From: Anaerolineales bacterium UBA5195
GTDB lineage: Bacteria > Chloroflexota > Anaerolineae > Anaerolineales > Villigracilaceae
DNA: 64,000 nt
Direction of reading: 5' to 3'
Assembly (NCBI GenBank): GCA_002412925.1
Contig: DHVZ01000045.1
Coordinates: 1,541-65,540 of the forward strand
Under the pieces are notes generated by a model that saw nothing but the letters and a program-made list of their open reading frames with translations, did no database searches and was not told the DNA's origin. Made by a program: the position numbers and the translations under genes. Positions 1 to 64,000 of the stretch are shown here, piece by piece; the first letter of the stretch is position 1, and each line of letters starts with the position of its first letter.

Positions 1-98
1 TGTTCAAAGCAGCCGATCAGCGCCTGTACCAGGCCAAAAAGAGCGGACGCAATACGGTCAATGGCAATCTGACCGTGAACGACTTTGCATCCCAGTGA
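1..98 (+). CDS. C-terminal end of a GGDEF-domain diguanylate cyclase (partial; starts upstream of window)
   Basis: Reading from nt 3 gives FKAADQRLYQAKKSGRNTVNGNLTVNDFASQ, ending at TGA 96-98. ADxxLYxAKxxGRNxV is the canonical last helix of GGDEF domains. Confidence 0.6.
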   Translation, partial: FKAADQRLYQAKKSGRNTVNGNLTVNDFASQ

Positions 99-131
99 AT
101 AAAGAAATCAGGGGTGAGTAATAGGGAAAAG

Positions 132-156
132 CGCTGCGGGTTTTCGCGGCGTTTTT
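132..156 (+). terminator. Intrinsic terminator after the partial GGDEF gene
   Basis: 7-bp stem CGCTGCG/CGCGGCG (one G-U pair), 6-nt loop, followed by TTTTT. Confidence 0.5.
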
Positions 157-258
157 CTGTATCATCGACTGCCTGAGGTTTGCAGTTGTGGGGATTCTGT
201 GGCAGTTGAAAACCAGTGCGAAAATTCATTGTGTTAAATTGTTGCGACGAATTGATTA

Positions 259-287
259 TTGACCCTCATCCTGTTTCATCTTACAAT
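259..287 (+). promoter_or_regulatory. Candidate sigma70-type promoter for kamA
   Basis: TTGACC (259-264), 17-nt spacer, TACAAT (282-287). It leaves a leader of about 130 nt before the ATG at 426. Confidence 0.4.
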
Positions 288-425
288 ACCTTTATGGTAT
301 TGATAACCTGTCATTTTGCAGGGTTTTTCCGGCCAGATCACGACCCTCCCTTCGTTCGAATCCGGTATACATGCTTTTAATCGACTTTAGACGTATTCCC
401 ATTTAATAATTCCCCGGAGGATAAA

Positions 426-1760
426 ATGTCACAACCCTTTGTTTCAAAACGCGCTCCAATTTACCAGGATGTACCCGAAGAGAAATGGAATGACTGGCGC
501 TGGCAATTAAGCAATCGTCTGAATAGCACCGAAGATATCGAAAAAGTATTAAGGCTGAGCGAGAGCGAACGCAAAGCGCTCAACACCAGCGGTCTGTTCC
601 GCGTGGATGTGACGCCCTACTTCATCTCCTTGATCGACCCAAACGACGCCGAAGACCCTATCCGCAAGCAGATCATCCCGTTGGCCGATGAAATGCAATC
701 TTTTACCGCCATGATGGAAGATTCGCTGGCCGAGGATCGTCACTCACCTGTGCCCGGGCTTGTCCACCGTTACCCGGACCGAGTGCTGATGCTGGTGACA
801 ACCCAGTGCGCGTCTTACTGCCGTTACTGCACCCGTTCGCGCATTGTCGGCGATCCTGGCCAGACCTTCAACCGCCAAGAATTCGAGATGCAGATCGAGT
901 ACATCAAAAACACCCCGCAGGTGCGCGATGTGCTGCTTTCTGGCGGCGACCCGCTGGTGCTGGCCCCGAAAATCCTGGAAGAGCTGCTCGGCCGCCTGCG
1001 TGAAATCCCGCATGTTGAGATCATCCGGATCGGCTCGCGTGTGCCAGTTTTCATGCCTCAGCGCATAACGCAGGAACTTTGTGATATGCTGGGTAAGTAT
1101 CACCCGCTGTGGTTGAATATCCACGTTAACCACCCAAACGAGATTTCTGCAGAACTGGAAGCGGCCACAGACCGTCTCAGCCGGGTGGGCATCCAGTTGG
1201 GCAACCAGTCGGTTTTGCTGGCGGGTGTGAACGACTGTGTCCATATTCAACGCGACCTGGTCCAAAAACTTGTTCGCATCCGTGTGCGCCCATACTATCT
1301 CTACCAGTGCGACCTGGTCGAAGGCGTTGGACACTTCCGTACCCCGGTGGCAAAGGGCATCGAGATTATCGAAGGCTTGCGCGGGCATACATCAGGATAT
1401 GCGGTGCCGCAGTACATCGTTGATGCGCCTGGCGGCGGCGGGAAAATCCCGGTCATGCCCAATTACCAGGTCAGTTCCTCGGATCACAAGGTTATTTTGC
1501 GTAACTACGAAGGATATATCACCACCTACGAAGAACCGACTGAGTATAAATCGCACGATCCAAAAACCTGCAAAGCCTGTCAGAACAAACGCATGGAACC
1601 TGGGCAGACTGGCATAACTGGCTTGCTGGATGGCGATGCCCTGTTTATTAAGCCCGAAGGTTTCGATGATTTACACAATCGTGGCGGCGGCCAGCACCGT
1701 CTCAGGGACGAAAGCAAGTGGAAACCGTTGGGCATCGGTTCCGACGATTCTGCAGACTAA
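426..1760 (+). CDS. kamA: Lysine 2,3-aminomutase (radical SAM, KamA/AblA family)
   Basis: 444-aa ORF with a GGAGG RBS. Radical-SAM cluster motif CASYCRYCTRS, SGGDPL motif, and KamA-like length with a C-terminal extension. Confidence 0.9.
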   Translation: MSQPFVSKRAPIYQDVPEEKWNDWRWQLSNRLNSTEDIEKVLRLSESERKALNTSGLFRVDVTPYFISLIDPNDAEDPIRKQIIPLADEMQSFTAMMEDSLAEDRHSPVPGLVHRYPDRVLMLVTTQCASYCRYCTRSRIVGDPGQTFNRQEFEMQIEYIKNTPQVRDVLLSGGDPLVLAPKILEELLGRLREIPHVEIIRIGSRVPVFMPQRITQELCDMLGKYHPLWLNIHVNHPNEISAELEAATDRLSRVGIQLGNQSVLLAGVNDCVHIQRDLVQKLVRIRVRPYYLYQCDLVEGVGHFRTPVAKGIEIIEGLRGHTSGYAVPQYIVDAPGGGGKIPVMPNYQVSSSDHKVILRNYEGYITTYEEPTEYKSHDPKTCKACQNKRMEPGQTGITGLLDGDALFIKPEGFDDLHNRGGGQHRLRDESKWKPLGIGSDDSAD

Positions 1761-1844
1761 TCCATCCCGAAAGATAGGGCACAGGCAAGCAGCCTCCAGA
1801 TTGACTTGTCTCTGCCCTGCCGGGAAACCTGTAAAGGAGTAAAA

Positions 1845-2405
1845 ATGAAAACTATCCGAGTATTCTCAATTGCCATAGCACTGGCTCTGTTTGTGGGAGC
1901 CATGGTTCCCTTTGCAGCCCAGCCTGTTGCCGCGCAAACCGGCCAGACTGTGCTGGTCACATCCCCAGTCCAGGCCTTTCTGGATGCTGCGAGCGGCATG
2001 TCGCTGCTTGCGCCGATAAGTATGACTGCTCCGTTGATCACGATGAGCGTCGAAAGTGCCCCCGCGGCCTCTGATTACGCCTGCGCGTTGGTCAAACAAA
2101 GCCCCAAGGATTACACCAAAATGAAGACACGCCAGTATTTTGATATGAAGTGGACTGTCCAGAATACCGGTACCCGCATTTGGTATGCCAATTGGGTTCC
2201 TTTCAAGTATATGGGCGGGGCAAAAATGCAAACTCGCGGCAGTACGTTTGGGTTGCCTGGGGACATCCATCGCGGCAAGAGAGCTACACTGGTTGTTGAT
2301 ATGGAAGCTCCCAAGACACAGGGCATTTACAGCACCACTTGGGGTCTTTACTCAGGGAGAAATGCCTTTTGCAGGGTTACCCTAACCATAGGTGTTTCTA
2401 AGTAG
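1845..2405 (+). CDS. Secreted protein with C-terminal NBR1-like (FW / Ig-like) domain
   Basis: AAGGAG RBS before ATG 1845. Signal peptide MKTIRVFSIAIALALFVGAMVPFAA. The C-terminal domain (MKWTVQNTGTRIW ... GIYSTTWGL) is paralogous to the next gene. Confidence 0.6.
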   Translation: MKTIRVFSIAIALALFVGAMVPFAAQPVAAQTGQTVLVTSPVQAFLDAASGMSLLAPISMTAPLITMSVESAPAASDYACALVKQSPKDYTKMKTRQYFDMKWTVQNTGTRIWYANWVPFKYMGGAKMQTRGSTFGLPGDIHRGKRATLVVDMEAPKTQGIYSTTWGLYSGRNAFCRVTLTIGVSK

Positions 2406-2441
2406 TAAGTGGACCATGCTCATGATCCTGCTGGATGGGCA

Positions 2442-3146
2442 ATGAACAAGTCAAAAGCTTTTGTTATGCTTGCATTGGCTATGGTGCTGGTAACGTCGGC
2501 CTGCTTGGTGACCTTGCCAGCACCGGCCTCTGTACCGGTCACGCTTACGCCTGACTTGGCCCAGACAGGAAACGCGCAAACCCTGACGGCTGTGCCTACA
2601 GCCACCCATACTGCGGTCCCGTTCCTTGCGACTGACACGCCTACAATCACGTTGACACCTTTTCCAAGCATAACACCGCTACCTAGCGCCACATCGACCG
2701 CGACTGAGACGCCATTCGGGTATTTTGAAACTTCCACACCGGTACCCCCCTCCGTCACAGTGCAGCCAACAGCTGAACCTCCAGACCCGGTTGAAGGCGC
2801 TAGCAACGAGCGTGGGGATTATCGGTGCAGGCTTGTTACAAAATCTCCCGCAAATTGGGCGGTTCTGCCAGCGCGCAGCTTGTGGAAGGTTTCGTGGACA
2901 TTGATCAACACCGGCCCAAAAACATGGGATAACAGTGTTGTGATTGCCTGGATTGAAGGTAATAAAATTGGTGTGGAAAAACAATACAATTTCATCAAGG
3001 ATGTCAAGCCTGGCCAGGATGTCAAGGCAATTATCTCGGTTTTGACCCCGGCAAAACCTGGTAACTACAGGTCAGTCTGGGGCTTGCGCTCGCTGAAGAC
3101 CAATAACATTTTTTGTATGTTTACCGTAAAAATCACGATTGAATAA
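2442..3146 (+). CDS. Lipoprotein-like secreted protein, Thr/Pro-rich linker plus NBR1-like domain
   Basis: ATG 2442 gives MNKSKAFVMLALAMVLVTSAC (lipobox-like). The C-terminal part, CRLVTKSPANW..WKVSWTLINTGPKTW..PGNYRSVWGL, parallels the preceding gene. Confidence 0.6.
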   Translation: MNKSKAFVMLALAMVLVTSACLVTLPAPASVPVTLTPDLAQTGNAQTLTAVPTATHTAVPFLATDTPTITLTPFPSITPLPSATSTATETPFGYFETSTPVPPSVTVQPTAEPPDPVEGASNERGDYRCRLVTKSPANWAVLPARSLWKVSWTLINTGPKTWDNSVVIAWIEGNKIGVEKQYNFIKDVKPGQDVKAIISVLTPAKPGNYRSVWGLRSLKTNNIFCMFTVKITIE

Positions 3147-4234
3147 TGACGAGCTGCTCCATGACCCGGAAAACTGTTGGTTATGTCGAATTAGAGTGGT
3201 CCTGCCCAAACTGCAATAACAAAAATCCCGGGACGCTGAAATCGTGCGGGACCTGTGGTTCGCCCCAGCCTGCGAATGTAGAATTTGAGCTTGGGCAAAA
3301 ACGTGACCTGATCGACGATGCGCAGAAAGTGTCTGCGGCTAAAAAAGGTGCGGATCTTCATTGTCCATACTGCAATACGCGCAATACGGCTGATGCGCAG
3401 GTTTGCATCCAGTGTGGCGGCGAGCTGAAAGAAGGGGTCAGGCGCGAAAGCGGGAAAGTGCTCATGGGCGAGCCAGTGGCCGTCGGAGCAGAAATAAAAT
3501 GCCCTGGTTGCGCCACCGTCAACCCGGCGGGGAGCGGAATCTGTCAGGCTTGCGGCGCTTCGTTGAGGGGGGCAAATCCGCCAACTCAAACGGTGACACC
3601 GGCTCCGGGTGCGAAATCTGCTTCCCTGCGCCCTTGGATGGCGCTTCCTGTGGTCGCTATCCTGGCCTTGTGCTGTCTGGTTGTCGGTTTTCTGTTCTTT
3701 CGAACTACATCCCTGAGTGGCACAGTGCAGAGCACTCGATGGCAGCGGATAATTGACATTGAGGCACAGCGCGAGGTGACCAAGGAAACCTGGCGCGACC
3801 GGGTTCCCGCTGGCTCAGAAGCCTTTTCTTGTTATGAAAAATACCGCAACCGCCAGGATGACCCTGCGCCGGGCGCCAAAGAAGTTTGTTCAACGGAATA
3901 CGTGGACCAGGGTAACGGTTCTGCCCAGGTTGTTGAAACCTGTTACTATGAAGTCTATGCTGACTACTGCAAATACAAGGCTTTGGAATGGCAAAAGACA
4001 GATCAAGCTGTGGCGCAAGGCGCTGATTTACAGCCTTATTGGCCGCAAGTGAACCTTGTCAGTGGACAGCGCGAAGGCAAGCGCATTGAAGAGTACAGCG
4101 TAGATTTCGACACCAGAGATGGTATTAAGCAATTCATAACCACCGATGCGGCTTTGTTCGTTCAATTCCAACCAGGCTCCCAATGGGCGCTTAGCGTAAA
4201 TACTTTTGGAAGTGTAGTGGATGTTTCCCCTTGA
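3146..4234 (+). CDS. Multi-zinc-ribbon membrane protein (unknown function)
   Basis: TAATG junction with the upstream gene. Four CxxC pairs (CPNC..CGTC, CPYC..CIQC, CPGC..CQAC), one TM (LPVVAILALCCLVVGFLFF), then a Cys-containing extracytoplasmic domain. Confidence 0.6.
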   Translation: MTSCSMTRKTVGYVELEWSCPNCNNKNPGTLKSCGTCGSPQPANVEFELGQKRDLIDDAQKVSAAKKGADLHCPYCNTRNTADAQVCIQCGGELKEGVRRESGKVLMGEPVAVGAEIKCPGCATVNPAGSGICQACGASLRGANPPTQTVTPAPGAKSASLRPWMALPVVAILALCCLVVGFLFFRTTSLSGTVQSTRWQRIIDIEAQREVTKETWRDRVPAGSEAFSCYEKYRNRQDDPAPGAKEVCSTEYVDQGNGSAQVVETCYYEVYADYCKYKALEWQKTDQAVAQGADLQPYWPQVNLVSGQREGKRIEEYSVDFDTRDGIKQFITTDAALFVQFQPGSQWALSVNTFGSVVDVSP

Positions 4235-4246
4235 GCAGGAGGTAAG

Positions 4247-5212
4247 ATGCATTATCGACGGTTAGGTCGTTCAGGCCTGAAAATCAGCGAAATTTCGCTC
4301 GGCGCGTGGGTCACATTCGGTTCACAAATAGATGAAAACACATCCATTGATCTGATCCAGGCTGCCTATGATGCTGGCGTCAACTTCTTTGATAATGCCG
4401 ATATTTATGCCAACGGACAAGCTGAACTTGTGATGGGCAAAGCCCTCAAGAGCATGCCGCGCGAAGCACTTGTCATCTCGTCAAAGGTATTTTGGCCCAC
4501 CATGCCAGGTCCGAACGGACGTGGGCTTTCCCGTAAACACATTATCGAATCTGTGAATGGCTCCCTCAAGCGCCTTGGCACCGATTACATCGACCTTTAT
4601 TTTTGCCATCGCTTCGACCCGGATACTCCCATTGACGAGATTGTCTTTACGCTGGATGCGCTGGTGCGTCAAGGTAAAATTCTATACTGGGGTACGTCTG
4701 AGTGGCGAGCCTGGCAAGTCTCAACAGCTTTTTCCATTGCCACCCAACATCATCTTATGCCACCATCCATGGAACAACCTCAATACAATATGTTCCATCG
4801 TCGCCGCGTGGAAATGGAGCTCTCTTCGCTCTGCAAAGAGTACGGATTGGGTCTCACAACCTGGAGCCCGCTATACTACGGCATTTTGACCGGCAAATAT
4901 AACGATGGCATCCCCGAAGGCAGTCGTGCCTCCATGGAAAGCATGGCCTGGATCCGTGACCGGATTACCCCCGAACGTGTGGCGATTGTCCGCGAGTTGA
5001 CGAACTTGGCGACTGAAATGGATATTACAACCGCTCAACTGGCAATCGCCTGGTTGTTGCGCCGCAAAGAAGTCAGCAGCGTGATCACAGGCGCCACCAA
5101 TTTAAACCAGCTACAGGATAACCTGGATGCTGCCGAAGCGCTGGAAAAACTGAACGATGACGTGCTCGATAAGATCGAGGCCATCTTGGGAAATTATCCC
5201 GACGAAGATTAA
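4247..5212 (+). CDS. Aldo/keto reductase (Kv-beta-like subfamily)
   Basis: AGGAGG RBS. N-terminus MHYRRLGRSGLKISEISLGAWVTFG, plus DNADIYANGQAE and WGTSEW motifs typical of AKR. Confidence 0.9.
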   Translation: MHYRRLGRSGLKISEISLGAWVTFGSQIDENTSIDLIQAAYDAGVNFFDNADIYANGQAELVMGKALKSMPREALVISSKVFWPTMPGPNGRGLSRKHIIESVNGSLKRLGTDYIDLYFCHRFDPDTPIDEIVFTLDALVRQGKILYWGTSEWRAWQVSTAFSIATQHHLMPPSMEQPQYNMFHRRRVEMELSSLCKEYGLGLTTWSPLYYGILTGKYNDGIPEGSRASMESMAWIRDRITPERVAIVRELTNLATEMDITTAQLAIAWLLRRKEVSSVITGATNLNQLQDNLDAAEALEKLNDDVLDKIEAILGNYPDED

Positions 5213-5273
5213 GCCTGTTGACCTTTTAGGACTTGCACAAAAGCACGGACGACCCCAAGCATAGAATACCTAA

Positions 5274-5304
5274 CCGCCCCAAAACTTGATTTGGGGCGGT
5301 TTTT
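5274..5304 (+). terminator. Intrinsic terminator
   Basis: Stem CCGCCCC/GGGGCGG with a 12-nt loop, followed by TTTTT. Confidence 0.7.
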
Positions 5305-5394
5305 GGCGTATTCGTGTGCCAAAAACAAAATTTGTCCTTGATTTTGACTCGCGTTTGTGCTATCTATAGGCTATCTTCTTGAATAAGGATTCCT

Positions 5395-6249
5395 ATGCAT
5401 CGCGAACGTGTCTCCGAGAATGTTTTCTGGTTTCAAAGCGAACTATACGCGCAGGTTACTGCAGGGGTGATTGCTGGACCTCAATGGGCAATCGTGATCG
5501 ATACGCTGGCCACCCCTGAAGAGACTTTAATCATGCGCGAGTTTGTTGAGCACGAGCTTGGACTGCAAGTCCGCTATGTGATCAACACCCATTACCATGC
5601 CGATCACACCTGGGGAAACTGTTTCTTCCCTGGCGCCACAATCGTAGCTCACTCCCTGTGCCGGGAATGGATGCGCGAAAAAGGCACTCCCTCGCTCGAA
5701 ACCGCCAAAAAGCAAAATAATGCCCTGCGGCAGGTCAAAATTGTCCTCCCACACCTGACATTTAGCGATGGCGAACTGACCTTGCGCGTTGGCAAGAAGA
5801 ACCTGATTCTTTCTTCGGTGAAGGGCCACAGCGCCGATGGCATCTCTGTTCTGGTTGAGGAAGACCGCATCTTGTTTGCCAGTGATGCTTTCATGCCCAT
5901 GCCATATATTGTCGATGGAGACCTTGACGAGCTGGCAGCTTCCATCAAGAAAATTGGCCGCATGGGGCTCGAGAATATTGTCCAAGGACATGGTGACATT
6001 ATTTTGCGCGGGGAGATTGATGCGGCAGTAAAAGAAAACCTGGCATATCTTTCAGCAATCCGTAAGGCGGTACGCGTGGCGATTAAACGTAAGTCGCCCC
6101 TGGAATATCTCGATGAAGTTGGCATTGAGGAGTGTGGCAAGAGTCGCGTATACCTGGGCGGTCTTGCCGAGTCGCTTCACAGGCGCAACCTGCGCGCCCT
6201 TTACCGGCAAATGCTTGAAAACAAAGACAATCTCAATGTTGAAGAGTAA
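5395..6249 (+). CDS. MBL-fold metallo-hydrolase
   Basis: The HYHADH motif (HxHxDH) and downstream His/Asp ligand pattern. 284 aa. Confidence 0.85.
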   Translation: MHRERVSENVFWFQSELYAQVTAGVIAGPQWAIVIDTLATPEETLIMREFVEHELGLQVRYVINTHYHADHTWGNCFFPGATIVAHSLCREWMREKGTPSLETAKKQNNALRQVKIVLPHLTFSDGELTLRVGKKNLILSSVKGHSADGISVLVEEDRILFASDAFMPMPYIVDGDLDELAASIKKIGRMGLENIVQGHGDIILRGEIDAAVKENLAYLSAIRKAVRVAIKRKSPLEYLDEVGIEECGKSRVYLGGLAESLHRRNLRALYRQMLENKDNLNVEE

Positions 6250-6251
6250 CC

Positions 6252-6300
6252 CTCTGGAAACAAAAACCGGCTCATTGTGAGCCGGTTTTTGTTTCCAGAG
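6252..6300. terminator. Bidirectional terminator, long perfect palindrome between convergent genes
   Basis: CTCTGGAAACAAAAACCGGCTCA / TGAGCCGGTTTTTGTTTCCAGAG is a perfect inverted repeat of about 23 bp. The inner GC stem is flanked by an A-run and a T-run. Confidence 0.75.
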
Positions 6301-6306
6301 ACTATG

Positions 6307-7020
6307 CTATTCCACGTCTTCGATTGCATCAGACGCCTCACGCTGTTCTTGTTTTGCCTTGAGTCGCCCGTGAAGGCTGACGCTGACCACCCGTTCGGTG
6401 CCATTCAACAACTTTTTTATATTTGGTCTCAACGCCCAGGTAAGCAATGCCCCTGCAATCACACCGTAGAAGATACCGCTCCAATTAGCTTCGGAAGCGC
6501 CCAGCGCCAGTCGCAGGCTGAAGACCAGGATGGCAAAAAATGCCACGCTGAGGGTAGTCACAGAAGCGTATCCCAGGGTAAAAAACACCAGCGCCCCCAG
6601 CGGCAAGATGATCAGCACTGAAGGTATCCATAACCCAATCGCGCCACCCAAGGCTGGGGCGCCTCCAGCTCCTCCGCGCAGACGTTTGAAACGGCCCTTT
6701 TCGTCATATTCTGGCAAATACAGGGAATAGTTATGGCCAAGGATGGCGCCAATTGGGGCCAGGATATGCACCCATTGACTGGCTGGGCTGAGCCATTGCG
6801 CCAGCCAGACGGCTATCGCCCCTTTTAAGATGTCCATCAGCGCCGTCAAAAGCCCGGCCCAGAATCCGGCTGCGCGCATGGCATTTGTCCCGCCGGTGCG
6901 GCCGCTTTCCACCTGGCGAATATCTTTCCCGGTTTTTAATTTAACAATAATCAGCCCGGATGGAATCGAGCCGATCAGGTATCCTAAGAGAACTAAACCG
7001 ATATCAATTAAAAGTTGCAT
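6307..7020 (-). CDS. plsY: Glycerol-3-phosphate acyltransferase PlsY
   Basis: GSIPSGLIIVKL, SGRTGGTNAMRAAG and GHNYSLYL motifs in a polytopic membrane protein. GGAGG RBS. Confidence 0.9.
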   Translation of the reverse strand: MQLLIDIGLVLLGYLIGSIPSGLIIVKLKTGKDIRQVESGRTGGTNAMRAAGFWAGLLTALMDILKGAIAVWLAQWLSPASQWVHILAPIGAILGHNYSLYLPEYDEKGRFKRLRGGAGGAPALGGAIGLWIPSVLIILPLGALVFFTLGYASVTTLSVAFFAILVFSLRLALGASEANWSGIFYGVIAGALLTWALRPNIKKLLNGTERVVSVSLHGRLKAKQEQREASDAIEDVE

Positions 7021-7071
7021 CCTCGCGCCTCCAATGGGTCTATGTTCGAAAACACAAAAACAGGTACGAAG

Positions 7072-7482
7072 TTACACATCAATCACCGTCAGCGGTACCT
7101 CTGCCGCATGACCTGCCTCAATCCAAAAACCGCGCGCTTGCCAGCGGCGTCCCACTTTTGACCAGATGATGTTCACCACCCGGTAAGATGCCTCTGCGAT
7201 ATCCGTGGGAGACGGCACTGACGGGCCTTTTGGGTGGGAATGGAAAATTGCGACGATTTCTAACCCTTCAGATTCGATTTGCTCGATAGCCCTTAATTGC
7301 GCTTTGGGATCCATCTGGAAACGAACCCGGCTCCCCGCGGCATTTTTGACCGGCAAAACAACCTCCACGGCCCCGTTTTTACCTCCCAGTAAACCACAGG
7401 CCTCGAGCGGCGCCTCGTTATTGACATGGTGCTTCATCGTAAAAAGGTGTTCGCGCCTCAGTGCCAACAAATGATCTTCCAT
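7072..7482 (-). CDS. JAMM/MPN+ family metalloprotease (Mov34-like)
   Basis: E..(CG) upstream glutamate plus the HSHPKGPSVPSPTD JAMM motif (HxHx7Sx2D). 136 aa. Confidence 0.8.
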   Translation of the reverse strand: MEDHLLALRREHLFTMKHHVNNEAPLEACGLLGGKNGAVEVVLPVKNAAGSRVRFQMDPKAQLRAIEQIESEGLEIVAIFHSHPKGPSVPSPTDIAEASYRVVNIIWSKVGRRWQARGFWIEAGHAAEVPLTVIDV

Positions 7483-7484
7483 GC

Positions 7485-8345
7485 TTATCCTCGGAGTAAG
7501 AAAGCTGCAGCCCAGAAGACAACCAGTTCGATGGCGGCTTCGATACCGGCCCGGCGCGGTGAAATTTCATCACTCAGGTTCAGCGCCAGTTCTGTCAGCG
7601 CATACAGAGGTCCCAGCAACAACAATCCATACTGGATTGGCGTCACCGGCCAGTAATGCAGCGCAGCGGCGAGTTGCGTCAGGATAATGGCGATGCCAAT
7701 CGCCCAGGCAAATTTCCATTCCCGCGTGCGCAAGTGCAAGGCGCGCAGGGCAACCAACCCCGCAGCCGGGAAGACTGCCAACGCGATCAGCACAAGGCGT
7801 CCCGCTGCAAGGGATAGGGTCGTGGCCAGGATCAGGAAAAGCGCATATGAAAGCGCAACCAGTCCTGCAGAGGCCGCTGGGTGGCGAACATCCGAAGCGT
7901 CGAGGGCAATATATTCAGCCAGAAAAACCAGCAGCAGCAAAACCCCTCCGAGACCAAAACTCAACCACCAGGCCGGACCAAATGACAAGTTGTACAGCGG
8001 TACGCCAAGCACAAAAGCAGTCAGGGATGGCAGAATCCAGTGCTGGAAAGTATTCTCGCCTTCAAAGTGTGGATGCCCGCGTAAAAGCCAATCCATACCT
8101 GCTGCAGTCAACCCGGCAGCCATCAAGGTCGCCGCAACAGTCAAATTCAAGGGGACTGCAATCACAATCCCCATTAGATTGAGATTAAGAGCATAGCGCT
8201 GCGTCTCGATCAAATGCGCAAGAGCATATGCAAGTAAGACAACCGCAATCAAGACACTCAACCGATTGGAATCGGGCATGTGACGATGTTCTTCTGGCAT
8301 GTTTTCATTGTACCTGTCCCTGTCAGGGAGGGGAAGGGCGCACAA
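7485..8345 (-). CDS. Polytopic membrane protein, unknown function (start uncertain: TTG 8345, ATG 8300 or ATG 8279)
   Basis: Long hydrophobic ORF with at least 7 predicted TM segments. Its stop lies 2 nt before the JAMM gene start. Confidence 0.5.
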   Translation of the reverse strand: MCALPLPDRDRYNENMPEEHRHMPDSNRLSVLIAVVLLAYALAHLIETQRYALNLNLMGIVIAVPLNLTVAATLMAAGLTAAGMDWLLRGHPHFEGENTFQHWILPSLTAFVLGVPLYNLSFGPAWWLSFGLGGVLLLLVFLAEYIALDASDVRHPAASAGLVALSYALFLILATTLSLAAGRLVLIALAVFPAAGLVALRALHLRTREWKFAWAIGIAIILTQLAAALHYWPVTPIQYGLLLLGPLYALTELALNLSDEISPRRAGIEAAIELVVFWAAAFLLRG

Positions 8346-8412
8346 ACCGTGGCGGTTTGTTATGGCTTCGTTATCGGGCTAAAAATCCTGCCTGTGGTAG
8401 AATCAGGTGACT

Positions 8413-11362
<2,950 letters not shown>

Positions 11363-11374
11363 CACGTCAGACCG

Positions 11375-14300
11375 GTGAGTGTCGCTATGAATAAAAATTC
11401 CGGGATCATGGGGTTGGTTGATCAAGTTACCAGATACCTGGTGGTGGTCTATCAGGCTATTGCTATATTAGCCATGCTAGCTGTCCCTTTCTGGGCAATC
11501 CAATTCTTTCAACAGCCGTTCATCGGTGTGTTTGTTGAACATACCCTGGTCACCAATGGCGTTGGGCCCGAAGGGAATTCTGAAGCCTGGCCCATTTACA
11601 ACCAGGAGCGGGAGTTTGGCAGCCAGTTAACTGCACTATCCATACTGGATGCAACTAACAACCCAATCCAAACCATCCAGCCGAAGAGATTCAGTCAGAT
11701 TAGTGCGCTTATCCAAGGCCATTCTGTGGGGGAAAAGATTTCAGCCACGTTTGTGGACCAACAAGGACAGCAAAAAACCTACATCATCCCCTTAACCGCT
11801 TTTCCTTTTGCTGACCAGATGCGCTATTTTGTCTTACCCTATCTTGTCGGTATCGTCTACCTGTTCGTCAGCTTGTGGATTTTTGGCCTGAGGCGCTCTG
11901 AAACAGCCGGGCGGGCTTTCTCCATCCTGGCGAGCTCTGGGGCAATTGTAGCAGGTTGCCTGCTGGATATTTACACCACCAATCACCTGATTATTACCTA
12001 TCTTTGGATTGCATCTGTATCCCTGGCGGGCGCTGCGCTTATTCATTTGGCCCTCGTTTTTCCTCAAGAAGCCCGCATGGTTGTACGTTATCCTTTTTTG
12101 CGTTGGTCCGGGTATGTGATTGCATTTATATTAACGATTGTGCAATTCTCGACACTGTTTGATTTTTCAAACCCGACAGTTTATGCGACGACATGGAAGT
12201 TTAGCTATATTTTTGTTGGCCTGACCGCCCTGTTCTTTTTTGGCTCAACAATCTACCGGCTTTTTTGGTCTCCGTCACCCGTCGTGCGGCAACAGGCGCG
12301 CACAATCCTGGTTGGAACGATTTTAGGATTTGGCCCGATCACCATCTGGCTGCTGTGGACCTCTGTTTCCACCATGAATTTCAATCCCTACCTGGGTTTT
12401 TTGCCATTGGTGATTTTCCCGGTGACAACGGGTTATACGGTCTTACGGTACCGTCTTTTACGGACTGATTATTTATTAAGCCGTGGCGTATTGTATACCG
12501 TGCTGACGATCCTGGCTGTGGGCGGTTATGTTTTGCTGGTTCTTGGCCCGAGCATGATGCTTGGTGTGGTAATTGGCCCTGATAACCCAATTTTGATTGG
12601 CCTGGGAGTCTTCCTGGCGGCCCTGCTGCTCAACCCGGTCCGCATTTATTTGCAAAAATCAATCGATAACATGTTCTTCCGTGGTGAGGGTGCCCACCAG
12701 GATCGCTTGAAGATATTTACGCGGGAGCTAACGAATGCTGTTGCGCTGAATGAAATCCTGCGCATCCTGCGCGAGCAGATTTCGGTCAGCCTGCTGCCTG
12801 GCCTGCTCCATATCTACATCTATGACCAACTCAGTGACCAATATCTCGCCACAGCGGATGAAACCGGACAAGTGACAAGCGACATCCGCTTTACGGCAAA
12901 TAGTCCCTTGCCCACAGTCCTGCGCCGTGAACTATTGCCTATTTTTGCGGATCAAGAGCGCATGCCCGAATCTGTTCGCGCCGAACGCGGGCGGTTGGCG
13001 CTATTGGGCACGCAGCTCTTCATCCCCATGCCCGGGCGTGACCGGCTGGTGGGTTGGATTTCCCTGGCGGAACGCCTCTCAGGTGAAAACTATGCCAGCC
13101 ATGATGTCGCTTTTCTCGAAGCTTTGGCCAGTCAGGCTGCGGTGGCTCTTGAGCGGGCGCAGGTTGTTACAAACATGGAGCGCCGGGTCCACGAGATGAA
13201 CGCCCTCTCTCGGGTGGCCCAGGGTATTAACATTACCCTGAACTTTGATGATATCCTGGAATTGATCTATGCCCAGACAGCCCAGATCATCCCCAGCTCA
13301 GATTTTCACCTGACCCTCTTGAACCAGGCCGGACAATTTACATATTACGCGTTTTGTCTTGAAAACGACGAGCGCATTGCAGCCAGGGAAAATACCCCGC
13401 TGCTTGTCAAAACTACTCTCGACCAGGAAGTAATCAATTCTCGCAGGCCGATTTTCGCACAGGATTTTAACAGCCAGTGCCAGGTATTGGGGGTGACACC
13501 GCAGACCAAAGGAATTTATGCCTGGATGGGCGTTCCTTTGAACGCTGGCGTGGAGACAATTGGCGTGGTAAGTGTTGCCTCCAACAACCCCTCGATTTCT
13601 TATACCAGCGCCCAGTTGGATTTACTTCAATCGATTGCCGATCAAACCGCGGGGGCGATTGTCAAGTCGCGTCTGTTACAAGAGACCGAACGTCGCGCCC
13701 AGCAGCTCTCATCGCTGAACGTCATTACCCGCCAGTTGACCTCCACTCTGGAACTTCAGCCGCTGCTGAAAAACATCCTTGAAAGTGCGGTCGACATCTT
13801 GAATACCGAGGCGGGCAGCCTTTTCCTGGTGGATGCGCAAACGGATGAACTTATCTTTCAAGTAACAGTTGGGCCTGTGGCCCAAAACCTTGCAGGCCAG
13901 CGCCTGCCGCCGGGGACAGGTTTTGTCGGCAAAGCTGTCAACAACCGAAAACCGGTGATTGTTAATGATGTGGCCTCTACCACCACCTGGAATCCCGCGC
14001 CAGATAAACAGACCGGTTTCATCACACGGGCCATTCTGGCTGTTCCAATGGAAGTCAAGGATCGCGTGATCGGTGTGATCGAAATCATCAATAAAAAGGA
14101 CGGGAATCCATTCAATGATGATGACCAAAACCTGCTTTCGGCCTTTGCGGGCCAGGCAGCGGTGGCCATCGAAAACGCCCGTTTATACACCCTAACCGAT
14201 CAGGAATTGACCGCCCGCGTGGAAGAACTTTCGGTGATGCAACGGATTGACCGCGAGTTAAACGCCAGTCTTGAAGAAAGCCGTGCCATGCGCATCACCC

Positions 14301-15427
14301 TGGAATGGGCCATGCGCCAGTCGAACGGCGAAGCCGGTTTAATTGGCTTTGTGGAGGCCAAGGGCATCCGCGTCATGGCTGACCAGGGCTATGACAAAGA
14401 AGTGGAAGCTTTTAAAGAGGATTACCTGCCACTCGACCACCCCGCCGTGAGAGAAGCCCTCGAAACGGGGCTTCCGCAGCGGGTCGTTTTCAACTCTCCC
14501 GACCCCTCTCGCATTTTCCTCGATGACGCCCACAGTCAACTGGTTATCCCCATCCGGCGGGAAGCCAAAGCGATTGGCTTGTTCCTGCTCGAAAGCACCA
14601 AGCCGGAGGCTTTCCAACAGGATGCCCTGACTTTTCTCAACCGTCTTGCGGATCATGCGGCAATTGCCATTTCGAATGCCCAGCTCTATGCCGAAGTGCA
14701 ACAGGCCAATATCGCCAAGAGCGAATTTGTTTCCTTCGTGGCACATGAATTGAAGAACCCGATGACGCCCATCAAGGGCTTTACGGACCTTCTCGCCAGT
14801 GGAGTGGTTGGGCCGGTTAATGAAAACCAGGCAAAATTCCTGGCAACCATCCGCTCTAATGTGGAACGCATGAAAACCATCGTGGAAGACTTGAACGACA
14901 ATTCCAAGATTGAAGCTAATCGCATGGAATTGAAATTCAAGGAAATCGATGTTTATGACTTGGTGGAGACGGTTGTCCGTTCGAACACGCGGCAGATCGA
15001 GGAAAAGCAACAAACCCTTGAAGTTATCCTGCCACCAAACCTGCCCAATATCTGGGCAGACCGCGTTCGCACAGAGCAGGTTTTGGTCAACCTGGTAAGT
15101 AATGCCTATAAATACACGCCGGAAGGCGGCCACATCATCATCCAGGCTGAAAAAGCGGAAAACCAGTGGGATCCGCAAGGCTCACCCCAGGTCATACACA
15201 TGTGGGTTCAAGATAACGGGTTTGGGATCAGCCCCGAAGACCAGAAAAAGATTTTCCAGAAGTTCTTCCGCTCGCCGGATGAGCAGGCCCGGAAATCACC
15301 CGGCACTGGCCTGGGATTGAACATCACGAAAAGTCTGGTTGAGATGCAGGGTGGGCGCATCTGGTTTGAAAGCGAATTCCGCAAGGGAACTGCCTTCCAT
15401 ATCACGCTCCAGGTCTCTGAGAACTAA
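11375..15427 (+). CDS. Very large sensor histidine kinase (multi-TM N-terminal module, several GAF domains, HisKA, HATPase_c)
   Basis: About 10 TM segments in the first 430 aa. Repeated GAF-like blocks, H-box FVAHELKNPMTPI, and G-boxes DNGFGI and GTGLGLNITK. Confidence 0.9.
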   Translation: MSVAMNKNSGIMGLVDQVTRYLVVVYQAIAILAMLAVPFWAIQFFQQPFIGVFVEHTLVTNGVGPEGNSEAWPIYNQEREFGSQLTALSILDATNNPIQTIQPKRFSQISALIQGHSVGEKISATFVDQQGQQKTYIIPLTAFPFADQMRYFVLPYLVGIVYLFVSLWIFGLRRSETAGRAFSILASSGAIVAGCLLDIYTTNHLIITYLWIASVSLAGAALIHLALVFPQEARMVVRYPFLRWSGYVIAFILTIVQFSTLFDFSNPTVYATTWKFSYIFVGLTALFFFGSTIYRLFWSPSPVVRQQARTILVGTILGFGPITIWLLWTSVSTMNFNPYLGFLPLVIFPVTTGYTVLRYRLLRTDYLLSRGVLYTVLTILAVGGYVLLVLGPSMMLGVVIGPDNPILIGLGVFLAALLLNPVRIYLQKSIDNMFFRGEGAHQDRLKIFTRELTNAVALNEILRILREQISVSLLPGLLHIYIYDQLSDQYLATADETGQVTSDIRFTANSPLPTVLRRELLPIFADQERMPESVRAERGRLALLGTQLFIPMPGRDRLVGWISLAERLSGENYASHDVAFLEALASQAAVALERAQVVTNMERRVHEMNALSRVAQGINITLNFDDILELIYAQTAQIIPSSDFHLTLLNQAGQFTYYAFCLENDERIAARENTPLLVKTTLDQEVINSRRPIFAQDFNSQCQVLGVTPQTKGIYAWMGVPLNAGVETIGVVSVASNNPSISYTSAQLDLLQSIADQTAGAIVKSRLLQETERRAQQLSSLNVITRQLTSTLELQPLLKNILESAVDILNTEAGSLFLVDAQTDELIFQVTVGPVAQNLAGQRLPPGTGFVGKAVNNRKPVIVNDVASTTTWNPAPDKQTGFITRAILAVPMEVKDRVIGVIEIINKKDGNPFNDDDQNLLSAFAGQAAVAIENARLYTLTDQELTARVEELSVMQRIDRELNASLEESRAMRITLEWAMRQSNGEAGLIGFVEAKGIRVMADQGYDKEVEAFKEDYLPLDHPAVREALETGLPQRVVFNSPDPSRIFLDDAHSQLVIPIRREAKAIGLFLLESTKPEAFQQDALTFLNRLADHAAIAISNAQLYAEVQQANIAKSEFVSFVAHELKNPMTPIKGFTDLLASGVVGPVNENQAKFLATIRSNVERMKTIVEDLNDNSKIEANRMELKFKEIDVYDLVETVVRSNTRQIEEKQQTLEVILPPNLPNIWADRVRTEQVLVNLVSNAYKYTPEGGHIIIQAEKAENQWDPQGSPQVIHMWVQDNGFGISPEDQKKIFQKFFRSPDEQARKSPGTGLGLNITKSLVEMQGGRIWFESEFRKGTAFHITLQVSEN

Positions 15428-15438
15428 AGGAGACAATC

Positions 15439-16617
15439 ATGACATTGACAGCCGCAGTTGGACACGCACAGACGCTGGATGCTCGCGAAGCAGGCATGCA
15501 GGCCGCGCACCAGGCACTGAACAGCCTGGGGGCAGCCTCCCCGTCCCTGGGGTTGATTATCGTTCCGCATCGTTACGACCATCAACAGGTTATCAACGGG
15601 GCTGCAAGCCTGATGGCGAATGTTCCCATGATCGGATTCAGCGTCTCAGCCGGGCTGACGCAGACGGGCACCAATTCCCATTCAGTGATTGTTGCCATGC
15701 TTGCCGGGGATGAACTCCAGGCCGAAACTCACTGGTTTCCTTCATACAGCCAGGGCAGCGCAGAAACCGCCACACGTATTTCGCAATTATTGGGTTATGA
15801 ACAGCGCCCCGCTGAAAGTGTGATCTTTTTTGCCGATGGCTTGAATGGAAATGCCGAAGAGTTTTGTGCCGCACTGCCTGCCGGGATGCCGATTTTGGGA
15901 GGTCTCTCCAGCGGCGACCCGCAAGGCGCAAATAGCTTTCAGATTGCAGGCTTACAATCAGGGATGGGCAGCCTGGCGGCTGCTTTTCTGAGAGGAAATT
16001 TAAAAGTGGGGGTTGGCCATGGGCACGGCTGGCACCCGGTGGGCAGCCACTTTCGCGTAACTCGCTCACGCGGGTTTTGGCTGCGGACACTGGATGGACA
16101 ACCGGCATCTGAAACTTACTCCAAATTATTTGGACAGCAACCCCGTGAATGGGCTTCCCCGCCACTTAATTACATGGCCCGGATCTATCCACTTGGCTTC
16201 GAGCAGGAACACGGTGATGAATTATTGGTGCGCGCGCCGCTCAGGGTGGAGGCCGATGGCAGTTTTCGAATGAACTGCGGCCTGCGGGATGGCAGCGATG
16301 CTTACTTGATGGTTGGCAGCCCGGCTGATTGCCTTGCAACCGCCAGGCAGGCGACCCAGGATGCGCTTTTGGCCCTGGGTGACACCAAACCGGTCTTTGC
16401 CCTGGTGCTTGTCGATACTGCCTGGCAAATGCTCTTGCAGGCGCAAAGCGGCGCAGAGCTTAAGGCTGTTCAGGATCTGCTTGGAGAAGCTGTGCCGGTG
16501 GCTGGCGGGTACACGATTGGGCAAATCGTTCCATCTGTTCAAGTTAATGGACACCCGGGGTTTTTGAACCAGAATATTGTTGTGGCTGTCTTTGGCGAGA
16601 AAGAACCGACAGAATAA
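15439..16617 (+). CDS. FIST-domain sensory protein
   Basis: 392-aa soluble protein 11 nt downstream of the kinase, with an AGGAG RBS. The layout is consistent with FIST_N/FIST_C, judged by pattern recognition only. Confidence 0.6.
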   Translation: MTLTAAVGHAQTLDAREAGMQAAHQALNSLGAASPSLGLIIVPHRYDHQQVINGAASLMANVPMIGFSVSAGLTQTGTNSHSVIVAMLAGDELQAETHWFPSYSQGSAETATRISQLLGYEQRPAESVIFFADGLNGNAEEFCAALPAGMPILGGLSSGDPQGANSFQIAGLQSGMGSLAAAFLRGNLKVGVGHGHGWHPVGSHFRVTRSRGFWLRTLDGQPASETYSKLFGQQPREWASPPLNYMARIYPLGFEQEHGDELLVRAPLRVEADGSFRMNCGLRDGSDAYLMVGSPADCLATARQATQDALLALGDTKPVFALVLVDTAWQMLLQAQSGAELKAVQDLLGEAVPVAGGYTIGQIVPSVQVNGHPGFLNQNIVVAVFGEKEPTE

Positions 16618-16621
16618 ACTT

Positions 16622-16651
16622 AACCGCCCGCCTTCCGGCGGGCGGTTTTTT
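16622..16651 (+). terminator. Intrinsic terminator
   Basis: Stem CCGCCCGCC, loop TTCC, stem GGCGGGCGG, followed by TTTTTT. Confidence 0.75.
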
Positions 16652-16660
16652 GTAAGCTGA

Positions 16661-18034
16661 TCAGGCGGGCAGTGCAACTTGCGGCAAATCCTTCAAGGCT
16701 TCCTGGATTGCCCCGGTGGGATATTCATAATCGATCAGTTCGTTGTTTAAGTAGGACTGATAGGCCATCATATCGAAGTGACCGTGACCTGACAGGTTGA
16801 ACAGGATCGTGCGCTTCTCGCCTTTGGCTTTGGCATCCAATGCCTCGTCGATGGCCGCGCGGATGGCATGTGACGATTCGGGCGCGGGCAAAAAACCTTC
16901 GGTCTTGGTGAACTGAATGGCAGCCTCGAAAGTGGCAGTTTGTTGAACAGCGATAGCTTCCACCAGGCCGGCATCATAGAGCGCCGAAAGGCTGGGAGCC
17001 ATACCGTGATAGCGCAGCCCGCCCGCATGGATGCCCGGCGGCATGAAAGTGTGGCCGAGGGTGTGCATCTTGACAATCGGGGCCATCTGGGCGGTATCGC
17101 CATAGTCGAAGGTGTAGGCTCCCTTGGTCAGGGAGGGGGTTGCCGTTGGTTCAACGGCCAGCAGGCGGGTGCGCTGCCCGTTTTTGAGATTCTCGCGCAG
17201 GAACGGGTAGGCGATCCCGGCGAAGTTCGAGCCGCCGCCCACGCAGCCGATGACCACATCCGGGTATTCCCCGGCCAGGTCCATCTGCTTCAGGGCTTCT
17301 TCGCCGATGACGGTCTGGTGCATGAGCACATGGTTGAGCACCGAGCCCAGGCTGTATTTCTTCGTTCCGCCCGAGGTAGCGGCCACTTCCACCGCTTCCG
17401 AAATGGCAATCCCCAGCGAACCATTGTTATCAGGGTCAAGATCGAGCAGGGAGCGCCCGTAATTGGTGCGGTCCGTTGGGCTGGCATAGACCTGCGCGCC
17501 GTAGGTCTCCATGAAAATGCGGCGGTAAGGCTTCTGGTTGTACGAGACCTTGACCATGTACACTTCCAGGTCGATCCCAAAGAAGTTGCAGGCCATCGCC
17601 AGCGAGGTGCCCCACTGCCCGGCCCCGGTCTCAGTCGTCAGGGCCTTCGTCCCGGCGGCTTTGTTGTAAAAAGCCTGGGCAATGGCAGTGTTCGGCTTGT
17701 GACTGCCTACCGGCGATTCGCCTTCGTATTTGTAGTAAATATGTGCGGGCGTGCCCAGCGCCTTCTCCAGCCGTATGGCTCGGACCAGCGGGGTGGGGCG
17801 ATAAAGCCGGTAAATCTCGCGCACTTCCTCGGGGATCTGAATGTAGCGCTCAGTGCTGATTTCCTGCAGGATCAGTTCCATCGGGAACAGGACCGAGAGA
17901 AAATCAGGGGTGACCGGTTCCTTTGTACCAGGGTGCAGCACCGGGGCGGGCGGGACGGGGCTGTCGGCGTGGATGTTGTACCAGAATTTCGGCAGGTCGT
18001 TCTGGCTGAGGAAGAAACGGGTTTGGTCGGTCAT
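16661..18034 (-). CDS. trpB: TrpB2-type tryptophan synthase beta-like PLP enzyme (stand-alone)
   Basis: 457 aa with the long N-terminal extension typical of TrpB2. PLP-lysine region ESPVGSHKPNTA and the GGGSNFAG glycine loop. No trpA is adjacent. Confidence 0.9.
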   Translation of the reverse strand: MTDQTRFFLSQNDLPKFWYNIHADSPVPPAPVLHPGTKEPVTPDFLSVLFPMELILQEISTERYIQIPEEVREIYRLYRPTPLVRAIRLEKALGTPAHIYYKYEGESPVGSHKPNTAIAQAFYNKAAGTKALTTETGAGQWGTSLAMACNFFGIDLEVYMVKVSYNQKPYRRIFMETYGAQVYASPTDRTNYGRSLLDLDPDNNGSLGIAISEAVEVAATSGGTKKYSLGSVLNHVLMHQTVIGEEALKQMDLAGEYPDVVIGCVGGGSNFAGIAYPFLRENLKNGQRTRLLAVEPTATPSLTKGAYTFDYGDTAQMAPIVKMHTLGHTFMPPGIHAGGLRYHGMAPSLSALYDAGLVEAIAVQQTATFEAAIQFTKTEGFLPAPESSHAIRAAIDEALDAKAKGEKRTILFNLSGHGHFDMMAYQSYLNNELIDYEYPTGAIQEALKDLPQVALPA

Positions 18035-18067
18035 GGGAGACTCCTTGTTTGGGTATGGGTGGATTTT

Positions 18068-18247
18068 TCAGGGGATAAATATCGGGGAAGCGGCGTCGCC
18101 GTTTAACGAGATTTCAGCGAGGCGTTGGGCGTAGACCTGGTCCGCCGAGAGCGCCAGACCAGACTCCCCGCCAGCGGCCACCCGTTCTTGAGCAGGCAGC
18201 TCCTCCGTGCGGACATCGTCCAAAACAGCTATAGATTGCGGGTTCAT
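18068..18247 (-). CDS. Small acidic ORF (59 aa) between the T-box terminator and trpB2
   Basis: AAGGAGG RBS 5-6 nt before ATG 18247. Translation MNPQSIAVLDDVRTEELPAQERVAAGGESGLALSADQVYAQRLAEISLNGDAASPIFIP, stop TGA 18070-18068. It is below the ORF-track length cutoff and has no recognisable family. Confidence 0.35.
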   Translation of the reverse strand: MNPQSIAVLDDVRTEELPAQERVAAGGESGLALSADQVYAQRLAEISLNGDAASPIFIP

Positions 18248-18261
18248 AAGATCCTCCTTGG

Positions 18262-18636
18262 CAGGTTAAACAAAAACGCGTTCGTCCGTTGAACGGGACG
18301 AACGCGAAGTCCGTGGTGCCACCCGAATTAGGCTGCTGTTTTTTAACAAAAAATCCCGCGATGTTGCATCGGGATCCGGCCAGCCTCACTCTTTTTGGGT
18401 ACGCTCTCCGAGAGAGTTATACCCTCGCCCGCTAACGGGGGCTTCCGGCGCAGGTTACTTCCTTTGAACCGATCCCATCCGAGTCTCCGTTTGGGTATCC
18501 GTTATCAGGTTTCGCCCTGCAACTCCGAGGTCCATTCTGCGCTGTCGTTTCGGGCAGGACTCACACCGCTGGCTGCCTGCTCTCTGAACCGTCGTACCGC
18601 GCGTACTCGTCCTCATCGACGTTTTTTTATATATTG
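18262..18636 (-). promoter_or_regulatory. T-box riboswitch leader, tRNA-Trp specific
   Basis: Read on the minus strand. Stem I begins CGAUGAGGACGAGUA, with AGAGA (GA motif) and a distal GGUGUGA loop. The specifier loop is GAA-UGG-A (UGG at 18532-18534). The T-box sequence AAUUCGGGUGGCACCACGG lies at 18311-18330. The antiterminator is GGG[UGGCACC bulge]ACGGAC..GUUCGUCCC and is mutually exclusive with the terminator. Confidence 0.85.
18272..18306 (-). terminator. T-box expression-platform terminator
   Basis: CGCGUUCGUCCCG..CGGACGAACGCG hairpin followed by UUUUUG on the minus strand. Confidence 0.75.
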
Positions 18637-18642
18637 GGGCGT

Positions 18643-18670
18643 ATTATAGCCCTGTCTGTTTTCCTGTCAA
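18643..18670 (-). promoter_or_regulatory. Consensus sigma70-type promoter driving the T-box leader
   Basis: On the minus strand: TTGACA (18670-18665), 16-nt spacer, TATAAT (18648-18643). Confidence 0.7.
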
Positions 18671-18731
18671 GGTTTGGCCAAAATTTCTCCAGCCCCTCCC
18701 GCCGGTTTGTTATCGCCTGTATAATGGGGAG

Positions 18732-19202
18732 ATGATTGAATTAGTGATTCCCGGGCGCGGCGCGCTGATCCTCGAACATCTTGTCATGGATGTGAACGGT
18801 ACGCTGGCGGTGGATGGTATACTATTGGAGGGTGTCGCCAGGCGCATCGGCGCGCTGCGTAATCGGCTGACGATCCACCTGCTGACGGCTGATACGCATG
18901 GCGGGCAGGCAGCCATCGATCACTTGCTAAATTTGCAAGCCGTGCGCATCCGGCAGGGTGATGAAGCCGGGCAAAAAGCGGCTTACATCCGGCAACTGGG
19001 CGCGGAGTGCGTGGCAGCCATTGGCCAGGGCGCAAACGATGCCCAGATGTTGAAAACCGCGGCGCTGGGGATCTGCGTCCTGTCTGAGGAAGGGCTGGCC
19101 ATTGAAACCCTGACCTCGGCCGATTTGCTGATGCCCGATATTTTAAGCGCCCTGGATTTGTTCGATAAACCTTTGCGATTGATTGCGAGTTTGCGCAAAT
19201 GA
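18732..19202 (+). CDS. HAD-superfamily 'soluble P-type ATPase'-like hydrolase (COG4087-type)
   Basis: MIELVIPGRG..LVMDVNGTLAVDG..HLLTADTHG..AIGQGANDAQMLKTAALGICV..ALDLFDKPLRLIASLR matches this small family along its whole length. Confidence 0.8.
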   Translation: MIELVIPGRGALILEHLVMDVNGTLAVDGILLEGVARRIGALRNRLTIHLLTADTHGGQAAIDHLLNLQAVRIRQGDEAGQKAAYIRQLGAECVAAIGQGANDAQMLKTAALGICVLSEEGLAIETLTSADLLMPDILSALDLFDKPLRLIASLRK

Positions 19203-20614
19203 CCTTTCCTGAAGATGAAAACTCCCTGAATGATGGCCAAGAGCCATCGGAACAGCCTGAATCCAACCCATTGGAGACAGGCGCTGAATTTGAGTTATCT
19301 GGGGAACAAGTTGTGCCGCCTTTCCCATCCGAGGAAGAGGCCGCGCCAGAATTTGATTTCCCCGATATGGAAGCAGAAGTGGCGGCCTTTCACCGCGAAC
19401 TGGGCGAACGCCAGTTCACCCCGGCTGTGCGTTCGCTCGAGGATGAACCGGCCCGGGAAAGTGCGCCGCGCCGCCGTCGCCGCAGCCAGCGCATCATCGA
19501 ACGGCCTGATGCCAGCGAGCTTGCTGAACGGCTTGAGTCGATTGCTTATCGCGCCGCTCCTACTTTTGATTTCTTCGTGTTTTCCTTCCTGGCCGGATGT
19601 ATCCTTGGGCTGGGTTATATCATCGATATGCCCGCCATCCTATTGCTCGGCATCCTGGTTGCGCCAATTGTTTCACCCTGGGTGGGAGCTGCCCTGGCTG
19701 CCTCCACTGGGGAAGTGCGTTTCTTCGGTCAGACACTTGGCGGATTCATCTCTGCGCTTGTCATGGTTTTTGTGGTCGGCCTGCTGGCCGGGCTGGGTTC
19801 GCGCATCTTCCAACCGCTCACCTCGTCACAGGCTTTTTTGCATTCCCGGTTGTGGTGGCCTGACCTGCTCCTGCTGGTTCTTGGAACGGTCATCCTGGTG
19901 ATTGCTTTTATTCAGACTGAAAACAAACCAGCCCTGGCCAGCCTGATGGTGGCCTACGAACTCTATCTGCCGGTCAGCGCTGCCGGTTTTGGGCTGGGAT
20001 CAGGTGTTCAAGGCTTATGGCCCGAAGCCGGGCTGGTCTTCTTGATCCACCTGGCGCTTTCGCTGATTGTCAGCCTGATCGTGTTTTTCTATATGGGTTT
20101 CCGCCCACTGGAGCCTCGGGGATATTTGCTGACTGCCGGTATCGTGGTGGCTTCGCTGGTCATCGTGGCGGGATGCAGCCTGATCAATATCCGCGGCGAC
20201 CAGGGAGAGACCACGCCCATCATGGCAGCTGCAACCCCGACCCTCAAGCCTTCCCTACAGACGGTGACACCCACTCCCGCTGCTATCCCGCCTACCTCTA
20301 CGCGCCGGGCGACCACGCCAACCGCAGCCGCCACGCCGACGGAAGGCTTTACTCCCGGCCCCACGTTGTTGCCCACCCCGGTCTATGGACGGGTGCAATC
20401 GCAATCTGGCGGTGTATATATTCGTGTCAAACCGGGTGGGCAGACGATCACCACTGTTGAGAATGGCTATCTGGTCGAAATTCTGGGTGACGCGCCAGTC
20501 ATCCTGGAAGGCAGCACCTGGATCCACGTCATCGTCAAAACGCCTGCGCGTGATATCGACGGGTGGGTGTTATTGAATTTGATTACCACCGCAACTCCCT
20601 CTGGTTCGCCGTAA
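19199..20614 (+). CDS. Membrane protein with acidic N-terminal region, multi-TM core (possibly DUF389-like), Pro/Thr linker and C-terminal SH3b-like domain
   Basis: ATGA overlap with the upstream gene. About 6 TM segments. C-terminal GGVYIRVKPGG..GYLVEILGD..WIHV..DGWV resembles bacterial SH3. Confidence 0.5.
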   Translation: MTFPEDENSLNDGQEPSEQPESNPLETGAEFELSGEQVVPPFPSEEEAAPEFDFPDMEAEVAAFHRELGERQFTPAVRSLEDEPARESAPRRRRRSQRIIERPDASELAERLESIAYRAAPTFDFFVFSFLAGCILGLGYIIDMPAILLLGILVAPIVSPWVGAALAASTGEVRFFGQTLGGFISALVMVFVVGLLAGLGSRIFQPLTSSQAFLHSRLWWPDLLLLVLGTVILVIAFIQTENKPALASLMVAYELYLPVSAAGFGLGSGVQGLWPEAGLVFLIHLALSLIVSLIVFFYMGFRPLEPRGYLLTAGIVVASLVIVAGCSLINIRGDQGETTPIMAAATPTLKPSLQTVTPTPAAIPPTSTRRATTPTAAATPTEGFTPGPTLLPTPVYGRVQSQSGGVYIRVKPGGQTITTVENGYLVEILGDAPVILEGSTWIHVIVKTPARDIDGWVLLNLITTATPSGSP

Positions 20615-20690
20615 AAATATATTTTCTGCTTTGAAAATCCCTTGAGTGCAGAAGCTGGCTTCCGCACATCTTTCTGTCTGGAGATTTAGC

Positions 20691-22145
20691 ATGCCTATTC
20701 ACTTTGGTACCGACGGTTGGCGCGCCGTCATTTCAGATACGTTCACGTTCAGTAACCTGCGCATGGTTGCGCAGGCGATTGCCGATGCCGCCGCCTCCGA
20801 GCATTGGGACATCAGTTCCACGCCAGATATCGACCCGAGGAAATTTGTTGTCGGCTTCGATACGCGTTTTCTCTCGGACCGTTACGCCACGGATGTCGCT
20901 CGTGTCTTGACCGCAAACGGGTTCACGGTTCTGCTGGCCCATGCCGACGCACCCACCCCAGCCATTTCTTATGCTGTCAAATATCACAAAGCCGCGGGCG
21001 GGGTAATGATCACCGCCTCACATAACGCCCCCCGTTATAACGGCGTGAAACTCAAGGCGGCGTATGGCGGCTCCGCACTCCCTGAGCAATGCCGCCGCGT
21101 GGAAGTGTATATCAACGACAACGAAGAGCAGGCGCGCGGTCCGAACCTGATGGACTACAATCAGGCAAAAGATGCCGGGTTAATCCAAAAATTTAACCCG
21201 CTCCCGGCATATTTCGACCACTTGCGGACACTCATCAATACGGATGTAATTGCTGAAAATCCCCAGCACTTTGTGGTTGATTCGATGTATGGTTCAGGAC
21301 GAGGCGTTATTCGCTCGTTTTTGCAGGGGACTGGCTGTGAGATTGCCGAAGTGCGCGGTGAGATGAACCCCGGCTTTGGCGGAGTCCACCCGGAGCCGAT
21401 TGCCAAAAACCTGGGGGCCCTGACCGGCGCCTTGGGTGCCGGGCTGGGAAATTTCGGCCTGGCCACCGATGGCGACGCTGACCGCATCGGCGCGATGGAT
21501 GAGCGCGGGGTTTTTGTGGACCCGCACAAGATCATGGCACTTTCCCTGCGATACCTGGTGGAACAGCGCGGCTGGAGCGGCGCCGTGGTACGCACAGTCT
21601 CCACCACCCGGATGATCGACCGGCTGGCAAAGCGCTACGGGCTGAAAGTTTATGAGACTCCGGTGGGTTTCAACCACATTGCCGACTACATGATGAGTGA
21701 AGATGTGCTCATTGGCGGAGAAGAATCAGGCGGCATCTCTTTCAAAGGACATATCCCCGAGGGGGATGGTCCGGCCATGGGCCTGTTGCTGGTTGAAATC
21801 ATTGCCCAGGCGAAAAAGACTCTCGGCCAACTGGTCGATGAGTTACTGAATGATGTTGGCCCCGCTTTTTACGAACGCGCCGACCTGCGTCTCAGCCGTC
21901 CAGTCGCGAAACAAGAAATGACAGACCTGCTGGTAAAACAGGCCCCTGCCGAAATCGGCGGAGAGAAAGTGGCTGAGATTACCTCCACAGATGGCGTGAA
22001 ATACATCATGAGCGATGATTCCTGGCTGCTGATTCGCCCATCGGGCACAGAGCCGGTTTTGCGTGTCTACGCTGAAGGCCGGTCGCTGCAAATCGTCAAG
22101 GATTTGCTCGGTTATGGCCAGAAAGTGGCCGAAAGCGTCGTTTAG
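20691..22145 (+). CDS. Phosphoglucomutase/phosphomannomutase family protein
   Basis: MPIHFGTDGWR N-terminus, active-site TASHNAP, metal loop ATDGDADR, and GGEESGG sugar-binding loop. Confidence 0.9.
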   Translation: MPIHFGTDGWRAVISDTFTFSNLRMVAQAIADAAASEHWDISSTPDIDPRKFVVGFDTRFLSDRYATDVARVLTANGFTVLLAHADAPTPAISYAVKYHKAAGGVMITASHNAPRYNGVKLKAAYGGSALPEQCRRVEVYINDNEEQARGPNLMDYNQAKDAGLIQKFNPLPAYFDHLRTLINTDVIAENPQHFVVDSMYGSGRGVIRSFLQGTGCEIAEVRGEMNPGFGGVHPEPIAKNLGALTGALGAGLGNFGLATDGDADRIGAMDERGVFVDPHKIMALSLRYLVEQRGWSGAVVRTVSTTRMIDRLAKRYGLKVYETPVGFNHIADYMMSEDVLIGGEESGGISFKGHIPEGDGPAMGLLLVEIIAQAKKTLGQLVDELLNDVGPAFYERADLRLSRPVAKQEMTDLLVKQAPAEIGGEKVAEITSTDGVKYIMSDDSWLLIRPSGTEPVLRVYAEGRSLQIVKDLLGYGQKVAESVV

Positions 22146-22166
22146 CGCCAGCGACGAATGCAAACG

Positions 22167-22201
22167 AAAACGCCCGGACAGGGGAAACCTGTCCGGGCGT
22201 T
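22167..22201 (-). terminator. Terminator of the minus-strand operon (hairpin shared with the convergent PGM gene)
   Basis: 12-bp stem CGCCCGGACAGG/CCTGTCCGGGCG with a 5-nt loop. The minus-strand reading is followed by UUUUCGUUU. Confidence 0.75.
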
Positions 22202-22217
22202 ACTCTAGCTTAAGACC

Positions 22218-22892
22218 TTAGTGAGAGAGCGGTGCCTGGCGTAAGCGCCGCGCCAACAGGATCACAGCGACGAGGATAATCGAAAGGATGAACAGGCCGG
22301 GCAGCCCGACCTCATCGGCAAAACCGGTCTTGGCAAGCTGGCTGGTACCCGTGGCCTCAGGCGTGCCTGGCGTCCCGGCAGATTTGACAGCTGCGCCGGG
22401 TGTACCTGAAGTAACCGCTTGCTGGGCAGTGGTTGTTTCTTGCGCCGCGGCCAATTGGGTTTGCAAGGCTTGGACGGTAGCCGTGGCCGGGTCGCTGGAT
22501 GGAACCGGGGAAGCCGTGCTGGTGGCAAACACAACCACAGGCGTTTCGGTCGGTTCAGGGGTGGCCTCTTCGGTTGGTGGCAGGGTCGGCGTGAACAAGG
22601 CCGCTTCCTGGGTCTGCTGATCAACAAAAGCTGTCTGGGTAAAAGCCGCGATATTGGCTTCCTGGGTGGCGGCCCGCATCGCATTTTGGCCTGGTAGCCA
22701 GACCACAGCAAGGACGGCCATACAGATGAGCGAGAGCAAGACAATGGCCCCCAGGATAATCGCAGCAATCAGGAAGGTGCGATTGTTCCCTTCGCCTTCT
22801 TCTGGCTGTTCGGGGTCAGTTGATCCGGGTTCAGGAGCGCCCAGATTATCGGGTTGCGGTTCATCATCGTCGAAAATGAATGTGTTGGCCAT
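22218..22892 (-). CDS. Ala/Thr/Pro-rich envelope protein with N-terminal TM anchor and C-terminal LAKTG-TM-basic tail (sortase-signal-like)
   Basis: GAGGAG RBS. Acidic N-terminus, TM FLIAAIILGAIVLLSLICMAVLAVVW, and a low-complexity region. The C-terminus is LAKTG + GLPGLFILSIILVAVILLA + RRLRQ. Confidence 0.6.
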   Translation of the reverse strand: MANTFIFDDDEPQPDNLGAPEPGSTDPEQPEEGEGNNRTFLIAAIILGAIVLLSLICMAVLAVVWLPGQNAMRAATQEANIAAFTQTAFVDQQTQEAALFTPTLPPTEEATPEPTETPVVVFATSTASPVPSSDPATATVQALQTQLAAAQETTTAQQAVTSGTPGAAVKSAGTPGTPEATGTSQLAKTGFADEVGLPGLFILSIILVAVILLARRLRQAPLSH

Positions 22893-22925
22893 GATTCTTT
22901 TCTCCTCGCTGGTTATACTTATATT

Positions 22926-23981
22926 TTACCCCAGCACTTCCAAATTGGTGAGTGGAACAATGATTTCATCGCCAGTTTCCAGGCGTATTTCGGCGACCTT
23001 GGCCTTCAAACCATTTGCCAGGGTGGCCGGGTTTGCAGGCATTTGCATCAGGGTGCCAACCTGTGATGGGGCAATCAGATTAATGACCCGTACAACCTGA
23101 CCGGGCGCGAAAGTTTCCACTTCGCGCAGTTCGGGCGGTTCCTGGGAGACCGGCAGGGGAATGAAGACCTCGGGGCGGGTGCCATTTAAACGATCATAAA
23201 CCTCGGCGTTCAGGGCAACATCGCGCTTGATATTGGTTGAGAGCAGTTTATATGCAATGGAGTTCATCGGACGGCGGCCAAAACCATCTGTGAGAACAAT
23301 TGGAAATGCCGCTTGCAAGGCCAGGGGCAACAATGCCGGAGACATGCTGGACAAGATTAATCCGCGTACTGGAAGCTCCATGGCATTTTTGATGACTGCC
23401 GGGTCTTCGGCGCAGCCTCCCAGGATGATCGAACCGCGAATGCTGACATCCAGCCGGTTGGGAGCGAAGATTTCATCAGCGCGTTCCATCACACTGACCA
23501 TGACACCGGTTTCCAGCCGCCCATTCCCCCACAGGCCCTGAACGACAGACCCGGTCGAGCGAATGACCACACCGCGTTCTGGGATGATTTCTGTAACAAC
23601 GCCGGGAATTGCCGCCGCCAATTCGAAGGATGAGCCGCCAGTCTCGAGGATGAGTTTTCCACCGCCCATCGCCACCACGCGCCCGTCTTCAGGAGATTTG
23701 GCTTCACGGGCAAACAGGCCCGTTGATTCAGCAATGAGCTCCCCTTTGCCGACCTTTTGGCCTTTTTTGACTTTGATGAAACCCGCCGCACTGCGAGGTG
23801 AGACGCGCAACAATTTGGCCACGTCCACAATCAGGTGCTTGCGTCCAATCAGAGCTTCGGCCACGACATCTGTTGGGCCGACTTTTTGATCAAGTTTTGC
23901 GATGACGCGCCCGTCCACAGGCAAGAGGCGCTTGCGGATGATCGTGGTCAGGGGCAGGATATGCGTGATGGGGGCTAACAT
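22926..23981 (-). CDS. Unknown protein with a barrel-sandwich-hybrid (lipoyl/HlyD-like) segment; last-but-one gene of the operon
   Basis: ATG 23981 with a GGAGG RBS, 1 nt after the upstream TGA. IKVKKGQKVGKGELIAES is a hybrid-barrel-like hairpin. No catalytic motif was recognised. Confidence 0.55.
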   Translation of the reverse strand: MLAPITHILPLTTIIRKRLLPVDGRVIAKLDQKVGPTDVVAEALIGRKHLIVDVAKLLRVSPRSAAGFIKVKKGQKVGKGELIAESTGLFAREAKSPEDGRVVAMGGGKLILETGGSSFELAAAIPGVVTEIIPERGVVIRSTGSVVQGLWGNGRLETGVMVSVMERADEIFAPNRLDVSIRGSIILGGCAEDPAVIKNAMELPVRGLILSSMSPALLPLALQAAFPIVLTDGFGRRPMNSIAYKLLSTNIKRDVALNAEVYDRLNGTRPEVFIPLPVSQEPPELREVETFAPGQVVRVINLIAPSQVGTLMQMPANPATLANGLKAKVAEIRLETGDEIIVPLTNLEVLG

Positions 23982-23982
23982 C

Positions 23983-25734
23983 TCAACCTCCCAGGGTTTC
24001 AAGCCACTTTTGGGCCAGTTCGCGGCGTAGGGCGGGTTCGGCGGGCAGGCGCAAAGGACGCCCGCGTGCATCGATGACGATACCCAAAGATGATCCAATC
24101 ACTTCCACTTCCCCGGCGCGGCCAGGGCCGAGTCCCACGTCAGCGCGCAACAGGGGGCGGAGTTGCAGGCGGGCATTCTGGCCGTTCTCCAAGGGCAGAA
24201 CTTGCAGGTTGCCCATTTTCACTTCAGAAGTCATTTCGGTGCCATCATCGCGCATCAGCTTGGCGCGCACGATTGGAGTACCGTAACTGGCATTGCTGAC
24301 CGGGGAGATAACTGTTGCAAGATAAGCCAGCGCGCCAGAATCGATGACCTGGATAGGCAAAATATTGTTTGCTTCAGCGCTCGCGCCGAGCATCGCCAGC
24401 ATGTTGTTCTGGTCAAGAGCCAGTGTGGCAATCCCGGCTGGCTGCAAACCGTCGAGCAGCATGAGCAGTTTCTGGCCCGGGGTGGGCGCACCGGTGACAG
24501 CTGCGCCGCCTGCCAGGATGGGTTCAAACGCGGGCAGGAGCCCTGTACGCGGCCGAAAACGTCCTGGCAGGCGCTGGAGCATCCAGCGCGCAGCGAGCTG
24601 CAGGTTTTGGCGCACAATGGCCTGTTCGATGGCTAATTCTTCAACCGTTGCCGGGATAAAGGCGGGGTAAAGTGATTTTTGATAGAGATAATTCCGAACG
24701 ACATCGGCGGGCAGGTCAAGTGGCAGCCAGCGGGCTATTTCATCCACTGACGTGTACTTGAGCAAACCAGCCAGCGCCTCGCCCAACCCCAGTTGCGGGA
24801 AGACATTCAGGTGCAAATCGCCGCTGAAGGATGCGCCCATCGAGATTGCCGAAGCGCCTACATCAATGCTCAGAACGCCCTTCCCGGAGCGAAAATAGCT
24901 TGAGAGGAAGCGCACCATCCGTCCCTGCGCGTAAGACGAAGGCATGACCATGCCACCAGATAGCGTACGAATTTCCTCAAGCTCTGGCATTTGCTTCTGG
25001 CGGATATTGACCACCATACTGGCTAACTCACGTTGGGCCGGGGCGAGATCTTCAACTTCCAGCGATGGTCGGATATTGGGGCTGACCTGCACGATGGAAG
25101 CGATGCTGCTCAACGTGGCTTGCGCGTCTTGTGCCAATGCCTGGTTCCCGGCATATAAGACCGCCGGACGTTTGGCTTCAGGAAGCAGATATGCACCCAG
25201 CCCGATAATCTCCAACATCTTGGAAACGGAATGGGAAGCTCCTCCGTCTACCCCGCCTGCAACCAGGATCAGTTCTGGGCTGTAGCGCGAAATGACATCG
25301 ACCTGCTCGTCAGAATCACGCCGATCATTCAGACTGAGGCTGCCTACTACGCGCGCATACGTGGTTTGGGCCAGGCTCTCAGCGGATTTCAGCGATATAT
25401 CCGGCAATAATCCAACGATCAGGGTCTTGATGACCGGGCCAACGGACAAGGTGGTGACCATGCTGTCTACACCGGCTCCATCCGGCTGGGATGGGATCAG
25501 TAGCCGCCCTTCATCATCCATCAGCGGTTTGCCAATCAGGGTTTGCAGGTTTTCGAGAGCCAACTGCACACCAATCATCACGTTGCGCACAGCCGCGCCA
25601 GAGGTGGTGGGTGATTGGCCCATGCCGATGAATCTGTAACCGTTTTCGACCACATCAAAATACGCAGCGCGCGTGTTGACTGCGCCGATGTCGACTGCCA
25701 GCAGGGAATTACCTTCTACAAGGGAAGTGGGCAT
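23983..25734 (-). CDS. ASKHA-fold ATPase resembling GlmL/MutL (glutamate mutase accessory) / EutA-type proteins
   Basis: Phosphate-1-like LLAVDIGAVNTRAAYFD, PELILVAGGVDGGAS (compare the ILLAGGTDGG motif of GlmL), and a second nucleotide-fold motif VLSIDVGASAISMG. 583 aa. Confidence 0.6.
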   Translation of the reverse strand: MPTSLVEGNSLLAVDIGAVNTRAAYFDVVENGYRFIGMGQSPTTSGAAVRNVMIGVQLALENLQTLIGKPLMDDEGRLLIPSQPDGAGVDSMVTTLSVGPVIKTLIVGLLPDISLKSAESLAQTTYARVVGSLSLNDRRDSDEQVDVISRYSPELILVAGGVDGGASHSVSKMLEIIGLGAYLLPEAKRPAVLYAGNQALAQDAQATLSSIASIVQVSPNIRPSLEVEDLAPAQRELASMVVNIRQKQMPELEEIRTLSGGMVMPSSYAQGRMVRFLSSYFRSGKGVLSIDVGASAISMGASFSGDLHLNVFPQLGLGEALAGLLKYTSVDEIARWLPLDLPADVVRNYLYQKSLYPAFIPATVEELAIEQAIVRQNLQLAARWMLQRLPGRFRPRTGLLPAFEPILAGGAAVTGAPTPGQKLLMLLDGLQPAGIATLALDQNNMLAMLGASAEANNILPIQVIDSGALAYLATVISPVSNASYGTPIVRAKLMRDDGTEMTSEVKMGNLQVLPLENGQNARLQLRPLLRADVGLGPGRAGEVEVIGSSLGIVIDARGRPLRLPAEPALRRELAQKWLETLGG

Positions 25735-25740
25735 AAGGAT

Positions 25741-26430
25741 TTAGAAGATCAAGTTGGCAATAAAATCGATGACCGATTGAACCCGGTCGACCAAAGCTGT
25801 CAGCGAGGCTGCCAGCACCCCGGCGAAAATTGCGCCGAGTGTGATTACGATAAAAACTTGCCCGAGCAGGGCAAAGAAACCTACAAACCAGCCGCGTTTT
25901 CCACTGGAGGTGTTTTTCCCACGGATCGTAAACTGGAAATATGCCAGTGTCGTGACAGTGCCGATCAGGGCAAACAATCCGGCTGCCAGGTTTGTCGCCA
26001 AGCCGCCAACCGTCTCGCTGGATTGCGTGTCAAACATCCCGGCTGCGGCGAAGACTTGCGGGAAGATTGTTCCCAAAACAGCCCCGCCGATGGCAGCGGC
26101 TGTTCCCACCCCCACCAGAAAGGCAACGACCGGACGCCCAACCCACTCGGTGCCAGCAAACATCTTTCCCAGCAGAAGCAGGCTCAAGACGAGGGGAAAA
26201 GCCAGGAAGATACGTTCGCCCAGCCCCCCACTGACCAGCGGCAGGAGCATTTTTTCGACAATCACAAGCCGGAAAACTGCCACCGCAATATAACCGGTCG
26301 AAACCCCCACAAATGCGTGGACCGCCGCCCGAAACGCCGGGTTATCGCCGACCACGTAGCTCAGGATCAGCAGGGTGAACAGGAAGCTGAGCAAACCAGT
26401 GATGAAATCTATCGAAATAGCGCCCAGCAT
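25741..26430 (-). CDS. Polytopic membrane protein (unknown)
   Basis: 229 aa with about 6 TM segments. Its ATG abuts the upstream TAA (26433-26431). Confidence 0.6.
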   Translation of the reverse strand: MLGAISIDFITGLLSFLFTLLILSYVVGDNPAFRAAVHAFVGVSTGYIAVAVFRLVIVEKMLLPLVSGGLGERIFLAFPLVLSLLLLGKMFAGTEWVGRPVVAFLVGVGTAAAIGGAVLGTIFPQVFAAAGMFDTQSSETVGGLATNLAAGLFALIGTVTTLAYFQFTIRGKNTSSGKRGWFVGFFALLGQVFIVITLGAIFAGVLAASLTALVDRVQSVIDFIANLIF

Positions 26431-29370
26431 TTATGCCTCATCCTGTTCCATTTTTTTAGCGCGGCGGGTGCGGGCGCCTTCTATCAGGCCCCAGACCCCG
26501 CCAACCATGATCAGCAGTTCGGCGGCGAAGACAGCCACCCCGAAGGCATCCCAGGAGGAACGCGCCTGCCCGGAGCCTGTCATCTGGTTTTCATAAAGTA
26601 TGCCATCCTCCAGCCCGGCCAACAAACCCTTCAACTGGCCCGAAACCAGATATGGGCGGATCATTGGTTCAGCCTGGGCGCTGACGACCATCAGCATTGG
26701 TTGTGGCCGCAGGGATGGTTCGGCCTGTTCGATCCACAGGCGTCCTGTGTCAGGATTGTCCGTCAGCACGAGCAGCGTGGAGAAATAAGAGAGCTTTGTG
26801 ACATTCTCAATTGTCACGGCTTTGAGCGCATCCTTATCCCATAGATTTCCCAGGAATAAATCTTGCCCAACAGTTTTTCCAGGTAGTTCAGCAAAGACTT
26901 GGATACCGCCTGCACCGCCTGGCAAATAACCCAGGTTGACATATTGCGCGCCCAATTCGTAGGGATACTGCGCTGTAAATTTTTGCAGGAAACGTTCTGC
27001 CAGATATGAGCCGATGGGTGAGGTGGAAATGAATGCCAGACGCACATTTTTGCTCATCAACTGTTTGATCACTGGTCCTGCGGCGAGTTCCAACTCTCCG
27101 GCAAATCCGGGTTGGTAATCAACCACCACAAGCACTGTCGCGTCATCAGGTAAACCGGCAATCGTATCCTTGAAAGCGCCAATTCCGCTCTGACCGGCGG
27201 GCATGTCAGGAGCCGGAAAAACGGGGCTGCCGACGATATCTTGCAGCAATGCCCCCAGCAAAACGGCTGCCAACAGCACTCCCGCAATTGCCCAACGCAG
27301 CGGACGAATGATAAGCGCTTCAGGATGCCGTGAGACCGCCTGGGGCGTGCTTTCAGAATTCAAGATGTTCTCCAGCAGGGCAGCCTGCGCCCGCTGGGTT
27401 TCATCAACCTGCAATTTGATCGAATAGACTTTGGGTTTGTGTACGTCAGGGATGCCCGGTTGGACGGGTAAGACATTGCGCAAACCGGCCAGGGGGCCGT
27501 GGCTTTCAACTTGCTGTTCTTCCGCTTCGTCAATTCTTTCGCCCATCACATCTTCCACCGGACGCATGGCCTGCACCCAGGAGGGCAGGTCTGCGGGGCG
27601 GAGATTGTCTTCGGTCAGTTTTTCAGCGGCGACCGCATCGCTCAATTCTGCTTCGGTTGGTGTAAACCCCGAAAGCCAATCTGGCATATCCAGGGAAAGA
27701 ATGGAATCCAGGTTCTGTTCTTCGCCGTATGCCGGGAGCGGGGCTGGCGTTCCCGCCTCGTCTGGTGCGGGTTCAATCGCAGCGGGCTCTGGTGGCAGAA
27801 CCACCTGTTCCCCGTCTTCAGCCGTTATTCCTGCTTTCTGGTCGGCTGCCGCGACTGCATCTATTGTTTCGAACGAAACAGGTAATTCTGCTTCACCCGG
27901 CGCCTCGCCAAGCGCCGATTCTTGCGAAATTTCGACAGGTTTCGGGATTTCGATTGACTCGCCAAGCTTGGACATCCAATCAGGCAGTTCCCCGCCATCA
28001 TCCAATGGGCCAAGTTCTCCCAGCGCGCCTGTTTGGAACGGTTTGCGCGGGCTGGGTGGTTCTTCGGGTTGATCTGCAGGTTTTTCTCCCATCGCCGCAG
28101 CCAGCCAGGATGGCAGTTCGCCAGTTACCGGGGCGGGTTCGACAAGATCTGCTGGTTGGCTCTCAGGTTCGGGTTGTTCTCCCTGAATACCAGAGATCCA
28201 ATCGGGGACATCAGCTGCCGGAACGGCTTCTTCAACATCCGATTCATGGGCGGCGGGCGGGGCTTGCAAATCCATCATCCAGGATGGGGCATCGCTTTCA
28301 ACAGGTTGGGATTCGCCTGGAACAGTTCCCATTTCGAGAGTTGGTTCAGCAGCCACCGGTTCTGCGGGCTGAGAAGCGCTCATCAGGCTTGCCAGCCAAT
28401 CAGGGGCTTCAGCAGCCGGGGCATTGTCTGCCGGGGTTTGTTCAGGCGCAGTTTCGGCAATCTCTCCGAGGCTTGCCAGCCAATCGGGGGCATCTGCAGC
28501 CAGGGCATTGTCTGCCGGGGTTTGTTCGGGTGCAGTTTCGGTGATCTCCCCGAGGCTGGAAAGCCAATCAGGGGCATCTGCAGCCAAGGCATTGTCTGTC
28601 GGGGTTTGTTCGGGTGCAGTTTCGGTGATCTCCCCGAGGCTGGAGAGCCAATCGGGGGATGTGCCATCGCTTGGAGGTTGTTCTCCATCTATCTGGCTGG
28701 TGGAGGTTGAGTCTTTTTGAGTTGGATGGGCGGCCTCATCCTGGGCTTTAAGCGCGGCCAGCCAATCAGGCATAGCTTCGGAAGATTGTGAAGCTGCGTT
28801 GGCGTTTTCATCAAAGTTGTATGTGGCTGGCTGATCGTCAAAACCCCAATTTAGCTCGCTTGCCACAGGCGGTTGATTGGATTGGGCTTCCGATTCCAGG
28901 CTGGAAAGCCAATCTGCTGGTTGTTCGGCTGGCGGTTCAGGAGCCGGGATAGGTTCCACCGGCGCGGGCATACTATTTTGGAGGCTTTTCAACCAGTCGG
29001 GGGTGTCTTCTTCGTCGTCACTGGCCTGCGACAACCCGGCCAGGAAATCGAGCGGGGAGGCGGGTGCTTTTTGTTTTGGCGGAACAGGTTTTTCTGGCGG
29101 TAATGCAACCGGCTCGACAGGTTCAGACACCTCGCCTGGTTCCGCTGCGAGCTGGTTGTCCCCTTCACTGGAGGCCTTGCGCACATCCCTCAGCCAGCCG
29201 GGCAGGGTACGTTCCAGGTCGGAGGTATTCTTTTTTACCGGCATATCACCGGGGTGCAGGGGGGGCAGGGGTTCGGTGGCGCTTCGCTTCAGGGCAGTTC
29301 CACAATACTGGCAAATTTCGACAGTATCGGGGTTGGGCTTCCCACAGGAAGGGCAATTCGATGTGTTCAT
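26431..29370 (-). CDS. Zinc-ribbon protein with a long acidic PDWL-motif repeat region, TM, globular domain and C-terminal TM
   Basis: N-terminal CPSCG..CQYCG. About 15 copies of [LMAV]P[DS]W[LMIV]xx[LI] across roughly 640 acidic residues. TM WAIAGVLLAAVLLGALL, a domain of about 270 aa, TM FGVAVFAAELLIMVGGVWGLI, and a basic tail. The ATG at 29370 forms a TGATG junction with the upstream gene. Confidence 0.7.
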   Translation of the reverse strand: MNTSNCPSCGKPNPDTVEICQYCGTALKRSATEPLPPLHPGDMPVKKNTSDLERTLPGWLRDVRKASSEGDNQLAAEPGEVSEPVEPVALPPEKPVPPKQKAPASPLDFLAGLSQASDDEEDTPDWLKSLQNSMPAPVEPIPAPEPPAEQPADWLSSLESEAQSNQPPVASELNWGFDDQPATYNFDENANAASQSSEAMPDWLAALKAQDEAAHPTQKDSTSTSQIDGEQPPSDGTSPDWLSSLGEITETAPEQTPTDNALAADAPDWLSSLGEITETAPEQTPADNALAADAPDWLASLGEIAETAPEQTPADNAPAAEAPDWLASLMSASQPAEPVAAEPTLEMGTVPGESQPVESDAPSWMMDLQAPPAAHESDVEEAVPAADVPDWISGIQGEQPEPESQPADLVEPAPVTGELPSWLAAAMGEKPADQPEEPPSPRKPFQTGALGELGPLDDGGELPDWMSKLGESIEIPKPVEISQESALGEAPGEAELPVSFETIDAVAAADQKAGITAEDGEQVVLPPEPAAIEPAPDEAGTPAPLPAYGEEQNLDSILSLDMPDWLSGFTPTEAELSDAVAAEKLTEDNLRPADLPSWVQAMRPVEDVMGERIDEAEEQQVESHGPLAGLRNVLPVQPGIPDVHKPKVYSIKLQVDETQRAQAALLENILNSESTPQAVSRHPEALIIRPLRWAIAGVLLAAVLLGALLQDIVGSPVFPAPDMPAGQSGIGAFKDTIAGLPDDATVLVVVDYQPGFAGELELAAGPVIKQLMSKNVRLAFISTSPIGSYLAERFLQKFTAQYPYELGAQYVNLGYLPGGAGGIQVFAELPGKTVGQDLFLGNLWDKDALKAVTIENVTKLSYFSTLLVLTDNPDTGRLWIEQAEPSLRPQPMLMVVSAQAEPMIRPYLVSGQLKGLLAGLEDGILYENQMTGSGQARSSWDAFGVAVFAAELLIMVGGVWGLIEGARTRRAKKMEQDEA
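28385..28665. repeat. 84-nt tandem repeat (about 3.3 copies) inside the PDWL protein gene
   Basis: The anchor GCCAATC recurs at 28395, 28479, 28563 and 28647, exactly 84 nt apart. It encodes the near-identical 28-aa units PDWLSSLGEITETAPEQTP(T/A)DNALAADA. Confidence 0.85.
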
Positions 29371-29993
29371 CAATTCCCCCCGTAAGGCCGGTCAGCGCCA
29401 AACAGGATGCGCAAACCGGTGGTGAGCGTGCCCAGCGCCACTCCGATTAAGATGCCGCGCGCGCCGCCCGTAGCCAGGACATCTGAAACCAGGGGGCGCA
29501 CTTTGTCACTCATGAAGGGTAATTGGCCAATATAGGGCAGCGGCCCCAGGCCGAGCAGAATGAGCAGTGCCGCTGCCAGGAACAAAATCGAGGCCCAGTC
29601 AGCGCGGACGCGTAATAACCGCACGCTGGCATAGAGCAATGTGACCGCCAGCACAGCCATCAGGCTGATTTCGGCAGGAATCATGATGCCATCCAGCATC
29701 ATTTTTTGTAAAGGCTCCAGGCCGGGCACCAAGCTGAAGGTCATCGTAATGAGCATAAAAAATAGCAGGATCAGGCTGTTGATCGAGCCGGGGCGCCGCT
29801 CGCGGATTTTTTGCAGGTGGACCGAAAACAAATTCCAGATCCCAATAAACACCGCAACCCCGGCCAAGATGACCGCCCACTGGAGCAGGATGAATCGGAA
29901 CGGATTAACAGCCGGAACAAAGTATCCGAGCAGGACAATCATCCCGACGCTGATGGCGATAACAGCATTGGCTGCAGAAAATATGCGTTTCAC
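29370..29993 (-). CDS. Polytopic membrane protein (unknown)
   Basis: GTG 29993 forms a GTGA overlap with the upstream stop. About 6 TM segments. The longer ORF to 30050 would overlap the upstream gene by 60 nt. Confidence 0.55.
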   Translation of the reverse strand: MKRIFSAANAVIAISVGMIVLLGYFVPAVNPFRFILLQWAVILAGVAVFIGIWNLFSVHLQKIRERRPGSINSLILLFFMLITMTFSLVPGLEPLQKMMLDGIMIPAEISLMAVLAVTLLYASVRLLRVRADWASILFLAAALLILLGLGPLPYIGQLPFMSDKVRPLVSDVLATGGARGILIGVALGTLTTGLRILFGADRPYGGN

Positions 29994-30736
29994 AGAAGAC
30001 CTGCCAGTTTTAGGACTGCTCCGGCAACCAGGGCTGCAATAATCAACCATCGCAATAGATCTTGCACCACCAGGCTGGCAGCGTGGGTTGCCCCGGCCTG
30101 GACGTAGGCCCCCGCGGCGAACAGTTCTTCCCCAATCAGCGGTTCGGCGGAGGCGGCATACAGCACTGCCTGGGCCGGCAGGCTTTCACTGGCAGCGATG
30201 ATTGGAGCGTTCTGACGGTCAGCGGCCTCGATCAGCAAGCCAACTTCCGGGCCAAAGCTCCCAATCAATATATTGGTGGAGATATTTTCATCACGGATGG
30301 AAGGCATAACCCCCGCCGCATAGGAAAGCGGGGTCAAGCCGGTCAGGCGGGCATGATTCATATCGAAAAGTTGGTCAACTGCCACAGACTCGTGGGCGGA
30401 GCGCAGCGTATCCTGTGCCAGCAAGTTGAGCACCCCGCTGCCGGTCGTAGCCACTGGCGGACAGTCGCTCAAGGAGGTGATCTCGCCCAGGCGGCGCAAC
30501 AATGCCAGGCCAGCCAGCGCAGAGGCGCCTGCCGGGGTCAGGACGCTGGCGCTGCCAAGTGAAACGTGCAAGCGTGTCCCATCCTCGACAACCATGCTGG
30601 CTGCGCGGCGGACGCGTGAAAAAGCGCGGATATTGCGAAATGAAAATGGGGAGCGCCGGTGAATGAAAGCAAATACCGCCATAAAAACGGCCACCAGCCC
30701 AACGATACCAAGCCCGGCAAAACCTATGGGGGTCAC
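29990..30736 (-). CDS. Bitopic protein: N-terminal TM, soluble domain, C-terminal TM (unknown)
   Basis: GTG 30736 forms a GTGA overlap with the upstream stop. TMs GLGIVGLVAVFMAVFAFI and LIIAALVAGAVLKLAGLL. Confidence 0.55.
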   Translation of the reverse strand: MTPIGFAGLGIVGLVAVFMAVFAFIHRRSPFSFRNIRAFSRVRRAASMVVEDGTRLHVSLGSASVLTPAGASALAGLALLRRLGEITSLSDCPPVATTGSGVLNLLAQDTLRSAHESVAVDQLFDMNHARLTGLTPLSYAAGVMPSIRDENISTNILIGSFGPEVGLLIEAADRQNAPIIAASESLPAQAVLYAASAEPLIGEELFAAGAYVQAGATHAASLVVQDLLRWLIIAALVAGAVLKLAGLL

Positions 30737-30981
30737 TGCGGCTTTCCTTTCAGCAAGTTGATAAAAGCCCTGGCTTCATCTTCCTGCTCCAACAAGTCTG
30801 CCAGCGCGCGCAATCCCTGATTGGCAGAAGCCGGGGCAAAGGGCTGACCAAGGTAAAGCGCCTGCGCACCCAGAACATTCAACGGGCCTCCGGCTTCGAG
30901 AAACCAGGCTGCCAGATCAGTCAACCCCTGCCTGCGCAGGAAATCCGTCCATATCGGCCAATACGCGCGTGACGAATTCAT
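30733..30981 (-). CDS. Small soluble protein (82 aa), first gene of the operon
   Basis: ORF with coding-like composition whose stop overlaps the next start. No recognised family. Confidence 0.45.
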   Translation of the reverse strand: MNSSRAYWPIWTDFLRRQGLTDLAAWFLEAGGPLNVLGAQALYLGQPFAPASANQGLRALADLLEQEDEARAFINLLKGKPQ

Positions 30982-31188
30982 ATTATTTTAAAGTATAGCA
31001 TATTATAGAACAAGCGTCACAGGATTGCATATCGTCTTTATTACAAGCCTCAAGAAGCTTCGCTCTTTGGGAATCTCCGCGGTAAGCCCCGCATACAACG
31101 GGGGAGGCCCTATATCCAGATTGGGAATTGTGAGTGATAATTGGGATGGTTCGATAAAATTCTTTGTACAGATGTTCCCGGAGAATAT

Positions 31189-31626
31189 ATGCAAACGATC
31201 AGTTCACTCGGCCATGCCGAGGCCCAGAAAGCCATCGAAGTTATCCAGGCTGAAATGCTCAAACGAGGCCAGGCTGCCGTCATCGCTGTTGCGGATGCGC
31301 ATGGTGAGTTGATTGCCCTGCTACGCGTGGACGGCGCGCCGTTTACCTCGATCCAGATTGCGGCGAACAAAGCCTATACCGCAGCGCGTGACCGCAAGGC
31401 CTCGCGTGATATTGGTCAAGCCTCCCGTGATCCCCAGAATGGTTTTGAGATTGCCTATTACGGTGACCCGAAAATCCTGGGCTGGGGCGGCGGATTACCC
31501 GTTGTGCTGGAGAACGCTGTCGTTGGCGCGGTTGGCGTCAGCGGCCTGCCTGAAGCCGAAGACATCGAGTTGGCTCAGATGGGTGTCGAAGCGATTCGGA
31601 ATATGGCGGGGAATTTTCAGAGATGA
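31189..31626 (+). CDS. GlcG/HbpS-like (DUF336) haem-degrading/haem-binding family protein
   Basis: ATG 31189 with a GGAG RBS. AVIAVADAHGELIALLRVDGAP..SIQIAANKAYTAA..GGGLPV..GAVGVSG is the typical DUF336 pattern. Confidence 0.75.
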   Translation: MQTISSLGHAEAQKAIEVIQAEMLKRGQAAVIAVADAHGELIALLRVDGAPFTSIQIAANKAYTAARDRKASRDIGQASRDPQNGFEIAYYGDPKILGWGGGLPVVLENAVVGAVGVSGLPEAEDIELAQMGVEAIRNMAGNFQR

Positions 31627-32234
31627 ACGAAGAGGCCTCCCTTGACCGGCGGATTACCCGTACCAAAGTTGCCATCCGCGCGGCGTTGGTGGCTTTGATC
31701 GAGGAGAAAGGGTTCGAGGCGTTATCGGTGAGCAATATCACCAAGCGGGCGGATATCAACCGCGGCACATTTTACCTGCATTACAAGGATAAGTTTGACC
31801 TACTTGAACAGACCGAAGCGGATATCATCCGGGATTTCGAAGAAATCATCCTGCGGGCCAATGCCTTGAATTTTGCGGATTTCAACAGCGTGGATAAGCC
31901 GCTGCCGGTGGTGGTGGTTTTGTTCGAATATTTGAAGGAGAATGCCGCCTTAATGCACGCCATTTTGGGTTTGAAAGGCGGCATCGCCTTTCAAACCCGG
32001 CTGAGACAAACGGTGGAGAAAAACCTGAAGCTCGGCTTCCTGGCCGGGATAAAAGCCGAAAACTTCCTGGTGAAGAGTGAATACCTGATTTCTTATGCGC
32101 TTTCCGCCCATTTTGGCGTCATCCAGACCTGGCTGCAAAAGGGTTGCATGGAATCTCCGCATGAGATGGCAATTGTCCTGTCGAAATTGTCGTTGTATGG
32201 ACCGCTGCGCATGACAGGTTATGTTTTGCCATAA
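31623..32234 (+). CDS. TetR/AcrR family transcriptional regulator
   Basis: ATGA overlap with the upstream gene. N-terminal HTH TKVAIRAALVALIEEKGFEALSVSNITKRADINRGTFYLHYKDKFDL. Confidence 0.85.
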   Translation: MNEEASLDRRITRTKVAIRAALVALIEEKGFEALSVSNITKRADINRGTFYLHYKDKFDLLEQTEADIIRDFEEIILRANALNFADFNSVDKPLPVVVVLFEYLKENAALMHAILGLKGGIAFQTRLRQTVEKNLKLGFLAGIKAENFLVKSEYLISYALSAHFGVIQTWLQKGCMESPHEMAIVLSKLSLYGPLRMTGYVLP

Positions 32235-32258
32235 CTCTGTTCGACGGGCAACTCGCAG

Positions 32259-32290
32259 AAAAACAGCCCTTTCTATCCGGGCTGTTTTTC
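32259..32290 (+). terminator. Intrinsic terminator
   Basis: A-run, stem CAGCCC/GGGCTG, 9-nt loop, TTTTT. Confidence 0.65.
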
Positions 32291-32426
32291 GTTAAGGGAT
32301 GTCAAGCAACCTTGTTGGCCTGTTTGTGTTTTTAATTTTTGGATACTTGTCTACGCAAGTGGCTGGAGATAATGAACATTTTCCAGAAAAATGTTTATTA
32401 TTCATCAGAAAAGCTGGTTTTGTTTG

Positions 32427-32455
32427 TTGACGCGCGCCGCCCATATCCCTATACT
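32427..32455 (+). promoter_or_regulatory. Candidate sigma70-type promoter for the activase-fusion gene
   Basis: TTGACG (32427-32432), 17-nt spacer, TATACT (32450-32455). Confidence 0.5.
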
Positions 32456-32464
32456 AAGGCAGAT

Positions 32465-32483
32465 AATCAACAAGCTGTTGATT
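32465..32483. promoter_or_regulatory. Perfect 8-bp inverted repeat just downstream of the -10 (operator candidate)
   Basis: AATCAACA-AGC-TGTTGATT, located 10 nt after the -10 hexamer. A TetR gene lies immediately upstream. Confidence 0.4.
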
Positions 32484-32616
32484 CGTTAATCGAAAATCAT
32501 TTTTTTGCAAGTGCGTTGCCCTAGCCCGAAAGGTGATCGTTGTTGAACGGGTTCATGCCAGGCGAAAGGACCTTTTCAACTGGGTGTGGCGCACTCAATC
32601 TGTTCGTGGAGTACCT

Positions 32617-35600
32617 ATGAAGACTTATTCTTACCGATTGGGGGTCGACATCGGTTCGATGACCGCAAAAGTTGTCATTCTTGACCGAAACGGTGAAATC
32701 AGTTTTTCAGCCTATCGTCGTCACAACACGGAAACGCTGGCGACACTGCAATCCATCCTGTGTGAGGCGTTGGAAAAACTTGGCAATGCCAATATCGAGT
32801 TCCTGGTGACCGGTTCTGCCGGGATGGGCGTGGCTGAAAAATATGACCTGCCGTTCATTCAGGAGGTGGTTGCCTCTGCCGAGGTGATTCACCAGCGCTA
32901 TCCGCAGGTGCGGACGCTGATCGACATCGGCGGGGAGGATGCGAAAGTCATCTTTTTCGATGAGCAGTACCGTCCCGACATCCGCATGAATGGTTCGTGT
33001 GCCGGGGGGACGGGCGCGTTCATCGACGAGATGGCAACCTTGCTGGGAGTGCCCGTCTCGGATTTGGACAGCCTTGCCAGCCGTTCTACCACTATTTATC
33101 CGATGGCCTCGCGCTGCGGGGTCTTTGCCAAAACCGATTTACAGAATCTGCTCAGCCGCCAGGTGCCGAAGGAGGATATAGCCGCGTCTGTCTTTCATGC
33201 GGTGGTGCTGCAAACACTGGCAACCCTGGCGCGTGGGCGGGATCTGCGCCCCACCTTGTTATTTAGCGGCGGGCCGTTTACGTTCATGCCCTCGCTGAAA
33301 ACGGCGTTCCTCAGGGTGTTGAACTTGTCGGAAACCGATGTGGTCAACGCGGAATCACCGGAGTTGCTGCCAGCGTTGGGAGCGGCACTTGCACAGAACG
33401 TGAGCCGAAGGGCGGGAACGATTCAGGGGTTGATCGACACTTTAGCGGAGGAAAAAGTCCATGCCCAGGCGCAGGTAAACCGGCATGAGCCTTTGTTCGA
33501 GTCAGCAAAGCAGTATCAGGATTGGGTTGAGAATCACAAAAATCAGCGGATTGAAAGAATTGACGTAGCAGATTGCGCTGATGATGATTATTTCCTCGGA
33601 ATTGATTCGGGCTCGACAACCACCAAGGTGGTGCTGATTGATGCGCAGGGACGGGTGGTCTTCAGCTATTATGCCAGTAATGGCGGGAATTCCATCAAAG
33701 CGGCACAAAACGGGCTAACGAAGTTGCGCGAGGCATTTGCCCCCCTGTCCTTCGGACATCCCCCCATTTTAGACTGCACTTCGTCGAAAATGGGGGGAAC
33801 GAGAGGGGTGGGGGAGGCAGGGAGGGGATCGGTGCCGCGCATCGCCCGCAGTGTGGTGACCGGTTACGGGGAGGATTTGATCCGCGCGGCGTTTGGCATG
33901 GATGAGGGGATGGTCGAGACGCTGGCGCATTTTCGGGCCGCGCAGGCCTTCGATCCGCAGGTGACTTTTATCCTGGATATCGGCGGGCAGGATATGAAGG
34001 TGATTTTCATCAAAGACGGGCAAATCCAGAAGATCGAGATCAACGAGGCCTGTTCATCGGGCTGTGGCTCGTTCATCGAGTCGTTTGCGCGCAACATGGG
34101 CTACGGGGTGGCAGATTTTGCCGGGCTGGCTTGCACCGCCGAGTCGCCGTATAACCTGGGAACGCGCTGTACCGTCTTTATGAATTCGCGCGTCAAACAG
34201 GCGCTGCGCGAAGGTGCAAAAATCAACGATATTTCGGCAGGGCTGGCTTATTCGGTCATCAAAAATGCGCTCTATAAGGTTTTGAAAATCACCAATACGG
34301 ATATTTTGGGCGAACAGATTGTGGTGCAGGGCGGAACCTTCCGCAACCCGGCGGTGCAGAAAGCGCTGGAAACACTGATTGGCCGCCCGGTGGTCTGCCC
34401 GGATTTGGCAGAGTTGATGGGCGCCTATGGCGCGGCGCTGACAGCACGCGATACATGGCAGGCGATGTCCCTTGAACTCGGCCCTCTCCCAGAGGGAGAG
34501 AGGGTAAGCACGTTTATTGGGCTGGAGAGCGTGGACGAGTTAGGCGAGTACCGGCGGCATGATATCCGCTGCCGGGGCTGCGAGAATAATTGTACGGTCA
34601 CAAAGCTCGGTTTCCCAAACGGGAACAGCTTCTTTTCAGGCAACCGCTGTGAGAAAATCTATTCCAATGGTGGGAAAGCCGAGCCCCGTGCTGGAACCGG
34701 GACTACCTCGCGGAAGGGCGTCAGTGTCCCGGCGCTCAAATATGCGCTGTTGTTCGACCGCGATGGTTCGCCCTCACCCTCCGCCCTCACCCAAAAGGGG
34801 AGGGGACTTAAGCCCCTCTCCCCAAGGGAGAGGAGCTGGGGTGAGGGAAATCCCCTTACGATTGGCATTCCCCGCGTACTGAATATGTTTGAGAACTACC
34901 CCTTCTGGCACGCACTATTCACGGAATGTGGGCTCCAAGTTCGGCTTTCCGCGCCATCGAGCAATGCGCTCTATCAGGGCGGGGCGGCGCAGATCATGTC
35001 GGAAAACCTGTGTTTTCCCGGTAAACTGGTCAGCGGGCATATCATGGACTTGATTCGGGCCGGGGTGGACCGCATTTTCTACCCGATGGTTTTTTACGAG
35101 AAAAGCGAATTCGCCGACGCGAACAATACCTATAACTGCCCGGTGGTCTCTGGCTACCCGGATGTTATCCGCTCGGCGATTGACCCTCAGCACAACCACA
35201 ACATCCCGCTTGACATGCCCGCGATCACCTTCCGCGATGACGATTTGCTGGATAAGGCTTGCACAAAGTACCTGCGCGGGCTAGGCATCCAGCCTGGCGT
35301 GATCAAAAAGGCGCTCAAAAAAGCGCGGGTGGCGCAGGACGAGTTCAAACAACAAGTGATTGAGATGGGTGCGGAAGTCATCCGCGATTCGGAAACCAGC
35401 GGGCGACCGCTGATCCTGCTGATGGGACGACCCTATCACATTGACCCGCTCATCAACCACAACGTCCCCGACTTACTCACCGATTTCGGCGTGGATGTGA
35501 TGACCGAAGACTGCCTCCCGATGACCGGCGAGGCGCTTAATAACCGGTATGTCATGACGCAATGGGAGTACTTGAATCGTTATTTCCACGCTGCACGCTG

Positions 35601-37122
35601 GGTGGGGCAGCATGAAAACGTCGAACTGGTGCAGCTTAATTCCTTTGGCTGCGGGCCGGACCCATTCCTGCTCGACGAAATCCGCGCGATCCTGGCGGAA
35701 TATGGCAAACGTCCTACTGTCATCAGGATTGACGAAATCGAGAGTGCCGGTTCGACGAAATTGCGTCTGCGCTCGATGATGGAATCCCTGCGACAGGCAG
35801 ACCATCACTCCACCCGTGTCCGCATCCCGCGCAAATCGACGAAATCCTACCAACCGGAGGACCGCGTCCGCACCCTGATCGTCCCCGATTTCTCCCCGTT
35901 CACCTCCCCGCCGATTGTGCGTCCGTTCATCGACCTGGGTTACCAGATTAAGCAATTGCCTGAGCCGGATCACGCTTCGGTGGATGTGGGGCTGAAATAC
36001 ACCAATAACGAAATTTGTTACCCCGGCATCATCACGCTCGGAGATTTGGTCAAGGCGCTCCAATCTGGCGATTATGACCTGAGCCGCACCGCGATCGGTT
36101 TTTCGCAGACTGGCGGGCAGTGCCGCGCAACCAGCTACCCATCTATGATCAAAAAGGCGTTGGTGGCGGCTGGCTTCGAAAATGTGCCGGTGGTGACGCT
36201 TTCCACCAACCTGGGCCTGACCAGCATGAATGACCAGCCGGGCTTCGATTTCAACCGGCGCGATTACATCTACAAAGCCGCGATTGGGATGATGTTCAAC
36301 GATGCGCTCTCGGAGATGTATCACTCGACGATCGTTCGCGAGAAACATAAAGGCGAGACGCAGGTTCTGGCAGATAAGTACCTCAACTGGTTCATGGACG
36401 GGACGATCCCTGTTACCAAGACCGCGCTGCTCGCATGGCTGGAACGCGCCGTGGAGGATTTCAATGCCATTCAAACGAACCCCGGGCAGCCTCCGCGGGT
36501 GGGGATTGTCGGTGAGATTTATGTCAAGTACAATGCTTTCTCTAACAACCATGTTGCCCGTTGGCTGATGGAGCAGGGTCTCGAAGTGGTCATGCCCACA
36601 TTCTTTGAATTTTTTGATGGCGGACTGGTCAGCAGCAATCATGCAGTCAAGACCCATGTTCAAAAGCGTGATACAAAATGGTTAATTGATATCCTCGGGC
36701 AAAAGTTGATGAGTTGTTTCCTGCGTCAGTTCGACCATGTGATGAGAGCCTACTCTCGTTACCATGCGCATCATAGCATCCACGAGGTGGCTGCGCACGC
36801 GCAGGAAATCTTGAGCCTGAACCATCAATACGGCGAAGGTTGGCTGATTGCTGGCGAAATTGCCTCCTTTGCGCGCAATGGCGTCAATAATGTCTTATGT
36901 TTACAGCCCTTTGGTTGTATTGCCAACCACGTCATCGCCAAGGGCGTCCAGAAACGCTTGCAGGAGAAGTATCCGCAGATCAACCTGCTCTTTCTGGATG
37001 CGGACGCGGGGGTGAGCGAAGTGAATTTCTTCAACCGGATGCACTTTTTCGTCAACCATGCGAAGAGTTCAGCCAACCCTGTGGGACAGTTTGCTGAATT
37101 GTCTTACGCAACGCTGGAGTAA
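32617..37122 (+). CDS. Fusion of two BcrAD/BadFG/HgdC-type activase ATPase domains with 2-hydroxyacyl-CoA-dehydratase-like (BCR/HAD family, DUF2229-type) domains
   Basis: Two ASKHA modules (LGVDIGSMTAKVV..CAGGTGAFIDE and LGIDSGSTTTKVV..ACSSGCGSFIE), a Cys cluster CRGCENNC, IGIPRVLNMFENYPFW, and NSFGCGPD. 1501 aa from ATG 32617. Confidence 0.85.
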   Translation: MKTYSYRLGVDIGSMTAKVVILDRNGEISFSAYRRHNTETLATLQSILCEALEKLGNANIEFLVTGSAGMGVAEKYDLPFIQEVVASAEVIHQRYPQVRTLIDIGGEDAKVIFFDEQYRPDIRMNGSCAGGTGAFIDEMATLLGVPVSDLDSLASRSTTIYPMASRCGVFAKTDLQNLLSRQVPKEDIAASVFHAVVLQTLATLARGRDLRPTLLFSGGPFTFMPSLKTAFLRVLNLSETDVVNAESPELLPALGAALAQNVSRRAGTIQGLIDTLAEEKVHAQAQVNRHEPLFESAKQYQDWVENHKNQRIERIDVADCADDDYFLGIDSGSTTTKVVLIDAQGRVVFSYYASNGGNSIKAAQNGLTKLREAFAPLSFGHPPILDCTSSKMGGTRGVGEAGRGSVPRIARSVVTGYGEDLIRAAFGMDEGMVETLAHFRAAQAFDPQVTFILDIGGQDMKVIFIKDGQIQKIEINEACSSGCGSFIESFARNMGYGVADFAGLACTAESPYNLGTRCTVFMNSRVKQALREGAKINDISAGLAYSVIKNALYKVLKITNTDILGEQIVVQGGTFRNPAVQKALETLIGRPVVCPDLAELMGAYGAALTARDTWQAMSLELGPLPEGERVSTFIGLESVDELGEYRRHDIRCRGCENNCTVTKLGFPNGNSFFSGNRCEKIYSNGGKAEPRAGTGTTSRKGVSVPALKYALLFDRDGSPSPSALTQKGRGLKPLSPRERSWGEGNPLTIGIPRVLNMFENYPFWHALFTECGLQVRLSAPSSNALYQGGAAQIMSENLCFPGKLVSGHIMDLIRAGVDRIFYPMVFYEKSEFADANNTYNCPVVSGYPDVIRSAIDPQHNHNIPLDMPAITFRDDDLLDKACTKYLRGLGIQPGVIKKALKKARVAQDEFKQQVIEMGAEVIRDSETSGRPLILLMGRPYHIDPLINHNVPDLLTDFGVDVMTEDCLPMTGEALNNRYVMTQWEYLNRYFHAARWVGQHENVELVQLNSFGCGPDPFLLDEIRAILAEYGKRPTVIRIDEIESAGSTKLRLRSMMESLRQADHHSTRVRIPRKSTKSYQPEDRVRTLIVPDFSPFTSPPIVRPFIDLGYQIKQLPEPDHASVDVGLKYTNNEICYPGIITLGDLVKALQSGDYDLSRTAIGFSQTGGQCRATSYPSMIKKALVAAGFENVPVVTLSTNLGLTSMNDQPGFDFNRRDYIYKAAIGMMFNDALSEMYHSTIVREKHKGETQVLADKYLNWFMDGTIPVTKTALLAWLERAVEDFNAIQTNPGQPPRVGIVGEIYVKYNAFSNNHVARWLMEQGLEVVMPTFFEFFDGGLVSSNHAVKTHVQKRDTKWLIDILGQKLMSCFLRQFDHVMRAYSRYHAHHSIHEVAAHAQEILSLNHQYGEGWLIAGEIASFARNGVNNVLCLQPFGCIANHVIAKGVQKRLQEKYPQINLLFLDADAGVSEVNFFNRMHFFVNHAKSSANPVGQFAELSYATLE
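33760..33797. repeat. In-frame palindromic element within the fusion CDS
   Basis: CCCCCCATTTT, 16 nt, AAAATGGGGGG: an 11-bp perfect stem. The same arms occur intergenically at 60405-60431. Confidence 0.6.
34482..34504. repeat. In-frame GC-rich hairpin element within the fusion CDS
   Basis: CCCTCTCCC-AGA-GGGAGAGAGGG, encoding GPLPEGER. Confidence 0.5.
34771..34850. repeat. In-frame compound palindromic (REP/MITE-like) element within the fusion CDS
   Basis: CCCTCACCC (twice) pairs with GGGGTGAGGG, and the inner CCCCTCTCCCC pairs with GGGAGAGG. It encodes PSPSALTQKGRGLKPLSPRERSWGEG. Confidence 0.6.
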
Positions 37123-37125
37123 CCT

Positions 37126-37734
37126 GTGAACGAGACCCTATCCCTTACCTTCCGCCTTCAAATCCTGGCCCTGACCCTGCTCGGCTGGCTGGTGATCTAT
37201 TTCTTTGTCAACCGTCTTCAAGTGGCTCATGACCTCCGTCTTGATTTGGGCACAGAGTGGGACCGGAAAACTCCCTACCTGCCGTTCTTTGCGCTGGTCT
37301 ATTTTTCCACCTATATTTTTGTTGTCCAGCCGTTTTTCGTTTTGTCTGACGCCCGTCAGTTTTATTTGATGCTGGTCAGTTTCGTCTCCATCAGTGTCAT
37401 TTCCAGCCTGATCCATGCCACCGTTCCCAGCAAGATTGAGCGCGTCGAACAGGTGACCACAGGGGGCGTTTCCGGCTGGATGCTTGATCTCTTTCAAAAG
37501 ACCTGCAAACCCTACGGCAATTTTCCAAGTATGCACGTTGGGCTGTCGGTGCCGGTAGTGGTAACAAACTACATGGTAGGCGGACCTGTGATCGGGAGCC
37601 TGACACTTATCTGGGCGGTTTTGATTGCACTATCCACGCTGTTTACCAAGCAACACTATGTCCTGGATGTGCTGGCAGGTCTGCTAGGTGGGGTACTGAT
37701 TTTTGCGCTGACGTTCTGGTGGATGATGGGTTGA
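37126..37734 (+). CDS. PAP2-superfamily membrane protein (lipid phosphatase/phosphotransferase-like)
   Basis: GTG 37126, 3 nt after the upstream stop, with a GGAG RBS. 5-6 TM segments. The PSMHV and QHYVLDVLAGLLGG motifs match PAP2 C2/C3. Confidence 0.7.
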   Translation: MNETLSLTFRLQILALTLLGWLVIYFFVNRLQVAHDLRLDLGTEWDRKTPYLPFFALVYFSTYIFVVQPFFVLSDARQFYLMLVSFVSISVISSLIHATVPSKIERVEQVTTGGVSGWMLDLFQKTCKPYGNFPSMHVGLSVPVVVTNYMVGGPVIGSLTLIWAVLIALSTLFTKQHYVLDVLAGLLGGVLIFALTFWWMMG

Positions 37735-37861
37735 ACCAAAACACCTTTTGAAAGGATTCTGACAAGCAATTTTTATATTCTCCATGGCCGGAAGGTTGTA
37801 TAATTTTATCAAGCCCTGCGTGTGAAGCCCAAATGCGAACCATAGCTTGAGGAGGTTTGCT

Positions 37862-40800
37862 TTGAAATGCAGCCATTGCAGCCGAGAGAATCCTGTTAAT
37901 GCGCAGGTGTGTGTGAATTGTGGACAGGTTCTGGTAGTCAACATGCAGCCCACGGCAGCCTCTATTCCCCGCTTTCTCCCAAAAGAAACCCCCCAACAAC
38001 CAGACACCTACTATCTTTGCCTGCGCTGCGGCAACCCTGTCCCTGAAGGGTTCTTTACCTGCAGCCATTGCCGCTGGGATTTGCGCAAACCATTCAAGGC
38101 GTCCTCCGGCTTTGGATGCGGCTCCTGCCTGGGATTGCTCCTGATGCGTTTGCTGGGTTTTGCCGTTGCCAGCGGAGTCAGTTTTGGGGTGGGTTTTGTC
38201 AGCGCCAGCCTGGGATTGGGAGTAACGGCCGCCAGCCTCATCACCGGCCTGATCAGCACCCTGCTCTCCCTGGTGCCATCGGTAGTCAGTTGGTTGTTTG
38301 GAAGTTTGCGGCGGGTTATGACGATGACCCTGTTGTTCATCGTCTTTTCTTTTGCCATCCTGGGGTATTGGACGCCAGCCCGCGCGCAGACGGATATCCC
38401 GAAGCAAGCGTTAAATCGGCTGATGTACGCGTATGGCATGGAGGCGATAAACTGGCGGGTGGATGAAACCCACCCTGGTTATTGGGTTGATATGAAGGCT
38501 CGCCAAAGCAATTACTCGTATACGAATACCGCTGGCGTGTTGGACGTCAGCGCGCGCTACGGAAAAAACGGCGGGGAAATCTGGGTGCAGGAAAGCATGA
38601 AACAATGGTTGAATTGCGGTCCTACGGAAGAAAACTTTCACGGGCTGGCCGCTTACTCTTTTCTTTGCCGTGATGGCGATTATATTGAAGGCTTTGTTTG
38701 GGGGATGGATAACTGGGCATTGGTAACGATTAACCGCTTGGAACTGCCCGAAGTTCCAGCTGCTAACCTGGCTGAAGACTTATATTACATCATGCTCGAA
38801 CTGGCGAAATCACCTGCCAAGCCGCCTACCATAACACCTACTGCCACCAAGCCCACCGCGCTGCCCGGGCTGCCTGCCAATCCACAACCCCAAGGCGGTA
38901 AATGGACGCAGAAAGATGTCACGCGCATGGCTGTGACAGTGATGGAAAAGTATGCCCAGGAAAAAGGGTGGGAAAAACGCGTTGTATGCTCGTCAATTCC
39001 ATGCCTGGCTAACGGGAAATATGTGTCTAATCCTCAATATGTTTTTGAGGCAAATAACGGCGAGATCACCGACGCTGGGCCTATAAAAACAGTTGGTGGC
39101 GATCTTTTGGTTAACGCAGTAAGCTCTGGTAAAGGATCCTATTACTTCGTAGCAGGCGCGGTTGAATACGACGACCAGCAGGTCAACAATGGGTTAGGAC
39201 AGGTAAGTTATAGGATAGACATAATATATTTACCGGAAAGAAATAAATTGTCCACAATTTTTGATGTTATATCAAATCAAATAATATTTAATCCTGCATA
39301 CAATAATGCCTCAACAGACGCCTTGGACCATCAAGCAATAAGCTTTCATGGGGAAAACGCCGTTTATGTTCGGCAAACGATCCACGTTCAATCGGCAGGG
39401 ATGTCGGAAGCATGGCCCCAACGCGATGAATGGTTTTTATGGATTCAATACCCTTGGATATTCCAAGTATGGGCCAATCAATCGCAAAATATTAGCGGCG
39501 TTCACACTTTGCATATCCCCTTATTTGATTCGCAGACTGAACCCGAAATCCTCTACTTACTGGCGGCACAGGCAGGCATGTTCAATCCGCCATCTGCGCA
39601 GCCTGCCCCCGCCCGGCCCGCTCCAGAGCAGCCGTACGTAGAGCCAGCCGCGCCGCCTGAAAACATTCCGCCAAGCATATCGGAAGACGACCTGCCGGAT
39701 TTCTCTGAAGAAGAATTGCTCGGGCTTTTGGCTTTGTTAAGTCCAGCCGCGCTCCTGCCCGCCCTGGGCGTTGCCGGGATTTCGACACTGCTCGACCTGC
39801 TGCGCCTCAGGTCGCAAATCCCTGCGGGCATGGTCAAATCACCCATCTTCGGCTACGGACCTGTTTCGCCCGAAGCGGCAGCATATCAGCGCAAATTATT
39901 GGAGCAAGGATATGAATACAACCCGCAAACGCGGCGCATGACTGTGCCCAAAGTTCCATCCCCTGTCGACGGGACGATGGTTTCCAAGTCGCAAGCTGCG
40001 CGCGAGCGAGAGTTCCTGTCGAAGGGCTTTAAATGGTCTGATACTTATGGCTGGAAAACGCGGGACGAGCTCGCGCATCTGCAAACCAACCTTGACCAAC
40101 AACGAAATTATGTCCAAAGCGGGCAGGCGCACCGTGACATGCAAAAAGCCGCGCGGGATGAGCTCCATCAATCGGAAGAATATAACGCCTTGCAAGAACA
40201 AATCCGGCAAGGCAAATCGCGCCGCGCCGAACAAATCCGCGCAGCGATTGAGGAACTTAACGCGTTACAAGAGCGTCACAGCGCCGACCATCAAGCCAAT
40301 ATTGATTATTTCAACACGTTGAGCGCAGGCGCAACCTGGACGGGCATTGCGGCAGGGGCTATTGTAGCAGGGCTAGGAACAGCGATTGTCGGGTTGGGAG
40401 CTGTGGCAGGCAGCGTCACGCCCACAGCTATCCAAATAGCCGGATACACGTTGCACGCTAAAACGATTGCAACCGCGTTTCCTTTTGTCACGGCAATAGC
40501 CAGTGGAGCGTCGGAAGGATACTTTAATGATTTGGGCTTACGGGGGACGTTGGATAAAATCCGAGCTAAAACCGCCAAGGCGCTTTTAGATAAATTAGTT
40601 GGGGATAAATTACTTAATCCGCTCAACAAGTACTTGACGCGCGGATTTTCCGGTCCATTCCGAGATTTTTTTGGACACGGTACGCCAAATGCTGTCATAC
40701 AACCTCTTGCAGATGGGGCGGCGGAGGAAGTTAAAGACCTTCTCTATAATGGCGTCCAACAAATAAGCGGGGCTGGGGATTACATCGAAAATGGTCTCGA

Positions 40801-40894
40801 GAAAAAAGTTATCAAGCCCGTTTTTGATAACCCACTCTCTTTGTTGCTTGGTTGGAATCCGGGAACGATTCCCAACACTCTCTTTCCCCAATAA
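37862..40894 (+). CDS. Large zinc-ribbon / multi-TM / coiled-coil protein with a glycine-zipper TM near the C-terminus (unknown)
   Basis: GAGGAGG RBS then TTG 37862 (TTG 37847 is an alternative). CSHC..CVNC and CLRC..CSHC ribbons and a Gly/Ser-rich TM cluster. A coiled-coil stretch QKAARDELHQSEEYNALQEQIRQGKSRRAEQIRAAIEELNALQERH, and GIAAGAIVAGLGTAIVGLGAVAGS. Confidence 0.6.
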   Translation: MKCSHCSRENPVNAQVCVNCGQVLVVNMQPTAASIPRFLPKETPQQPDTYYLCLRCGNPVPEGFFTCSHCRWDLRKPFKASSGFGCGSCLGLLLMRLLGFAVASGVSFGVGFVSASLGLGVTAASLITGLISTLLSLVPSVVSWLFGSLRRVMTMTLLFIVFSFAILGYWTPARAQTDIPKQALNRLMYAYGMEAINWRVDETHPGYWVDMKARQSNYSYTNTAGVLDVSARYGKNGGEIWVQESMKQWLNCGPTEENFHGLAAYSFLCRDGDYIEGFVWGMDNWALVTINRLELPEVPAANLAEDLYYIMLELAKSPAKPPTITPTATKPTALPGLPANPQPQGGKWTQKDVTRMAVTVMEKYAQEKGWEKRVVCSSIPCLANGKYVSNPQYVFEANNGEITDAGPIKTVGGDLLVNAVSSGKGSYYFVAGAVEYDDQQVNNGLGQVSYRIDIIYLPERNKLSTIFDVISNQIIFNPAYNNASTDALDHQAISFHGENAVYVRQTIHVQSAGMSEAWPQRDEWFLWIQYPWIFQVWANQSQNISGVHTLHIPLFDSQTEPEILYLLAAQAGMFNPPSAQPAPARPAPEQPYVEPAAPPENIPPSISEDDLPDFSEEELLGLLALLSPAALLPALGVAGISTLLDLLRLRSQIPAGMVKSPIFGYGPVSPEAAAYQRKLLEQGYEYNPQTRRMTVPKVPSPVDGTMVSKSQAAREREFLSKGFKWSDTYGWKTRDELAHLQTNLDQQRNYVQSGQAHRDMQKAARDELHQSEEYNALQEQIRQGKSRRAEQIRAAIEELNALQERHSADHQANIDYFNTLSAGATWTGIAAGAIVAGLGTAIVGLGAVAGSVTPTAIQIAGYTLHAKTIATAFPFVTAIASGASEGYFNDLGLRGTLDKIRAKTAKALLDKLVGDKLLNPLNKYLTRGFSGPFRDFFGHGTPNAVIQPLADGAAEEVKDLLYNGVQQISGAGDYIENGLEKKVIKPVFDNPLSLLLGWNPGTIPNTLFPQ

Positions 40895-40909
40895 ATTAAG
40901 GATATCCTT

Positions 40910-41923
40910 ATGAATGATATTCTCGTTAATCCTAAAAATCTTATTGAGCTTATCGAGGAAGTCACTCCTCATCCGTCGGTTCTTTCTCCCATGGCAGCGC
41001 TGCGCGCGGCGCTCGAGCATGATCAAACGCCGCAGCGAAAAGACATGATTCTCTCCCCGGTCACAACGCCTCTTATCCAAACGTTGGCGCAACCCTGGGC
41101 GGTGGGAACGCTGGTTTATCATGGCCGCGGTATGTATATAGATACTTCGGTTTACGTGGCTGATAAACAAGATGCACCGGTTGTGCAAGTTTCCAGCCAG
41201 GATGACAAACTGCGTTTGCAGAGTCCACCCGCCGTCGATGCAACCAGCCTGTTACTCTCCGAGCAAATCGGCGCGATGCTGACGGACCCGCTGAACGTCT
41301 CCTGGAAGTTGACGCGCTCTGAGGGGCTTCTCCTCATGGCGATCTTCGACGCTGCGCGCAGGCAGGCATTTCAAGCATTCGCCGATGACGAACCCGACTT
41401 GCAGCCTGTTCGACTGCCGCTCGATGCGGTTATCCAAATCTTGAACTCGCCTGCGCGGAATTCCCAATGGATCAGCCCTTATCTACGCGCCAGTTTGAAA
41501 CTGCCTGCCCTTGAAGAACACGCCTATCAATCTGCATTGATCAGTCTTTCACAAAAAGGACTCTTGGATGTCGCTGACCAAACTTTACAACTTGCGAATG
41601 AACTGGTCAGGTCGTTTTTAGGGTTATTGCTGATTGAAGGTCACTTCATCCTGCGGGCGGCAGTACTGGATGAAACTGCCAAAACACTTAATGGCGTTGA
41701 AATTCGTGCTTTTCAGGGACGCACCGGTGCATTCTTGTGCTGGATGTCTGATCATCAGGAGATTCAATTCTTCAGCGCCAGCGCAGCCGGGATCATTAAT
41801 CTTGCCCAAAAAATGCTCCTTGTTCCTTGGCAGGCTATCGGCATGAACATATCCGGCGAGAAAACCGTCTCTGAGCAGCAGGGTGCCACACTTTTGAATC
41901 TGGGCAAAGCCCGCCCTGCCTGA
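40910..41923 (+). CDS. Hypothetical soluble protein (337 aa)
   Basis: AAGGA RBS, 15 nt after the upstream stop. No recognised motif. Confidence 0.5.
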   Translation: MNDILVNPKNLIELIEEVTPHPSVLSPMAALRAALEHDQTPQRKDMILSPVTTPLIQTLAQPWAVGTLVYHGRGMYIDTSVYVADKQDAPVVQVSSQDDKLRLQSPPAVDATSLLLSEQIGAMLTDPLNVSWKLTRSEGLLLMAIFDAARRQAFQAFADDEPDLQPVRLPLDAVIQILNSPARNSQWISPYLRASLKLPALEEHAYQSALISLSQKGLLDVADQTLQLANELVRSFLGLLLIEGHFILRAAVLDETAKTLNGVEIRAFQGRTGAFLCWMSDHQEIQFFSASAAGIINLAQKMLLVPWQAIGMNISGEKTVSEQQGATLLNLGKARPA

Positions 41924-41974
41924 CAGTTTCTGCTAGGATTACATGGTGAAATGATCAATCAAAGGTAAGGTGAC

Positions 41975-43444
41975 ATGATGAATCTACACAAACCTTGCAT
42001 CCTGTTTATTCTTTGCGTGTTGTGTCTGACTGCCTGTCAGCCGGTTCAGCCAAGCGTCGCACCCACAACCAAACCCCCGCTCTCTGCCCCCCTCCAGCCA
42101 GCGCCCACTGAAACGCTGCCCGCTCCTGCCGCAGAGTCGCTCTCGCAAACTGGCCCCTGGATTTTGCTTTCCACCGAAAGCGGTCTCTGGGCCATCAATT
42201 CCGATGGCAGTGGGCTGACCCAACTGACGACGGAGCGCATCCTGGCCCCCTCTGATCTCAGCGCGGGGCTGGCGCGGAACAATCCACACTTGGCTTACAT
42301 CACAGCCAACGACCCGGCCAACCTGCAAGGCTTGACCCTAAAACTTCTCACCCTGCCAGAAGGCACGCTCAAGACGATTACATCGCTTACTTCTGCAGCG
42401 ACAGAACCCCAGGTCAATGCTGAGGTCTGCGACCCCAATTATGAAGCCGCGCGGGCGGCAACCATTGGAAACAGCCTGGCCTGGTCACCGGATGGCTCCA
42501 AGCTGGCCTTCACCGCCTCGATCGATGGCCCGACAGCGGATGTCTACGTTTATTCGCTTCAGGATGAAAGCCTGACCCGCCTGAGTGACGAACCCGGCCA
42601 GGCCTATGACCTGCACTGGCATGGACTGCCGGGGAGTGAAACCATCGTCTATTTCAGCGCCTCGTGTTTTGGAACCGGCGCCGGGTTTGAGATGGAGGGC
42701 GTCTGGGCAACCAATCTCAGCGCAGCCAAAGCCGAACTGCTCTACCAGCCCAACCCCGAAAGTTGGGGAGAAGAATTTATTACCTGGGTCCGTCCTGGCC
42801 GGGAAGCCTTTTTTGTCGCTACCCGCAGCGGTTGCCCTTACAGGGATTTGCGCCTGGTGGAAATTGCCACGAAAGAAATCAAGCCCCTCATCGAAGGCTG
42901 TTTTGACGACCTGGCTGTTGGCCCGACCAGTTCGCTGGCGGTGCTGATCAGCAGCGATTTTTCTCAACAACCCGGCCTGTACCTTTACCCCGAGCCTGAC
43001 ATTCCTGACCTGCCGCCTGTCTACGTCCCGGAACCCAACGGACGCAAGGTGCGGCACCTGTCGGCGAAGCTCTTCATTTCAGTGGCTGCTGAGCGCAGCC
43101 TGGAAATCCGCTCCTTTGACTGGTCTGGCAACCCGGCCTGGTACCAGGGCAGCGGCGGTTTCCCGGCCATTGCATTGGATGAAAGCGCCTGGGTCTGGGA
43201 AGAAAAAGGAGCTCTCCACCTGGGTGGTCAGGGTATGGCCTCGCCAGTTACCCTGCTGGAACAAGCAGTGAATTATCCATTCTGGTATGAAGATGTCTCT
43301 GGCGCAAACTTTGTCCAGCGCCTGCTCTTTTTCAGCGAGGGCGATCAATCGGCCCTCTACCTGGCCTCCAGCCCCGATTATCACCCAACCCTGCTGGCAG
43401 AAGATTTGAGACCGCTCTCTCCTCCAGTGATTGTTTTGCCTTAG
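41975..43444 (+). CDS. Lipoprotein with TolB/PD40-like beta-propeller repeats
   Basis: Lipobox LCVLCLTAC. The repeats SDGSGLTQLT and LAWSPDGSKLAFTASIDG..DVYVYSL are characteristic of PD40 blades. Confidence 0.6.
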   Translation: MMNLHKPCILFILCVLCLTACQPVQPSVAPTTKPPLSAPLQPAPTETLPAPAAESLSQTGPWILLSTESGLWAINSDGSGLTQLTTERILAPSDLSAGLARNNPHLAYITANDPANLQGLTLKLLTLPEGTLKTITSLTSAATEPQVNAEVCDPNYEAARAATIGNSLAWSPDGSKLAFTASIDGPTADVYVYSLQDESLTRLSDEPGQAYDLHWHGLPGSETIVYFSASCFGTGAGFEMEGVWATNLSAAKAELLYQPNPESWGEEFITWVRPGREAFFVATRSGCPYRDLRLVEIATKEIKPLIEGCFDDLAVGPTSSLAVLISSDFSQQPGLYLYPEPDIPDLPPVYVPEPNGRKVRHLSAKLFISVAAERSLEIRSFDWSGNPAWYQGSGGFPAIALDESAWVWEEKGALHLGGQGMASPVTLLEQAVNYPFWYEDVSGANFVQRLLFFSEGDQSALYLASSPDYHPTLLAEDLRPLSPPVIVLP

Positions 43445-43701
43445 TGTTGGATAAAGATCGCTTTGCTCGTATCTTCTCAATCATTGGTGGTTGAGTAGGC
43501 GGCGGCGCTTTCCCACCGCCGTATCGAAACCACCTTCGGTAATAATTACCCCGGATTATTGAAAAGATACCTTTGCCCCGTATAGCGAAGTGCCATTGCA
43601 ATCCATTGGTTATCATCACAACACCTGAAAGTGGGATAATGAGAGATGGCAAAGTCTGCTGATCTCTTGTAGTTGCTTGTTTGTTCGACCGGGAGGAAAG
43701 A

Positions 43702-46182
43702 ATGAAACTCAAGCCTTATGCGATGATTACGGCGTTCGTCTTGACCGCCCTGCTGCTTCAATTTGCCCCCGCTTTTCCCGTCTATCAGGTTGCCGCGGCA
43801 ACCCGCTGCAACTGGGTGGGTTTTGTGGCCGACGTAACCATCCCGGATGGGACCACCTTCAACGCCGCCACAGGTGCAGGGTTCATCAAAACCTGGCGCC
43901 TCAAAAATATCGGCACCTGCACCTGGAGCACGGCCTACAACCTGGTCTTTGCCCGAGGCGACCAATTATCTTATCTCTCCAGTTCTCCCCTGCCCAGGGA
44001 GGTTAAGCCAGGGGAGACGATCGATCTTAGCGTGCCAATGCGGGCGCACTTCGTGGCTGGACACTATCGCGGCTATTGGCAGCTGCAGGCAGCCGATGGA
44101 ACCTTCTTCGGGATGGGAACTGACGCTGCTGCCCCCTTCTGGGTCGATATCAATGTTGTCGATAGCGGCACTTCGACCTCGGGTTACGATTTCACCGCCA
44201 ATCTTTGCGCCGCAACCTGGCGCAGCGGAGCGGGCCTCTTGCCTTGCCCGAACAGCGGCGATGCGCGCGGTTACGCGGCCAGGATCGAAAGCCCCCGGCT
44301 CGAGGATAACAAGCTTGACCCCCTGCCCGGTATCCTGATGGTCCCCCAAAATAAGTACAATGGCTATGTCCAGGGTACCTACCCCGAATTCACTGTCCAG
44401 CCGGGCGATCGCTTCCAAACGGTGGTCGGCTGCGAGTACGGGAAGGCCTGTTACGTCACCTACCGCCTGGAATATGAGATTGGCAGCGGCGGGCCAGTCA
44501 TCCTCTGGAAGTGGAGTGAGAAAAACGAGGGACTTACCTACCGGTTGGACAAGGACCTCAGCGCGCTGGCCGGGAAGAAAGTCAAATTTACGCTGACCCT
44601 GCTGGCTGCCGGGCCAGCGACAAACGACTTCGCGCTCTGGGGCCACCCGCAGATTGTCCGCGCCGGGGGCGGCAGCGTTCCAACTGCTACGGCCAGCGGC
44701 CCGACACCCACCGCACCGGCAACAGCGATTATGACAACCACTCCGGTTACAAACGCCACGCCGATCCCCCCGCCCGCGCCGGGCGCTTACTATGACTTTG
44801 CCAGCAATGCCTGTTCCGCCTCCTGGCTGAGCGGCGCGGGCGCGCTTCCCTGCCCGGGGGCCGATGGCGATTCGCGCGGCTTTGTCCTTCAGGTGGGCAG
44901 CCCGAAATTAGAGAACGGCGCCATCGACAGTGCCATGGGTCTGGTCCTGTTCCCACAAAATAAATATGACGGCTATATCAAGGGCCGCTATCCCGAAATC
45001 GCTATCCAGGCGGGGGACCGCTTCCAGGGCATCGTGGGCTGCGCCTACGCTTCTTCCTGCTATGTGACCTTCAAGCTCGATTACCAGATCGGCACCGGGC
45101 CGGTGACAACCTTCTGGTCATGGAAGGAAAAGAACGAGGGACTCTACTATCGCGTTGACAAAGACTTGAGTTCCCTGGCAGGGAAAAAGGTCAAGTTTAT
45201 CCTGACGATCCTGTCCACCGGTTACGCCACCGGTGACCGCGTCATCTGGGGCCAGCCGCGCATCGTCCGCTCTGGGTACGCCCCGGCAACGCCGACAACG
45301 ACCGCCGAACCGCCCAAAGTGGTTGGCGCGACGGCCAATGTCTTCAAGCTCGGCACCGATATTTGCGGTCAGCCCAACCCGGTGGAAGTCAGCGGCACGA
45401 TTACCACGAACGGCCCGGCGACGGTCACCTATCACTGGGAGATGCGCGGCGATAAGACCAATACCACCGCCGACCAGGTGCTGATATTTACCAGCGCGGG
45501 CACTCAGACCATCAACGAAGGCGCTTACAAGGTGGACTGTGGGAATTACTCTGCCCGCCTGGTGATTACCACCCCGAACAGTTTTGATGCCATCACGTAT
45601 TATTCGGTCAACCCCGCCACAGGCACGGCTTCGCCTACCCCAACCGCGACGGCTATTCCACCGGGCAATGTCACGAGTGTCACGACCACCCTTAATCTAC
45701 CAGAACTTGTGGATTGCTTGCGCCCTGTGACTTTAGATTTGATCGGAAATATTTCAACCAATGGTCCGGCAGCGGTCACATATCACTGGGAACTTGGCAC
45801 AGATACGAATATCAACGACACGCTGGCCGATACTCCGGCGATCTTTACTACTGCTTCGACTCTGGCTGTCAGCCTTCCCGAATACAGCGTTTATTGTGGG
45901 AACCATTTTGCGCGGCTGGTGGTGACCAGCCCAAATGCCATCTCAGCGCAGGCCAATTTTCCACTCACCCAGCTGACCGTCTTACCGATCTATAATTTCT
46001 CCACATTCAAGCTGATTGGGACAATGAGCTGCAGCGATTTTGTGACTCACACCTGGACCCAGGAGCCCTGTAACGGCGAGTCGGGCGGTTGCTGGATCAG
46101 CCAGATCCCGCTTTTTGGAGTCGCTTATGCCGGATTTTTCAGATGGGAGGGGAACAAAATCTGTGGTCTGAACCTGCCGTAG
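43702..46182 (+). CDS. Secreted multidomain protein: NBR1-like FW domain, two tandem modules of about 160 aa, two tandem Ig-like modules of about 95 aa, and a Cys-rich tail
   Basis: GGGAGG RBS and signal peptide. FVADVTIPDGTTF..FIKTWRLKNIGTCTW..GHYRGYWQLQAADGTFFG is a strong NBR1/FW pattern. The internal duplications are visible by eye. Confidence 0.7.
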   Translation: MKLKPYAMITAFVLTALLLQFAPAFPVYQVAAATRCNWVGFVADVTIPDGTTFNAATGAGFIKTWRLKNIGTCTWSTAYNLVFARGDQLSYLSSSPLPREVKPGETIDLSVPMRAHFVAGHYRGYWQLQAADGTFFGMGTDAAAPFWVDINVVDSGTSTSGYDFTANLCAATWRSGAGLLPCPNSGDARGYAARIESPRLEDNKLDPLPGILMVPQNKYNGYVQGTYPEFTVQPGDRFQTVVGCEYGKACYVTYRLEYEIGSGGPVILWKWSEKNEGLTYRLDKDLSALAGKKVKFTLTLLAAGPATNDFALWGHPQIVRAGGGSVPTATASGPTPTAPATAIMTTTPVTNATPIPPPAPGAYYDFASNACSASWLSGAGALPCPGADGDSRGFVLQVGSPKLENGAIDSAMGLVLFPQNKYDGYIKGRYPEIAIQAGDRFQGIVGCAYASSCYVTFKLDYQIGTGPVTTFWSWKEKNEGLYYRVDKDLSSLAGKKVKFILTILSTGYATGDRVIWGQPRIVRSGYAPATPTTTAEPPKVVGATANVFKLGTDICGQPNPVEVSGTITTNGPATVTYHWEMRGDKTNTTADQVLIFTSAGTQTINEGAYKVDCGNYSARLVITTPNSFDAITYYSVNPATGTASPTPTATAIPPGNVTSVTTTLNLPELVDCLRPVTLDLIGNISTNGPAAVTYHWELGTDTNINDTLADTPAIFTTASTLAVSLPEYSVYCGNHFARLVVTSPNAISAQANFPLTQLTVLPIYNFSTFKLIGTMSCSDFVTHTWTQEPCNGESGGCWISQIPLFGVAYAGFFRWEGNKICGLNLP

Positions 46183-46208
46183 TTTTCATTCACACAAACC
46201 AATGATCC

Positions 46209-46247
46209 AAAGGGCTGTCTGCAAAACGGGCAGCCCTTTTGTTTTTT
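46209..46247 (+). terminator. Intrinsic terminator
   Basis: GGGCTGTCT..loop..GGGCAGCCC hairpin followed by TTTTGTTTTTT. Confidence 0.7.
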
Positions 46248-46574
46248 ATGTTTTGCAATTCTTGAAATCAATAACGCATGTAAAATTAATACATCTGGCA
46301 CTATCCAATTTCTGTAGACTAAAATAGTTAAAAAAATTCCCGATTTTGGGCTTCTCCAAGATGGTTCGTGAACTGTTGATTATAATGGGTGAAGGAATAA
46401 CTGACTCGGATCATCGGCGTTTCACAGACTGTTCATCGTTCTGCGAAACTGGTGCAACGCGAAGTGCCCCAAGTTTTCATAAAGATTTCTCACCTGCTCT
46501 TGCAGCGCGGGTGCAAGTGTCGCGCCTTCGCAGTTCAACAATTGAATATCCGATAACAAAAACAGGAGCCGAAC

Positions 46575-47039
46575 ATGACCACTTTTCAGTATACCGGCAA
46601 GGCCACCTCGCGGCAAAAAATCACAAGCGCCTTCCTGTTCTTTTTGTGTATTTATGTGGGAATTCGGGGCTGGGACCTGCTGACCACCTATTCACCCGTC
46701 CTGTTCCTGGCGCTGGTGACGTTGGCGTTAGCGCTCCTAAGGGGACTTGACCCATTCCTGAGCAAACCGGTCTTGAAAATTGACGAAAACGGCCTCTCCC
46801 AGAGTGGGCGCGTCTGGCCGGGCGAGAACTGGACACTCAAATGGGAAAAAGTGACCCGCGCGCGCGTGCTGGGCGGGGAAACACCCTACCTGCTGGCGCT
46901 TTCGGCCAAGCGGACCACGCGGCTGGTGATGGATTATGAATCTTTTGAGCAGGTGGTTGAACTGACCCGCGCACAGCTCGAAAAATACGGCTGCCGGGTT
47001 GAAAACGAGAAGCCACAAACAGAACAATCTCGTTGGTGA
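46575..47039 (+). CDS. Small membrane protein (2 TM plus soluble C-terminal domain), unknown
   Basis: AGGAG RBS and two hydrophobic helices. 154 aa. Confidence 0.5.
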   Translation: MTTFQYTGKATSRQKITSAFLFFLCIYVGIRGWDLLTTYSPVLFLALVTLALALLRGLDPFLSKPVLKIDENGLSQSGRVWPGENWTLKWEKVTRARVLGGETPYLLALSAKRTTRLVMDYESFEQVVELTRAQLEKYGCRVENEKPQTEQSRW

Positions 47040-47154
47040 TTAATTGAGGCTCTCCAGGAAATTCCGTGAAGAAGGCCGCATTTTGGGGCTTACCACAGGA
47101 ATTCCCAGAGAGCTTTAATTGAAGCAAGGATGCCTCTGGATCGACCTGTGCAGC

Positions 47155-48483
47155 TCATTCAGCGACCGCTACCCGGTGCTTGCCCGCCTTTTTGGCCATC
47201 ATCAAGGCTTTATCAGCCTGGTCGAGCAGGTCAGCCAGGCTGGAGGCTTTCTCGCTCACCGCCGCCGCCCCAATGCTGACCGAAATCTTCAACGGCCCGG
47301 ACCGTGTGTTGATCAGCGTATCAGAAATAACTTGGCAAATTCGTTCGGCGACTATGCGGCCTGCGCATAATTCGGTCTCCACCAGCAGGATGACGAACTC
47401 GTCGCCTCCGAAACGACCAATCGAATCAACTTCTCGTAGTTCTTTCTTGCCGTTCTCGGCAACTGCCTGGAGAGCCTGATCCCCAACCAGGTGCCCATAG
47501 GTGTCATTGATCTGCTTCAGGTCATCAAGGTCCAGAACAAGCATTGTCAGGGGGTGTTGAAAACGCTGGGCGCGTTGAAACTCAAGTTCGGCCAGGTTGA
47601 GAATGTGACGGCGATTATGAAGACCAGTCAGGCTGTCAGTAATCGCCAACTGCTCGAACATTTGGGACTTTTCAATCAACTTCGCGCGTTGGATGGTCAG
47701 GGCCGCCTGGTGGCTGATTGCCACCGCCAGTTGCACATCATGCCGGTCAAAAGGCCTGGCAGTGGGATCGGTCTTGTACGCGTAGAGCAAGGCAACCACC
47801 TCCTGCCCAATCAGAACGGGGACGCTCAAAACAGAAGGGGCAAGGGCTTGGTGATCAGCGCCCTTGGCCCGGTCATCTTGCGAGGTCAGGTTGGGGATGA
47901 TCATGATCGAGTGCTGTTCAATGGTTTGCTGGATGATTAAGCTCTGTAATTCCGAATCTTCCAGGTGGTCGAAATGCTCCGCCAGAACCACAGCGCATTT
48001 CCCGGCTCCGACTGCCAACCTCGTCATCTCCGCGATTTCTTGCAGGGCTGTCTCCAGGTCAAGGATGATGGTCAGGCGACTGGCTACAGCATCCAGAAAA
48101 ACAGCATGTCGATCAATCGACTCAAGCAGCAGTTCACGAGTGAGCTTTCGGGTATTTAAACGGCCATCCCCAGAGTTTGGAGATGCGCCTGTTGCTTGAA
48201 AGGCAACGCTAATCACGTGCTGACCGATCCGAATCTGGTCCCCTGGCTGCAAAACAAGCGGCTTGGTGATCAGCTCTCGATTTACAAACGTCCCATTCGT
48301 ACTTCCCAGGTCGTAAATAATCGCCAGGTCGTTCTGGCAATAAATCTCTGCATGCAGACGCGAAGCAGACTCGTCGGCAATCACGATCTGGTTGTCCGCC
48401 TTACGCCCAAGGGTGTTCTTCCCCGGTTTCACCCAATATTCAACCGGCACATTCAACGGAGAACGAACAGTGAGATGCCACAT
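47155..48483 (-). CDS. FHA-GAF-GGDEF diguanylate cyclase
   Basis: FHA signature GRKADNQIVIADESASRLHAEI..DLGSTNGTFVN, a central GAF-like region, and GGDEF (RFGGDEFVILL) with LTGLHNRR. Confidence 0.85.
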   Translation of the reverse strand: MWHLTVRSPLNVPVEYWVKPGKNTLGRKADNQIVIADESASRLHAEIYCQNDLAIIYDLGSTNGTFVNRELITKPLVLQPGDQIRIGQHVISVAFQATGASPNSGDGRLNTRKLTRELLLESIDRHAVFLDAVASRLTIILDLETALQEIAEMTRLAVGAGKCAVVLAEHFDHLEDSELQSLIIQQTIEQHSIMIIPNLTSQDDRAKGADHQALAPSVLSVPVLIGQEVVALLYAYKTDPTARPFDRHDVQLAVAISHQAALTIQRAKLIEKSQMFEQLAITDSLTGLHNRRHILNLAELEFQRAQRFQHPLTMLVLDLDDLKQINDTYGHLVGDQALQAVAENGKKELREVDSIGRFGGDEFVILLVETELCAGRIVAERICQVISDTLINTRSGPLKISVSIGAAAVSEKASSLADLLDQADKALMMAKKAGKHRVAVAE

Positions 48484-48551
48484 AACGCTATTCTACCCGG
48501 TTCTCCCCCAATTTTGTTGGATCGATCAAACAGCAAAGTTTTTGTAATTTT

Positions 48552-49328
48552 CTATGTTCTCACGTTTCTGCGGTTCGAATTGTTCCAGGCCAGGTAGACA
48601 AACATCCCGCTGCCCAGGAATCCAACGATGGCTGGGCCTGGCTGCGACCAGAAAATCCCCTGGCCGATGGTTTGCAGGATCCAGGTCAGCACGTAAACCA
48701 AGGCAAGCGGGCCAACCGGCAAATCTTTTGGATTGGCTACCAAGGTAATCAGAGCAGAAACGATGATCCAACCCAGGTAATTGCTCAAGGGGATGCCAAA
48801 ATACTGGCCGGGAATTTCCCAAACCCAGAAACCCCAGCCAACCATCTGTGGGTCGAGGAACAGGTCCCAGGCGGTAAAAGCCAGGGAGGAAACCAGGACA
48901 TGACAAATTGGAAATCGGGAATTGGAACGCGGCGCAATGATTTGAGCAATCGCCCAGGCAGGTGGCAGCATCATCAGCCAGGCCAGCGGAATCAGGAGCG
49001 GCACGCCCGCGATTTGCGGCTGGAGAACCTCGGTGTAGTGATATTTTCCAAACGGGATTCCCGTACTGCTGCCAAGCAACTCGGCCAGGTATGCCAATCC
49101 AGCAACAACAGCGCAGGTTTTCAGGGTGCGCTGCCAGCCCCAGGCGACGTAAAGAATAATCAAGACGGCGGCGGCCTGCATCAGCACGCCAAACGACATA
49201 CCGCGGATCAAATACCCCTCGCCTAAAATCCAGCCAAGCATGGGCAGGGAAATCATCGTCAGCACCCAAAAAATGATGGGGACGAGAGTCGAGCGCGGGT
49301 AACGGAGGTCGTTGAAGGCTTGGATCAT
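48552..49328 (-). CDS. Membrane protein resembling the carotenoid-biosynthesis (DUF422/CruF-like) family
   Basis: About 7 TM segments. GIPFGKYHYT and DPQMV..W.W..YFGIPLSNYLGW resemble that family. Judged from memory only. Confidence 0.45.
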   Translation of the reverse strand: MIQAFNDLRYPRSTLVPIIFWVLTMISLPMLGWILGEGYLIRGMSFGVLMQAAAVLIILYVAWGWQRTLKTCAVVAGLAYLAELLGSSTGIPFGKYHYTEVLQPQIAGVPLLIPLAWLMMLPPAWAIAQIIAPRSNSRFPICHVLVSSLAFTAWDLFLDPQMVGWGFWVWEIPGQYFGIPLSNYLGWIIVSALITLVANPKDLPVGPLALVYVLTWILQTIGQGIFWSQPGPAIVGFLGSGMFVYLAWNNSNRRNVRT

Positions 49329-49753
49329 CGCAGTTTGCGGGCGTAGTATCGGCTAAAGAATAGAACGAAAACCCCTTGAAGAGTAATCCCCGTTCCGGCG
49401 CCAGCCCAAAAGCTGCCGTGGGCCTGCATAAAAACAACCAACGCCAGACCGCCGAGGAGGCATAACAGACCCAGGGCGGCGCTGCCCTGAAGCAGGAGAA
49501 GCATTTTGCTGGTCTCCTCAGGCGCGGCAACCATTTTCTCTGCCAAAGTCAGTCTTGCCTGGTGACGCCGGGCGCTGAGATGGCCAAAGCCGCCAAGCGC
49601 CAGGCTGGCAAGCGCCCAACCAAAAAACTGGAAGGCCAACCCGACCCGGAAATCGCTGCCTGGCAGGAAGCAGAGAACTCCCAGGGCAATCGAAACCCAG
49701 GCCCAAATAGCCAGGCGTTGGGTGAGTGCCTTTTGAACGATCCAGATATACAC
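49325..49753 (-). CDS. Small 4-TM membrane protein, unknown
   Basis: GTG 49753 with a GGAGG RBS. 4-nt overlap with the downstream gene. Confidence 0.45.
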   Translation of the reverse strand: MYIWIVQKALTQRLAIWAWVSIALGVLCFLPGSDFRVGLAFQFFGWALASLALGGFGHLSARRHQARLTLAEKMVAAPEETSKMLLLLQGSAALGLLCLLGGLALVVFMQAHGSFWAGAGTGITLQGVFVLFFSRYYARKLR

Positions 49754-49944
49754 CAGGAACCTCCGTGCCTGACAGAAATAATCAAAAACCAGTACTTGGC
49801 GAAAGTTGAAAGAATCCCCGAGATGTTTTGTGAACTACTGAAAATGGATCCTGTCAGATTATATCGGGAAACCAACCATAAACAACAAACCGCCGCCACA
49901 AACCAAAGTCTGCGGTCGGCGGTCTTATCGTTCATGGTTCGGGT

Positions 49945-50715
49945 TTATTCGTGCAGCGCCTTCACCTGTTCCTGGCTCATGCCCTTGACCACCGGGCGGT
50001 CAAGCTGCTCGGATAGGTGAATTTTTCCCTTGAAGTCTTTCAGGTCGATCAGATGACCAGATTTCTCAGCCTTGGTGCGCAAGTAGAATTCATTATACGG
50101 GTTGGTCGGCAGGATGTGCTCAATCCGCCCGTTGACCTGGATGCCGTATTTGGTCAGATCGTTGATTTTCTTGGGATTATTGGTCATCAGCCGGATCGAT
50201 TTGACCTTTAGCGATTGGAGCATGTGCGCCGCCACGGCATAATCGCGCTCATCGTCGCGGAAACCGAGCGCCAGGTTGGCTTCCACCGTGTCCATGCCGT
50301 AATCCTGCAAACCATAAGCGCGGATTTTGTTGGTCAAGCCAATCCCTCGCCCTTCCTGGCGCAGGTAGAGCACAATCCCCTTCTCCAGCTTGCCGATGGC
50401 GGTCAATGCGGCCTCGAGCTGGTCGCGACAGTCACAACGCAGGGAGCCAAAGGCATCGCCGGTGAGACACTCGGAGTGCAGGCGCACAACCACATCCTCG
50501 CTGTTGGTCACATCGCCCCTAACGATGGCGGCATGTTCCTTGCCATCCTGGTTATTGTAGAACGCCACGATGTGAAAATCACCAAAACGGGTGGGCAGTT
50601 CGGCAATCGACGCAATTTTAACGCAGACATGTTCTTCACCGCAGCCATCGCATTCGTGTGCGCGGTTTTCGTCGAGCAGTTCTTCTATGGGCAGGTGCAG
50701 ATGGTCTATTGTCAT
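49945..50715 (-). CDS. ribA: GTP cyclohydrolase II (monofunctional, with N- and C-terminal extensions)
   Basis: RLHSECLTGDAFGSLRCDCRDQLEAAL, LYLRQEGRGIGLTNKIRAY, TVEAN..LGF..DERDY and LMTNNPKK motifs. An extra N-terminal CDGCGEEHVC segment. Confidence 0.9.
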   Translation of the reverse strand: MTIDHLHLPIEELLDENRAHECDGCGEEHVCVKIASIAELPTRFGDFHIVAFYNNQDGKEHAAIVRGDVTNSEDVVVRLHSECLTGDAFGSLRCDCRDQLEAALTAIGKLEKGIVLYLRQEGRGIGLTNKIRAYGLQDYGMDTVEANLALGFRDDERDYAVAAHMLQSLKVKSIRLMTNNPKKINDLTKYGIQVNGRIEHILPTNPYNEFYLRTKAEKSGHLIDLKDFKGKIHLSEQLDRPVVKGMSQEQVKALHE

Positions 50716-50759
50716 AATTTTTTCCTATTCTCCATCGCCTATCCTGGCGGGGATGATGG

Positions 50760-51443
50760 TTATTTTATACATTGATAGCGGATCAAAACGCCGCCAGTTT
50801 CATCCAGAACCCGAACATCCACCAGCTTCAGCGTCTTCGCGGCGGACTCAACCAACCCGTCGCCGTCTGCTAGTGTTGGGGCCGAGTGCCCGCCGAAAAT
50901 TTTTGGCGCAACATACACAGATAACTCATCCACAAGTCCCAGGCGCAGCAACTCAAAATTGAGCCTGCCCCCGCCCTCGACCAATAATCGGCGAACCCCG
51001 AGCTGGTAGAGCCTCTCCAGCGCTTTTTCCAAGTCTACCCGTTTTTCGCCCAGAATGTACACTTCTGCGCCATGTTCAGATAAAAGATTAATCTGTTCCG
51101 GCGCGGTTTGTGAAGTAGTAAAAATCACCCTGCGCGCCGGGCCGGCCATCATAAAATCGCCATCCAACCGAAGATCTGCCCTGCTGACTACGCCGACCTT
51201 CATCGGGTTTTCGGGCAGGCCCTTTGCAACCCGTTCGGCGCGCAGTTCCGGGGTTTTTACCGTCAGCTTTGGGCTTTCGGCAAGCAGTGTCTGCCCGCCA
51301 ACCATGACCGCATCCGCCTCCGCGCGTAGGCGCAGGACCCGCGTCTTATCCTCCGTGGACGAGATCGACGAGCTTTTCCGCTCGAAAGTATCCATTTTGC
51401 CATCCGCGCTGACGGCAACGTTGATAAAAACAAAGGGGCGCAT
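50760..51443 (-). CDS. RibD C-terminal-type pyrimidine reductase (2,5-diamino-6-ribosylamino-pyrimidinone 5'-phosphate reductase-like, no deaminase domain)
   Basis: MRPFVFINVAVSADGKM start, ..VMVGGQTL.. and LLVEGGGRLNFELL, typical of the stand-alone reductase form. Confidence 0.75.
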   Translation of the reverse strand: MRPFVFINVAVSADGKMDTFERKSSSISSTEDKTRVLRLRAEADAVMVGGQTLLAESPKLTVKTPELRAERVAKGLPENPMKVGVVSRADLRLDGDFMMAGPARRVIFTTSQTAPEQINLLSEHGAEVYILGEKRVDLEKALERLYQLGVRRLLVEGGGRLNFELLRLGLVDELSVYVAPKIFGGHSAPTLADGDGLVESAAKTLKLVDVRVLDETGGVLIRYQCIK

Positions 51444-51457
51444 GGTCTGTCTACTTC

Positions 51458-51964
51458 CTACTCATGAAACTTCTTCTCCCCAGCTTCGATTCGCGCCATC
51501 AACCGGTTGGCAGCCGGGGGCAGCGGGCAGGACCAGCGCTCGTTGTAGGCGCAGTACGGGTTATAGGCCAGGTTGAAATCGACCGCCAGCAGGTCGCCGC
51601 CCAGGTTGTGGGGTTCGAGATAACGCCCGGCCCCGTAAGTGTCGTCAGGGGCGGTAGCGTCTGCAAAAGGCAGGAAAAAACCATAATCCGCCTCGTAGAC
51701 CTGTAAAATGGCTTCCTGCCCGGCCACTTCAAAACGAATTTTCCCAACATGGAAATAGTCCTGTTCGTCACCGGTGGAGGTGGGCAGGACAACCGGTTCG
51801 GCCTGGGCGAAACGCTCCAGCTTGAGTTCCAGCCGCAGGGACGGATTTTCGGGGTAATAGCGCAGCCCGGTGAAGTCACGTTTCTGCTCCATCGACAGCG
51901 GCGACTGGCGGCTGGTTTTGAAAAACTCATCCTTCTCTTTTCGAAACAGTTTCAAGTCGCTCAT
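51458..51964 (-). CDS. DUF1684 family protein
   Basis: FRKEKDEFFKTSRQSPL..FTGLRYYPENP..AYNPYCAYNERWSCPLPP pattern. Confidence 0.65.
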   Translation of the reverse strand: MSDLKLFRKEKDEFFKTSRQSPLSMEQKRDFTGLRYYPENPSLRLELKLERFAQAEPVVLPTSTGDEQDYFHVGKIRFEVAGQEAILQVYEADYGFFLPFADATAPDDTYGAGRYLEPHNLGGDLLAVDFNLAYNPYCAYNERWSCPLPPAANRLMARIEAGEKKFHE

Positions 51965-52021
51965 CTTTGCTCCACTACTGTTCCAGCACTGATTAATGAT
52001 TACTTGGTAACTGATTACTGC

Positions 52022-52795
52022 CTATCCGATCTTCACCGACCTCATCGAAATCGCGCCATAAGTCACTTTATCAGCAAAAAAGCTGACGGGGTCGCCTTCA
52101 TCTTTCACGCCCAGGGTATAGAGCAGCGGCAGGTAATGTTCGGCGCTGTTTATCGCCAGCTCTGCTTCGCGTCCCTGCTTTTCGTATTCGATTAGGGGAT
52201 CGTGATCGTTGGACAGGATCCACTGCCTGACTTTGGCGTCAAAGGCCTCAGCCCAGTCAAATTTCAGGTTGTCATCGAAGACCGTCATACGCAGGTTGTG
52301 GACGATGTTGCCAGAACTGACAATCAGCACGCCCTCCTCGCGCAGTTCCTTCAACTGCTGGCCGAGCTGGTAATGATACTGCGGGCCCTGGCTGCGGTCG
52401 AGCGACATCTGGACGACCGGTAAATCCGCTTTGGGAAACATGCGGTGCAGCACCGACCAGGTGCCGTGATCCAATCCCCAGGTCATATCCGGCTGGATTT
52501 CGGTCAATTTGATGACTTTTCGCACCGTTTGGACGAGGTCCGGCGAGCCGGGAGCAGGGTAGGTGACTTCGTATAGTTCCTTTGGGAAACCATAGAAATC
52601 ATAGATCGTCTTGGGTTTCTCCATCGCAGTGACTTTTGTCCCGCTGGTCTCCCAGTGCGCCGAGATGGTCAGGATGGCCTTGGGGCGGGGCAGGCTTTCA
52701 CCCGTCGTTTCCCAGGCGCGGCTGAATTCGTTGTCTTCGATGGCATTCATCGGGCTTCCGTGCCCGACGAACAGAACAGGCATTTTTGTTGTCAT
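52022..52795 (-). CDS. 4,5-DOPA dioxygenase extradiol-like (YgiD family, class III extradiol dioxygenase)
   Basis: ATG 52795 with an AAGGAA RBS. PVLFVGHGSPMNA, SAHW and DHGTWSVL motifs. Confidence 0.85.
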   Translation of the reverse strand: MTTKMPVLFVGHGSPMNAIEDNEFSRAWETTGESLPRPKAILTISAHWETSGTKVTAMEKPKTIYDFYGFPKELYEVTYPAPGSPDLVQTVRKVIKLTEIQPDMTWGLDHGTWSVLHRMFPKADLPVVQMSLDRSQGPQYHYQLGQQLKELREEGVLIVSSGNIVHNLRMTVFDDNLKFDWAEAFDAKVRQWILSNDHDPLIEYEKQGREAELAINSAEHYLPLLYTLGVKDEGDPVSFFADKVTYGAISMRSVKIG

Positions 52796-52837
52796 TTGTT
52801 CCTTTATGAGACGCAAACGTCTCCAGGCTTTCGAGAT

Positions 52838-53269
52838 TCAAATGTCAGGAGACGTTTGAATCCGAATTTCACTCAACACATCTGCCACTGTAAACCCGCT
52901 CAAGGAATCGTGCATGGCCTTCTCAGCCTGACCGAAAACTGCCCCCAGCGCAGACCGGATGTGCGCCCCAATCGGGCAGTCAGCGTTGGGATGGGGGTGT
53001 ACACCCAGCAGGCTCTCGCGGTTAATCGCATCGTAGATGCTGCACAGGTGGATTTCACCCGGCGCGCGGGAGAGCTTCCAGCCGCCGCTCGCGCCGGAGC
53101 GCGATTCCACCAACCCCTGTTTGCGCAGCTGTCCCATAATCCGGCGGATGACGACCGAGTGGGTGCTGACGCTCTCCGCGATTTGCTCGCTGGTTAACGC
53201 CTGCCCAGGCAGGGCCGAGAGCAGGGTTAGGATGTGAATGGAGACGGCAAATTGATGGTTGGTATTCAT
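52838..53269 (-). CDS. Rrf2 family transcriptional regulator
   Basis: FAVSIHILTLLS..LTSEQIAESVSTHSVVIRRIMGQLRKQGLVESRSGASGG is the Rrf2 winged helix. ATG 53269 (TTG 53278 also possible). Confidence 0.85.
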   Translation of the reverse strand: MNTNHQFAVSIHILTLLSALPGQALTSEQIAESVSTHSVVIRRIMGQLRKQGLVESRSGASGGWKLSRAPGEIHLCSIYDAINRESLLGVHPHPNADCPIGAHIRSALGAVFGQAEKAMHDSLSGFTVADVLSEIRIQTSPDI

Positions 53270-53293
53270 TTGTAACAATTGTAGTTACAAATG
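53267..53293. promoter_or_regulatory. Perfect 10-bp inverted repeat overlapping the Rrf2 start codon (operator candidate)
   Basis: CATTTGTAAC-AATTGTA-GTTACAAATG. Confidence 0.45.
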
Positions 53294-53350
53294 AGCGACT
53301 GTCAAGTTAGCGTTTTATTAAAATCCCCCGGCACTGTCTTTGCCAGGGGA

Positions 53351-56203
53351 TCAGAGCGTGAAGTAAAATGTCGCACCTTTGTTTTTTTCGGCTTCGGCCC
53401 AAACTCGCCCTCCATGTTTGTGAATCACGCGCTGCACAATCGCCAGCCCAATCCCGGTTCCGGGGAAATCCTCCGTGCTGTGCAGGCGCTGGAAAGCGCC
53501 AAATAATTTACCCGCATAAACCATGTCGAAGCCCACACCATTATCGCGGATGTAAAACGCTTCTTTGCCCCCGATTTTGACCCGTCCAACCTCGATTCTT
53601 GCTGCTGCGGTTTTCCCGGTGAACTTCCAGGCATTGCTCATCAAGTTTTCAACAGCCACCCGCAGCAGGCGCTCATCGGCCAAGGGATGCAAACCAGGCG
53701 CAATCTCCACACTGACAACGCGCTCAGGCTCCTGGTTTCGCAGTTCGTTGACAACAGATAGAGCCAGCTCACTCAAATCGACCGGATCGAAGCGGATTTC
53801 AGCGCGGTTGATGCGCGAAAGTCTCAGCATATCGTCAATCAGCTGCGCCATTTGGGCAGCAGCCCAACGGATCTTTTTCAGGTAATTGACTCTGTCATCA
53901 GGCAGCGCTGAATGGAAATCGTCCATCAGGATCCGGCTGTAGCCGTCGATAGCTCGCAGGGGTGCACGTAAGTCATGCGACACGGAATAGGAAAAGGCTT
54001 CCATTTCCTGGTTGGCAACCTGCAAATCCTGCGTGCGCGACTGTACGCGCTCTTCCAGGTCGGCATTCAATTGCCTGACTTCTTCTTCTACGCGTTTGCG
54101 TTCTTCCAATTCTTTTCCCACCTGTTCATAGAGACGCGCGTTCAAGATGGCATTCGCCAACTGGTCAGCCATGGTCTGGAAAGTCTCGATATCTTCCTGG
54201 GTAAAAGCGGCTTCCCCGTTGCTTTGGATGCCTAATGCGCCCAACGCCTGGCCGCGTGAAATCAGCGGCAGGGCCAGTTCAGAGCGCGTTCCTGGCAATA
54301 AGGGATTGCTAAAGCGTACCGCGTCTTCGCCCACATCCAAGGCAATCCGCGCCCGTTGGTTTGCGAGGCACCAGCCGACCATGGAAGTATTTCCGATTGG
54401 CAATTTGTGACCGTTTTTTAGCATTTCCCGCCCGGCCTTGCCAGTGCCGGCCTGTAAAACAGCAAACTCAAAATTCTCATCCACCAGGAATAACCCGACA
54501 TAGTACAACCCAAACCGTTTGCGGACGATATCAACCACTTCTTTGCTCAACACCGGTGGGTCGAGAATGGCGCTGGCAGCGCGGGAGACTTCAGCCGCGA
54601 CCTGGAGCAGGGTACTGCGCCGTTTAAGCATGACCGTATCACGCTCCAGGCGTTTGTTTGCTTTTCGAATCGAATCCTCAGCCAGTTTTCGAACAGTGAT
54701 ATCCGTGATCGTTCCCGCTATTCTGAGCGGATTGTAATTTTCATCGAGATAGACCTGCCCTTTGCTCTCGGCCCAATGGATACTCCCATCCTTCCAAATC
54801 ACACGATGCTCGATGGAAAAAGGGGTCTCCGGGTTTTTCAAGCTCTTTTCGAAGGCCTTCTGGATTTTCTCGCGGTCTCCTGCTGCAGTCTGATTGATGA
54901 AATCGGCAAAGGTTTGGACCGCCTGCATTTCGTCCAGCCCAAAAATGTCACAGGCCGCATCTGACCAGATCATTTGATTAGTTGCCAGTTCCCAATCCCA
55001 GGTTCCCATGCGGGCTGCGTTCAGTGCCAGCCGCAAATTCTCCTCCGAGCGCAATAAAGCCTCTTGCGCTCGTTTGCGTTCGGCCAACTCCTCCTGGGCA
55101 GCCTGATACAGGCGCGCATTTTCCATGGCCAGTGTGGCCAGCTCAGAAAGCTGTTCCAAGATCTCCAACTGGGCTGTCGAAAACCTGCGCCCAAACTCGG
55201 TATGGGCCAGGCCGATAATGCCGACAACCTCTCCCCGCATGCTCAGTGGGAAGGCTGCGACAGCCTGGAAACCCGCTGAAGCATAGGCCTGGATACGCTC
55301 GGGCCACATCTGGTAATTGTCGACCGACTTTCTTTCACCCGTTGCCAGGACCAGCCCGTCCAATCCCTGCCCAGAAGGGACGATGATTCCATCCATCTCT
55401 TTAAAAACGCCATGCCCCACAATTTGTTGCACCGTTTGATGATCTGGCGTGAGCAGATCGATATAAGCATGCTCTGTATCAGCCAAAGCTTCTGCCCGGG
55501 ATAAAATCGACTCAAAAAGCGGCAATAATTCCCGCCGGTTGAGAATAGCCAGCGCTGTTTCGTGAAGCGCAGCCTGGTACTGGCTTTTTTCGCGCAGTTC
55601 ACCTTCCACCCGGCGGCGCTCGGCAATTTCAATGGACGCCTGGCGCATTGAATTGCGCACCTGTCGGGCGGCAATTCCCAGCAGCGTGGCCGCCATAATG
55701 AAAATCAAAGCGTTGGCGAACCAACTGCTGAAAGGTGTTAAAAATTCATTACCAGGCTGGTAAGTACCCTCCAACTCAGCGATTAATAAAAACAACCCCG
55801 CAATGATGCTGGCGGCAGTTGTTAGCGCTGTCAACCTGCCTCTCAGGAACATGCCAGAGATGATAATAACGATCACCAAAGAACTATAGCTGGCGCTGCG
55901 AACACCGCCAAAATAATAGGTTGCGAGCAATAGCCCAAGAATCCCACTCAAACTAAACAGCAGGCTGACCAGGCGCACAAACCCCCGATTCAACATCCAA
56001 TTCAACCCCGCAAAGGCGGCCAGGTACAGGCAGATAAAAATGTAAACTTCAGGGGTGAGATCTCGGAAGAAGGCAATCAACGTATAGCACGCAAGAATCC
56101 CACTTGCAACCAGAAAAATTCGCCTCAACCAGAAACTCAGCAGGCGGTTTTCTTCTTCAGATGAACTGGGGAGCAAGAAAAAATCTATGATGGGTTTCGA
56201 CAT
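53351..56203 (-). CDS. Sensor histidine kinase (multi-TM N-terminus, GAF, PAS, GAF, HisKA, HATPase_c)
   Basis: H-box SYSVSHDLRAPLRAI, N-box NLMSNAWKF, and G-boxes DNGVGF and GTGIGLAIVQ. 950 aa. Confidence 0.9.
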   Translation of the reverse strand: MSKPIIDFFLLPSSSEEENRLLSFWLRRIFLVASGILACYTLIAFFRDLTPEVYIFICLYLAAFAGLNWMLNRGFVRLVSLLFSLSGILGLLLATYYFGGVRSASYSSLVIVIIISGMFLRGRLTALTTAASIIAGLFLLIAELEGTYQPGNEFLTPFSSWFANALIFIMAATLLGIAARQVRNSMRQASIEIAERRRVEGELREKSQYQAALHETALAILNRRELLPLFESILSRAEALADTEHAYIDLLTPDHQTVQQIVGHGVFKEMDGIIVPSGQGLDGLVLATGERKSVDNYQMWPERIQAYASAGFQAVAAFPLSMRGEVVGIIGLAHTEFGRRFSTAQLEILEQLSELATLAMENARLYQAAQEELAERKRAQEALLRSEENLRLALNAARMGTWDWELATNQMIWSDAACDIFGLDEMQAVQTFADFINQTAAGDREKIQKAFEKSLKNPETPFSIEHRVIWKDGSIHWAESKGQVYLDENYNPLRIAGTITDITVRKLAEDSIRKANKRLERDTVMLKRRSTLLQVAAEVSRAASAILDPPVLSKEVVDIVRKRFGLYYVGLFLVDENFEFAVLQAGTGKAGREMLKNGHKLPIGNTSMVGWCLANQRARIALDVGEDAVRFSNPLLPGTRSELALPLISRGQALGALGIQSNGEAAFTQEDIETFQTMADQLANAILNARLYEQVGKELEERKRVEEEVRQLNADLEERVQSRTQDLQVANQEMEAFSYSVSHDLRAPLRAIDGYSRILMDDFHSALPDDRVNYLKKIRWAAAQMAQLIDDMLRLSRINRAEIRFDPVDLSELALSVVNELRNQEPERVVSVEIAPGLHPLADERLLRVAVENLMSNAWKFTGKTAAARIEVGRVKIGGKEAFYIRDNGVGFDMVYAGKLFGAFQRLHSTEDFPGTGIGLAIVQRVIHKHGGRVWAEAEKNKGATFYFTL

Positions 56204-56247
56204 ACCCTATCCTTGGGCCCAGCTGATATCGCTAAAATTATTATACG

Positions 56248-57546
56248 TTATTCATCATCACGCCGGGTTAAATCTTCGACAGTTTCTCGCACCCGAATGA
56301 CATGCGCCTGCCCATCCTCAAGCATCAAGGCCATCGGACGGCGCGCGCCGTTGTAATTGCTCGCCATACTCAAATGATACGCCCCGCTGACCGGAATGGC
56401 GATCAGTTCATTTTCTTCGACAACCCGCAGCGGAATCTGCTCGATGAGCACATCCCCGCTCTCACAGTATGGCCCGGCGATGGAAACCACCTGGGTCGAA
56501 CTCCCCGAAACCTTTTCCACCGTTAAACAGGAGTATTTCGCCTCATACAAGGCGTGGCGCGGATTGTCGGCCATGCCGCCGTCGATCAGCAGCCAGGTTT
56601 TGCCTGCAGTCTGTTTCACCGTCCCGACGCGATAGACCGCCACCCCAGCCTTCGCCACCAGGCTGCGGCCAGGCTCCAGGTGCAGGTGCGGGAGCGTCAA
56701 CCCGCGCTTTTTGCACCCTGCCATAATGTTTTCTGCCACAAAGCGCACGTATAACTCGATCGGCGGTTGGGGCAGATCGTCTTCGTGGTAAGCAACCCCC
56801 CAGCCGCCACCGGGAGAGAGATGCCAGTTGTCTTTGAAGCCAATCTCTTTGGCAAGGTCAAGCGCCCTGTCGATGCCATCACCCAGCGGTTCCGGGTCGC
56901 GGAATTGGGAGCCCTGATGGAAATGCAGCCCCACCAGCGGCAGGTCATTTTGACGACAAATCCTGACCGCTTCGAGCAGCTCTTCCCGGCCCATGCCAAA
57001 TTTACTATCCGCGTGCCCGGTCTGGGTATAAGCGTGAGTCGCCACCGACGAGCCAGGCTGGAAGCGCAGCCACAGTTCAGGGATATTGGCGCGCGGCAGT
57101 TCAGCACAGAGCTTCTGCAGCCTTCCCAATTCTGACAGGTTATCCACTACAATCGTCCCGGCATGCTTAATGGCAGCCCGCAAATCTTCTGCGCTCTTGT
57201 TCACGCCATGCACCAGGATGTGTTCTTTGGGCAGGTCTGATTTGAGAGCGATGCCGATCTCGCCCGCGCCGGTACAGTCGATGATGAAACCTTGTCCCAG
57301 CGCCCACCGGGCAATGGCAGTACACAGGAAGGCTTTCCCGGCATAAGTAACCGACCAGCGCCCGGCCCAGGATTCATCCAGGAAACGACGGTACAGACCA
57401 GCGGCTGAGTCCAGATCCGCCCGATCGTAGAGATAAAGTGGCGTGCCATACTGTTCGGCCAGGGTCCGAACATCACATCCGCCAATCGTCAATTTATCGT
57501 CAATAATTTTCGTGCTGACAGGGAAGAGGGAGAGTTTTTTGTCCAT
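56248..57546 (-). CDS. lysA: Diaminopimelate decarboxylase
   Basis: ATG 57546 (MDKKLSLF). Motifs YAGKAF (PLP Lys), HFHQGSQ, GGGWGVAY, EPGRSLVA and CESGD. Confidence 0.9.
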   Translation of the reverse strand: MDKKLSLFPVSTKIIDDKLTIGGCDVRTLAEQYGTPLYLYDRADLDSAAGLYRRFLDESWAGRWSVTYAGKAFLCTAIARWALGQGFIIDCTGAGEIGIALKSDLPKEHILVHGVNKSAEDLRAAIKHAGTIVVDNLSELGRLQKLCAELPRANIPELWLRFQPGSSVATHAYTQTGHADSKFGMGREELLEAVRICRQNDLPLVGLHFHQGSQFRDPEPLGDGIDRALDLAKEIGFKDNWHLSPGGGWGVAYHEDDLPQPPIELYVRFVAENIMAGCKKRGLTLPHLHLEPGRSLVAKAGVAVYRVGTVKQTAGKTWLLIDGGMADNPRHALYEAKYSCLTVEKVSGSSTQVVSIAGPYCESGDVLIEQIPLRVVEENELIAIPVSGAYHLSMASNYNGARRPMALMLEDGQAHVIRVRETVEDLTRRDDE

Positions 57547-57587
57547 AAAAAAAGAAACCCCGGTTGGGGCTGCTGCCAAAGGGGTTT

Positions 57588-57971
57588 TTATTTGCCAAGG
57601 ATGAGAATCATCCAGACATCCCATTTGGTCATATCGGTCAAGATTGGGGTTGCTATAGGGGTGGGCTGCGGGGTGGAGCCAGGAGCCGGCAAGACAATGA
57701 AAACCTTGTCGCCGGGCTGGGCCATGCGTGCCTGGTTGCGCGCGTATTCTTCGGCAGAGGCCGGGGAGGTTGCAATGGCCACCTGGGTCTCCAGGGCCGC
57801 TTGTGTGACCATGATGGCCGTGGCCTGGGCGCGCACCGTGGCAGCCTGGCCCTGCAAGCGTGCAAGCTCTTCGAGGCGCACATTGAAATTCATCACCAGT
57901 ACCAGGAAAATCCCGATGGAAATAAACACACTCAGGCGGCGCAGGTTGATTTGAAGCGGGCCGATTTTCAT
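57588..57971 (-). CDS. Septum-formation-initiator (FtsB/DivIC)-like bitopic protein
   Basis: N-terminal TM followed by a coiled coil (LEELARLQGQAATVRAQA) and ..EEYARNQARMAQPGDKVF, typical of this family. Confidence 0.55.
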   Translation of the reverse strand: MKIGPLQINLRRLSVFISIGIFLVLVMNFNVRLEELARLQGQAATVRAQATAIMVTQAALETQVAIATSPASAEEYARNQARMAQPGDKVFIVLPAPGSTPQPTPIATPILTDMTKWDVWMILILGK

Positions 57972-58043
57972 GGGCTTATTTTACCACTGAGAACTTTGGA
58001 GTGCAGAAGCTTGCTGTGGGGTATAGCGCAAAACTGTTGGCAA

Positions 58044-58070
58044 CAAAAAACCCGCATTTCTGCGAGTTTT
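58044..58070 (-). terminator. Weak terminator downstream of tRNA-Leu
   Basis: On the minus strand: CUCGCA-GAAA-UGCGGG followed by UUUUUU. The stem is short with one mismatch. Confidence 0.4.
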
Positions 58071-58076
58071 TGTGTG

Positions 58077-58160
58077 TGCCGAAGGAGGGACTTGAACCCT
58101 CACTCCCTTGCAGGAACTAAGCCCTGAACCTAGCGCGTCTGCCAATTCCGCCACTTCGGC
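58077..58160 (-). tRNA. tRNA-Leu (anticodon CAG)
   Basis: The reverse complement folds by hand into a cloverleaf. Acceptor GCCGAAG/CTTCGGC, D-arm GCGG..CGCG, anticodon arm CTAGG-TTCAGGG-CTTAG, a long variable arm, T-arm GAGGG-TTCAAGT-CCCTC, discriminator A. No encoded CCA. Confidence 0.9.
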
Positions 58161-58222
58161 TTGAGCGGATGGTATTTTACTCTAAATTGGGGATTTGTCA
58201 ACCTGATAACGGTTTTTGCACA

Positions 58223-58251
58223 TTGACACCCAGTGTACCGATTGGTATACT
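58223..58251 (+). promoter_or_regulatory. Near-consensus sigma70-type promoter for the TetR gene
   Basis: TTGACA (58223-58228), 17-nt spacer, TATACT (58246-58251). The inverted repeat AGTGTACC-GATT-GGTATACT (58232-58251) lies within it. Confidence 0.6.
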
Positions 58252-58258
58252 CCGAGGC

Positions 58259-58828
58259 GTGAAAAACAATCGTTTAAAACTCCTTGAGTGCGCGTTAGAA
58301 CTATTCTCATCGCGCGGGTACGACGCGGTGGGCGTGCAGGCAGTTGCGGATGCCGCCGGTTTGAAAAAACCGACGCTCTATCATTATTTTGGCAGCAAAA
58401 GCGGCTTGCTGAAAACCCTGCTCGATACGCACTTCGAGGAGCTTTTCATGGCTTTGGAAAAAGCCGCCGATTATCAGGGCGACGTCAAAACCACGCTGAC
58501 CACTGTATGCGCCGAATATTTCGATTTCGCCCAGAAAAACCGCTCCTTTTACCGGATGCAGTTGGCGATGTGGTTCTCCCCCCCCAACAGTGACTCTTTT
58601 AGGGCAGTGGCAGTCATCAACGCGCGGCAACAGCAGATCCTGGAAGGGTTGTTCCTCAAGGCTGCTCAGGATCATGGGAACATGCGCGGGCGTCACCAGG
58701 CCTACGCGGCCACCCTTTTGGGCATGGTCAACACCTACATTGCGCTGGGGCTGAACGATTTCACCGTGCTGGATGCCGAACTGGTCTCCAAAGCTGTTCA
58801 CCAGTTCATGCACGGAATCTTTTCCTGA
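58259..58828 (+). CDS. TetR/AcrR family transcriptional regulator (probably leaderless or near-leaderless)
   Basis: GTG 58259 is 7 nt after the -10. HTH LLECALELFSSRGYDAVGVQAVADAAGLKKPTLYHYFGSK. The upstream extension to 58169 would cover the promoter. Confidence 0.75.
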   Translation: MKNNRLKLLECALELFSSRGYDAVGVQAVADAAGLKKPTLYHYFGSKSGLLKTLLDTHFEELFMALEKAADYQGDVKTTLTTVCAEYFDFAQKNRSFYRMQLAMWFSPPNSDSFRAVAVINARQQQILEGLFLKAAQDHGNMRGRHQAYAATLLGMVNTYIALGLNDFTVLDAELVSKAVHQFMHGIFS

Positions 58829-58995
58829 AGCCATATTTTTGGCTCTCTGGGAATCTCTGTGGTAAAGCGGTGCTATTCACCCCGTACCCTGCAAACGCAT
58901 CAGGGCAAGCGCCCATCGGGGCAGACGGGAAAACTCTGGAGATCCATTTTTTTATCAAAAGATTGTACCTACTGGTAGGCATACAAGGAGAAGCA

Positions 58996-60363
58996 ATGAA
59001 GCAACACTGGTCACAAAACGCGATTTTTTATCACATCTACCCACTGGGGTTTTGCGGTGCGCCGGAACAGAACGATTTCCATTCGACGGCGGTTCCACGG
59101 CTGGACAAAATCAAGGATTGGATCGGGCATTTGCGCGATTTACAGGTTAACGCACTTTACCTGGGCCCGGTTTTTGAATCAACAGCGCATGGTTACGATA
59201 CTGCCGATTATTTCTGGGTCGACCGGCGGCTGGGAACAAACGAGACCCTCCGCGAACTCGTCCAGGAATTGCACCGTAACAACATCAGGGTTATCCTGGA
59301 TGGCGTTTTCAACCACGTGGGGCGCGATTTCTGGGCCTTCCGGGATGTTTTGCAGAACCGGGAAAACTCTTTGTATCGGAACTGGTTCAAAGGTTTGAAT
59401 TTCGGTGGTCACAGCCCTTATGGCGATCCGTTTGCTTATGAAAGCTGGAACGGCTCCTATGACCTAGTGGCGCTTAATTTCAACGAGCCAGCGGTGAAAG
59501 AGCATTTGCTCCTGGCCGTTCGGCAGTGGATTGTGGATTTCGAAATCGACGGTTTTCGCCTGGATGTGGCCGATTGCCTGGATTTGCAGTTCCAGCGCGA
59601 ACTGGGCTCTTTCTGCCGCAGTCTGCGGCCTGATTTCTGGCTGATGGGAGAGGTCGTCCATGGCGATTACCGGCGCTGGGCCAATCCAAAAACGCTGGAT
59701 TCGGTCACAAATTACGAGGTTTACAAGGGACTGTATTCCAGCCTGGTGGACAAGAATTATTTCGAGATAGCCTATGCCCTCAACCGCCAGTTCGGCGCGG
59801 GTGGGATTTATCGCAATCTGCCGCTCTACAACTTTGTCGATAATCACGATGTCAACCGCGTGGCGAGCAACCTGCCAAACCCGGCGCATTTATACCCACT
59901 CTATACCTTGTTGTTCACCATGCCAGGTGTGCCATCGATTTATTCTGGCAGTGAGTGGGGCTTGGAAGGAAAACGCACTGAGACGGACGACCGGCCCCTG
60001 CGGCCAAACCTTGACCTGGAAACCATCCGTCAAAACGCCCCGCAGCCGGGACTCGAAAAAACGATCGGCCGGTTGGCCCAAATCAGACAGGGTTCCACGG
60101 CGCTGAAAGCCGGGAACTACACCCAGCTCTTTGTCAGCCATGAGCAGTTGGCCTTTTCCCGACAAAAGGATGACGACCAGGTGCTGGTCCTGCTCAACGC
60201 GGCAGAAACGCCAACGGCGTTTGAGTTTCCCATGCCACTGGATGACGGCACCCGGTTTGTGGATTTGCTCAACAGCGGGGAGAGCTTTTCCATAACGGGA
60301 GGTAGATTGCGGGTGGAGTCGGTTCCCACACACTGGGCGCGGATTTTACAAGTCGCACACTGA
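58996..60363 (+). CDS. GH13 alpha-amylase-family glycosidase
   Basis: AAGGAG RBS and ATG 58996. Conserved GH13 regions DGVFNHVG, GFRLDVADC, MGEVVH and FVDNHD. Confidence 0.9.
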   Translation: MKQHWSQNAIFYHIYPLGFCGAPEQNDFHSTAVPRLDKIKDWIGHLRDLQVNALYLGPVFESTAHGYDTADYFWVDRRLGTNETLRELVQELHRNNIRVILDGVFNHVGRDFWAFRDVLQNRENSLYRNWFKGLNFGGHSPYGDPFAYESWNGSYDLVALNFNEPAVKEHLLLAVRQWIVDFEIDGFRLDVADCLDLQFQRELGSFCRSLRPDFWLMGEVVHGDYRRWANPKTLDSVTNYEVYKGLYSSLVDKNYFEIAYALNRQFGAGGIYRNLPLYNFVDNHDVNRVASNLPNPAHLYPLYTLLFTMPGVPSIYSGSEWGLEGKRTETDDRPLRPNLDLETIRQNAPQPGLEKTIGRLAQIRQGSTALKAGNYTQLFVSHEQLAFSRQKDDDQVLVLLNAAETPTAFEFPMPLDDGTRFVDLLNSGESFSITGGRLRVESVPTHWARILQVAH

Positions 60364-60404
60364 TGAGGTTGCCAGTTTCGTCAACTCAAAGAGGTTCTTG
60401 GCAT

Positions 60405-60431
60405 CCCCATTTTCCGGGTTTGAAAATGGGG
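60405..60431. repeat. Intergenic palindromic element of the CCCCATTTT/AAAATGGGG type
   Basis: 9-bp perfect stem with a 9-nt loop. No T-run follows, so it is not a typical terminator. It shares its arms with 33760-33797. Confidence 0.5.
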
Positions 60432-60582
60432 AGAAGATAGAGCAGATTTTGCGGATATGCCAAAAAGAATAATGGGAATTGCTAACACCAAGTTTCCCAA
60501 GGCTTCTAATTCCGGACGTTAAAAACGCCCGGATGGAAGGGATTTGACGCTATAATCAATCCAATATCTTCAGATTCTCGCA

Positions 60583-61836
60583 GTGTACAAAAAATTTCTC
60601 AAGATGGCAGACAAACTCAAATCTTTTTTTGAAAAATTTGTAATTTTGTTCATACAACCACTCTGGAGTTTCCTGTTCAGCTTCAGCGTCTATTTGGGCA
60701 TCTCCACCCTCAGAGGCTCTCCGTTTCGCGTGAGCGAATTCCCCTACTATAGCTATCTTGCAGATGCCTTTCTGCACGGTCAGCTCCATCTGAGATTAAT
60801 CCCTAAGATTCTCCACGACCTATCCTATTTTGGCGGAAAACATTATCTCTACTGGCCCCCCATGCCAGGTGTAGTTTTAATGCCCTTCGTGGCCATCTTT
60901 GGGGTGACCTTCAGCGATGTTCTCTTTTGTCTAACGCTGGGCGCAGTAAATGTTGCCTTAATCTCGCACCTGTTATCTCTCGCCCAGCACGAGGGCTTAA
61001 TCAACCTGAGCGTTTTTCAACGCGGGATTTTGGTTATCTTTTTTGCTTTTGGAACCGTCCAGTTTCCTATTGCGCCTCTCGGCCAGGTCTGGTTCATCGG
61101 GCAACTAACTGGTTTTTGTTTTGTAGCGCTGTCCTATATTGCCGCCCTCAGCTTGCGGGGGAGCAAAGCTTTCTTTTTTACCGGGCTGGCGATCGCCTGC
61201 GCCATGTTAACCAGGAACCATTTGATTTTTTTAGGGATCTGGCCCGGGGTCTATCTGATCTCAAAACACTGGGCTGACAAACCTCTGCTTTTACGTAACA
61301 CCGTACTCGCCTTGATCCCGCCCTTTCTGCTTGGAGTCCTTTTTCTGGTCTATAACTACCAACGCTTTGGGAGCTGGACGGAAGTCGGAATATCCTATCA
61401 CAAGATGGCAGAGTTTTTCATCGCCGATTACAAAAAATATGGCTATTTCAATATCCACTATGTTCCGATCAACTTCTATTACCAATATATCTTTTATCCA
61501 CTCCCCTTACGGCCAGAAACTCTCATGGGCGGCTCCTTGTTTCTGTTGAGCCCAATTTTCGCTGGGGTGTTTTTAGTCAACTTCAAGAAGGATCGGAAAC
61601 TGGATCTGATCACACTGCTAATTTCAATTTTGCTTACCAACCTCCCGATTTTATTATTAATGGGGACAGGTTGGGTTCAATTTGGACCACGATACACGCT
61701 CGATTTTACCGTCCCGTTGTTGCTCTTCTGCGCAATGGGCATCAAAAGAATGCCCAATCTCCCGCTTATCCTTTGTACAGCGATCTCTATTTTGCACTAT
61801 TCGATTGGTGCTTACTTATTTGCTACCGGTCTATGA
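60583..61836 (+). CDS. Polytopic membrane protein, GT-C-fold glycosyltransferase-like (ArnT/PMT-type); start uncertain (GTG 60583 or ATG 60604)
   Basis: At least 10 TM segments. The first periplasmic loop YLADAFLHGQLHL resembles GT-C loop motifs. Confidence 0.45.
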   Translation: MYKKFLKMADKLKSFFEKFVILFIQPLWSFLFSFSVYLGISTLRGSPFRVSEFPYYSYLADAFLHGQLHLRLIPKILHDLSYFGGKHYLYWPPMPGVVLMPFVAIFGVTFSDVLFCLTLGAVNVALISHLLSLAQHEGLINLSVFQRGILVIFFAFGTVQFPIAPLGQVWFIGQLTGFCFVALSYIAALSLRGSKAFFFTGLAIACAMLTRNHLIFLGIWPGVYLISKHWADKPLLLRNTVLALIPPFLLGVLFLVYNYQRFGSWTEVGISYHKMAEFFIADYKKYGYFNIHYVPINFYYQYIFYPLPLRPETLMGGSLFLLSPIFAGVFLVNFKKDRKLDLITLLISILLTNLPILLLMGTGWVQFGPRYTLDFTVPLLLFCAMGIKRMPNLPLILCTAISILHYSIGAYLFATGL

Positions 61837-62050
61837 AGGACAAACTATGCCCGATCAAACCAGCCCATTCTCTAAATTCTTAAAATTTCGGTTTTCGCTA
61901 AAAGCGGACAAACTCAAACGCCGGAAGTTGCTTTCGATAAGTTCGGCTCTTACAACCTGTTTTCGGGCAAACCCTGTTTACAAGGGGCGGAAAGTAGGTA
62001 TCTATGCCCAGGTATGAAAAACTTGCCGTCAAACCTGTGCAGGGAGTGAG

Positions 62051-63400
62051 ATGACAAAACCAGTCAGCCACACCATTCTGTTATTAACCGGTTCTTTATT
62101 TTCCATCTTTGCAGTCATGGCCCTGCCAGGATTCTATTTCCATAAAGACCTGGAAACCTTTTGGGCCTGGAGTCAGGCCTGGAATCGGGGCTGGCAAGAA
62201 ATTTATGTCACCTGCCCAGAATGTAATTATCCAATCATCGGGTTGTTCAGCTCGGCAGGTCTGACCGGCCTGACCGGCCTGTTGCAGAAGCTCGGGTACG
62301 AAAAGGCGGTCTTTGTTTTCAGGCTTTTCCTGGCCTTCGTAGATGGCCTGAACGTCTTCCTGGTTTACTGGATTTTGAAAAAACTATCCATTGAAAAAGC
62401 GGCTTTCTGGGCCGGGGTGATGGGTGTTTCCATCTCTTCCTGGGTGGGTGGAGCGCTCTGGGGACAAATCGATGGGGTCAGCCAGTTTTTTATCCTGGCC
62501 ACGCTGGCCTGGATTGTGAAAGGAAATGTCGATCGCTGGCCTTCCAGGGCGGCTTTTAGAATCTACTTGGCTGGCACAGGTATTCTATTGGCCTGCATTT
62601 TGCTGACCAAGCAATTGACCCTCTTTAGCGTGTTTTCCATTAGTCTGTTGGTGGCGGCCAATCTTCTGTTCTATTCCCGGGCATGGAAACAGGTTACACT
62701 GCACTCGGCGCTGGCGCTGGCAGCCTTCCTTGCAACCGTTTCTGTCTGGGATCTTTTCTTGAAATTACCCGCGCCTTATTTCTCCCACCTGCATTACATT
62801 GTGCAGGAGGGGGTTTACCGAGGCGACATCATTTCTGGCAACGGGTTCAATCTCTGGATGTTCTTAGGACGGGATATGTGGAGCTCCGCGTATGTTCCGT
62901 TGACAGCGAATCTCCCATTTTTCACGCCATTCTGGATAGGCAGGTTATTCTTTGTCATTTTTGTCGGCCTGATTACGTCTTCGCTGTTGCTTTTCCTGCA
63001 GGAGCATTTGCGTGGCAGGGAAACGTTTTTAAACAGGGAGGTGATCCTAAACTTTATTTTTTTTCTTGCGCTGGTGAACTTGGGATTCAATATATTCCTG
63101 ACCGGAACCCACGAACGTTACCTGTATCACTTTTATCCCTACATCATCGTTGCGGTAGCGGGCCTGGAAAGTTACAGCCCTATTTTTACGGCAAAAACCC
63201 GCTCCCTATTGGTGTTTGGCGCCAGTTTTTATGGAATCTTCATCCTGATGATCTTATCGCAGATTGATTTCAGGCTGGGTTATCTGCCGCATTGGGTGAT
63301 GGGAATCTTCCATCTTGGCCTTTTAATCTATCTCACAGCGGTCATTTTGCGTTACCAGAAATTCACAGCCAGAGCAGTTTCGCTCAAAGAAAGCGTGTAA
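62051..63400 (+). CDS. Polytopic membrane protein, GT-C-fold glycosyltransferase-like
   Basis: GGGAG RBS. About 12 TM segments and a first loop with acidic/aromatic residues (FYFHKDLETFWAW). Confidence 0.45.
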   Translation: MTKPVSHTILLLTGSLFSIFAVMALPGFYFHKDLETFWAWSQAWNRGWQEIYVTCPECNYPIIGLFSSAGLTGLTGLLQKLGYEKAVFVFRLFLAFVDGLNVFLVYWILKKLSIEKAAFWAGVMGVSISSWVGGALWGQIDGVSQFFILATLAWIVKGNVDRWPSRAAFRIYLAGTGILLACILLTKQLTLFSVFSISLLVAANLLFYSRAWKQVTLHSALALAAFLATVSVWDLFLKLPAPYFSHLHYIVQEGVYRGDIISGNGFNLWMFLGRDMWSSAYVPLTANLPFFTPFWIGRLFFVIFVGLITSSLLLFLQEHLRGRETFLNREVILNFIFFLALVNLGFNIFLTGTHERYLYHFYPYIIVAVAGLESYSPIFTAKTRSLLVFGASFYGIFILMILSQIDFRLGYLPHWVMGIFHLGLLIYLTAVILRYQKFTARAVSLKESV

Positions 63401-63405
63401 AACCC

Positions 63406-63699
63406 ATGACTGACCATCAGCCGCGGCATACCAAAATCGAAAAGGAAATCGTTACCAACCTGGGAACTGTCATCCTGGAACATCCGGTGGGATACGCGCG
63501 TGGCAAGTCGAATCTGTATTGTGTTTCCAGTGATGACAAGGTTCTCTGGTTTGCCGAATTACCCGAGGAAAATGTGCTCTATACGCGCGTCAGATTCGAT
63601 GACCAGGGTGAAAAACTGCTCACCTACTCGGTTCGCGGGCACGCCTGCGAAATCGACCTGAAAACAGGTAAGTTATTGAGCAAGATTTCGATCTCCTAA
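63406..63699 (+). CDS. Hypothetical small protein (97 aa)
   Basis: The ATG is 5 nt after the upstream stop. No motif recognised. Confidence 0.4.
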   Translation: MTDHQPRHTKIEKEIVTNLGTVILEHPVGYARGKSNLYCVSSDDKVLWFAELPEENVLYTRVRFDDQGEKLLTYSVRGHACEIDLKTGKLLSKISIS

Positions 63700-63740
63700 C
63701 TGTAACTGCTTCCATAATTATCGACATAAGGAAATAAACC

Positions 63741-64000
63741 GTGCTTGACTATCAATCTGTGCATGAAAAGAAAATTACGTTCAATGACCTGATCGAAGAT
63801 TTGAGCTTTGCCGACCTGCGCCGCGAAACCAATGAAATGATTGATGAAATCCAGCGCTTGATCACAAACTGCGAAGATGCCGATGTGATCTTTCAACCCG
63901 TCGATCCAAAGGCGGATGACCCGTTTGCCGTTGAAGGTGAGCGGAAATTGGCCTGGAGCCTGGGCCACGTGATCGTCCACTGCACAGCTTCATCAGAAGA
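63741..64000 (+). CDS. DinB-family-like protein (partial, continues beyond window)
   Basis: GTG 63741 after an AAGGAA RBS. Open frame VLDYQSVHEKKITFNDL...KLAWSLGHVIVHCTASSE with a DinB-type His-containing helix. The listed minus-strand ORF 63696-63980 is its antisense shadow. Confidence 0.5.
   Translation, partial: MLDYQSVHEKKITFNDLIEDLSFADLRRETNEMIDEIQRLITNCEDADVIFQPVDPKADDPFAVEGERKLAWSLGHVIVHCTASSE

Follow-up and report, generated by a model that had tools for sequence, protein, structure and literature searches.

The closest described systems to the three elements reported here are the BoxC/PIT/TM_ECO motif, Rickettsia palindromic elements (RPEs), REP sequences and bacterial MITEs. Earlier work on the first of these is reportedly that of Bachellier and of Hoyne and Maher, and RPEs were reportedly the subject of studies by Ogata et al. 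in 2000 and 2002. We know of no transposase for BoxC/TM, whose mechanism of dispersal has, to our knowledge, been unresolved since the 1990s. In E. coli K-12, the motif occurs in 23 copies that are always intergenic, 5 of them in inverted pairs (Holder et al. 2015, PMC4666352). The same study counted 3610 TM_ECO copies, in proteobacteria, reported other G/C-rich triplex motifs in cyanobacteria, and described local deletion and decay of E. coli copies (PMC4666352). Intergenic location is a description of the E. coli copies and not part of the definition of the motif.

RPEs, as summarised in PMC10969869, are about 100 to 150 nt long and lie in frame within unrelated housekeeping genes as well as between genes. 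REPs tagged with GTAG or CGTC are mostly intergenic, with a minority inside protein genes, and are found in several phyla, GTAG-tagged REPs being present in Chloroflexi (Di Nocera et al. 2013, PMC3733652). Bacterial MITEs, ERIC included, can form in-frame fusions that sometimes add peptide (PMC10969869, PMC2229807). Intragenic REPs, RPEs and MITEs are therefore already documented, and the case described below concerns a new lineage and different repeats.

We analysed a 64,000-nt stretch of DNA from a free-living member of the Chloroflexota (the window), in which one gene carries three palindromic segments, referred to as E1, E2 and E3. The features are as follows:

32617..37122, forward strand: acyl-CoA dehydratase activase-related fusion protein gene, host of E1-E3 (ORF list, Pfam and NCBIfam)
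33742..33819, forward strand: E1, a 78-nt (26-codon) in-frame insertion absent from homologues
34465..34504, forward strand: E2, an insertion of 9 codons (MSLELGPLP) together with the hairpin 34482-34504
34771..34804, reverse strand: left half of E3, matching the TM_ECO pattern with 1 mismatch as a TM (BoxC/PIT) unit, CCCTCCCCT-TTT-GGGTGAGGG-CGGA-GGGTGAGGG
34814..34847, forward strand: right half of E3, matching the TM_ECO pattern with 1 mismatch as a TM unit, CCCTCTCCC-CAA-GGGAGAGGA-GCTG-GGGTGAGGG
60404..60432, no strand: copy of the core hairpin of the E1 family lying between genes, TCCCCATTTTC-N7-GAAAATGGGGA (covariance model R1 and fold)

The original prediction had placed three in-frame hairpin segments in an unbroken ORF. 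We found the inverted repeats, and the ORF (32533..37122, forward strand) has an intact frame of 1529 codons; the positions assigned to the segments relative to the domain blocks were also correct. Although the listed ORF begins at a GTG codon (32533), the true start is probably the ATG at 32617, since homologues have nothing that corresponds to residues 1-28. Pfam and NCBIfam recognize two BcrAD_BadFG ATPase domains and a DUF2229 domain in the product. Its homologues, from Anaerolineae/Chloroflexota, share 61-85% identity and are typically ~1420-1440 aa long. The flanking domains are 80-85% identical to those of orthologues, and the catalytic blocks are all conserved.

On sequence grounds, E3 is made up of two BoxC/PIT/TM_ECO intrastrand-triplex motifs in inverted orientation to each other. 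We searched the window with the pattern CCCTCNCCC N3-6 GGGNGAGGG N3 GGGNGAGGG (from PMC4666352), allowing one stem mismatch and a second loop of 3-5 nt. Two matches were obtained, both in E3 and each with a 4-nt loop 2, compared to none in 200 dinucleotide shuffles. The doublet (34771-34848) consists of the two halves and a ACTTAAGCC spacer, and encodes SPSPSALTQKGRGLKPLSPRERSWGEG. A compound palindrome had been proposed at 34771-34850, and both its outer arms (34784-92 and 34839-47, complementary at 9/9 positions) and its inner arms (34811-22 and 34826-37) were recovered, with a fold of −25.6 kcal/mol (z = −4.25, 0/200 shuffles as good). Using blastn, the right half of E3 (query bases 50-83) matched unannotated sites in E. 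coli at ~94% identity over 34 nt (94.3%), with hits in 62 genomes and a best E value of 5e-3 in 28 Gb. We inspected one of these E. coli sites, L243: it lies between genes on the downstream side of mmuM and holds a canonical unit with an inverted partner.

Doublets of the E3 type were also found inside other reading frames: at another insertion site of the host-gene orthologue L003 (~83% identical to E3 over ~78 nt), in an MtnA-like gene (L207), where alignment to PDB 6a34 shows it as a loop insertion of 18 residues, and at the N-terminal end of a BNR-like ORF (L212). All 11 copies in a low-GC metagenome were intergenic (11/11). When 1.84 billion proteins were searched by HMMER using the E3 peptide (32 residues) as query, 6 weak matches were returned (E values of 3e-5 to 2e-4), some of them short ORFs composed of tandem repeats, the others unrelated repeat proteins; the query is too short and too low in complexity for in-frame copies to be counted in this way. 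In IMG/VR, a strict three-block doublet pattern gave no match, and a pattern for the central junction recovered one simple intergenic hairpin. Like BoxC/TM, both E3 halves fit the consensus with one mismatch each, they form an inverted pair, and decay is seen, in this case in E2. Unlike BoxC/TM, loop 2 of E3 is 4 nt instead of 3, the host belongs to the Chloroflexota, and E2, E3 and the copies in L003, L207 and L212 lie inside reading frames and are presumably translated; E3 is known here by its sequence, its triplex being predicted. These cases show that BoxC/TM motifs, which in E. coli have been described as strictly intergenic, are able to reside inside reading frames.

The hairpin with an AGA loop announced at 34482-34504 is present in E2 (CCCTCTCCC-AGA-GGGAGAGAGGG), and lacks the third G-stem, so that E2 falls outside the formal TM pattern. 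Its fold is weak (z = −2.6 alone and −0.3 in wider context), and we count E2 as genuine solely on the ground that this 9-codon insertion is window-specific and lies at a site where orthologues bear full elements. By codon alignment, L003 contains at this site a complete TM doublet with the same left boundary, in another reading frame, and L015 contains a TM remnant, again with the same left boundary. We thus read E2 as a deletion-decayed remnant of a TM-type element. Three element families had been counted originally; this number does not hold, as E2 and E3 belong to one family (BoxC/TM).

E1 is assigned to a separate hairpin family, distinct from that of E2 and E3. It is built from a C-rich box, a mini-hairpin (TGTCC-TTC-GGACA), a main hairpin at 33759-33798 (CCCCCCATTTT...AAAATGGGGGG) and a G-rich tail; the encoded peptide, PLSFGHPPILDCTSSKMGGTRGVGEA, is part of the alpha1-beta4 loop in ATPase domain 2. 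The arms of the main hairpin (33759-33774 and 33783-33798) are 16 nt long and 94% complementary, and the DNA folds with −15.1 kcal/mol (z = −6.5, 0/200 shuffles as good). The hairpin first seen at 33760-33797 is therefore real, but its extent was set too small, the insertion relative to orthologues spanning 33742-33819. We built a covariance model, R1, from 22 IMG/VR copies on unrelated contigs only, leaving E1 out. Members of the family, which has no name, share a C-box, an optional mini-hairpin and then CCCCCATTTT-loop-AAAATGGGGG. R1 detected E1 with 42 bits (E = 5e-9) over the whole model length, including the flanking boxes. It also recovered, over the hairpin part only (26.7 bits, E = 5.6e-5), the intergenic hairpin at 60405-60431 in which the arms of E1 had been said to recur. 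This copy (60404-60432, fold z = −3.8) lies between the ORFs 58870-60363 and 60583-61836. Further intergenic copies were found in two loci from related Anaerolineae, L004 (8997-9102, 37.9 bits with R1) and L212 (1831-1901, 26 bits), and 21 of the 27 copies on 23 IMG/VR contigs fall outside long ORFs. An Rfam search found no family at gathering score, only sub-threshold matches to whalefall-1 and meaningless miRNA matches.

As in RPEs, E1-E3 are in-frame palindromes that leave the gene undisrupted, at predicted sites compatible with the fold, and their families are also found between genes. They differ from RPEs in being 40-80 nt long, in residing in a different phylum and a free-living host, and in encoding low-complexity coil where RPEs encode a conserved peptide. 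E1-E3 share the behaviour of RPEs; given their size, the host phylum and the lack of a conserved peptide, homology to RPE-1..10 is very unlikely, and the resemblance is an analogy. The proposal that they are RPE-like gained support from the lineage-specific nature of the insertions and from the copies of both the E1 and E3 families in other genes and intergenically; the additional copies on which it depended exist for E3 in L003, L207, L212 and the metagenome, and for E1 in the window, L004, L212 and IMG/VR. RPE-like behaviour would thereby extend to free-living Chloroflexota and to other repeat families. E1-E3 resemble REPs and REPIN doublets as short palindromes, often in inverted pairs. No terminal GTAG/CGTC tag was found on E1-E3: their sequences contain neither GTAG nor CTAC, and the single CGTC, in E1, is non-terminal, at the edge of the loop. 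We know of no link between the E1-E3 families and a RAYT transposase. Small size, inverted symmetry and occurrence both between and within genes recall MITEs, and E3 does have inverted termini (CCCTCACCC/GGGTGAGGG); no IS-related terminal repeats, target-site duplication or parent transposon could be assigned to E1-E3.

Comparison with ~116 full-length orthologues revealed that all three segments are absent from nearly all of them, including the closest (P0001/L242, ~83% identity), confirming that they are lineage-specific insertions. A few orthologues bear related insertions at the same sites. Hairpins that differ in sequence occupy the E1 site of three orthologues, and the E1-site copy of L002 is visibly decaying. 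The linker that holds E3 is an insertion hot spot: it is expanded by at least 8 residues in 13 of 117 sequences, and all six linkers read at the DNA level (the window, L242, L241, L001, L002 and L003; five of the 13 expanded sequences plus L003, whose expansion is shorter) contain palindromes, of at least five unrelated sequence types. Among these are a small hairpin without an assigned family in L242 (GTGCGTCG-GTG-CGACGCAC), a GTAG...CTAC-tagged hairpin in L003 and a decayed copy in L002. At the protein level, P0014 shows a tandem 'LSRGERG' expansion at this site. In most orthologues the linker is in a base state of 27 nt, hairpin-free and with a ΔG of about 0. In a codon alignment of the sites, the linkers diverge too far for any target-site duplication to be resolved. 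A fourth window-specific insertion in the host gene, at 34684-34710, is not palindromic, indicating that repeat elements do not account for all of its indels.

An AlphaFold2 model covering host residues 330-1010 placed all three segments in predicted coil, as the suggestion of surface loops had anticipated. E1 is modelled as coil with a pLDDT of 35-42 (model residues 78-98 are below 50) and E3 as low-confidence coil with a pLDDT of ~49-62 (model residues about 424-446). E2 is modelled at moderate confidence (pLDDT ~70) as coil following the final helix of ATPase domain 2. E1-E3 are thus predicted to sit at surface positions compatible with the fold.

Taken together, these data suggest that E1 and E3 are most probably copies of short dispersed palindromic repeats, and E2 what is left of one. 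The repeats would have arrived by some copy-and-insert process, in stretches of a conserved multidomain enzyme gene that code for loops or linkers. The elements would have persisted because the number of bases gained on balance is divisible by three, because the frame used is free of stop codons, and because the added Gly/Pro/Ser/Arg-rich peptide falls in predicted disordered surface coil. They would be translated as added peptide, and would be neutral or selfish rather than useful. We call E1-E3 mobile on account of their distribution. Against this explanation, TM stems in the 64-kb window are confined to the host gene, dispersal of the motif being seen across other genomes and metagenomes, and three elements in that gene form a striking cluster. 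Nor was a target-site duplication, transposase or RAYT identified. The carriers do not form a single clade in a rough NJ tree, and the nearest relative lacks E1, E2 and E3; the elements must then have been gained several times at these sites or cleanly lost several times, and the tree did not tell the two histories apart.

It seems improbable that the hairpins are instead selected features, whether as mRNA or DNA structure at domain boundaries or as beneficial Gly/Pro-rich linkers, with repeats co-opted or the site kept structured. The insertions do lie at domain boundaries, every expanded E3-site linker read as DNA is palindromic despite the unrelated sequence types, and the three orthologues with different hairpins at the E1 site fit such a role as well. 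However, most orthologues are otherwise conserved with the short hairpin-free linker, the peptides differ between carriers and are not conserved, and the same families are mostly intergenic elsewhere. Decay is moreover visible at E2 of the window, at the E2 site of L015 and at the E1 and E3 sites of L002; the decayed E2 of the window, E2 site of L015 and E3 site of L002 argue against selection for structure. Ribosome pausing for co-translational folding of the ~1500-residue protein would be one example of a selected function. Removal of the segments by RNA or protein splicing was also considered, and no evidence for it was seen.

Template switching can create hairpins de novo, and palindromes might be made in place in a hypervariable linker, through slippage during replication or through such switching (snap-back synthesis). 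The linker is indeed an indel hot spot in which no target-site duplications were seen, though it is too divergent to define any, and the L242 hairpin belongs to no assigned family. Yet E3 fits a specific and widely dispersed motif unit by unit, with 94% identity to E. coli and ~83% to the doublet at another site, and E1 fits its family model from end to end, flanking boxes included. Since both match independent copies elsewhere and a de novo process would not reproduce such sequences, an in-place origin of E1 and E3 is largely refuted; the idea stays tenable just for E2 or the small hairpins of other orthologues, and we regard it as very improbable overall. We attach hardly any probability to assembly chimeras, or to a decaying gene that makes no protein, as the source of the segments. 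The DNA may come from a metagenome assembly, and GC-rich hairpins can disturb assembly; against this stand the intact 1529-codon frame, the conserved catalytic blocks, the flanks at 80-85% identity and comparable in-frame elements in independent assemblies from separate projects (L001, L002, L003, L015, L241 and L207).

Under the reading of E1-E3 as landed dispersed repeats, odd Gly/Pro/Ser/Arg-rich stretches in Anaerolineae proteins are likely to be translated repeats and not functional motifs, and the same is likely for many small 'hypothetical proteins' made of such peptides. The insertions would also mark the insertion-tolerant loops of a large uncharacterised activase fusion, and provide natural presence/absence pairs for the study of repeat gain and loss. 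Palindromes of at least five unrelated types, the BoxC/TM triplex motif among them, may have landed time and again across Anaerolineae in the linker preceding DUF2229, and insertion there may be targeted by structure, a proposal that we consider rather doubtful. Beyond mere tolerance, a hairpin would land in a pre-existing hairpin or a fragile replication site. If this were true, the presence/absence polymorphisms, anchored by the reading frame of a conserved gene, would yield exact insertion and excision junctions, and these would give access to the mechanism of TM/BoxC spread. The other two insertion sites share the landing-site role to a lesser degree, under the same proposal. Predicted junction peptides of the host protein include HPPILDCTSSK, GLKPLSPR and SWGEGNPLTIGIPR.

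The uninterrupted 1529-codon ORF at 32533..37122 (plus strand), which contains the three in-frame palindromic segments E1, E2 and E3, codes for two BcrAD_BadFG (acyl-CoA dehydratase activase) ATPase domains followed by a DUF2229 domain, as revealed by Pfam and NCBIfam analyses. Its product has many homologues in Anaerolineae/Chloroflexota assemblies, which share 61-85% identity and are typically 1420-1440 residues long; the closest collected match to the gene is about 83% identical. Since residues 1-28 of the ORF (32533-32616) have no counterpart in any homologue, translation probably starts at ATG 32617 (MKTYSYRLGVDIG).

Inverted-repeat and fold analyses recovered all three palindromes at the positions reported in the original prediction. 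The 16-nt arms of E1 (33759-33774 / 33783-33798) are 94% complementary, and its DNA folds at −15.1 kcal/mol (z=−6.5). E3 has an outer pair of arms complementary at 9/9 positions and an inner pair of 12 nt (−25.6 kcal/mol, z=−4.25). The hairpin of E2 is weak alone (z=−2.6) and in wider context reaches z=−0.3. Outside these elements, the exact arm words of E1-E3 are absent from the 64-kb window, save in a related hairpin at 60404-60432. We aligned the ORF with 120 homologues, 116 of which are full-length, and considered as window-specific any stretch absent from at least 85% of these 116 sequences; insertion boundaries come from a codon alignment that includes DNA from five orthologues. Four insertions emerged:

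33742-33819: E1, 26 codons
34465-34491: E2, 9 codons
34768-34818 and 34825-34839: E3
34684-34710: an in-frame insertion encoding PRAGTGTTS, not listed in the original prediction

The expected lineage specificity of E1-E3 is borne out both by this threshold and by the closest relative (protein P0001, locus L242), which lacks all three elements in the codon alignment. The 34684-34710 insertion is missing in 116/116 full-length homologues, and fold analysis detected no palindrome in it (z=+0.99).

The E1-arm pattern matched 23 IMG/VR contigs with a GC content of 0.50-0.64. Once oriented, these E1-type copies have a common architecture that extends beyond the search pattern; it comprises a conserved (A/G)CCCCC(C)T box upstream, a mini-hairpin (frequently present), the main hairpin and a purine-rich stretch. 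E1 exhibits every one of these elements, including the mini-hairpin TGTCC-TTC-GGACA, and its left flank nearly matches those of the IMG/VR copies L225 and L233. A covariance model, R1, built from 22 IMG/VR copies and no window sequence, matched E1 over its full length (42 bits, E=5e-9) and recovered its predicted intergenic relative at 60405-60431 (26.7 bits). Copies were also found in two other loci:

L004, 8997-9102: E1-type copy, 37.9 bits with R1, intergenic, between two minus-strand genes
L212, 1831-1901: E1-type copy, 26 bits with R1, between two ORFs

Given the R1 matches, and since 21 of the 27 IMG/VR E1-type copies lie outside long open frames, E1 is the in-frame representative of a family found mostly between genes. 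An Rfam scan of the window's own E1-type copies returned no family match. Many of the IMG/VR copies (L218-L240) precede by 15-40 nt a start codon that follows an RBS-like purine run, and copies are sometimes in tandem or two per contig. A role in regulation or termination, in some group of phages or Chloroflexota, is conceivable for the E1-type hairpin.

From the literature, the repeat unit of E3 was identified as the BoxC/PIT/'TM_ECO' intrastrand-triplex motif (TM), whose consensus is CCCTCNCCC N3-6 GGGNGAGGG N3 GGGNGAGGG and of which 3610 copies are reported across 262 proteobacterial genomes (PMC4666352). In E. coli K-12 the 23 copies are always intergenic, 5 of them in inverted pairs; the motif has no associated transposase, and local instability was reported around copies (PMC4666352). 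Both halves of E3 match the TM pattern on opposite strands, which makes E3 an inverted TM doublet:

34771-34804, minus strand: left half of E3, TM pattern with one mismatch
34814-34847, plus strand: right half of E3, TM pattern with one mismatch

When the window was shuffled 200 times with dinucleotide composition preserved, no match to this pattern arose. Over 34 nt, the right half shares 94% identity with E. coli sites that carry no annotation, the one site inspected being intergenic. The orthologous locus L003 contains an element ~83% identical to E3 over ~78 nt, located at the E2 site rather than the E3 site and in another reading frame, as predicted for a dispersed repeat. E2 did not match the TM pattern. 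Base by base, it can be aligned to portions of the doublet that L003 has at this site, with a common left boundary, and L015 carries another TM remnant there. E2 is read as a deletion-decayed TM copy. The consensus of Rfam whalefall-1 (RF01762) resembles the TM unit (CUCUCC/GGAGAG hairpin and AGGGUGAGG), and its match to 34770-34836 (minus strand) within E3 is sub-threshold (21 bits versus a gathering score of 37). This 'RNA motif' and the BoxC/TM repeats may be related.

The 3′ part of the TM unit is very common in IMG/VR, the matches listed by our pattern scan being a lower bound. A search for the central junction of the doublet returned 16 metagenome loci. Eleven of them belong to a single low-GC sample series and lie between genes without exception; two, from GC-rich contigs (L207 and L212), lie inside ORFs. 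In comparison with PDB 6a34, the L207 doublet adds 18 residues to a loop of an MtnA-like enzyme; the L212 doublet is in the N-terminal portion of a BNR-like ORF. At 1831-2040 of L212, an E1-type hairpin and the doublet are found within ~100 nt, at the boundary of this ORF and a chaperonin-like ORF; genomes of one kind therefore harbour both families. The eleven intergenic doublets (L202-L206, L208, L213, L215-L217; Ga0316204/5 metagenomes, GC ~0.40) have different outer arms (CCTCTCCCTAACC / GGTTGGGGAGAGG). Similar longer flanks in L205, L215, L216 and L217 suggest that the doublet of this organism rides inside a larger MITE-like repeat.

Insertions of at least 8 residues are confined to few positions among 117 full-length sequences, with a hot spot at the E3 site and a second one at residue 662:

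E3 site: 13/117 sequences
Residue 662: 7/117 sequences
E1 and E2 sites: 3/117 sequences each

DNA was examined for six expanded linkers at the E3 site: five belong to the 13 above, and the sixth, that of L003, has an expansion below 8 residues. Each of the six is palindromic, and together they represent at least five unrelated sequence types:

Window and L002: TM doublet
L001: CAGATT-type
L241: GCAATCTCC/GGAGATTGC
L003: GTAG-tagged REP
L242: small GTGCGTCG hairpin

The L003 hairpin (GTAGGGGCGAGCC-GGC-GGCTCGCCCCTAC, between ~5030 and 5080), which encodes RGEPAARPY in frame, is a classical GTAG-tagged REP. Homologues P0020 and P0023 have a similar '...LRPYG' peptide at the E3 site. In L005 and L008, whose linkers are moderately expanded (42 nt each), no hairpin reached significance (z=+0.4 and −1.3). 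At the E1 site, the window, L002 and L003 carry different hairpins. Homologues expanded at residue ~662 (window ~34516) include P0116, P0100, P0077 and P0079; judged from the peptides alone, sequences such as DFSRSVTTKVVTT and VTLSDSEGSLP look like translated palindromic repeats. A rough NJ tree does not group the carriers into one clade; the sites have therefore either acquired insertions repeatedly or lost them cleanly more than once.

Mapping onto an AlphaFold2 model (residues 330-1010, alignment of 70 homologues, mean pLDDT 77.9), as the original prediction suggested, placed E1, E2 and E3 in predicted coil: E1 between helix 58-72 and strand 107-114 (pLDDT 35-42), E2 past the final helix of ATPase domain 2 (pLDDT ~70), and E3 ahead of the conserved TIGIP strand (pLDDT ~49-62). 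PRAGTGTTS is also in low-confidence coil. The best-supported explanation is that dispersed palindromic repeats, neutral or selfish, inserted in frame into permissive coil; such repeats would be dispersed within this genome, would have entered the host gene by some insertion process and would be translated as part of its protein. The hairpins might instead be structures under selection, but some copies are decaying and the short 27-nt linkers of orthologues have no hairpin (dG ~0). Likewise, an origin of the palindromes in place is argued against by the matches of E1 and E3 to independent copies elsewhere. The mobile-repeat reading of the original prediction is therefore retained in refined form. 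Of its three element families, that of E1 stands as a separate, unnamed one; E2 and E3 are not separate, both belonging to the known BoxC/TM family. Its expectation of further copies holds on other contigs, where both families recur, and at 60405-60431 for the E1 family; TM stems are confined to the host gene in the 64-kb window.

Intragenic REPs and MITEs are known from several phyla, and in-frame palindromic repeats, as in this gene, are established for Rickettsia (PMC10969869, PMC3733652). Among the papers covered, none describes BoxC/TM motifs inside reading frames or the colonisation of one linker by many repeat families in Anaerolineae. Elsewhere in the window, at 6252-6300, two 23-nt arms (CTCTGGAAACAAAAACCGGCTCA / its complement) form a perfect inverted repeat around a loop of 3 nt, and a tRNA gene lies at 58077-58160 (minus strand).
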